Below, in pieces: positions 1 to 24,000 of a stretch of 24,000 nucleotides of DNA (positions are counted from its first letter, which is position 1; each line of letters opens with the position of its first letter). Below the pieces are notes generated by a model. It saw only the letters and a program-made list of their open reading frames with translations, was not told the origin of the DNA and searched no databases. The translations under genes and the position numbers were made by a program. Source of the DNA: Paenibacillus sp. YIM B09110 (GTDB lineage: Bacteria > Bacillota > Bacilli > Paenibacillales > Paenibacillaceae); the NCBI RefSeq assembly GCF_037167145.1, contig NZ_JBANSP010000002.1, forward strand, positions 276,088 through 300,087. Reading direction: 5' to 3'.

Positions 1-460
1 GCTGAAGCAAGATCAGCTTCTCGATCATGGAGGTTAGGTTCACCTTGTTCATTCGCCAATTGCCGTATAAATCGTACAGCTCATCGGCTGTTAGTTGCTG
101 GGCTAGAGTCAAGTGAGGCGTGTAGACGTAACGCTGCGCTTCCAACGCTAGCGGACCGGTGCAAACCTGTTGATGCAGATGAACCATCGGAGCAGCGTCT
201 TCCAGCGCCATATACAGTACATGACTGACGGGGAAGAAGGAGGATACCCGATTGAACGCGATTGCGAACGGGGATAGAGCCGCTGCTACGGCCTCCAGAT
301 GCGCGATCGCTGCAGCGAGCTTCTCTTCACTCCATGGCTCAGCCTCCCGAACCGTCAGATGGGCGGGGATGAGCGAATAGTGGGGATCATGCCTAATTCG
401 TAATCGATCGGCAGCTTCCTGTACCTTTTTATCGGGATAAACCGCAATGCCATATTTCAT
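1..460 (-). CDS. 2H phosphoesterase / 2'-5' RNA ligase family protein (LigT/YjcG-like); C-terminus lies beyond the window edge
   Basis: Absent from the ORF track because it runs off the window. The reverse-strand ATG is at 458-460, with GGAGG 10 nt upstream (cctcc at 470-474 on the + strand). My translation is MKYGIAVYPDKKVQEAADRLRIRHDPHYSLIPAHLTVRE...YVYTPHLTLAQQ. It contains two H-x-T-x motifs (HLTV, HLTL), which are typical of 2H phosphoesterases. Confidence 0.6.
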   Translation of the reverse strand, partial: MKYGIAVYPDKKVQEAADRLRIRHDPHYSLIPAHLTVREAEPWSEEKLAAAIAHLEAVAAALSPFAIAFNRVSSFFPVSHVLYMALEDAAPMVHLHQQVCTGPLALEAQRYVYTPHLTLAQQLTADELYDLYGNWRMNKVNLTSMIEKLILLQ

Positions 461-606
461 GTCCACCAGCCTCCTGAATAAAGCTTATGATTCAAGTATA
501 CCCGAATGCATGAAAAGATAAGAATTTCCGATTTTGGGGTATTCTATGGCTACAAGCACGTTTGAGGAAGAAAAACGCAAGGAATAGCGAGCGGCAGGGA
601 GGACTC

Positions 607-774
607 ATGATGAGGTGGGTATACTGGGTGAGATTGTACGAGACCAAATTCCAAGCGGGATGCCTCGTAAGGAGGATGGAGAACGATTGGTGGGTATACG
701 GCTACGAATGTCCGCGTGAGGTCGAGGTATTCAAATCGCGCAAGGGACGGTACGGAGTACGGTTCTTGCCATAA
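607..774 (+). CDS. Small hypothetical Trp-rich protein (55 aa from the internal ATG)
   Basis: Lies within ORF 562..774. GGGAGG at 597-602 precedes the ATG at 607. No recognisable motif, so it may not be coding. Confidence 0.25.
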   Translation: MMRWVYWVRLYETKFQAGCLVRRMENDWWVYGYECPREVEVFKSRKGRYGVRFLP

Positions 775-817
775 TACGGGAGGGGCTAAAAAGAAATCTG
801 AAGAAAATTAGAATAAT

Positions 818-851
818 TTGCTTGACTTGAAATATGCATATATAGTATATT
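818..851 (+). promoter_or_regulatory. Sigma-A type promoter of the tRNA operon
   Basis: Two registers fit: TTGACT (822-827), 18 bp, TATATT (846-851); or TTGCTT (818-823), 17 bp, TATAGT (841-846). An A-rich UP-like tract lies at 788-817. The site is about 50 nt upstream of the first tRNA. Confidence 0.45.
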
Positions 852-900
852 AATTGATGTCGCCATTTCAAAAAAAGCTTTTATTCAAATGGAATTACGT

Positions 901-977
<77 letters not shown>

Positions 978-1012
978 ACCTTTCGATCTCAACGTCAACC
1001 GGCGTTTTTCGA

Positions 1013-1089
1013 GGGCCCTTAGCTCAGTTGGTTAGAGCGGTCGGCTCATAACCGATTGGTCGGGGGTTCGAGTCCCTCAGGGCCCACCA
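1013..1089 (+). tRNA. tRNA with CAT anticodon (elongator Met or lysidine-modified Ile2; resembles Bacillus tRNA-Ile2)
   Basis: The gggccct...agggccc acceptor stem, the agctcagttggttagagc D arm, the ctCATaa anticodon loop and the ggttcgagtcc T arm are all present. CCA is encoded. Confidence 0.85.
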
Positions 1090-1112
1090 TTTGCAAGCTT
1101 TTTTACACACAT

Positions 1113-1198
1113 GCCGGGGTGGCGGAACTGGCAGACGCACAGGACTTAAAATCCTGCGGTGGGTGACCACCGTACGGGTTCGATTCCCGTCCTCGGCA
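1113..1198 (+). tRNA. tRNA-Leu (anticodon TAA), class II with a long variable arm; no encoded CCA
   Basis: The gccgggg/cctcggc acceptor stem, the acttAAaatc... loop with TAA, the variable arm gcggtgggtgaccaccgtac and the T arm gggttcgattccc are all present. Confidence 0.9.
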
Positions 1199-1203
1199 TC
1201 CTT
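1136..1203. repeat. attL: 68-bp direct repeat covering the 3' two thirds of tRNA-Leu plus 5 nt
   Basis: cgcacaggacttaaaatcctgcggtgggtgaccaccgtacgggttcgattcccgtcctcggcatcctt is identical base for base to 14266-14333. Confidence 0.9.
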
Positions 1204-1209
1204 TCAAAT

Positions 1210-1230
1210 CCTTGATATCTCAAGGTTTTT
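1210..1230 (+). terminator. Rho-independent terminator just inside the island, downstream of the reconstituted tRNA-Leu
   Basis: Perfect palindrome ccttgatatctcaagg (1210-1225) followed by ttttt. Confidence 0.5.
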
Positions 1231-1358
1231 CATGAACTACATATGTGTAGTTAAATGATAATCCTGTGTGCTAAATATAGCTGCACAGGATTCACGTATA
1301 ATACAGTAAACCTTCTTTGTAGCATCTGATTAAAATCAGATTACAATAGGAGGTTTTT

Positions 1359-2312
1359 TTGTTGTCTATGCGACTCACAAAAGTTACGAAGAAAGCGCCA
1401 GCTACAATGGAAGAAGCTTTAACACAGTTTATCAATTGGAAGAAAGCGAACAATTTGAGTGAACAAACAATTCTTGATTACACTACGCACGTAAACCTTC
1501 TCTTTAAACGTTATCCAAATGCCGCGCAGTCATATGAACTGCTTGAAAAATCAGTTTTTGAACACTTAGGGCAAGAAAATATTAAGCCAGCAACGTACAA
1601 TAATCGTCTTGTCTATTTGCGTAGTTTCTTCATGTGGTGTGTCGAGCAAGGTGTCTTATCTGATAATCCATTAGAAGGATTTAAAAAGCGAAAAGATGAG
1701 GGTAGAATAGTTCAAATTGATGAAAGTGTTCTTTCAGATCTACTTCAATTACCCAACCAAAGCACATATGCAGGTTTGCGCGACTATGCACTTCTACTTG
1801 TTTTCTTAGACAGTGGTATAAGACCGAAAGAAGCTTTTAGCCTGATGGAGTCTGATTACAATAATCGTGCGTATGAACTAGTAGTAGATGCAGACAAAGC
1901 TAAAACAAGAACATCACGAACCCTTCATATTATGCCTCAAACAGCAAAGGCAATAGATGAACTACTGTCAGTTCGACCTATAGAGTGGAAGGAAAGAGCG
2001 CCTATCTTTTGTACTAATGAGGGCAAACCACTAAATAGGCATACATGGGGTGATCGCATTGAAATGTATTGTAAGAAGCTTGGAACTCGTTTCCATCCTT
2101 ATGCACTACGTCATGCATTTTCAATTATGTTTTTGCGAGGCAAGGGTAATGCGTTTGCGCTACAAATGATGCTAGGTCATATAGATATGACAATGACTAA
2201 ACGATATGTCAGATTAACGAATAGTGATGTAAAAGAACAGCATACAATGGCTTCTCCAGTTAATAGAATCTTACCTCAAAATAAACGACTTAGAAATATC
2301 AGTAAGAAATGA
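1359..2312 (+). CDS. Tyrosine recombinase / phage-type integrase
   Basis: AGGAGG at 1348-1353. The start is TTG 1359/1362 or ATG 1368 (ambiguous by 9 nt). There is an N-terminal SAM-like core-binding region. The C-terminal catalytic signature reads ...GIRPKEA...HPYALRHAFS...LGHIDMTMTKRY (R..H-x-x-R..H..Y). The gene is adjacent to attL. Confidence 0.9.
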   Translation: MLSMRLTKVTKKAPATMEEALTQFINWKKANNLSEQTILDYTTHVNLLFKRYPNAAQSYELLEKSVFEHLGQENIKPATYNNRLVYLRSFFMWCVEQGVLSDNPLEGFKKRKDEGRIVQIDESVLSDLLQLPNQSTYAGLRDYALLLVFLDSGIRPKEAFSLMESDYNNRAYELVVDADKAKTRTSRTLHIMPQTAKAIDELLSVRPIEWKERAPIFCTNEGKPLNRHTWGDRIEMYCKKLGTRFHPYALRHAFSIMFLRGKGNAFALQMMLGHIDMTMTKRYVRLTNSDVKEQHTMASPVNRILPQNKRLRNISKK

Positions 2313-2764
2313 GAAAGAGAAGTATGGAAATTAGAGCTTATAAAGCCATGGTGGATGAGAAAACCAACTTTAGACAGATTAGCATTGCAGGATTACATTG
2401 TAAGCTACATAAGAGCATGAGGAACTACAGACACCAGACGCAGAGTCTAGAGGAAGGAAATAGACCGCTTACGAGCTGTTAAGAATGCCGTACTATTGCA
2501 ATTTCCTGAATATGATTGCTTATATGAGTATAATCATGATTTTAACGCTTTAGCCGCTAAATTTGGGCTTCTGAGAAGACTATATAAGGCATACGTATTC
2601 ATGTAAGTGGGAAATGACTATTAGACAGTTGTAACGCCGCTAATGGCGTTAGTGAGCGCGTAGGATCGGGATTAGAGGAGCTATCTAGGATCAATACGCT
2701 TATATGTCTTCCTGATAATGCAGACGAGGCAGGGGACAGGATTGATTTGCGATTGTTTAGCCGC

Positions 2765-2799
2765 TCAAAAGAAAAGAGCCTGTATTATTAGGCTCTTTT
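2765..2799 (-). terminator. Rho-independent terminator of the XRE gene
   Basis: Stem aaaagagcc (2772-2780) pairs with ggctctttt (2791-2799). A T-run follows on the minus strand, directly after the stop at 2803. Confidence 0.6.
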
Positions 2800-2802
2800 A
2801 CT

Positions 2803-3147
2803 TTACTTTTCTCTAAAGTTAAGCAGTAGATCAAGGATGTTATTAACTGTTTGCAGTTCCGAAAGTGGCAGATTGTTAACTTTGTTTATGATTGAATCTA
2901 CAGTATCAGCTTCTTTTGTCTTCCTTTTTGATTGAGCATTTGCGAATAGTTCCTCTAACGTTATGCCTAGTGCATCAGTTATTCTAATTAAACTTTCAAT
3001 TGTGGGCGATTTTTCAGCGCGTTCAACATCAGAAATATACGATGTAGAAAATGAAGCGCGGTGAGCTAATTCTTCTTGTGTGATACCTTTACGTTTACGA
3101 AATATGCGAATACGTTCACCAATTACTTTCCCGATTACATCACTCAT
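2803..3147 (-). CDS. XRE-family HTH transcriptional regulator (cI/Stl-like repressor candidate)
   Basis: ERIRIFRKRKGITQEELAHRASFSTSYISDVERAEKSPTIESL is a canonical HTH_3 motif. I chose the internal ATG at 3147 because GGAGG (3156-3160) lies 8 nt upstream. The track's TTG at 3198 has no RBS. Confidence 0.85.
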   Translation of the reverse strand: MSDVIGKVIGERIRIFRKRKGITQEELAHRASFSTSYISDVERAEKSPTIESLIRITDALGITLEELFANAQSKRKTKEADTVDSIINKVNNLPLSELQTVNNILDLLLNFREK

Positions 3148-3289
3148 AACTACCCCTCCTAACAATTTCACGTTATCGGAGCAGAACAAGTTATCCAATC
3201 GTCTAAAGTATAATATTTTCTATTTATATAGCCTATAGACTATATTTTTGTTACAATACTTTTGTCATCATCAAACTGGGGGGATATGG

Positions 3290-3700
3290 ATGAACTTTAA
3301 GTTATTGTTTGTAATTATCTTGTTAATGGTGTTCTTAGTTGGGTGTTCGTCAAATGATAGTAGTTCAGATGAAGTACTTGAAAAAACTAAGTATCTTTTC
3401 CAAGAAAATGTCTCTGAACCTGCAGATTTAATATCACTACATAATACAAAAGTGATAAAAGTTGAATCCACAAAGAATTACATACGTTACCAAGTGACAG
3501 GCAGGGCCAATTATGTTTGGGGCGAATCAGATTTTGATGTAATAGTACAGAAGGATTTATACAAAGATAAAGATGAAAAAAAGTGGTTTATGCCTGATTG
3601 TAATGTATGTATACCTAGAAAACAGATTGCTGATAACGACGAAGAAGCGAATGCAAGGGCAATTGATTTAGTATTTGAAGCAAGTAAACATTTGAAATGA
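3290..3700 (+). CDS. Putative lipoprotein (possible exclusion or surface protein)
   Basis: ATG at 3290 follows a GGGGGGA RBS. The N-terminus MNFKLLFVIILLMVFLVGCSS is a signal peptide with the lipobox L-V-G-C. The gene is divergent from the XRE gene. Confidence 0.7.
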   Translation: MNFKLLFVIILLMVFLVGCSSNDSSSDEVLEKTKYLFQENVSEPADLISLHNTKVIKVESTKNYIRYQVTGRANYVWGESDFDVIVQKDLYKDKDEKKWFMPDCNVCIPRKQIADNDEEANARAIDLVFEASKHLK

Positions 3701-3909
3701 TATAGCAATTAGAAAGCGCAAAATACTATTAGCGGTTTGCCTAACAAGGTGAGCTGCTTTTTTTGTTCTACGGCTTATATAAAAAAATCTCCTATGTGAG
3801 GAGTTTTGGATAGAGATTCTTAAATATAAGTATGAGCTTCACGATACCGCATAACTTTGCCTAATCGAAGAAGTTAAGTATTATACCAAACAAAAAAGGA
3901 GAAAAGAAA

Positions 3910-4104
3910 ATGGAAGAAATCGTTACAGCAAAGGTAGTTTGCGACAAGCTAAGTATATCCAAGCGTACCCTTTGCAAGTGGAAGAATGAAGGCTTACCGT
4001 CAATCAAATTGTCTTACAACATCGTCAGATATGATCTTATATCTGTTATGGAATGGGTAAAGGAAAGGAATAAGGAACAAAAAGGAGCAGAGACAGAGAA
4101 TTAA
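3910..4104 (+). CDS. Excisionase/MerR-like HTH DNA-binding protein (Xis or Cro-like candidate)
   Basis: AAAGGAGA RBS upstream. AKVVCDKLSISKRTLCKWKNEGLPSIKL...YDLISVMEWV fits the HTH_17/excisionase pattern. The protein is 64 aa. Confidence 0.65.
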   Translation: MEEIVTAKVVCDKLSISKRTLCKWKNEGLPSIKLSYNIVRYDLISVMEWVKERNKEQKGAETEN

Positions 4105-4119
4105 ACCAGAGGTCGAAAT

Positions 4120-4244
4120 TTGTACCAAGTCGCTACATAAGCGTAAAAATATATTATAAATTGTCCCTGAATGGTACAGCGATTGGTCAAATTTTGTATC
4201 AAATCGGTACACTGACTAGTCAAAACTTGTACCGAAATCGGACA
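4120..4244. repeat. Four 18-bp dyad-symmetric direct repeats (iteron or operator array)
   Basis: The copies are TTGTACCAAGTCGCTACA (4120), TTGTCCCTGAATGGTACA (4161), TTGTATCAAATCGGTACA (4194) and TTGTACCGAAATCGGACA (4227). Each has a TGTAYC..GRTACA half-site structure. Spacing is 41, 33 and 33 bp. Three copies share an upstream GTCRAAAY extension. Confidence 0.6.
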
Positions 4245-4343
4245 GATTTTGGGGTGCTTTAACAAATAGATTTATAACATAAATACATATAACAATATTA
4301 TATCTTTGCTTAGGCACAAGAATTAGGAGTGAGTGTAACAACT

Positions 4344-5615
4344 ATGAGTTTTATAAAAATTTATAATTATTTACTTGATAATGAAGCTAATCAAAAAGTA
4401 GAACAGATATACCTATATGCTATGCTCAAGGCAGATTATTCAATCTTTAATGGCTATACATCAACAACAATAACAATCCTTGCCCAAGGAAATGTATTAT
4501 CTACTACTAATACCAAAAGAAAGGTGAAACTAATAAAAGAGCTATTAGAACAATTGCAAGAAAGGAAAATCATACAGATAGATTATGAAGGCGAATTAGG
4601 AGCAAATACACCAATAATAATTAGGTTTCCTGATCTTGGAGGTCATGAGCAAATAACACCTGATATGTACTCACTGGCATCTTGCCCCGCCGAATTTTTC
4701 GTATTGGTCACAATCAAGAGATTTACCGGAGAGCCGTTCAACGGCTTTGAGAAAGCCAAAGATAGATGGTCAGATATACTTGGCTACGGTTCAAAGAACA
4801 CAGGAAACAAAATTATTAACAAGTTGGTTGAAGATAAAAAAATATACTGTGTTGAAGGAGAGAGGTACAGAGACAACAACGGATTGATTAAGCAACATTC
4901 TACCAAATGGTTTCTCAATAAACATAATCAAATAATGATTAGTGACGAAAAGAACGAAGAACTTATTTCTGTCGCCGCTGAGAATGAAGAAATAAAAGAT
5001 ATTTCCGCGACTAGTAATGCTAAAGACAAAATAACACAGAAAGAAAAGCCTAAAAAGCATAATCCTTCAGTTACAAATGCAAAATCAATTGAATGGGGGA
5101 ATTGGAACAACCTTAACCTTAGTGCATTCATTAAGGATGCTGACATTGAGTTATATGTTCTACAAATGCACATTGAAGAATTTATATCAATTGCTAACCA
5201 GAAGCTAAACAGTATTCCTGATAAAGCCAGATTCAATATTATGAATAAAATTAAGAAGTCATTGATCCAGAAGGAACGAAAAGAAAATAAGAATGCCGTT
5301 GTTATCAATGGTGAAGCTGTTTCCGTTGATAAAAGTAATATCGAGAGTTATAGGCAGTATCTGATAGATAACCTTAATTCTGGTTGTGATGGAGTTGAAG
5401 TGTTAATTTTTAACTACGGGGAAAACAAGAAAACAACGATTAGCCTAAAAAGAATGGCTGTTAGCGTTGGTTTCGAGTTTATGCTTTCAAATGAAGTCAT
5501 TGACTTCACAGTAGCTAGCTACATCAATGTCATAAAGGCAGACAAAGAATTTGATTCCTTGATATTTAACGATACCAAAGGAAGCATTCGAAACCGATTT
5601 CATATTGCTTGCTAA
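4344..5615 (+). CDS. Hypothetical protein; possible replication initiator or replisome-organiser-like protein
   Basis: Long ORF directly downstream of the repeat array. The N-terminus FIKIYNYLLDNEANQKVEQIYLYAMLK resembles the RepA_N / phage replisome-organiser N-terminal pattern, though weakly. The start is uncertain (GTG 4329 sits inside the RBS, so ATG 4344 is preferred). Confidence 0.45.
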   Translation: MSFIKIYNYLLDNEANQKVEQIYLYAMLKADYSIFNGYTSTTITILAQGNVLSTTNTKRKVKLIKELLEQLQERKIIQIDYEGELGANTPIIIRFPDLGGHEQITPDMYSLASCPAEFFVLVTIKRFTGEPFNGFEKAKDRWSDILGYGSKNTGNKIINKLVEDKKIYCVEGERYRDNNGLIKQHSTKWFLNKHNQIMISDEKNEELISVAAENEEIKDISATSNAKDKITQKEKPKKHNPSVTNAKSIEWGNWNNLNLSAFIKDADIELYVLQMHIEEFISIANQKLNSIPDKARFNIMNKIKKSLIQKERKENKNAVVINGEAVSVDKSNIESYRQYLIDNLNSGCDGVEVLIFNYGENKKTTISLKRMAVSVGFEFMLSNEVIDFTVASYINVIKADKEFDSLIFNDTKGSIRNRFHIAC

Positions 5616-5798
5616 TCGATTCGTCCCGATACATTTACTGTTAGTTGCTGATGTAGTAAGAATTTGAGAAGTTTTGTCGTCCTCATGATTGTAAATGACG
5701 GACGGCGAATGTGGATTAGAATATGATTATTTTACGCTTTATTGTGATAAAGAATTATTTAATGTTGCGCTGATACTAAAATAAAAAAGGTGAAAAAA

Positions 5799-6344
5799 AT
5801 GAATGAAATTTGGAGAGAAGTAGTTGGTTATCAGGGATACTATGAAGTATCAAATCTAGGGGATGTTAGAAGTTTAGACAGGATTGTTTATAAAGAACAA
5901 AATGGAAAGGTTGTGGGAACGCCAGTAAAGGGAAGAATGTTAAAGACAGGTATATGTAATAGAGGATATTCAAGGTTACGACTAAGCAAAGATGGGAAGT
6001 CAACTACATACCGAGTTCATAGGCTTGTGGCTGCCGCCTTTATCGATAATCCTGATAATAAATCAGAAGTTAATCATATAGATGGCAATAAGCTCAATAA
6101 CGCGATCTGGAATCTTGAATACTGCACAAAAATGGAAAATGTTCAACATGCTTGGGAAATTGGATTGGTGAATACTTGCACAATAAAAATTAGCTATGAT
6201 GATTTGTTGTTTATATTAGGACATTATGAGTTCGGGAGTAGAGAATACGGGACTTGTGCATTGGCAAGGAAATTTGGTGTAAACCCTACTACCATTTGGG
6301 GTATTGTTAATGGCAAAAGAGATGTGAACCATTATGTAAGTTAA
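5799..6344 (+). CDS. HNH homing endonuclease (NUMOD4 + HNH_3 + C-terminal HTH)
   Basis: The N-terminus MNEIWREVVGYQGYYEVSNLGDVRS is a NUMOD4 motif. VHRLVAAAFIDNPDNKSEVNHIDGNKLNNAIWNLEYCTKMENVQHA is an HNH_3 motif. ARKFGVNPTTIWGIVNGKR is an HTH. ATG 5799 follows AAAGGTGA. Confidence 0.85.
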   Translation: MNEIWREVVGYQGYYEVSNLGDVRSLDRIVYKEQNGKVVGTPVKGRMLKTGICNRGYSRLRLSKDGKSTTYRVHRLVAAAFIDNPDNKSEVNHIDGNKLNNAIWNLEYCTKMENVQHAWEIGLVNTCTIKISYDDLLFILGHYEFGSREYGTCALARKFGVNPTTIWGIVNGKRDVNHYVS

Positions 6345-6350
6345 ATTGCA

Positions 6351-6381
6351 GAGACAGGATTATAATTTCCTGTCTTTTTTC
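6351..6381 (+). terminator. Rho-independent terminator after the HNH gene
   Basis: Stem gacagga (6353-6359) pairs with tcctgtc (6368-6374), followed by tttttt. Confidence 0.6.
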
Positions 6382-6686
6382 TTATCTTGTCGACTCCAGA
6401 AATACCACTAGTAGTACTATTAGTAGCATATTTTTCTCAATTGAAAGAAGATTAAGTAGTAGGAACAAAACTAATTACATTTAAACGTCTTGAAAGAACT
6501 TCAACCTTTCAAGTACATTTTCTATTCAATAGCTTTTTCTAGTGAGAGTCCCTTTGCCAGGCTCTCACATACGTAGGGTTACCTTACGATTTTGGGTTCA
6601 ACAAATTCTCTATTCTTCCTCCGAATGAAGGGGAGATCCAGTCCCTTTTACGTTTTATATTAATAACCCCGAAAGGAATTAATGAT

Positions 6687-7019
6687 ATGGATAATTATAA
6701 AATTGCTTATGGTACAGAAAGAATAAAGCCAATATTGAGTAGTAAAGACCTAGATAAACTTATTGCTGAGTCACTAAAAGAAGAGCCATCTAAGCTTGCT
6801 AAAACGGTTTCTGAGCCACAGAATAAGCCAAAGCATAAGCCGGCTAGAGAGCCAGTTACAACGCCAATTAATAAGCTTACAGACGCTTTCAAACACTTGA
6901 AAACAAAAACAATTAAAACAACAACTCAGGATGCATCAGAAGCTTTCGCTCACTTGAGACCAAAGGTCAATAAATTAATAGAAACCGAACCATTCGCCCA
7001 TATACGAGGAGGTAAATAA
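6687..7019 (+). CDS. Hypothetical protein with three internal x-F-x-H-[LI] repeats
   Basis: GAAAGGAA RBS and ATG at 6687. The product is Lys/Pro/Thr-rich. The repeats are DAFKHLK, EAFAHLR and EPFAHIR. Confidence 0.5.
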   Translation: MDNYKIAYGTERIKPILSSKDLDKLIAESLKEEPSKLAKTVSEPQNKPKHKPAREPVTTPINKLTDAFKHLKTKTIKTTTQDASEAFAHLRPKVNKLIETEPFAHIRGGK

Positions 7020-7023
7020 GTCA

Positions 7024-7407
7024 ATGGAGAAAGTGAAGGTATTAAGTAGCTACATCATGGAGGGCTATACGCTGTTCAAAGTGAAGCCATTAGGATTAAT
7101 TGAGTATGGCATTAAGAAGGATATATATTGTTTTGATTATGCTTCTTTGGCTGATCAATGGGGAATTAGTATGGAAGTACTTGATAAGGTTGCTTCGTAT
7201 GACATAACATTTAGTGATTCTATGTATGTATCATTTAATGAAACGGAGTCAGGGTTAGTTAGAACATATATGATGAATGCCAACGCAACTCCAAATTTAT
7301 TAAGAAAATTGAAGGATTCAACTTTTAAACCTAATAGGGATATTATTAGAGAATTTGCTGTAATAGCAATGCTAGTTGATAAAGCAAGGGGGTATAAAAA
7401 TGGTTAA
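7024..7407 (+). CDS. Hypothetical protein
   Basis: GAGGAGG at 7006-7012 and ATG at 7024. It begins 4 nt after the previous stop and overlaps the next gene by 8 nt (ATGGTTAA). No motif recognised. Confidence 0.55.
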   Translation: MEKVKVLSSYIMEGYTLFKVKPLGLIEYGIKKDIYCFDYASLADQWGISMEVLDKVASYDITFSDSMYVSFNETESGLVRTYMMNANATPNLLRKLKDSTFKPNRDIIREFAVIAMLVDKARGYKNG

Positions 7408-7573
7408 AGTATCGTTGACACTTGATGATTTCTCAGACAAGATGTTGAAACTTATCGCTATGGAAAATGGTGTTTCTCGCTCTGAGGTTATAAGAAGCTT
7501 AGTAAAAGCAAGAGCTAGTAATGAAAACGGTATACTTCGAGGGTTTGCAGATTTAATTAGTAAAGATAAGTGA
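7400..7573 (+). CDS. Ribbon-helix-helix (CopG/Arc-type) DNA-binding protein
   Basis: MVKVSLTLDDFSDKMLKLIAMENGVSRSEVIRSLV matches the beta-strand / helix-helix RHH pattern. AAGGGGG RBS at 7386-7392. Confidence 0.7.
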   Translation: MVKVSLTLDDFSDKMLKLIAMENGVSRSEVIRSLVKARASNENGILRGFADLISKDK

Positions 7574-7588
7574 GTATAGATGAAAGTA

Positions 7589-7613
7589 CAACCCCTAGTT
7601 TAGCTAGGGGTTG
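7589..7613. terminator. Bidirectional hairpin terminator between convergent genes
   Basis: caacccctag (7589-7598), a 5-nt loop, then ctaggggttg (7604-7613), followed by tttctg. Confidence 0.6.
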
Positions 7614-7648
7614 TTTCTGCTTGATTCATCGATTATCATAATGAATTT

Positions 7649-8605
7649 TTATGTTGTTTTATAATAGGGGTTTTTCTCAACTATAGCTGATTGAATTTTC
7701 GTTCTTAAAAATTCAACAAAATCATTTTCATTTTCTAAACAAGATACTATTTCATATAAGTCACATAATACAACAACTGCTTTTGCAAGTGCTCCTTTAG
7801 TCGTAGTAATCGCTGGTTCTGTAAATCCACTAACAGATATATATATCCCCCTTGCTTGACCACGAAGAAAAACACCCATAAGATGATTGGAAATTTCATT
7901 CTTCCCAACTGGTTTTCCCCACCACTTCATTTCAACTAGGTAGTAATCAGAATCTATCTTGATAACGCCGTCGATTTGTTCAATTATCCCTTCGTTTTCT
8001 TCTCCATTTATAGAGAAGGATTCTTTGACGAGAATATCATGATAATTAAACAAGTTATTTAAGACATTTTCAAATAGCTTACCTCTTTTGTGTGGGTCAT
8101 TTAACTTGACTAATTCACTTATCTCAAGCTTTATTTTTTCTAGTTCACGTTTTCGGTTGTTAACTTTTTCAACTTGTTCAAGGTATGTTTGTTTATGTTT
8201 TCTGGCTAATTCATTTTTTTCTCTTTCCATTCTTGAAAAAGCATCTTTTACTTTGATTACTTGACGTATCTCGGCGACATACCCTTTGGCTTTTATTCTG
8301 TCATTATCCCAACAAGATTCATAACTGTCGAATTCGACTATTCTTTTTAATAATTCTCGTCGGATTTTAAGGAACATGTCATTGTTCTGTTCGTTGATTC
8401 TAGTTACCATAATCCTAGTGATTTCGTACTTACTTATGCTATCTTTGTTATTGTATACTTTTATTGAAATATCATTTAATAACGATTCACTCACACCAGC
8501 ACCGCGAAAGAATAAAAGTACATCTTGTTTAGAACGATTTAATAAAGGAATTGTATCAATTAGTAAGCTAATTAGTTCTGGAGGATAATGATAAATAGTT
8601 ATCAT
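7649..8605 (-). CDS. Mrr_cat-type PD-(D/E)xK restriction-endonuclease-like protein with an N-terminal helical/coiled-coil domain
   Basis: The C-terminal half reads KRGKLFENVLNNLF...IEQIDGVIKIDSDYYLVEMKWWGKPVGKNEI...GIYISVSGFTEPA. This fits the F-E, D and E-x-K pattern of Mrr-like nucleases. A charged coiled-coil stretch (EREKNELARKHKQTYLEQVEKVNNRKRELEKIKLEISEL) lies in the middle of the protein. ATG 8605 has an AAGGGTG RBS and is preferred over GTG 8617. Confidence 0.75.
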   Translation of the reverse strand: MITIYHYPPELISLLIDTIPLLNRSKQDVLLFFRGAGVSESLLNDISIKVYNNKDSISKYEITRIMVTRINEQNNDMFLKIRRELLKRIVEFDSYESCWDNDRIKAKGYVAEIRQVIKVKDAFSRMEREKNELARKHKQTYLEQVEKVNNRKRELEKIKLEISELVKLNDPHKRGKLFENVLNNLFNYHDILVKESFSINGEENEGIIEQIDGVIKIDSDYYLVEMKWWGKPVGKNEISNHLMGVFLRGQARGIYISVSGFTEPAITTTKGALAKAVVVLCDLYEIVSCLENENDFVEFLRTKIQSAIVEKNPYYKTT

Positions 8606-8725
8606 AGATTCAAGCACCCTTCGAAATTTAATAACACATATTCCCTATAACTAATCCTTCAAGTATACTATAATTTAGAATAAATCCCAATAGTATATGT
8701 GCTGTCATGAGGAGGATAACTTGTT

Positions 8726-10042
8726 ATGTCAATTTCTGATAAAGTAAAAAGCGGTTACTGGTCAATTTCGACACAAAAGCATTTGAAAGTCTTTAAAAGT
8801 GAAGCGACTGGCTTATCGCAATTAGGTAATCTCAATTTGACTGGGAAAGTAGGAAGATTCCTAGGTGTTATAAGAGGCAATGGACAAATAACTGATATGA
8901 ATAAGCTTGAATTAATGGCTAACAGTGTAGGCATTAATAATAAGTTGGAACTCCTTAAGATTGTACTTCCTGAGTTGGAATCAGCATCAGATAAAAGAAT
9001 TGAATTAATGAGAGATACTATAGGGAATATAACTGGTATTGCCGAATATGTCTACGATAACCCTACAGTACTAGGCATTTCAGGTCAGGTATTTGAAAAT
9101 CAACATCCAACAGATGTAGAAAGAATAGTAATAAGGACTATGGATGAAACGAAAAAGATTCCTTATGCGCAAAGCCATCTTATTCAATTACTTATCCAGC
9201 AAGGATTTAGCGAAAGAGATGTTTCATTATCAATTGCATTGCAAAATAATTTTAAGTTAATTCGAGTTTTAAATAAAATGAAGAATCGTGAACCTATTAT
9301 TAGCAATGAGTACGTCTGGGGCGATAATCATGAGAAAATTGCTATGGCTGTCTCAGGACTTAATATGTTTGAAAAAGACACTTTAAGAGAAATAATAGAT
9401 TCGATTCAAAATTTCCAAGGATTTCCTTTAGAGAAAATAGCACCTGAGGCAAGCAACTTACTCCTAATGGCCAAAAAAACTGGTATGATAAATCCTACTA
9501 CAATTGTTTCAACAAGAGGTTTTCAGAAAGATTTTGGTTTTAGTACAAACTTGTTACAACCTGAGCAATATAACAATGATATCCTTGATGATGTTAAATT
9601 GTTACTTGCTTCGATTCGTTTTGGAGAAAATTACACTCCTTATTCGACAATTAATGACCCTGAAAAATTCCTGTCAAAGTTAATTCAATATGGGGATATC
9701 GGTCCTCATGATGCAAATGCAACAGATTACACTTTGCTTGAGAAAAAGGGTATTGTAAGAGTTGTAAGAAAACAAAAGTTTAATTCCTACTATGGGACAT
9801 ATCGAACTGGTCCATGTCTTGAATTGATAAGAACAGATGTCGCAAAGGAAGCTTTAAACATTATTAAGAATCCAAACTACACAATGAACAATGATGCAGA
9901 AATTACAGACTTCGGTTCAATGATGGATGTAGGGATTTTTGTAACTCCTGAAGAAGAAAGAATGAATATGGCTGAAATGCCTGAAACTTTGAAAGAAATC
10001 GAAGAACATACTCTAAGAGTACTTAGAGGAGAAAATATATAA
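8726..10042 (+). CDS. Hypothetical 438-aa protein with no recognisable motif; first gene of a two-gene operon
   Basis: Strong GAGGAGGA RBS at 8709-8716 and ATG at 8726. The frame stays open through AT-rich DNA for 1.3 kb, and the next gene starts 16 nt after the stop. Confidence 0.7.
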   Translation: MSISDKVKSGYWSISTQKHLKVFKSEATGLSQLGNLNLTGKVGRFLGVIRGNGQITDMNKLELMANSVGINNKLELLKIVLPELESASDKRIELMRDTIGNITGIAEYVYDNPTVLGISGQVFENQHPTDVERIVIRTMDETKKIPYAQSHLIQLLIQQGFSERDVSLSIALQNNFKLIRVLNKMKNREPIISNEYVWGDNHEKIAMAVSGLNMFEKDTLREIIDSIQNFQGFPLEKIAPEASNLLLMAKKTGMINPTTIVSTRGFQKDFGFSTNLLQPEQYNNDILDDVKLLLASIRFGENYTPYSTINDPEKFLSKLIQYGDIGPHDANATDYTLLEKKGIVRVVRKQKFNSYYGTYRTGPCLELIRTDVAKEALNIIKNPNYTMNNDAEITDFGSMMDVGIFVTPEEERMNMAEMPETLKEIEEHTLRVLRGENI

Positions 10043-10058
10043 GAATGGCGGTGGAATC

Positions 10059-11510
10059 TTGTCTGATTTAAATAATAAGCCACAGTCAATTGAGAAAGAT
10101 CTAGAGAGTATGCCTCCTCAGAATGGTTTGAGTGATGGACAACAACAACAAAGTTCTGAGGGTAAAACGTCAAATGAGCCTGTAGTTCAGTCCGAACTTA
10201 ATTTAGATATAATCGATAAAGGGGAAGGTAGTTCTACAATACCTTCTCCTAATTTGCCAATTCAAGAAAGTAAACAATATCAGAGTAAATCGGTGGAGAC
10301 TTATAACAAGGGAACAAAAAAGAAGCCTCGTGCTCAAAGCTACAACAGAAAAAAACCAGTACAATCAGAAATAAATAAAAATACAACCGAAGAGAAGACT
10401 CTACAAAAGGGATATTTGTTGGAATACCGAATGAAAAGGCTATTATTTCATATGGGATATTTCCCTAAAATCGGGATAGATGTTCGTACTTCCTATGATG
10501 ATGCTTCGGATAAGATTACCGATTTAGATGTCTATGGTTTATATGTTCATCGTGATTTTACCAGTAAGTCCTTATGGGTAGATTGCAAATCTGGTTCAGT
10601 TCAAATTCATGATAGAATAACTTGGATTAAAGGCATCATGAGTGAAATAACAGTTAACGATATGATTTTTGTTGTAAATAGTGCACGTACATCAGTGAAG
10701 CAATACGCAAGGAAAGCAGGAATACAACTATTAGACATAAATATTGTTGATAAACTTGAAGCTGATTATAAAATCAATCAAGACGACTGGCGAGGTTCTT
10801 GGAATCCAGATACACAGCATAATAAAATTAACCAGTTATCTAAATTTAGTATTCCAACTAACGATTTGTATAAGAGAATTGCAAAATATATTTCATCTGA
10901 TTACTGGGTAATTGATAATTATTCCAAAGTAAAGAAGACCTTATCAGGAATTAGGGATTTATCAACCTATAACAATTTAAAACTAAACGAGGAACAAACA
11001 AAAACTATTCAATGGTCTATCTATGAATTAACTAATCTGTTCTTATTAGCCGTACTTGATATAGCAAAAGAGCTATACTATTTTAATGATAGTGAAAAAC
11101 GTGAAACGGTAGTTGAAGGATTAAGTTCGGGTGATATACCCAATAGAAAAAGGAAGGAGATTTTTGACTCGGCGTTTAGGGTAGCATATAACGTAGTTAA
11201 AACTCAAATACCTGATTTTAACATACCTTCGAAAATGCCTTCATTTAATATAACGCCACCGAATTACACTGAATCGTTTATTGATTTAATTTTAAGAATA
11301 ACAAATAATCCAATGTATTATTATGATTTATTGAGATTTTTAGACTTCATTTTTATGGAATATGACCTTCAATCAAAGGTAATTAGCGAAGCTGATGTGC
11401 GCACTCTGTTTAAAAATTATGATGAATTGTTAATTGGAGCTAAAACTTTATTGCATTTCATATGTCAAGTAACTAATATCCCTCGTTCAATGTACCGAAT
11501 TATAAACTAG
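10059..11510 (+). CDS. Hypothetical protein: low-complexity N-terminus, Mrr-like PD-(D/E)xK nuclease core and an unknown helical C-terminal half
   Basis: Residues 1-115 are Q/S/K/N-rich. Residues 118-232 read GYLLEYRMKRLLFHMGYFP...ITDLDVYGLYV...LWVDCKSG...ARKAGIQLLD. This reproduces the order of Mrr_cat elements (E, D, D-x-K, then A..GI.L.D). The start is TTG 10059 (GGTGGA RBS) and is uncertain. Confidence 0.6.
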   Translation: MSDLNNKPQSIEKDLESMPPQNGLSDGQQQQSSEGKTSNEPVVQSELNLDIIDKGEGSSTIPSPNLPIQESKQYQSKSVETYNKGTKKKPRAQSYNRKKPVQSEINKNTTEEKTLQKGYLLEYRMKRLLFHMGYFPKIGIDVRTSYDDASDKITDLDVYGLYVHRDFTSKSLWVDCKSGSVQIHDRITWIKGIMSEITVNDMIFVVNSARTSVKQYARKAGIQLLDINIVDKLEADYKINQDDWRGSWNPDTQHNKINQLSKFSIPTNDLYKRIAKYISSDYWVIDNYSKVKKTLSGIRDLSTYNNLKLNEEQTKTIQWSIYELTNLFLLAVLDIAKELYYFNDSEKRETVVEGLSSGDIPNRKRKEIFDSAFRVAYNVVKTQIPDFNIPSKMPSFNITPPNYTESFIDLILRITNNPMYYYDLLRFLDFIFMEYDLQSKVISEADVRTLFKNYDELLIGAKTLLHFICQVTNIPRSMYRIIN

Positions 11511-11554
11511 CTAAAGATATGCCAAAAGATAATATATATTTAATCTACATGTAT

Positions 11555-11590
11555 TCACTACTTTGCTAAATGCGAAGTAGTGATATTTTT
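11555..11590 (+). terminator. Rho-independent terminator after the two-gene operon
   Basis: Stem tcactactt (11555-11563) pairs with aagtagtga (11575-11583), followed by tattttta. Confidence 0.55.
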
Positions 11591-11604
11591 ATGGAGGGGT
11601 AACT

Positions 11605-11814
11605 TTGCTGAGAAAACCGATTAAGTCTGACTCGGAAATAGAAGTGTGTGTTCAGTTGCAAAGTACTGTGCGGATATGGATGAACAACGAGGTAGAGGAT
11701 GTTGGAGTTATTGAAAAATATGATAATGACACAATACAAATCAATGGTGATTACTATATTCGAAACAATTGCGTGATAGAAGTTATTAATCAGAACTTTG
11801 TATTAATAAAATAA
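11605..11814 (+). CDS. Small hypothetical protein (69 aa)
   Basis: GGAGGGG at 11593-11599 lies 5 nt upstream of TTG 11605. The gene is immediately upstream of the KAP NTPase gene. No motif recognised. Confidence 0.5.
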   Translation: MLRKPIKSDSEIEVCVQLQSTVRIWMNNEVEDVGVIEKYDNDTIQINGDYYIRNNCVIEVINQNFVLIK

Positions 11815-11885
11815 CTTTCGACGTATTTAAAAATCAAATATTGAGTCATTGTTGTATGAATACTTTATGTGAAAGGAAGAGAATA

Positions 11886-13910
11886 GTGACCGGACAATCA
11901 GATTCGAAGTTTCTTCTAGAGAGCGTACTAGAATATGTTAAAAATGAAAGAGCCAACTATGGATTAATGATAAATGGTGAGTGGGGAAGTGGTAAGACAT
12001 ACTTCTGGGACAATGTACTTAGTCCAAAAATTGAAAGTATTAATGGAAAACCACTAAAGACTGTATATGTATCACTGTATGGAGTTTCTACTACTGAGGA
12101 GATAAGCAAAAGGATTTGCTATGAAGTTTACGCATCTGCACTGAAAAAAAAAGGACATTTAAAAAAACTAATTGATAGTAAGGTAGGCAATGCACTTCCT
12201 GAATTGAGTAAGGTAATTTTGAACTTTGGTGGTAAACAAATGGGTATCGATCCTATTGGAAGTTCAAGTATTGACTGGGATAAATTATACTCGCTCAAAA
12301 ATAAAGTGTTATGTTTTGATGATTTGGAAAGAGCTAACCTAGAGGTTTCGGAAATACTAGGGTACATAAATAATTTTGTTGAACATGACGGTGTTAAAAC
12401 AATTATTATTTGTAATGAAAAAGAAGTTAATTCTAAAGTGTACTCTGAGAATAACGAGTTAAAAAAACTTACTGCAACATACTTATTAAATATTGAGGGA
12501 AAGTTAGGTGAAAAAGAAGATACAAAATCAAGACAATCAGAATTAAAGCAATCTACAAATCAAATAATTGATGATACTATTCAGATGCTTTTTAGTAAAA
12601 GTAATGATTATAAGCATATAAAAGAGAAGCTTATTGGAAAAACGTTATTATATTCTTCAAATGAGAATGATATTATTAACAATATAATTTCTATTAATGA
12701 ACATTACAAATCATATGATTATATTCTAACAGGTAGCGATATCATTATTGAAATCTTTCAAAAAAGTAAGACTAAGAATTTTAGGATTTTAATTCAGGCA
12801 ATTGATGATTTTGAAAGGATATTTCAGAAATTGAAATCTGATTATCCTGTTATTGATCAAGGAATAGTGAAGTCAATATTTATTTTCACATTAATTTTGT
12901 CCTTTGAAATAAAGTCAGGAAAGTTACCCAATAAAGAATTGTTGGAAATTAATTCAGATCTAGATTTTCAACAGCGTATTATTATGGACAAGATGGATAA
13001 AAAGTCATCATATATCACTAGCTTACTTTCAACGTATCGTGGAGTACATACTGAATCTGGCATAGTGTTTTTTCAGTTTGTTAAGGAGTTAGTTGTAGAT
13101 GGTATTCTTAATACAGAATTTTTTAAAGTTGAAATCGACAAACAAGTTAAAGATAAAGAAAGAAAAGAAGTTCCTGGTTATGTGAAAATAATTAAACAAG
13201 GATACTGGGAGTTAACAAATGATGATTTTAACGTTGCAGTTGCCGATTCATATGAAGCAATAAAAAGTGGTAAGATGAGTATTAGATTTTACTTTTCAGG
13301 TTTTATTGTATTTTTGAAGTTGATGGAACTTGAACTTATAAATGAAGATATAACTTCATTAAAGGAGTTATTTATAAATGGATTAGAGAAGATAGTAGAA
13401 AAGGCCAATATAGAAGATATCGAAACCTCATTCACTCGATTTGGAAAACCAACAAATTATGAGGATGACATTAACGAGATAAAACAGAAAATTATTGAAA
13501 CTAGAAAAAAATTGGAAGTTAAAGAAGATGAGCATATTGCTAATGAATTATTAGAGTCTTTAAAGAATAACATTCAAGAGTATTACTTTGCTGTTGACAG
13601 AAAGCATTGGAACAAACCATTATTTGAGCATTTGGACATGAATGACGTGGCTAGAATCATTTTAATTAAAAGTAATAAGGACATAAACTTATTTGCTAAT
13701 ATTCTATTCGAGCATTATAAGGAAATGAGTGAAGCTCTAAAGCCTGATCTACCTAAATTAGACGAACTTCAAGCAATATTAATAAATCACGTAAGCGAGG
13801 AGCTGGCACAAAATCGAAATTCCTTAACAGTCGCAAACCTTAAGGAAATCGTTGAAGTCATTAGTATCATTAAGACTGCAAATGCAGATTCAGAAACTCC
13901 AAATCCATAA
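11886..13910 (+). CDS. KAP-family P-loop NTPase (soluble form with no membrane insertion)
   Basis: Walker A is GLMINGEWGSGKTYFW (nt 11976-11999). Walker B is VLCFDDLER (nt 12306-12332), followed by TIIICNEKE. These match the KAP signatures G-x-W-G-S-G-K-T and hhhhDDLDR. The start is uncertain: GTG 11886 follows the GAAAGGAAGAG RBS, and ATG 11856 or TTG 11841 are alternatives. Confidence 0.85.
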   Translation: MTGQSDSKFLLESVLEYVKNERANYGLMINGEWGSGKTYFWDNVLSPKIESINGKPLKTVYVSLYGVSTTEEISKRICYEVYASALKKKGHLKKLIDSKVGNALPELSKVILNFGGKQMGIDPIGSSSIDWDKLYSLKNKVLCFDDLERANLEVSEILGYINNFVEHDGVKTIIICNEKEVNSKVYSENNELKKLTATYLLNIEGKLGEKEDTKSRQSELKQSTNQIIDDTIQMLFSKSNDYKHIKEKLIGKTLLYSSNENDIINNIISINEHYKSYDYILTGSDIIIEIFQKSKTKNFRILIQAIDDFERIFQKLKSDYPVIDQGIVKSIFIFTLILSFEIKSGKLPNKELLEINSDLDFQQRIIMDKMDKKSSYITSLLSTYRGVHTESGIVFFQFVKELVVDGILNTEFFKVEIDKQVKDKERKEVPGYVKIIKQGYWELTNDDFNVAVADSYEAIKSGKMSIRFYFSGFIVFLKLMELELINEDITSLKELFINGLEKIVEKANIEDIETSFTRFGKPTNYEDDINEIKQKIIETRKKLEVKEDEHIANELLESLKNNIQEYYFAVDRKHWNKPLFEHLDMNDVARIILIKSNKDINLFANILFEHYKEMSEALKPDLPKLDELQAILINHVSEELAQNRNSLTVANLKEIVEVISIIKTANADSETPNP

Positions 13911-14265
13911 TCATAAGTGTGAAGTTAATCGTGATATTCTACTAACTTTTGATCAGTATCTTTATAGATAATTAAAGGATTCTTAATGAATAGAGAAATG
14001 GTTTGAAATTTCCATTATATATATATGAATGTGCGTAAGTCACTTTTGAAGTAGTCTGCATGATTTAGGTGAAATACCCCCTACCACTTACCACAGAAAC
14101 AACACAAAGACTTGAATTTATTGATTTTCGTATGTTAGAATAAGCATTATTTACTTTGCAGGATTGATTTATTTTCTATTGAGAATTAGATTAAGTCCTG
14201 TTAAGCTTAAGTAATTCAGATTCTGCAAAGTATTGATTTTATTGGGTTTATACGTGAATTAGGAT

Positions 14266-14333
14266 CGCACAGGACTTAAAATCCTGCGGTGGGTGACCAC
14301 CGTACGGGTTCGATTCCCGTCCTCGGCATCCTT
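14266..14333. repeat. attR: 68-bp direct repeat, a 3' fragment of tRNA-Leu(TAA) lacking its 5' third
   Basis: Identical to 1136-1203. The upstream sequence (aggat) differs from the tRNA 5' part, so no complete tRNA exists here. Confidence 0.9.
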
Positions 14334-14359
14334 AATCGGATTATATGATTGACGTACAT

Positions 14360-14410
14360 AAAACTCCTTTTTCTTGCCTGTGCAATGCAGCTGAGAAGAG
14401 GGAGTTTTTT
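14360..14410 (+). terminator. Original Rho-independent terminator of the tRNA operon, now displaced by the island
   Basis: aaaactcctttttct pairs with agaagagggagtttt (15 bp including two G.U pairs) and is followed by tttttt. It lies 27 nt after attR. Confidence 0.6.
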
Positions 14411-14545
14411 CTTGATAGTTGTCTTTTATTGATAGAGATATATGCCGAACATTTGTTTGGTGACAACCTATGACATTATGAGATAGTATAATAGGAAGAG
14501 AGAAAGCATTCATTCATTACCTTATGCAAAGGATCGTGAGCAGGC

Positions 14546-14734
14546 ATGTCGCGCGGCAAGTTCGAGGGGTATAAAGTTTCGTTCAAGATCGGTTCTTACA
14601 ATACTTACGTTTATATGAAACCGGAATACTATGAAAAATGGAAGTTCGAGCGTGATTCGCGAATTAAAGATGTTTTAGTAGAAGAGGTTGAGATTAAGCT
14701 GTCTTATTTCTTGAAAGGGTTAGACAAGCAGTAG
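14546..14734 (+). CDS. Small hypothetical protein (62 aa)
   Basis: ORF with ATG and a weak AAAGGA RBS. It lies just upstream of the MBL gene on the same strand. No motif recognised. Confidence 0.4.
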   Translation: MSRGKFEGYKVSFKIGSYNTYVYMKPEYYEKWKFERDSRIKDVLVEEVEIKLSYFLKGLDKQ

Positions 14735-14750
14735 AGATGAGGAGACAGGA

Positions 14751-15785
14751 ATGACGAGATTGCAAACACGAGTGCTCTGCATGTTAATGGGCATTATTTT
14801 GGTACTATTGCCTGCCTGCCAGATTGCACCTGCGAACGAGGACGGGGCGGTGGCTACGGCCGGAAAGCTGAGCGTCCATTTCATAGATGTCGGGCAAGGC
14901 GCATCACAGCTTATAATAGGTCCGACTGGCAAAACCATTCTTATCGATGGCGGTAATAATAGCGAAGAAGCGAAGATGGTCGCCTACCTCCAAAGTCAGC
15001 GGATAAGCAAAATCGATATTTTGATCGCCACGCATCCTGATGCGGATCATGTTGGCGGTTTGGATGCGGTCATTCGCCATTTCGATATAGGTAAAATCTA
15101 TATGCCGAAGGTTCAATCCAATACAAAGACGTTCGAGGATGTACTGACGGCGATTAAGGAGAAGTCATTAAAGATCTCTACGGCGAAAGCCGGATTGTCG
15201 CTTGAATGGGAGCAGGATGTCGAGGTTCTCATGATCGCGCCTGTATCCGTCTATGAGGATACGAATGAAATGAGTGCGGTCGTTAAGCTAAGCTACGGGA
15301 AACATTCTTTTCTTCTAACCGGCGATGCAGAAGCAGAGAGCGAGAACGATATTATGAAATCCGGAATTAGTTTAAATGCAGATGTGCTGCTTGTTGGTCA
15401 TCATGGCTCTAACTCGTCAACCTCTTCCGAATGGTTGAAAAAGATTCAGCCGAAGTATGCGGTTATCCAGTCAGGGACGAACAACTACGGCCACCCTACG
15501 AGCGAGGTGCTGGGTAGGCTTAAGAAACAAGGTACAGAGGTCTATCGTACGGATCAATTGGGAAACATTCTATTTGTTTCAGACGGTACTTCGCTTGAAA
15601 TTGATCATACTGACAGTTTAATCGATGCGAAGGCAAATTCCACTACAAGCGATAAGCTCACAACGCAGGACGTGTTTGAGAGCTGTGCAGCGGTTAGGGA
15701 AGCGGGCAAAGCACCTATTCGCAAAGGTGACCCTGGTTTTAATGCTAAGCTTGACCGTGACGATGATGGGATTGCTTGCGAATAA
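14751..15785 (+). CDS. ComEC/Rec2-related MBL-fold metallo-hydrolase lipoprotein with a C-terminal Excalibur calcium-binding domain
   Basis: The signal/lipobox is LVLLPAC. The MBL motif is ILIATHPDADHVGG, with a later GHHGS. The C-terminus CAAVREAGKAPIRKGDPGFNAKLDRDDDGIACE is an Excalibur (DxDxDGxxCE) motif. Confidence 0.85.
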   Translation: MTRLQTRVLCMLMGIILVLLPACQIAPANEDGAVATAGKLSVHFIDVGQGASQLIIGPTGKTILIDGGNNSEEAKMVAYLQSQRISKIDILIATHPDADHVGGLDAVIRHFDIGKIYMPKVQSNTKTFEDVLTAIKEKSLKISTAKAGLSLEWEQDVEVLMIAPVSVYEDTNEMSAVVKLSYGKHSFLLTGDAEAESENDIMKSGISLNADVLLVGHHGSNSSTSSEWLKKIQPKYAVIQSGTNNYGHPTSEVLGRLKKQGTEVYRTDQLGNILFVSDGTSLEIDHTDSLIDAKANSTTSDKLTTQDVFESCAAVREAGKAPIRKGDPGFNAKLDRDDDGIACE

Positions 15786-15808
15786 GGTACATGTGGAGGT
15801 GGCTTTGC

Positions 15809-16021
15809 ATGAGTGGAATTGTTGATCGCTTTGAAGGTGAATATGCCATCATTGAAATTGACGGACAGATGCATGATGTACGAAGAGATCAGCTAGAAGT
15901 CAGTGTGCAACAAGGTGATGTTGTCGAGCTGTGCGGAGCTTTGTGGAAGACGGATAAACAAGCGACAGAAGCTCGCCGAAATGCCGTGAAGAAATTAATG
16001 GATGAATTATGGGACGATTAA
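15809..16021 (+). CDS. DUF3006-like small protein
   Basis: GGAGGTGG RBS and ATG at 15809. MSGIVDRFEGEYAIIEIDG...GDVV matches the DUF3006 pattern often found beside ComEC-type MBL genes. Confidence 0.6.
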   Translation: MSGIVDRFEGEYAIIEIDGQMHDVRRDQLEVSVQQGDVVELCGALWKTDKQATEARRNAVKKLMDELWDD

Positions 16022-16066
16022 TTGTTGGACTTAAGCAATTTTGAGCAACATTGGAGGTGCATACGA

Positions 16067-16774
16067 ATGAGCTTCGAGCTAAATAACGACTGGGCACAGC
16101 GGCTGGAACAGGAGCTGGAGAAACCTTATTTTCAGCAGATGCTGTCTCTTCTCGAGCAAAAGTATAACGATGAAATTGTGTATCCGGCTAAAGAACATAT
16201 ATTTAACGCCCTTCACTATACACCTTACGAATCAGTAAAAGTCGTAATCCTCGGGCAAGACCCTTACCATGGGGAGGGCCAAGCGCATGGCTTAAGCTTC
16301 TCGGTTAGAAAAGGTGTGAAGACGCCGCCTTCACTTCAAAATATTTATAAGGAGCTTCAGGCTGACATCGGCTGTCCAATACCGGATCATGGCTGCTTAG
16401 AGCACTGGGCAGAACAGGGCGTTCTGCTGCTCAATACGGTGCTGACCGTGGAAGAGGGTAAGCCTAACTCACATCAGAGAATCGGATGGGAGTGCTTCAC
16501 AGACGCAGTCATTGAAGCGCTGAATGAACGCGAGGCACCGGTTGTATTCATCCTTTGGGGAAATCATGCTCAAGCGAAAGCGACGAATATACAAGCGGAC
16601 AAGCATCATATCATCGCTTCGCCTCATCCAAGCCCATTAGCGGCGCGCAAAGGCTTCTTCGGCAGCAAACCATTCTCCCAGGCTAATGCCTTCTTGGCAA
16701 GCATAGGGAGCGCGGAGATTGATTGGCAAATTCCAAACCACGCAGAGGCGACACAGGAAAGTTTTGTTTTCTAA
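16067..16774 (+). CDS. ung: Uracil-DNA glycosylase (family 1)
   Basis: GGAGGTG RBS and ATG at 16067. The motifs are [22 protein letters not shown] (water-activating loop), LLLNTVLTV and [10 protein letters not shown] (Leu-intercalation loop). Confidence 0.95.
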
Positions 16775-16786
16775 ATATTTTATATA

Positions 16787-16841
16787 AAAAGGCTTCTCGC
16801 CGTGATCCGATACGAATATCGGATTGCGGGAGAAGCCTTTT
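16787..16841. terminator. Bidirectional compound hairpin terminator between ung and the SLH gene
   Basis: aaaaggcttctcgc (16787-16800) pairs with gcgggagaagcctttt (16826-16841). An inner hairpin atccgata/tatcggat is nested within it. Confidence 0.65.
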
Positions 16842-16874
16842 CGATACAATAGAGATTTAGGAGTGTATAGGTGG

Positions 16875-17855
16875 TTACTCGGAAATAGGGAAGCCCTCGC
16901 TGGAGCTAACACCTTCATTTCCCGAAGTACCGCCGCCTTCAGAGCTGTCGATAACAGGCTCATAAGCTGCATCGATATAAGTGGATACTTGAACATCCGT
17001 AATGACTTGAGGATACATTTTTTCTGGATCTGGCTGCGTTGCTTCAAGCCTTAAGATGGCTTGCTTCCCTTCGAATACGATGGATGCAATCCGAACGCCA
17101 TAGCCTGGATGCGGCACCTGAGCTGTTACGGTTACTTTGTTCACGTCTCCGGTAAGTGGCGTTACAGAAAGCTTCGCATCAATAATCGGATCTGGCGTTG
17201 GCTCTGGTGTAACGACAGGCTCCGTGTTCTTGACGAATTGAATGCTGTCAAACAACCAGCCTGCTGCTTCGCTGCGTGTAATCGGCTGCTTCGGATAGAA
17301 CTTGTTTGAACTGTCGAGCTGCGCTATTTTGCTTATGAGGAGCTTCTGAATGCTGTCCGAGTAAGACGGATTAACGTCAGCTTGATCCTCAAGCATGAGG
17401 AAAATCTCTATAAAGGCATAGTCGCCTTTGATGGAAATTGCTTTGAACAGGTGATGAGCGAATTGCTCTCTCGTCATGATGTCGCCTGCTTTTACCGTTT
17501 TCGGAACTTCAAGACCATAGAATGCAGCGATAATGAATGATTGGGAATACCAAACATCATCCTTCAAATTCGGAAATGAATCCGTCGCTTTAGGAGCTCT
17601 GATGAAACGGACATGGTCCAAGTTAAGATCCAAGCTTTTGACGATTAGGGAAATACCTGCGGCGTAAGTTAGATTCCCTTTGGGATCGAAGTTATCGCTT
17701 TGGCCAACGCCGCTCAACAACCCAAGTTTCTTCAGCTCCGCGATTTTCGCTTCATTCGGGTCGTTCTTAACATCCTTAAATGCCCACACAGTTTGTCCGA
17801 GTGCAAGGAGCAACACGGCGATTATTGTGAACGTCAGGAAAGATTTCTTCTTCAT
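16875..17855 (-). CDS. Secreted protein with three degenerate S-layer-homology (SLH) repeats and a beta-rich C-terminal domain
   Basis: GAGGTG RBS. The signal peptide is MKKKSFLTFTIIAVLLLALGQTVWA. The SLH-like units are FKDV...IAELKKLGLLSG...FDPKGNLTYA, then ...MTREQFAHHLFKAI and ...ITRSEAAGWLFDSI. Confidence 0.6.
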   Translation of the reverse strand: MKKKSFLTFTIIAVLLLALGQTVWAFKDVKNDPNEAKIAELKKLGLLSGVGQSDNFDPKGNLTYAAGISLIVKSLDLNLDHVRFIRAPKATDSFPNLKDDVWYSQSFIIAAFYGLEVPKTVKAGDIMTREQFAHHLFKAISIKGDYAFIEIFLMLEDQADVNPSYSDSIQKLLISKIAQLDSSNKFYPKQPITRSEAAGWLFDSIQFVKNTEPVVTPEPTPDPIIDAKLSVTPLTGDVNKVTVTAQVPHPGYGVRIASIVFEGKQAILRLEATQPDPEKMYPQVITDVQVSTYIDAAYEPVIDSSEGGGTSGNEGVSSSEGFPISE

Positions 17856-18000
17856 CGAATCACCTCGTTTATAATATGCTGCAGCACTTATTTGACGTGC
17901 AATATACGGTTATTGTTGCATCTATAGGCAGTTTTGATTTCTAAATTATGTGGAACTTCATATTCGCAACTAGATCATTAAAAAATTTTTTTAATGCGAT

Positions 18001-18030
18001 GTATATATAACCAAGATCCATCACAAAATA
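18001..18030 (+). promoter_or_regulatory. Possible forespore (sigma-G/F type) promoter of the SASP gene
   Basis: GTATA (18001-18005), 18 bp, CAAAATA (18024-18030), compared with the consensus GHATR-N17-18-CATxxTA. The match is imperfect. Confidence 0.3.
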
Positions 18031-18060
18031 ACCTCACATCCAAGAAAGGAGTGAGCATAC

Positions 18061-18285
18061 ATGGCTAACCAAAATTCGAGCAGTTCAAACAACTTGGTTG
18101 TACCACAAGCGAAACAAGCCATCAATCAGTTGAAAATGGAAGCAGCACAATCTCTAGGCGTGCAGTTCTCCCAAGACGGATACAATGGCAACTTATCGAC
18201 TCGCGATGCTGGATCTGTTGGTGGATACATCACTAAGAAGCTTGTCCAAATCGCTGAGCAACAATTGAGCGGCGGCAGCCGTTAA
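18061..18285 (+). CDS. Alpha/beta-type small acid-soluble spore protein
   Basis: AAAGGAGTG RBS. LVVPQAKQAINQLKMEAAQSLGV and STRDAGSVGGYITKKLVQIAEQQL are the two conserved SASP blocks. Confidence 0.9.
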   Translation: MANQNSSSSNNLVVPQAKQAINQLKMEAAQSLGVQFSQDGYNGNLSTRDAGSVGGYITKKLVQIAEQQLSGGSR

Positions 18286-18315
18286 TCAACACCTGATGTA
18301 ACCTTGCAGGCTTGG

Positions 18316-18370
18316 AAAAATAACCCCCAAATCATCAGCCAAATGAGCAGATGGTGAAGGGGTTATTTTA
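18316..18370 (+). terminator. Putative terminator after the SASP gene
   Basis: aaataaccccc pairs with ggggttattt across a long loop, followed by a T-rich tail. Confidence 0.4.
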
Positions 18371-18555
18371 TTAGGGTGAATTTGAGCGAAAACCCGTTTG
18401 AGTTTTCGTTTGTATGTCGGTATGACTGATCGATATTGTTCGCACCAAAAATATAATTATGATTTTGGGCAATAAGAAAAGGGGCGTCCTTCAGTCATCT
18501 AACGATAACTTTTGGGACAGCCCCCTTTGCTTTGTTATGAACCTCTTGTCTGGAA

Positions 18556-19458
18556 TTAATTGCTTAGCTTCACGATGGTCAAGGCTGCGCCAGCGCTTCC
18601 TGTCAGAAGCGTCGCAGCGCCAATGAAGCCGAACAATTGTAATTGTACGGTAGTGCCTGCCGCTACCGAGGGGGCTATAAATGTATTGGTGAAATTGGAC
18701 AGCGATATGAGGGGATCGACGATAGAAGGCGTAAAGGCAGCGCCGTTAAGCAATATTTGCGTGTTTAAGAGCACGGCGGCAGTCAAGTTGACCTGATATG
18801 AGAACATATAGGTACCGGTCGATGGAATGGTAATAATTTCGTTGGCGCCATTAATAACAAAGCCGCCGGTTAAGACATGGCTGCTTGGAAGCGGAACATT
18901 CGTGCCTCCAAGGACGACGGCTATTACAGTGCCCACAGTATTTGCAGCATACGCATGGACATCGGTAAAGACTGTGCCCGTAGCGCCGGTTGCGCCCGTA
19001 CCGCCAGTCGCGCCTGTCAAACCAACGCCGGTCGCTCCCGTAGCGCCGGTCGCTCCCGCGACGCCAACGCCTGTCGCACCGGTCGCACCGGTCGGTCCAG
19101 CAGGTCCAACCGGCCCACCTGACGGGCCAGTCGGGCCAGTTGCTCCAGTCGGTCCCAATAAGGTTGGAGCGGAGAGTACTGTCTCTAGCTTCGATTGAAG
19201 CAGCAGCTCCTTCTTGATCGCCGTTTCCATTGTCGCTTTGACGCTTTGGTCAATCGCAAGCACGTCTTGGATCGTTGCGCCTGGGCCTGTAATGCCGGGC
19301 AACGTTCCAAGAACGTACTGTATTTTCTCACCTTCAGCATTAAGGATATGGCTAAGTCCAAGTTCCTCCAACGCGATCGAGGAGAGCAGCAGGTTGATCG
19401 CATCGTCCCTTGTAATCGTTATTGTGGGACTAATATTAGGTATGCTAGGTAAGGACAT
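18556..19458 (-). CDS. Collagen-like triple-helix repeat protein with a conserved N-terminal domain and a BclA-C/C1q-like C-terminal head (spore-surface candidate)
   Basis: GGAGGC RBS (19465-19470) and ATG at 19458; the track's upstream extension lacks an RBS. The G-X-Y run is [29 protein letters not shown]...GATGATGT (nt 18973-19155). The beta-rich 130-aa C-terminus ends in ...LTIVKLSN. Confidence 0.8.
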
Positions 19459-19546
19459 AGTCAGCCTCCTATTCGTTTGAATTAAGCACCGGCATAGTCG
19501 TATAACACTAAGCACAATACTGATATTTTATCTGTATGGGTTTCGT

Positions 19547-20353
19547 TTATGGTTTATGAATATCGTTCTTATTCTTTTTTTTGGGTTGTTGGAACAGAGG
19601 AGTAGGCGCGGGATAAGGCTTTGGCCTATGATCGGTTTGAACTTCTTCCGTATACATATGGAGCCACAATTTGATTCTCTTCATCCAGTCGAGATGCAGC
19701 TTGGCCGAATGAAACGTTCTCAGCAGCGGGGTTTGCGACATGAGCGTCGTCTCCAGAAGGCCTATAAAATACAGCGATTCCGGATGAAGCGGGCGAAAGG
19801 GAGGATCGGCCTTGCCGGCTTTCGCGAGTTGCAGCCGATCGTTCATTGTCCGTTTCTTACCGATAGAAACAAACAACTCTTCGGTTATCCACATGAGCGA
19901 GTTGCATGTATTCATTATTCGGATCATATACGGAGAATGGCTCGGCGAATTGGAAAGAGAGGCAGACTGAAGCAGGCAATGCAGCATCAAGTGAAGAAGA
20001 AGCACGATGCCCTCCAGCATGACTTTATCGGTACGGTTCGTTATTTCGCAGATGCTGTCCGCGGTCTCAAACGACGAGCCGGTGTGCATGGATTCCGGAC
20101 GAAAGCTCATCATGCGCTGCAGTTGATTCAATCCGTCTGCATACTTCACGATCGATTCCATCCAATGAATGTCCATTTCGTTCAAAGGTCCGTTAAGGCT
20201 TCCTTTTTGCATGCGGAGAAGCCTTCGCAATTGGATGCACAGGCATTCTGCCAGCGTCGCGAAGGCTTCCTCGTAGGTCGAAATACTTTTTATCCGGTTA
20301 GGCTCATAGCGCTCAAGCGCTTGGATCGCTTGCTCGGCGGCGTTATTCATCAT
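19547..20353 (-). CDS. Hypothetical 268-aa protein, third gene of the minus-strand operon
   Basis: GGGGAAG RBS. The ATG overlaps the upstream gene's end by 11 nt. The composition looks protein-like, whereas the antisense ORF is Arg-rich. No motif recognised. Confidence 0.55.
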   Translation of the reverse strand: MMNNAAEQAIQALERYEPNRIKSISTYEEAFATLAECLCIQLRRLLRMQKGSLNGPLNEMDIHWMESIVKYADGLNQLQRMMSFRPESMHTGSSFETADSICEITNRTDKVMLEGIVLLLHLMLHCLLQSASLSNSPSHSPYMIRIMNTCNSLMWITEELFVSIGKKRTMNDRLQLAKAGKADPPFRPLHPESLYFIGLLETTLMSQTPLLRTFHSAKLHLDWMKRIKLWLHMYTEEVQTDHRPKPYPAPTPLFQQPKKKNKNDIHKP

Positions 20354-20657
20354 GGTAATCTTCCCCGCACCAATGCTTGTCTTCCATTTCCGTAATGTCT
20401 TCCAGCTTAAATTGCAGCAGCATTTGATTTTTAATAATATTTCGCATCATTCGTTCGACGCTGCGGTTCATCTTCAGCATATCTTTGACGTCGATTTGAT
20501 CGTTTTGCAAAAAGCGCTGCAGCTTCTCGCCCTCGGCGTTCATTATGTGGGACATGCTGATTTCTTCCATCGCAATGGAGGAAAGCAGCAGATTGATTAC
20601 TTCTTGCCGAGTCAGCGTAATAAGAGGGTTGATATCGGGAATTTTGGGCATGGACAT
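20343..20657 (-). CDS. Stand-alone paralogue of the collagen protein's N-terminal domain (104 aa)
   Basis: [59 protein letters not shown] aligns with [50 protein letters not shown] of the 18556-19458 product. It has no G-X-Y region. Confidence 0.65.
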   Translation of the reverse strand: MSMPKIPDINPLITLTRQEVINLLLSSIAMEEISMSHIMNAEGEKLQRFLQNDQIDVKDMLKMNRSVERMMRNIIKNQMLLQFKLEDITEMEDKHWCGEDYHDE

Positions 20658-20698
20658 AATAGTAAGCCTCCATTGGGGTTGGAATTTGTTTGTTGCGT

Positions 20699-21775
20699 TT
20701 ATTGATTGACGGTTTGGCCGTTAAAATAAGCTTCATTATAGATAACGCTTGGATGAGTGGGATTATGTAGCTTGGCCATTTCATGGTGAATTTTCGCTTT
20801 TTCGCGCTGCCCGATCCGGTCATAGCAGTAAGTGAGTTGTACATGCGGGAGCCAAGTGGATGCGGAGCTGTCCGTAATCGCCATGGAATCGGCCCGCTGC
20901 TCCATCAATGCCGCCTGTCGGTACCAATAGATAGCACCATCAAGGTGGCCTTTCTCGGCAAACATAGCTCCGATCTGACAACAAAATTCAGCGTGGGGCG
21001 CATCGTAGGCGAGTGTTCGTACCAGTGACAGCATCTGCTTGTCAGATTCGCCGAGAGCGGCGTAGCATCGCGCCAGCTTCATGCAAGCGGCGATTTGATC
21101 AGACGGCCAGCCTTTGCCTTCATTCAAATAAATCTCGTATTGTTCGGCCGCTTCCCGGTGCATGCCGTGATCCAGCAGCTCGTTGCCGAAGTAGTACTGA
21201 TCACGGGGATCGAATAGTTCACATTGATCCTTCCGGCGGAGATAAATTTGCAGATTCCGGTCTGTATAGGCGCGTTCCTTGCGGTGCGTGACTGCAATAT
21301 CGCTATGAAAGGTCGGGCCGGATATGGCCAAATATTCATGAACGGCTCCGTGCCAGCGAAAGCCTCGGCTTCTTCGTACGAGACGATTCCGCTTTAAGCT
21401 GTGGACGGGGCGGTTATGCTCGTCGAACGTTAAATGGTAAGACATCGTTACGCTATCGTACGGGAAGTCGGATTGGTCCTTTAACGCCAGAAGGCGGGCC
21501 GAATCGGCTGCCTCCAGCACATCGTCCGCATCCAGCCACAAGATGAACTCTTGAGTGGCTTGTCCGAATGCAAAGTTGCGAGCGGCGGAAAAATCGTCTA
21601 TCCACTCGAAATCGTATATTCGGGCTCCGAACCGCGCTGCAATTTCTTTTGTGCGATCGGTGGAACCGGTATCGGCTATGATGATTTCGTCGGCAATGTC
21701 CTGCACGGAGGACAAGCATCTGTCCAGGCAATCCTCTTCGTTTTTTACGATCATGCACAGACTTATAGTGATCAC
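20699..21775 (-). CDS. GT2-family glycosyltransferase with C-terminal TPR-like repeats
   Basis: GGAGG RBS and GTG start. ISLCMIVKNEEDCLDRCLSSV...IIIADTGSTDRTKEIA...DDFSAARNFA...LWLDADDVL is the GT-A/DxD signature. The C-terminal half is helical and repeat-rich (YYFGNELLDHGMHREAAEQYEIYL...). Confidence 0.85.
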   Translation of the reverse strand: MITISLCMIVKNEEDCLDRCLSSVQDIADEIIIADTGSTDRTKEIAARFGARIYDFEWIDDFSAARNFAFGQATQEFILWLDADDVLEAADSARLLALKDQSDFPYDSVTMSYHLTFDEHNRPVHSLKRNRLVRRSRGFRWHGAVHEYLAISGPTFHSDIAVTHRKERAYTDRNLQIYLRRKDQCELFDPRDQYYFGNELLDHGMHREAAEQYEIYLNEGKGWPSDQIAACMKLARCYAALGESDKQMLSLVRTLAYDAPHAEFCCQIGAMFAEKGHLDGAIYWYRQAALMEQRADSMAITDSSASTWLPHVQLTYCYDRIGQREKAKIHHEMAKLHNPTHPSVIYNEAYFNGQTVNQ

Positions 21776-21908
21776 TGAAATGACCTCCCCGAATACATCT
21801 ATTACTAAGCTATTAACCGATATGCGAGGATATGATTGCTTTCATCATATTTTTGCGCTATTAGGAATAGCTTTATAGAAGATTCGTTTCAATGAAAGGA
21901 AGAGTTGT

Positions 21909-24000
<2,092 letters not shown>

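Follow-up and report, generated by a model that had tools for sequence, protein, structure and literature searches.

Three unrelated defense-type modules, one of them an undescribed candidate two-gene nuclease system, at the cargo end of a tRNA-integrated island in Paenibacillus sp. YIM B09110

Five open reading frames (ORFs), here called A to E, lie side by side at the distal end of a mobile island in Paenibacillus sp. YIM B09110 and raise the question of how many defense systems they represent. A preliminary description of this DNA treated them as one candidate undescribed system but left the number of systems (one, two, or three) open; the evidence presented here leads to three. The cargo end consists of three unrelated defense-type modules, of which only the pair B-C is undescribed. 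The best explanation, to which we assign a probability of about 0.55, is a small defense island of 6.3 kb with three independent modules, namely, A (module 1), B-C (module 2), and E (module 3).

The window, i.e., the whole 24,000-nt stretch of DNA that was analyzed, contains an island with a GC content of ~0.33, compared with 0.46 to 0.50 in the flanks. The island ends are a perfect 68-nt direct repeat, the left copy of which (attL, positions 1136 to 1203, plus strand) is the 3' part of a tRNA-Leu(taa) gene and the right copy of which (attR) lies at positions 14266 to 14333 on the same strand. The repeat and the low GC content bear out the proposed tRNA integration, and the view that the variable end of the island holds defense-type cargo is supported as well. 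The island integrase is encoded by a plus-strand ORF (1359 to 2312) that looks by eye like a tyrosine recombinase (R...HxxR...Y region), and a homolog with 51% identity lies near a B-C pair elsewhere (locus L004). All five cargo ORFs were found where they had been placed. A bidirectional terminator-like hairpin (7588 to 7614) separates the core genes of the island from the 3' end of A, which occupies positions 7649 to 8605 on the minus strand. On the other side of a divergent intergenic region (8606 to 8725), in which an AGGAGG Shine-Dalgarno sequence precedes the start of B, the plus strand carries B (8726 to 10042) and C (10059 to 11510); the gap of 16 nt between them confirms the predicted operon divergent from A. 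The terminator predicted after C is a terminator-like hairpin with a T run (11555 to 11583, plus strand) that closes the B-C operon, and it is followed on the plus strand by D (11605 to 11814) and E (11856 to 13910, with the NCBI start).

Cooperation of all five genes in one NTPase-plus-nucleases system has their adjacency in this one island as its sole evidence, and we regard it as extremely improbable. D and E are missing from all 19 other B-C loci, the terminator separates C from D and E, E homologs are solitary in prophages and on plasmids, and the match of E to a single-gene candidate family spans the whole protein. Comparative genomics thus leads us to reject a single five-gene system, and the original proposal that these genes form one undescribed system falls with the KAP gene, which never accompanies B-C in those 19 loci.

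The identification of E as a KAP P-loop NTPase was correct, given its match to Pfam KAP_NTPase (PF07693; E = 3.7e-7; 30.1 bits against a cut-off of 20) and the presence of GEWGSGKT (Walker A) and FDDLER (Walker B). The frame is open from position 11841; the NCBI start is the ATG at 11856 (684 aa), and the best Shine-Dalgarno sequence is at the GTG at 11886. Transmembrane helices inserted in the P-loop domain are the classical hallmark of KAP proteins, and E lacks this insertion. Its portrayal as free of transmembrane segments holds between Walker A and Walker B, where there is no hydrophobic 19-mer, but is weakened by a borderline segment at residues 337 to 355, the best hydrophobic segment overall (Kyte-Doolittle score, 1.75). 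PDC-S49 is a PADLOC single-gene defense candidate that is named in no searchable paper; its model PDLC05031 matches E (E = 1.1e-81) from residue 31 to residue 675, covering positions 15 to 614 of 624, and two further PDC-S49 models match as well. E also matches PHROG 4740 (2e-61), and its homologs occur alone, in prophages and on plasmids; in Bacillus prophages they lie just downstream of the endolysin gene, as prophage morons. In an antiphage validation from 2026, single-gene KAP NTPases with unknown C-terminal regions were found to protect E. faecalis (PMC13552941). A class that defends on its own, together with the PDC-S49 match, speaks against the KAP gene as part of one undescribed five-gene system. 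In architecture (a KAP_NTPase domain plus a long unknown region) and in its mobile carriers, E resembles PDC-S49, EF_KAP and its relatives (PMC13552941), and PifA of the F plasmid; EF_KAP differs in being modeled with two transmembrane helices. E may be pictured as a single-gene, PDC-S49-type defense in which NTP hydrolysis would power the uncharacterized effector region at the C terminus, ~480 aa of unknown function.

D, a 69-aa ORF with a good Shine-Dalgarno sequence that is neither annotated nor named by NCBI, had been called an orphan. This stands insofar as no homolog was found in any set searched: D is a singleton cluster, and tblastn against plasmids and phages gave no match at E values up to 1. 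A role as a conserved KAP partner was rejected on these grounds and because no D-like ORF lies upstream of nine E homologs. D probably belongs to no conserved unit and is probably nonfunctional.

The 318-aa product of A is an Mrr_cat protein, as had been read from the sequence (core, EQIDG...VEMKW); residues 209 to 288 match Pfam Mrr_cat (PF04471; E = 3.4e-7; 30.8 bits) above the curated cut-off of 21. From the N to the C terminus it has a conserved domain, a middle part resembling a coiled coil, and the catalytic core, in which D212 and E225-x-K227 are invariant or nearly so in 35 homologs. The PADLOC type IV model (mREase_IV) matches A weakly (E = 0.0025). With the Mrr_cat match, the invariant D...ExK, and the single gene, A is like Mrr and the Mrr_cat type IV restriction endonucleases; it is unlike Mrr in its N-terminal 200 residues, whose conserved domain and coiled-coil-like stretch match no Pfam or PDB family, the Mrr_N winged helix included. 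In the reading preferred here, A would be a self-contained, type IV-like DNA endonuclease. Its family numbers >1,186 clusters across phyla, is annotated as “restriction endonuclease,” and has a single-gene architecture.

We then have to ask whether A belongs with B-C in a three-gene system, at least in Paenibacillaceae, in which the genes share the divergent promoter region, are co-regulated, and act together. A homologs (55 to 59% identity) stand divergently beside B-C in L008 and L010, and the A/B intergenic region, which contains conserved blocks, is partially conserved in these two loci; L008 is not an independent observation, since its island and that of the window are of one family. A homologs are also on contigs with B or C matches in at least five further assemblies, the contigs being of lengths 19993, 14089, 3846, 335519, and 10645. 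In L001, a distant A-like gene (23 to 27% identity, same architecture) precedes B in the same orientation, and in L017 and L022 other genes with restriction endonuclease folds (DUF4365 and PDDEXK_2) come immediately before B. Against this, A is missing from most B-C loci, including L009, although the L009 B is 96% identical to the L010 B, and the loci with A do not form a single clade on the B tree. The A family is also ~5 times larger than the B family and taxonomically far wider, and A stands alone elsewhere (L030 to L032; Peribacillus, Brevibacillus reuszeri, and a cyanobacterium). An A-B-C system is therefore unlikely. Nevertheless, in seven or more cases the closest A homologs are on one contig with B-C, so A may not be fully independent of B-C in Paenibacillaceae.

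The pair B-C, in contrast to A and E, is held together wherever it was found complete. C follows B directly in all 14 complete genome loci, and the linkage extends to 19 of 19 complete loci when Bacillota, Actinomycetota plasmids, and Vibrio plasmids are counted, with B-to-C gaps of -44 to +60 nt; contigs of B. cereus and C. perfringens show the same order. Identities of B and C to the window proteins co-vary between loci (84/72, 64/52, 60/47, and 25/17%). On Streptomyces, Vibrio, and Rubrobacter plasmids, B is only 23 to 25% identical, and still a C-like gene lies downstream that aligns with the C profile (hhalign probabilities of 98.8, 97.4, and 95.7) and retains E...D...(D/E)xK. The pair occurs in the Bacillus cereus group, Clostridium perfringens, C. 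botulinum, Streptomyces, and Vibrio parahaemolyticus plasmids, and B, previously taken for an orphan, has a family of 243 clusters at 90% identity and 415 representatives at 50% identity. The preliminary description had asked whether B and C homologs co-occur with each other, with the KAP gene, and within defense islands. The first is the case in every complete locus and the second in 0 of 19 other loci. As for the third, known defense systems are usually the immediate neighbors of B-C in the loci examined: the Hachiman genes HamAB directly adjoin it in L002, L012, and L013, the Lamassu genes LmuA/LmuB in L001 and L010, a type I restriction-modification (RM) system plus PDC-M26A in L003, PDC-M30 in L011, and an ABC-3C-like set in L018, with NACHT and DUF4365 proteins in other loci.

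The placement of the 438-aa plus 483-aa operon outside known systems is supported by the model searches. The B and C families have no Pfam, NCBIfam, PADLOC, or PHROGs match. A PADLOC scan of the window proteins returned nothing for B, C, or D, and the models of known multigene systems (Hachiman, Gabija, Septu, Lamassu, Shedu, PARIS, Dnd/Ssp, Wadjet, and others) matched none of A to D. Among 83 diverse members of the B and C families, PADLOC gave only four single-member matches (E ≥ 0.004), and we found no description of B-C in the literature searched. The lack of a defense-model match would also fit a nonimmune role, in which B-C serves a mobile element (by helping to maintain a plasmid or island, in recombination, or in competition with other elements) and merely travels with defense genes. 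Its presence on conjugative or mobilizable plasmids of Clostridium, Bacillus, Streptomyces, and Vibrio, on integrase-bearing islands, and in one case on a prophage-like contig points the same way. We nonetheless consider such a role quite improbable. The carriers are unrelated in type (a tRNA island, a recombinase-trio element, a Tn7-like neighborhood, plasmids, and a prophage), the immediate neighbors are unrelated defense systems and not replication or transfer genes, and defense cargo is usually recognized by just such a combination of an intact, strongly conserved nuclease site and a patchy distribution.

The nuclease site is in C, which is composed of a variable K/N/S/E-rich tail (residues 1 to 112; positions 10059 to 10394), a nuclease domain (residues 113 to 226; 10395 to 10736), and an all-helical C-terminal domain (residues 227 to 483; 10737 to 11507). 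The nuclease core is a PD-(D/E)xK fold, as judged from the AlphaFold topology, the Foldseek matches, and the invariant E122, D155, D175, and K177. The AF2 model has a pLDDT of >90 over residues 117 to 483 and an alpha-beta-beta-beta-alpha-beta topology, and Foldseek aligned the modeled nuclease domain with Card1 and EndoMS/NucS at a probability of 1.0. E122, D155, D157, D175, and K177 are invariant in 65 to 67 of 67 homologs. The earlier reading of C as a second Mrr-like core was not sustained: neither C nor its 67 homologs have a Pfam match, hhalign against the A family gave a probability of 0.1, and profile comparison rules C out as an Mrr-family protein. What C has in common with Card1/Can2, Cap4, and NucS/EndoMS is the PD-(D/E)xK fold over ~100 residues (Foldseek probability, 0.96 to 1.0), a match of the catalytic domain only with 14 to 18% sequence identity; C is unlike them in having no CARF, SAVED, or NucS N-terminal domain.

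For B, the prediction is an acidic protein built as an array of some four winged helices, an assignment that derives from its secondary structure and weak Foldseek matches. The model (pLDDT, 80.6) begins with a basic N-terminal helical hairpin, continues with four helix-helix-helix-strand-strand units resembling winged helices, and ends, after a disordered linker, in a conserved acidic C-terminal helix (tail charge, -8). Its fold neighbors are only multi-winged-helix proteins, weakly matched (Foldseek, E ≥ 0.01), and a fold search against BFVD gave nothing significant. Profile or single-sequence searches of solved structures likewise gave nothing significant for A, B, C, or E. B has no sequence link to DndG, SspB, or FokI: a B profile search of PDB sequences did not retrieve FokI, PADLOC on 55 diverse B-family members gave no significant match (DndG and SspB models included), and Pfam matched none of 62 members. 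Mean column identity is 64% for B and 42% for C, making B the more conserved partner, and the median pI values are 5.5 for the B family and 8.5 for the C family.

We infer that the B and C products most likely act as one complex, in which the acidic C-terminal helix of B, on its flexible linker, probably docks on the basic nuclease C. C would be the DNA-cutting effector, working through the PD-(D/E)xK site E122/D155/D175-x-K177, and B the subunit for recognition and regulation, which would govern the time or place of cleavage by C. Since it has neither an NTPase nor a methyltransferase, B-C is expected to act like a type IV or type IIS-like restriction enzyme that is split in two and has no methylase, and its target may be foreign DNA bearing a mark or structure absent from the host. 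We see about an even chance that B-C is an undescribed antiphage or antiplasmid system, present in several phyla, in which a highly conserved, acidic four-winged-helix B is the gate or guide of a PD-(D/E)xK nuclease and neither an NTPase nor a methyltransferase nor a known signaling molecule takes part. Mrr-, DUF4365-, or PDDEXK_2-type nucleases would then recur as optional upstream partners.

The same features would suit a sensor/inhibitor-effector pair of the abortive-infection or toxin-antitoxin type, in which B restrains C, its acidic tail serving as a DNA mimic, until a phage cue frees C for indiscriminate DNA degradation. The opposite pI values of the two families and the tail charge of B agree with such restraint, the regulator-first, nuclease-second order and tight coupling follow type II toxin-antitoxin logic, and nothing in the pair, be it a methyltransferase or an NTPase, provides for discrimination between self and non-self. 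In Hachiman and PARIS, too, a large partner restrains a nuclease. On the other hand, B, with 438 aa in four predicted domains, far exceeds classical antitoxins in size, and it is the slower-evolving member of the pair, while rapid evolution is usual in sensors and antitoxins. We hold this alternative to be possible but clearly the less probable. An acidic, highly conserved B is unusual for a DNA-targeting or phage-sensing subunit, and an inhibitor or a scaffold fits at least as well.

With respect to known enzymes, the putative restriction enzyme B-C can be compared with two groups. FokI-type enzymes, END nucleases, and DpnI/Mrr-style enzymes combine multiple winged helices with PD-(D/E)xK domains, as is predicted for B-C, and like B-C need no NTPase and lie in defense islands, and the methylase-less, type IIS-like END nucleases act as defense without a partner methyltransferase (PMC12191111). 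B-C differs from FokI-type and END enzymes in that the functions are split over two polypeptides, of which B is acidic with about four predicted winged-helix units and C bears, in addition, a helical domain of 260 aa and a basic tail that varies; no sequence match or significant fold match to FokI was found. The second group comprises multi-wHTH recognition modules paired with restriction endonuclease domains, as described for FokI, DndG, and SspB (PMC10853773). In its predicted array, B is like DndG/DptG and SspB, which are stand-alone proteins with 2 to 4 wHTH domains thought to recognize the target of their nuclease partner. However, DndFGH and Ssp have ATPases and helicases and a phosphorothioate link, neither of which B-C has, and the wHTH proteins of that study are described as evolving rapidly, whereas B is highly conserved.

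The new part of this island is therefore the B-C pair, a candidate nuclease system without an NTPase or a methyltransferase. If it defends, two genes make up a compact nuclease system whose sensor architecture is new to study, and the PADLOC, Pfam, and NCBIfam models searched would all miss it. How a nuclease that has no methylase or NTPase spares the host genome is a question common to several recently found systems, and a conserved, soluble pair of proteins that presumably form a complex would be a tractable case for it. In genome annotation, B-C offers a clean marker pair for defense islands, and the island as a whole warns that adjacent cargo genes need not be one system.

An origin of B or C as phage proteins was considered and rejected, as a search of 50,697 phage records retrieved no B match and only a single contig in IMG/VR carries the gene. 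Fusion of B to known domains was rejected likewise: of ten distant or longer members, a Pfam domain (Pretoxin-HINT) was present in just one, a protein of 859 aa.

All five ORFs that the preliminary description had combined into one candidate undescribed defence system were found in the window: A, an Mrr_cat nuclease gene (7649-8605, minus strand); B, encoding 438 aa (8726-10042, plus strand); C, a nuclease gene encoding 483 aa (10059-11510, plus strand); D, a 69-aa ORF (11605-11814, plus strand); and E, a KAP P-loop NTPase gene (11856-13910, plus strand). The window proteins correspond to WP_337098666 to WP_337098669 at 100% identity. The same description placed these genes in a tRNA-integrated island, and this placement stands. 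GC content is ~0.33 within the island versus 0.46 to 0.50 in the flanks, the low-GC stretch begins directly after a tRNA-Met, tRNA-Met, tRNA-Leu(taa) array, and a perfect 68-nt direct repeat of the 3' part of tRNA-Leu lies at both ends (1136-1203 and 14266-14333). Together, these features indicate that the island is real and spans ~13.1 kb. It contains an integrase-like ORF (1359-2312), and terminator-like hairpins (7588-7614 and 11555-11583) lie on either side of the block formed by A and the two-gene pair B-C. The grouping of the five genes into a single system did not survive comparison with loci from other genomes, plasmids, and prophages, as D and E were absent from every other B-C locus examined and A was also found alone.

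The B-C pair is the well-defined unit. B had been considered an orphan, but 243 homologous clusters were found, with members of ~436 aa that are all named "hypothetical," and a B profile search of 1.84 billion representatives recovered 415 proteins at E values up to 1e-3, nearly all of 420 to 440 aa. C is represented by 122 clusters, which have ~370 conserved C-terminal residues in common and a variable N terminus. Neighborhood linkage of the two genes, which the preliminary description had singled out for checking, is present: C lies directly after B in every one of the 14 complete loci taken from species-representative genomes, and contigs of the B. cereus group and of C. perfringens show the same order. 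B-like genes with 21 to 26% identity are carried on plasmids of Streptomyces, Rhodococcus, Rubrobacter, Arthrobacter-group species, and Vibrio parahaemolyticus. On the three plasmids inspected, the next gene overlaps the end of B or directly follows it, and these next genes aligned with the C profile (hhalign probabilities of 98.8, 97.4, and 95.7) and keep the E...D...(D/E)xK residues. Across 19 loci, the gap between B and C ranged from -44 to +60 nt, and the divergence of B ran in parallel with that of C. The constant linkage, short gap, and parallel divergence therefore point to an old, co-inherited pair, and the two genes are probably translationally coupled. One 859-aa metagenomic representative (P0507) joins a B-like segment (profile positions 142 to 345) at its N terminus to a Pretoxin-HINT domain, which is characteristic of polymorphic toxins; the fusion may be real or may have arisen during assembly.

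The AlphaFold2 (AF2) model of C has a mean pLDDT of 81 and exceeds 90 over residues 117 to 483. Residues 1 to 112 (window 10059-10394) are predicted to be disordered; this tail, in which K, N, S, and E are strongly overrepresented, ranges in length from 0 to 131 aa in the family, some members having no tail. It is followed by an alpha-beta-beta-beta-alpha-beta domain (residues 113 to 226) and an all-helical domain (residues 227 to 483). For the middle domain, Foldseek gave matches to the nuclease domains of Card1, EndoMS/NucS, Cap4, Cdn1, and Ecl18kI with probabilities up to 1.0 and E values of at least 0.013. The core had been described as Mrr-like, a label not upheld by profile comparison, which gave no sequence likeness to Mrr. 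Residues E122, D155, D157, D175, and K177 are invariant, and an active nuclease is therefore the most likely identity of C. The B model (mean pLDDT of 80.6) begins with a basic helical hairpin, continues with four helix-helix-helix-strand-strand units, and ends with a disordered linker (residues 386 to 413) and a conserved C-terminal helix (residues ~408 to 433). Its fold neighbors, all weak, are only multi-winged-helix proteins (RPC62/82, TFIIIC tauB, ScpB, Nse1/3, and ESCRT-II). B is the more conserved partner, with a mean column identity of 64% versus 42% for C.

B, C, and D had no match in Pfam, NCBIfam, PADLOC (PADLOC-DB 2.0.0 for B-C), or PHROGs. Individual Pfam scans of 62 B and 67 C homologues gave no consistent match, a PADLOC scan of 83 diverse B and C members, distant ones included, gave nothing, and profile searches of PDB sequences with B and C gave no significant relative. 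No description of the pair was found in the searchable literature. Both components of B-C, a winged-helix array and a PD-(D/E)xK nuclease, are familiar; their arrangement here is so far undescribed.

The two proteins most likely act together: in the proposed complex, C would cut DNA and B would set when or where this happens. B-C could be a split restriction-like enzyme without a methyltransferase, its winged-helix array recognizing foreign DNA. There are precedents: FokI, DndG, and SspB pair multi-wHTH recognition modules with REase domains (PMC10853773), and END nucleases without a methylase target hypermodified phage DNA (PMC12191111). Alternatively, and also in line with the data, B might block C until a phage cue releases it. 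That reading is unlikely, but it is kept alive by the charge pattern, B being acidic (family median pI of 5.5, tail charge of -8) and C basic (median pI of 8.5). We slightly prefer the split restriction-like enzyme, because the pairing of multi-wHTH and REase modules is an established restriction logic and because B evolves slowly.

The immediate neighbors of B-C vary by locus and are mostly recognized defence systems: Hachiman HamA/HamB (L002, L012, and L013), Lamassu LmuA/LmuB (L001 and L010), an LmuB-like protein/PDC-M68B (L004), a type I RM system with PDC-M26A (L003), PDC-M30A/B (L011), a 1,931-aa NACHT protein (L012), and a DUF4365 nuclease (L017), the last with a PemK-family toxin gene and Tn7-like genes (TniQ, rve, and TniB) downstream. 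A pooled PADLOC scan of 132 neighboring ORFs matched 281 models at E values up to 1e-8. The carriers are unrelated to one another and include a tRNA island, a recombinase-trio element, conjugative plasmids, and one prophage-like contig. Varied defence neighbors on unrelated carriers are the usual signature of defence cargo, and we infer from this sequence context, with defence-island enrichment judged from ~20 loci, that B-C is such cargo. The pair is well delimited, occurs in several phyla and in pathogens, and is tractable by experiment. A complete Hachiman system adjoins B-C in three genomes that are unrelated to one another: those of a Paenibacillus, a Firmicutes MAG, and an Odoribacter-labelled MAG (L002 12902-16561, L012 13610-16785, and L013 466-4478). 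The two systems may be recurrent partners, or their adjacency may be a coincidence within defence islands. In the B. cereus group (L018 to L021, ~3245-13404), B-C is carried by an element with two adjacent tyrosine recombinases and a DUF6262 gene, inserted between radC and mreB, with an ABC-3C-like set (Metallophos, MC6, and AAA_23/DUF2326) following.

A (318 aa) is a typical nuclease of a known kind, with a Pfam Mrr_cat match above the cut-off and the NCBI name "restriction endonuclease," and a profile search of PDB sequences gave no significant relative. Its family comprises >1,186 clusters, all of ~318 aa, from Bacillota, Cyanobacteria, Desulfuromonadota, Bacteroidota, Chloroflexota, and others, and family members stand by themselves in Peribacillus, Brevibacillus reuszeri, and Trichocoleus. 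Could A nevertheless be an accessory of B-C? Its closest homologues recur beside the pair, divergent in L008 and L010, matching lengths of metagenome contigs suggest that A and B-C share a contig in five further assemblies, and L001 has an A-like gene, 23 to 27% identical, upstream of B. However, L008 belongs to the same island family as the window, the A-bearing loci are not monophyletic in the B tree, and L009 lacks A even though its B is 96% identical to that of L010. An accessory role is quite improbable, and we take A to be an independent module that often lies next to B-C. A PD-(D/E)xK-type nuclease gene lies immediately upstream of B in 6 of ~20 contexts, from different families (three Mrr_cat, one 23%-identical A-like, one DUF4365, and one PDDEXK_2); examples are window 7649-8605, L001 8838-9818, L017 8817-9755, and L022 5863-6729.

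E has a Pfam KAP_NTPase match and matches the PADLOC single-gene defence candidate PDC-S49 over its full length (E = 1.1e-81) and PHROG 4740 (E = 1.7e-61); a single-sequence search of PDB sequences gave no significant relative. No transmembrane helices were found inside the P-loop domain, in agreement with the preliminary description; E has one stretch of borderline hydrophobicity, residues 337 to 355. Homologues with 27 to 36% identity, most of them spanning the full length, are found in Bacillus phage PHBA67-T and 11 IMG/VR contigs, and others on Bacillus plasmids are annotated "P-loop NTPase fold protein." A conserved 354-aa ORF, taken by eye as an endolysin (amidase), precedes the homologue in 8 of the 9 upstream regions read; a position after the endolysin gene is typical of a prophage moron. 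In Bacillus prophages L029 and L033 to L038 (~2700-6000), KAP/PDC-S49 homologues 31 to 35% identical to E lie ~200 nt 3' of the highly conserved 354-aa gene, at the prophage end. D has no NCBI annotation and no homologue was found, nor was a D-like ORF seen upstream of E homologues. The candidate family to which E belongs is already catalogued, and its class was validated in 2026. E would most likely act alone, with NTP hydrolysis by the KAP NTPase controlling the 480-aa C-terminal region, as demonstrated for EF_KAP and for three KAP proteins from metagenomes (PMC13552941).

The remaining island (1204-7573) is 41 to 51% identical to a Paenibacillus cymbidii island (L008 2389-9859) that has A-B-C without a KAP gene. 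The conserved genes, called by eye only, include a divergent XRE-like repressor, a 428-aa protein, a 184-aa HNH/NUMOD-like protein, and 127-aa and 65-aa ORFs, and the overall layout resembles a satellite or PICI-type element. A 21-nt near-repeat (ACTG-G-GGATATGGATGAAC; 19 of 21 positions identical) occurs in the start region of a lipoprotein-like ORF (3248-3700) at 3275-3295 and inside D at 11665-11685; both copies encode ...IWMN..., and the near-repeat is probably a chance event.

Follow-up and report, generated by a model that had tools for sequence, protein, structure and literature searches.

The question raised by this locus is what two adjacent genes, here called A and B, encode and what they might do together. 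They lie in a window of 24,000 nucleotides, by which we mean the whole stretch of Paenibacillus sp. YIM B09110 DNA that was analyzed. The NCBI annotation of this organism contains identical A and B proteins, both listed as hypothetical (P0121, P0001). The original prediction was that the pair may encode an effector nuclease with a dedicated sensor or regulator.

The A-B operon and its families

The features of the locus are as follows.

8710..8715, + strand: Shine-Dalgarno sequence AGGAGG of gene A, 10 nt 5' of the ATG, read from the sequence
8726..10042, + strand: gene A, ATG start, 438 aa, ORF call
10050..10061, + strand: weak GGTGG ribosome site and TTG start of gene B, read from the sequence; likely translational coupling point
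10059..11510, + strand: gene B, TTG start, 483 aa, ORF call
11555..11591, + strand: intrinsic terminator closing the A-B operon, a 12-bp stem and then a T-run

We found both predicted ORFs, separated by 16 nt between the TAA stop of A (10040-10042) and the TTG start of B (10059). Because the weak GGTGG site and the TTG start fit coupling, gene B is likely translationally coupled to A. The hairpin proposed to follow B is also there. Its 12-bp stem spans 11555-11583, is followed by TATTTTTA, and folds at -20.1 kcal/mol (z = -4.96), a value equalled by 0 of 200 shuffled sequences. A strong ribosome-binding site and a promoter had been proposed upstream of A. AGGAGG bears out the former. For the latter, a consensus scan called no + strand sigma-70 site from 8617 to 8726 and found promoter-like sites at chance level in the AT-rich region 5' of gene A. 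Homologues of each ORF number in the hundreds and are clearly under purifying selection, which argues that neither is a chance reading frame.

Both families fall outside every library searched (Pfam, NCBIfam, PADLOC, PHROGs, and PDB sequences). Neither A nor B matched anything in the first four at an E value of ≤0.1, and with profile HMMs of both, the only matches to PDB sequences were at chance level. PADLOC-DB 2.0 holds no family for A and none for B. When 57 distant B relatives were compared with Pfam, PADLOC, and NCBIfam, we found single marginal matches only, three of them in PADLOC-DB 2.0 (E ~0.005-0.009). The A homologues form 243 to 250 clusters, every one annotated as hypothetical and without a Pfam domain. 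An index-based profile search for distant A relatives returned the same tight family only; distant A homologues were reached through the neighbors of distant B homologues and by tblastn on plasmids.

Predicted structures of B and A

We divided B into a tail, a core, and a helical domain, with the following coordinates.

10059..10394, + strand: disordered low-complexity tail (aa 1-112), S/K/Q/E/N-rich, basic beside the core
10407..10763, + strand: predicted PD-(D/E)xK nuclease core (aa 117-235), from the model, Foldseek, and conservation
10422-10424, + strand: codon of predicted catalytic residue E122
10521-10523, + strand: codon of predicted catalytic residue D155
10527-10529, + strand: codon of predicted catalytic residue D157
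10581-10583, + strand: codon of predicted catalytic residue D175
10587-10589, + strand: codon of predicted catalytic residue K177
10764..11510, + strand: all-helical domain (aa 236-483) and stop codon, a fold family without a match

The first ~115 residues of B had been described as lacking structure, and in the AlphaFold2 model pLDDT is <50 over residues 1-109. Across 54 homologues the tail varies from 0 to 193 aa. Its composition in the family is 16% K, 12% N, 11% S, and 10% E, and its last 40 residues have a mean charge of +3.9. The adjoining nuclease core has a pI of 8.4.

AlphaFold2 modeled residues 117-226 at pLDDT > 90 as alpha-beta-beta-beta-alpha-beta-alpha-beta (elements H117-131, E135-143, E152-163, E169-176, H183-194, and E201-206). 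In the model, strand 2 carries D155 and D157, and D175-C-K177 falls where strand 3 ends. Thus, both the topology of the PD-(D/E)xK superfamily and its strand-2 acid plus strand-3 (D/E)xK were found in B. The five catalytic positions had been numbered correctly, and the motif ARKAGIQLLD occupies residues 217-226. The best Foldseek neighbors of the core were Card1 (6xl1; probability 1.0, E = 0.02), EndoMS (5gke), NucS (2vld), Cap4, SfsA, and Ecl18kI. All meaningful neighbors are PD-(D/E)xK nucleases, and Card1 and Cap4 are among the immune effectors. Every one of the 54 homologues in the close family retains D157, D175, and K177. D157 is also invariant among the 57 distant relatives, where conservation of D155 and K177 reaches 90% or more and E predominates at position 175. 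The motif [D/E]175-x-K177 persists throughout the B superfamily (685 clusters at 50% identity). On these data the B core has a PD-(D/E)xK nuclease fold with a complete acidic/lysine active site and, by prediction, nuclease activity. The proposal that residues 118-232 form such a fold was therefore not refuted.

The core had also been likened to Mrr_cat. The fold and the intact catalytic constellation hold, and the assignment to Mrr_cat does not. We rejected B as a member because Mrr_cat (PF04471) gave no Pfam match at E ≤ 0.1 and because hhalign of the B profile with the window's own Mrr_cat protein (7649-8617) gave a probability of 0.4%. A single one of the 57 distant relatives touched Mrr_cat (E = 1.1e-3). 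Shedu (DUF4263/SduA) gave no Pfam or PADLOC match to B at E ≤ 0.1 and was absent among the matches listed for the 57 distant relatives. No HamA or LmuA model matched B.

The C-terminal helical domain was modeled at pLDDT > 85. Conserved residues in it include W244, W283, K292, P401, Y403, R413, P418, and R426, and it is always present together with the nuclease core in the B superfamily. Neither Foldseek nor an HMM search matched it to the PDB. As originally noted, these ~250 residues resembled nothing; Pfam, NCBIfam, PADLOC, and PHROGs gave no match either. The domain evolves faster than the core and than A, with a mean pairwise identity of 46%, versus 57% for the core and 58% for A.

In gene A, the AlphaFold2 model (mean pLDDT, 78) suggests the following parts.

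aa 1-52, + strand: N-terminal basic helix pair
~aa 53-125, 126-210, 211-275, and 284-384, + strand: four tandem winged-helix units
aa 385-417, + strand: disordered linker
aa 420-433, + strand: conserved acidic C-terminal helix; R434 and E436 are invariant

A had been called motif-less. This is correct at the sequence level, where the libraries are blank, and fails in three dimensions, where four winged-helix units are modeled. In the PDB, Foldseek matched A best to the multi-winged-helix proteins RPC62/RPC82, RPC39, ScpB, Nse1/3, ESCRT-II, and SelB, with E values no better than 4e-3. The scaffolds RPC62/RPC82, ScpB, Nse1/Nse3, and ESCRT-II are the best architectural match to the predicted consecutive winged-helix units. 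These matches are weak, however (E = 4e-3 or worse, TM ~0.15-0.2), and come with no sequence similarity, so the modeled likeness extends to the fold class but not to family or function. The overall pI of A is 5.5, and its C-terminal tail has a mean net charge of -6.6. We conclude from the model that A is a predicted non-enzymatic protein of four winged-helix units and an acidic flexible tail.

These properties bear on one alternative, in which the pair would be a restriction enzyme of two subunits, either Type IV (modification-dependent) or of another kind that lacks a methyltransferase. A would read modified or foreign DNA and B would cleave it, and there would be no abortive infection or inhibition step. 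The Mrr-type layout of Type IV enzymes combines a winged helix with a PD-(D/E)xK domain, and this is the combination modeled here. A-B has no methyltransferase, is carried on mobile elements, and repeatedly adjoins Mrr_cat endonuclease and restriction-modification (R-M) genes. However, A is acidic overall and none of its four winged-helix units is strongly basic, which makes direct DNA sensing by A doubtful. Its structural neighbors are mostly protein-scaffolding winged-helix proteins (RPC62, ScpB, Nse, and ESCRT-II), Pfam found no modification-reader domain (SRA, YTH, EVE, or ASCH) in it, and B is not detectably Mrr_cat. We consider a restriction enzyme of this kind unlikely.

Pairing, carriers, and neighbors of A-B

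If the two genes function together, homologues should be adjacent elsewhere, and the prediction survived this test. In all 24 assessable loci, A directly preceded B. This held down to ~20% identity and for Bacillota, Actinomycetota, and Vibrio (Pseudomonadota) alike. The same order was seen in 18/18 assessable close loci, in 4/4 distant metagenomic relatives (~20-27% identity), and in 3/3 plasmids (C. perfringens, V. parahaemolyticus, and Streptomyces). The genes are at most 22 nt apart or overlap in 23 of the 24 loci. The sole exception is L018, with a 60-nt gap, where the B start comes from a mechanical ORF call. Pairwise identities of A and B are correlated (r = 0.97), a value reached by none of 2,000 Mantel permutations. 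We concluded that A and B are an obligate pair, co-transcribed and co-diverging.

Such tight pairing could also be expected of a toxin-antitoxin-like addiction module that stabilizes a plasmid, prophage, or island, with B as a DNase toxin and A as an unusually large proteinaceous antitoxin. The bicistron is strictly coupled, with the putative neutralizer first and apparently translationally coupled to B; plasmids and integrative elements carry it; and the acidic tail of A could block a nuclease. In contrast, a 438-aa, highly conserved, four-domain antitoxin would be atypical, and the "toxin" B evolves at least as fast as A. Two assemblies carry a disrupted A and an intact B, namely, L021 (a MAG), with a nonsense codon, and L006 (a metagenome contig), with a poly-A frameshift, although sequencing error is possible in both. 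Frequent defense-island neighbors also favor immunity over addiction. We consider an addiction module quite unlikely. Since many toxin-antitoxin pairs are defense systems, it overlaps with the explanation that we prefer.

In this window a 68-bp tRNA-Leu repeat delimits an island of 13.1 kb, and the pair lies at its variable cargo end. Other carriers are plasmids, a prophage, small recombinase-bearing elements, and integrative islands. A-B is rare and patchy, with 16 loci among 185,579 species genomes, and nearly every locus has different genes on its flanks.

Given these carriers, A-B might instead process the DNA of mobile elements (recombination, resolution of replication intermediates, or excision/transfer), with B as a structure-specific nuclease and A as a DNA-loading or scaffold factor. 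PD-(D/E)xK nucleases include resolvases, NucS/EndoMS, and TnsA. EndoMS/NucS are among the best structural matches of B, and replication initiators are among tandem winged-helix proteins. In the prophage L033 the pair lies between the replication and late modules, after the replication/recombination module, and in L013 a TnsB-like transposase adjoins it. Against this, we found no conserved linkage to a replication, partition, transposase, or conjugation gene, as flanks vary almost everywhere; related elements without A-B exist; and the cargo-end position in this island speaks against it as well. A role in DNA processing thus seems to us very unlikely.

Among the neighbors are known defense systems. 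Hachiman adjoins A-B in 3 loci, Lamassu in 2, a type I restriction enzyme together with PDC-M26A in 1, and AIPR in 1; of 18 loci, 5 have an Mrr-like endonuclease beside it. Next to the pair in this window is a KAP NTPase, which matches the PADLOC candidate PDC-S49. By raw count, uncorrected for background, ~10/24 loci have a known defense system or an Mrr-like gene beside A-B.

Two neighbors were considered as further components. The adjacent Mrr_cat protein was rejected as a third component because it occurs in three different positions or orientations and most A-B loci have no Mrr_cat gene. Its family is common on plasmids without A, and we treated it as a co-resident gene. The KAP NTPase (PDC-S49) was rejected because a terminator lies between it and the pair and because no other locus has it.

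A proposed two-gene nuclease defense module and its relation to known systems

On balance, we lean toward A-B being an undescribed NTPase-free two-component nuclease defense module, acting against phages or rival mobile DNA and carried as mobile-element cargo. Several lines of evidence point this way: the modeled fold and active site of B, whose neighbors include the immune effectors Card1 and Cap4; the obligate pairing; the cargo status on islands, plasmids, and a prophage; the Hachiman, Lamassu, R-M, AIPR, Mrr-like, and PDC-S49 neighbors; and the NTPase-free two-component PD-(D/E)xK precedents GAPS4 and KELShedu. The call of defense comes solely from genomic context, and no known defense model matches A or B. 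Counting against it, A-B was not found in 50,697 sequenced phage genomes, many loci have no recognizable defense neighbor, and the Foldseek E values are weak (best, 0.02 for B and 4e-3 for A). We infer that A is the regulator or sensor and B the effector. The original prediction was confirmed as a whole in what it observed and is partly supported in how it interpreted this.

According to this model, A and B would assemble into a complex, probably via the B helical domain, and A would keep the B nuclease off in uninfected cells. A candidate for the inhibitory element is the conserved acidic tail of A, which on its flexible linker could mimic DNA and occupy, as a pseudosubstrate, either the basic nuclease face or the basic tail of B. 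We propose this gating because of the charge pattern, an acidic A (pI 5.5, tail -6.6) facing a basic B core (pI 8.4) and basic tail. An infection cue (a phage protein, an abnormal DNA structure, or a DNA end) would be detected by A, and B would be released or directed. B would then cut DNA, either that of the invader only or that of the host too (abortive infection). If the disruptions of A in L021 and L006 are real, B on its own does not kill the cell, and the step in which A restrains B becomes less likely.

A bolder version is that A-B is an ancient, unrecognized defense system of Bacillota, Actinomycetota, and Pseudomonadota in which a four-winged-helix protein gates a PD-(D/E)xK/helical DNase with no NTPase or second messenger. 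The acidic, DNA-mimicking tail of the partner would serve as a tethered pseudosubstrate, a new regulatory principle, and would be countered by the variable basic low-complexity tails of B. We put this version forward tentatively, as possible but rather doubtful.

If the defense reading is true, it adds a compact two-gene NTPase-free immune module and two new signature models for annotation pipelines. Neither family is currently represented in Pfam, NCBIfam, PADLOC, or the PDB, even though the B superfamily alone comprises ~685 clusters at 50% identity. It would also explain "hypothetical" cargo of plasmids (C. perfringens pJIR3844-type and V. parahaemolyticus), prophages, and tRNA-integrated islands. 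Finally, it would offer a tractable case of nuclease restraint and release by a purely structural partner, a question shared by several recently found nuclease-based systems.

Hachiman consists of the DUF1837 nuclease HamA and the helicase HamB, and Lamassu consists of the Cap4-type nuclease LmuA and SMC-like LmuB/C. In both, the larger partner restrains a PD-(D/E)xK effector, which is released on infection. The proposed A-B arrangement is similar, with a PD-(D/E)xK effector and a partner that would restrain it, and Cap4 is among the structural neighbors of B. In contrast to these systems, A-B is without a helicase, SMC protein, or other NTPase. Mrr/Mrr_cat (PF04471) resembles A-B in its PD-(D/E)xK catalytic core with the element order E...D...(D/E)xK, its winged-helix modules, and its lack of a methyltransferase. 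In Mrr, however, the winged helix is an N-terminal domain, whereas in A-B it belongs to a separate 438-aa protein. The Shedu nuclease lies on the C-terminal side of its sensor domain, whereas that of B precedes the helical domain.

KELShedu is an NTPase-free two-component PD-(D/E)xK defense complex (bioRxiv 10.1101/2025.09.13.674623). Its KELA component is a 12.6-kDa WYL-like protein (bioRxiv 10.1101/2025.09.13.674623), whereas A is a 50-kDa protein with four predicted winged helices. GAPS4 consists of two genes and includes no NTPase; its divergent PD-(D/E)xK DNase requires a non-enzymatic partner, with which it forms a heteromeric a2b2 complex (bioRxiv 10.1101/2025.09.07.674715). We compared A-B by hhalign with the 10 GAPS4a sequences in the supplement of that paper and rejected identity with GAPS4, since two B profiles and the A profile all gave <1%. 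There is thus no detectable homology in this comparison, which covered GAPS4a; its partner GAPS4b is ring-forming. Accessions of A-B homologues were absent from the GAPS4 supplement (bioRxiv 10.1101/2025.09.07.674715) and from the searchable literature. In GAPS4 the nuclease gene comes first, and its product GAPS4a, ~300 aa long, shows the motif HGxD-SxK (bioRxiv 10.1101/2025.09.07.674715), whereas in A-B the nuclease gene comes second, the motif of B is TDxD...[D/E]CK, and B includes a further helical domain of 250 aa. What GAPS4 shares with A-B, the latter known here from genes and models, is the plan of a two-gene, NTPase-free system that joins a PD-(D/E)xK nuclease to a non-enzymatic partner.

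The island carrying the A-B pair

We found that genes A and B lie in a low-GC stretch (GC content of ~0.33, versus ~0.48 in its flanks in the window). This stretch is a discrete 13.1-kb integrative element, with attL and attR defined by a 68-bp perfect direct repeat that duplicates the 3' part of tRNA-Leu(taa). Rfam also found a partial tRNA copy at 14254-14320.

Features of the 13.1-kb island, in window coordinates
1112-1201: tRNA-Leu(taa)
1136-1203 and 14266-14333: identical 68-bp direct repeats
1359-2312: tyrosine integrase, adjoining attL
4329-5615, + strand: 428-aa protein with no family, island backbone
5790-6344, + strand: HNH/NUMOD4 endonuclease, homing-endonuclease-like, island backbone
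7024-7407, + strand: 127-aa protein, island backbone
7649-8617, - strand: Mrr_cat endonuclease, 322 aa (Pfam E = 3.5e-7), cargo cluster
8726-10042, + strand: gene A, 438 aa
10059-11510, + strand: gene B, 483 aa; with A, part of the cargo cluster at the far end of the island
11605-13910, + strand: 69-aa ORF, then a 689-aa KAP-family P-loop NTPase, cargo cluster
Also within the island: an XRE-like regulator and several genes without a family

A sister element in Paenibacillus cymbidii (locus L016) has counterparts of all three backbone proteins, at 41 to 51% identity, and the 428-aa protein may serve replication or primase functions of the element. The KAP NTPase matched PDC-S49, a candidate system in PADLOC (E = 1e-81), as well as phrog_4740 and is a third putative defence gene in the island's cargo cluster. 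The tRNA-Leu end is closely preceded by two tRNA-Met genes, and in the last 1,000 nt of the window (23001-24000) the GC content reaches 0.63, well above the 0.48 background.

A and B are each 100% identical to a hypothetical protein of Paenibacillus sp. YIM B09110. Rereading the sequence bore out the original prediction as to the two ORFs, the 16-nt gap between them, the ribosome-binding site before A (an AGGAGG), and the residue numbering. The predicted hairpin is a good intrinsic terminator (12-bp stem plus T-run, -20.1 kcal/mol, z = -4.96), and it stands between the pair and the KAP NTPase gene. A promoter region had also been proposed upstream of A, but no defined promoter was confirmed: the 108-nt intergenic region held no consensus site on the + strand, and promoter-like matches were no more frequent than chance in DNA as AT-rich as this. 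B starts with TTG and has no more than a weak GGTGG site, which suggests that its translation is coupled to that of A.

A predicted nuclease and its winged-helix partner

We modelled B with AlphaFold2, using 54 homologues. Residues 1 to 109 are disordered, as predicted for the N-terminal tail, and residues 117 to 483 are modelled confidently (pLDDT mostly >90). The tail is rich in K, N, S, and E, is basic just before the core, and is not conserved, varying from 0 to 193 residues across the family. In the model, residues 117 to 226 adopt the alpha-beta-beta-beta-alpha-beta-alpha-beta sandwich seen in PD-(D/E)xK nucleases. The predicted catalytic residues are in place: the first helix bears E122, strand 2 bears D155 and D157, and strand 3 ends with D175-C-K177. 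In Foldseek searches of the PDB, the E-values were weak, and all meaningful matches were to PD-(D/E)xK enzymes, namely Card1 (nuclease domain; E = 0.02, probability 1.0), EndoMS/NucS, Cap4, SfsA, and Ecl18kI. The ~250-residue helical domain, which had been described as unrecognizable, had no PDB match by Foldseek.

The core had been likened to Mrr_cat. The fold class and element order hold, but the family does not: B had no match to Pfam Mrr_cat and did not align with the true Mrr_cat domain, whose gene lies 100 nt upstream (hhalign probability, 0.4%), so the label is not a family assignment. An exhaustive profile search placed B in a much larger, unannotated superfamily of 685 clusters (50% identity, E <= 1e-3). 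The PD-(D/E)xK active site is kept across this superfamily, and distant relatives align along the nuclease and helical domains alike. Four of these (P0300, P0339, P0365, and P0384) lack the N-terminal low-complexity tail and bear C-terminal extensions of 100 to 200 aa, some of low complexity. A disordered appendage at either end seems recurrent.

A had been described as motif-less. This holds for its sequence, in which scans of Pfam, NCBIfam, PADLOC, and PHROGs found no known motif, but not for its structure. The model is orderly (mean pLDDT, 78): two N-terminal helices precede four consecutive helix-helix-helix-strand-strand units of winged-helix type, residues 385-417 then form a disordered linker, and a conserved helix ends the chain. 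Among PDB structures, A matched multi-winged-helix proteins best, at weak E-values (RNA polymerase III RPC62/RPC82, RPC39, ScpB, Nse1/Nse3, ESCRT-II, and SelB), and a viral-structure search returned only generic winged-helix/HTH matches. A nuclease with such a partner could also make up a restriction enzyme of two subunits, similar to Type IV. A is acidic (pI 5.5; net charge of about -6.6 in the last 54 residues), none of its four winged-helix units is strongly basic, and this pattern suits DNA reading no better than scaffolding or protein sensing.

Obligate pairing on mobile DNA

We surveyed species-representative genomes and contigs encoding B homologues, leaving out loci cut by a contig end. 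In all 18 uncut loci, A immediately preceded B and shared its strand. The four distant B members that we looked up (~20 to 27% identical to B) each have an upstream gene of 417 to 446 aa, overlapping the B member or separated from it by no more than 8 nt, that is a clear A homologue (hmmsearch E, 1e-89 to 3e-26). A also directly precedes B on plasmids of C. perfringens, V. parahaemolyticus, and Streptomyces anulatus; the module thereby spans three phyla or more. Over 24 pairs, with GC contents of 0.24 to 0.66, the pairwise identities of A and B correlated at r = 0.97, a value reached by 0 of 2,000 Mantel permutations, and 23 of the 24 intergenic distances were <=22 nt (the exception, L018, has 60 nt and an uncurated B start). 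Pairing down to distant members and co-divergence indicate an old module inherited as a unit, without partner swapping.

The pair might instead be an addiction (toxin-antitoxin) module. In two assemblies a disrupted A lies beside an intact B: in L006 (6855-6862), A is frameshifted by an A7/A8 homopolymer difference from L007 and L008, all gut-metagenome contigs, and in L021 (4979-4984), a MAG, A has an in-frame TAG codon. Sequencing error, decay, or phase variation of gene A could each account for these; if real, they argue against B being lethal alone and weaken the proposal, set out below, that A restrains B.

The pair is rare (16 close-clade loci in 185,579 species genomes) and always has variable, mobile surroundings: this tRNA-Leu island and its P. 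cymbidii sister, small elements with serine or tyrosine recombinases, mobilizable or conjugative plasmids, and a prophage. In the prophage, it sits between a Holliday-junction resolvase/replication module and a late sigma factor with terminase; it was not found in 50,697 sequenced phage genomes. An element-encoded DNA-processing nuclease is a further alternative. Flanking genes vary by locus, and in many unrelated genomes defence genes stand directly beside the pair: Hachiman at three loci (L001, L020, and L021), Lamassu at two (L009 and L018), a type I restriction subunit (REase) with PDC-M26A (L011), a 2186-aa methyltransferase-helicase fusion with weak DrmD and mad2 matches (L018), and AIPR (L028). 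Mrr-like endonucleases and, in this window, the KAP NTPase are also among the neighbours.

An Mrr-like endonuclease gene directly adjoins the pair in 5 of 18 loci. We rejected it as a subunit: it occurs in three different arrangements, and its family is widespread on plasmids without A, including Gram-negative plasmids lacking the pair, so we regard it as a neighbour. The protein in this window, divergently transcribed from A, is helical/coiled in its N-terminal half and carries the Mrr_cat domain at its C terminus; it is probably an independent Type IV-like restriction enzyme encoded by one gene.

Proposed function and known systems

The conserved active site, strictly coupled winged-helix partner, operon structure, cargo status, and frequent defence neighbours make a two-component, NTPase-free nuclease defence module the best-supported reading. 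According to this model, A and B would assemble into a complex, likely via the fast-evolving helical domain of B, and A would hold B inactive. The tethered acidic C-terminal helix of A might act as a pseudosubstrate on the basic face of the nuclease or on the tail of B, and an infection cue would release or direct cleavage.

In working principle, GAPS4 and two-component KELShedu come closest among known systems. GAPS4 joins a PD-(D/E)xK DNase to a non-enzymatic partner in an a2b2 complex triggered by DNA breaks (bioRxiv 10.1101/2025.09.07.674715). The closest solved structures to the KELShedu nuclease are Card1 and EndoMS (bioRxiv 10.1101/2025.09.13.674623), the same as for B. Membership in either was rejected: hhalign against GAPS4a sequences gave <1% probability, and the motif and gene order differ; Pfam and PADLOC gave no DUF4263 or SduA (Shedu) match for B. 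In Hachiman and Lamassu, a PD-(D/E)xK effector is likewise held in check, as our reading proposes for B, but both require a helicase or an SMC ATPase, and the A-B pair has neither. We found no mention of accession numbers of A-B homologues in the literature searched. We concluded that A and B constitute a genuine two-gene module, strictly conserved and hitherto unannotated: its kind, a nuclease effector with a partner on mobile DNA, is familiar, and its families and architecture are new.
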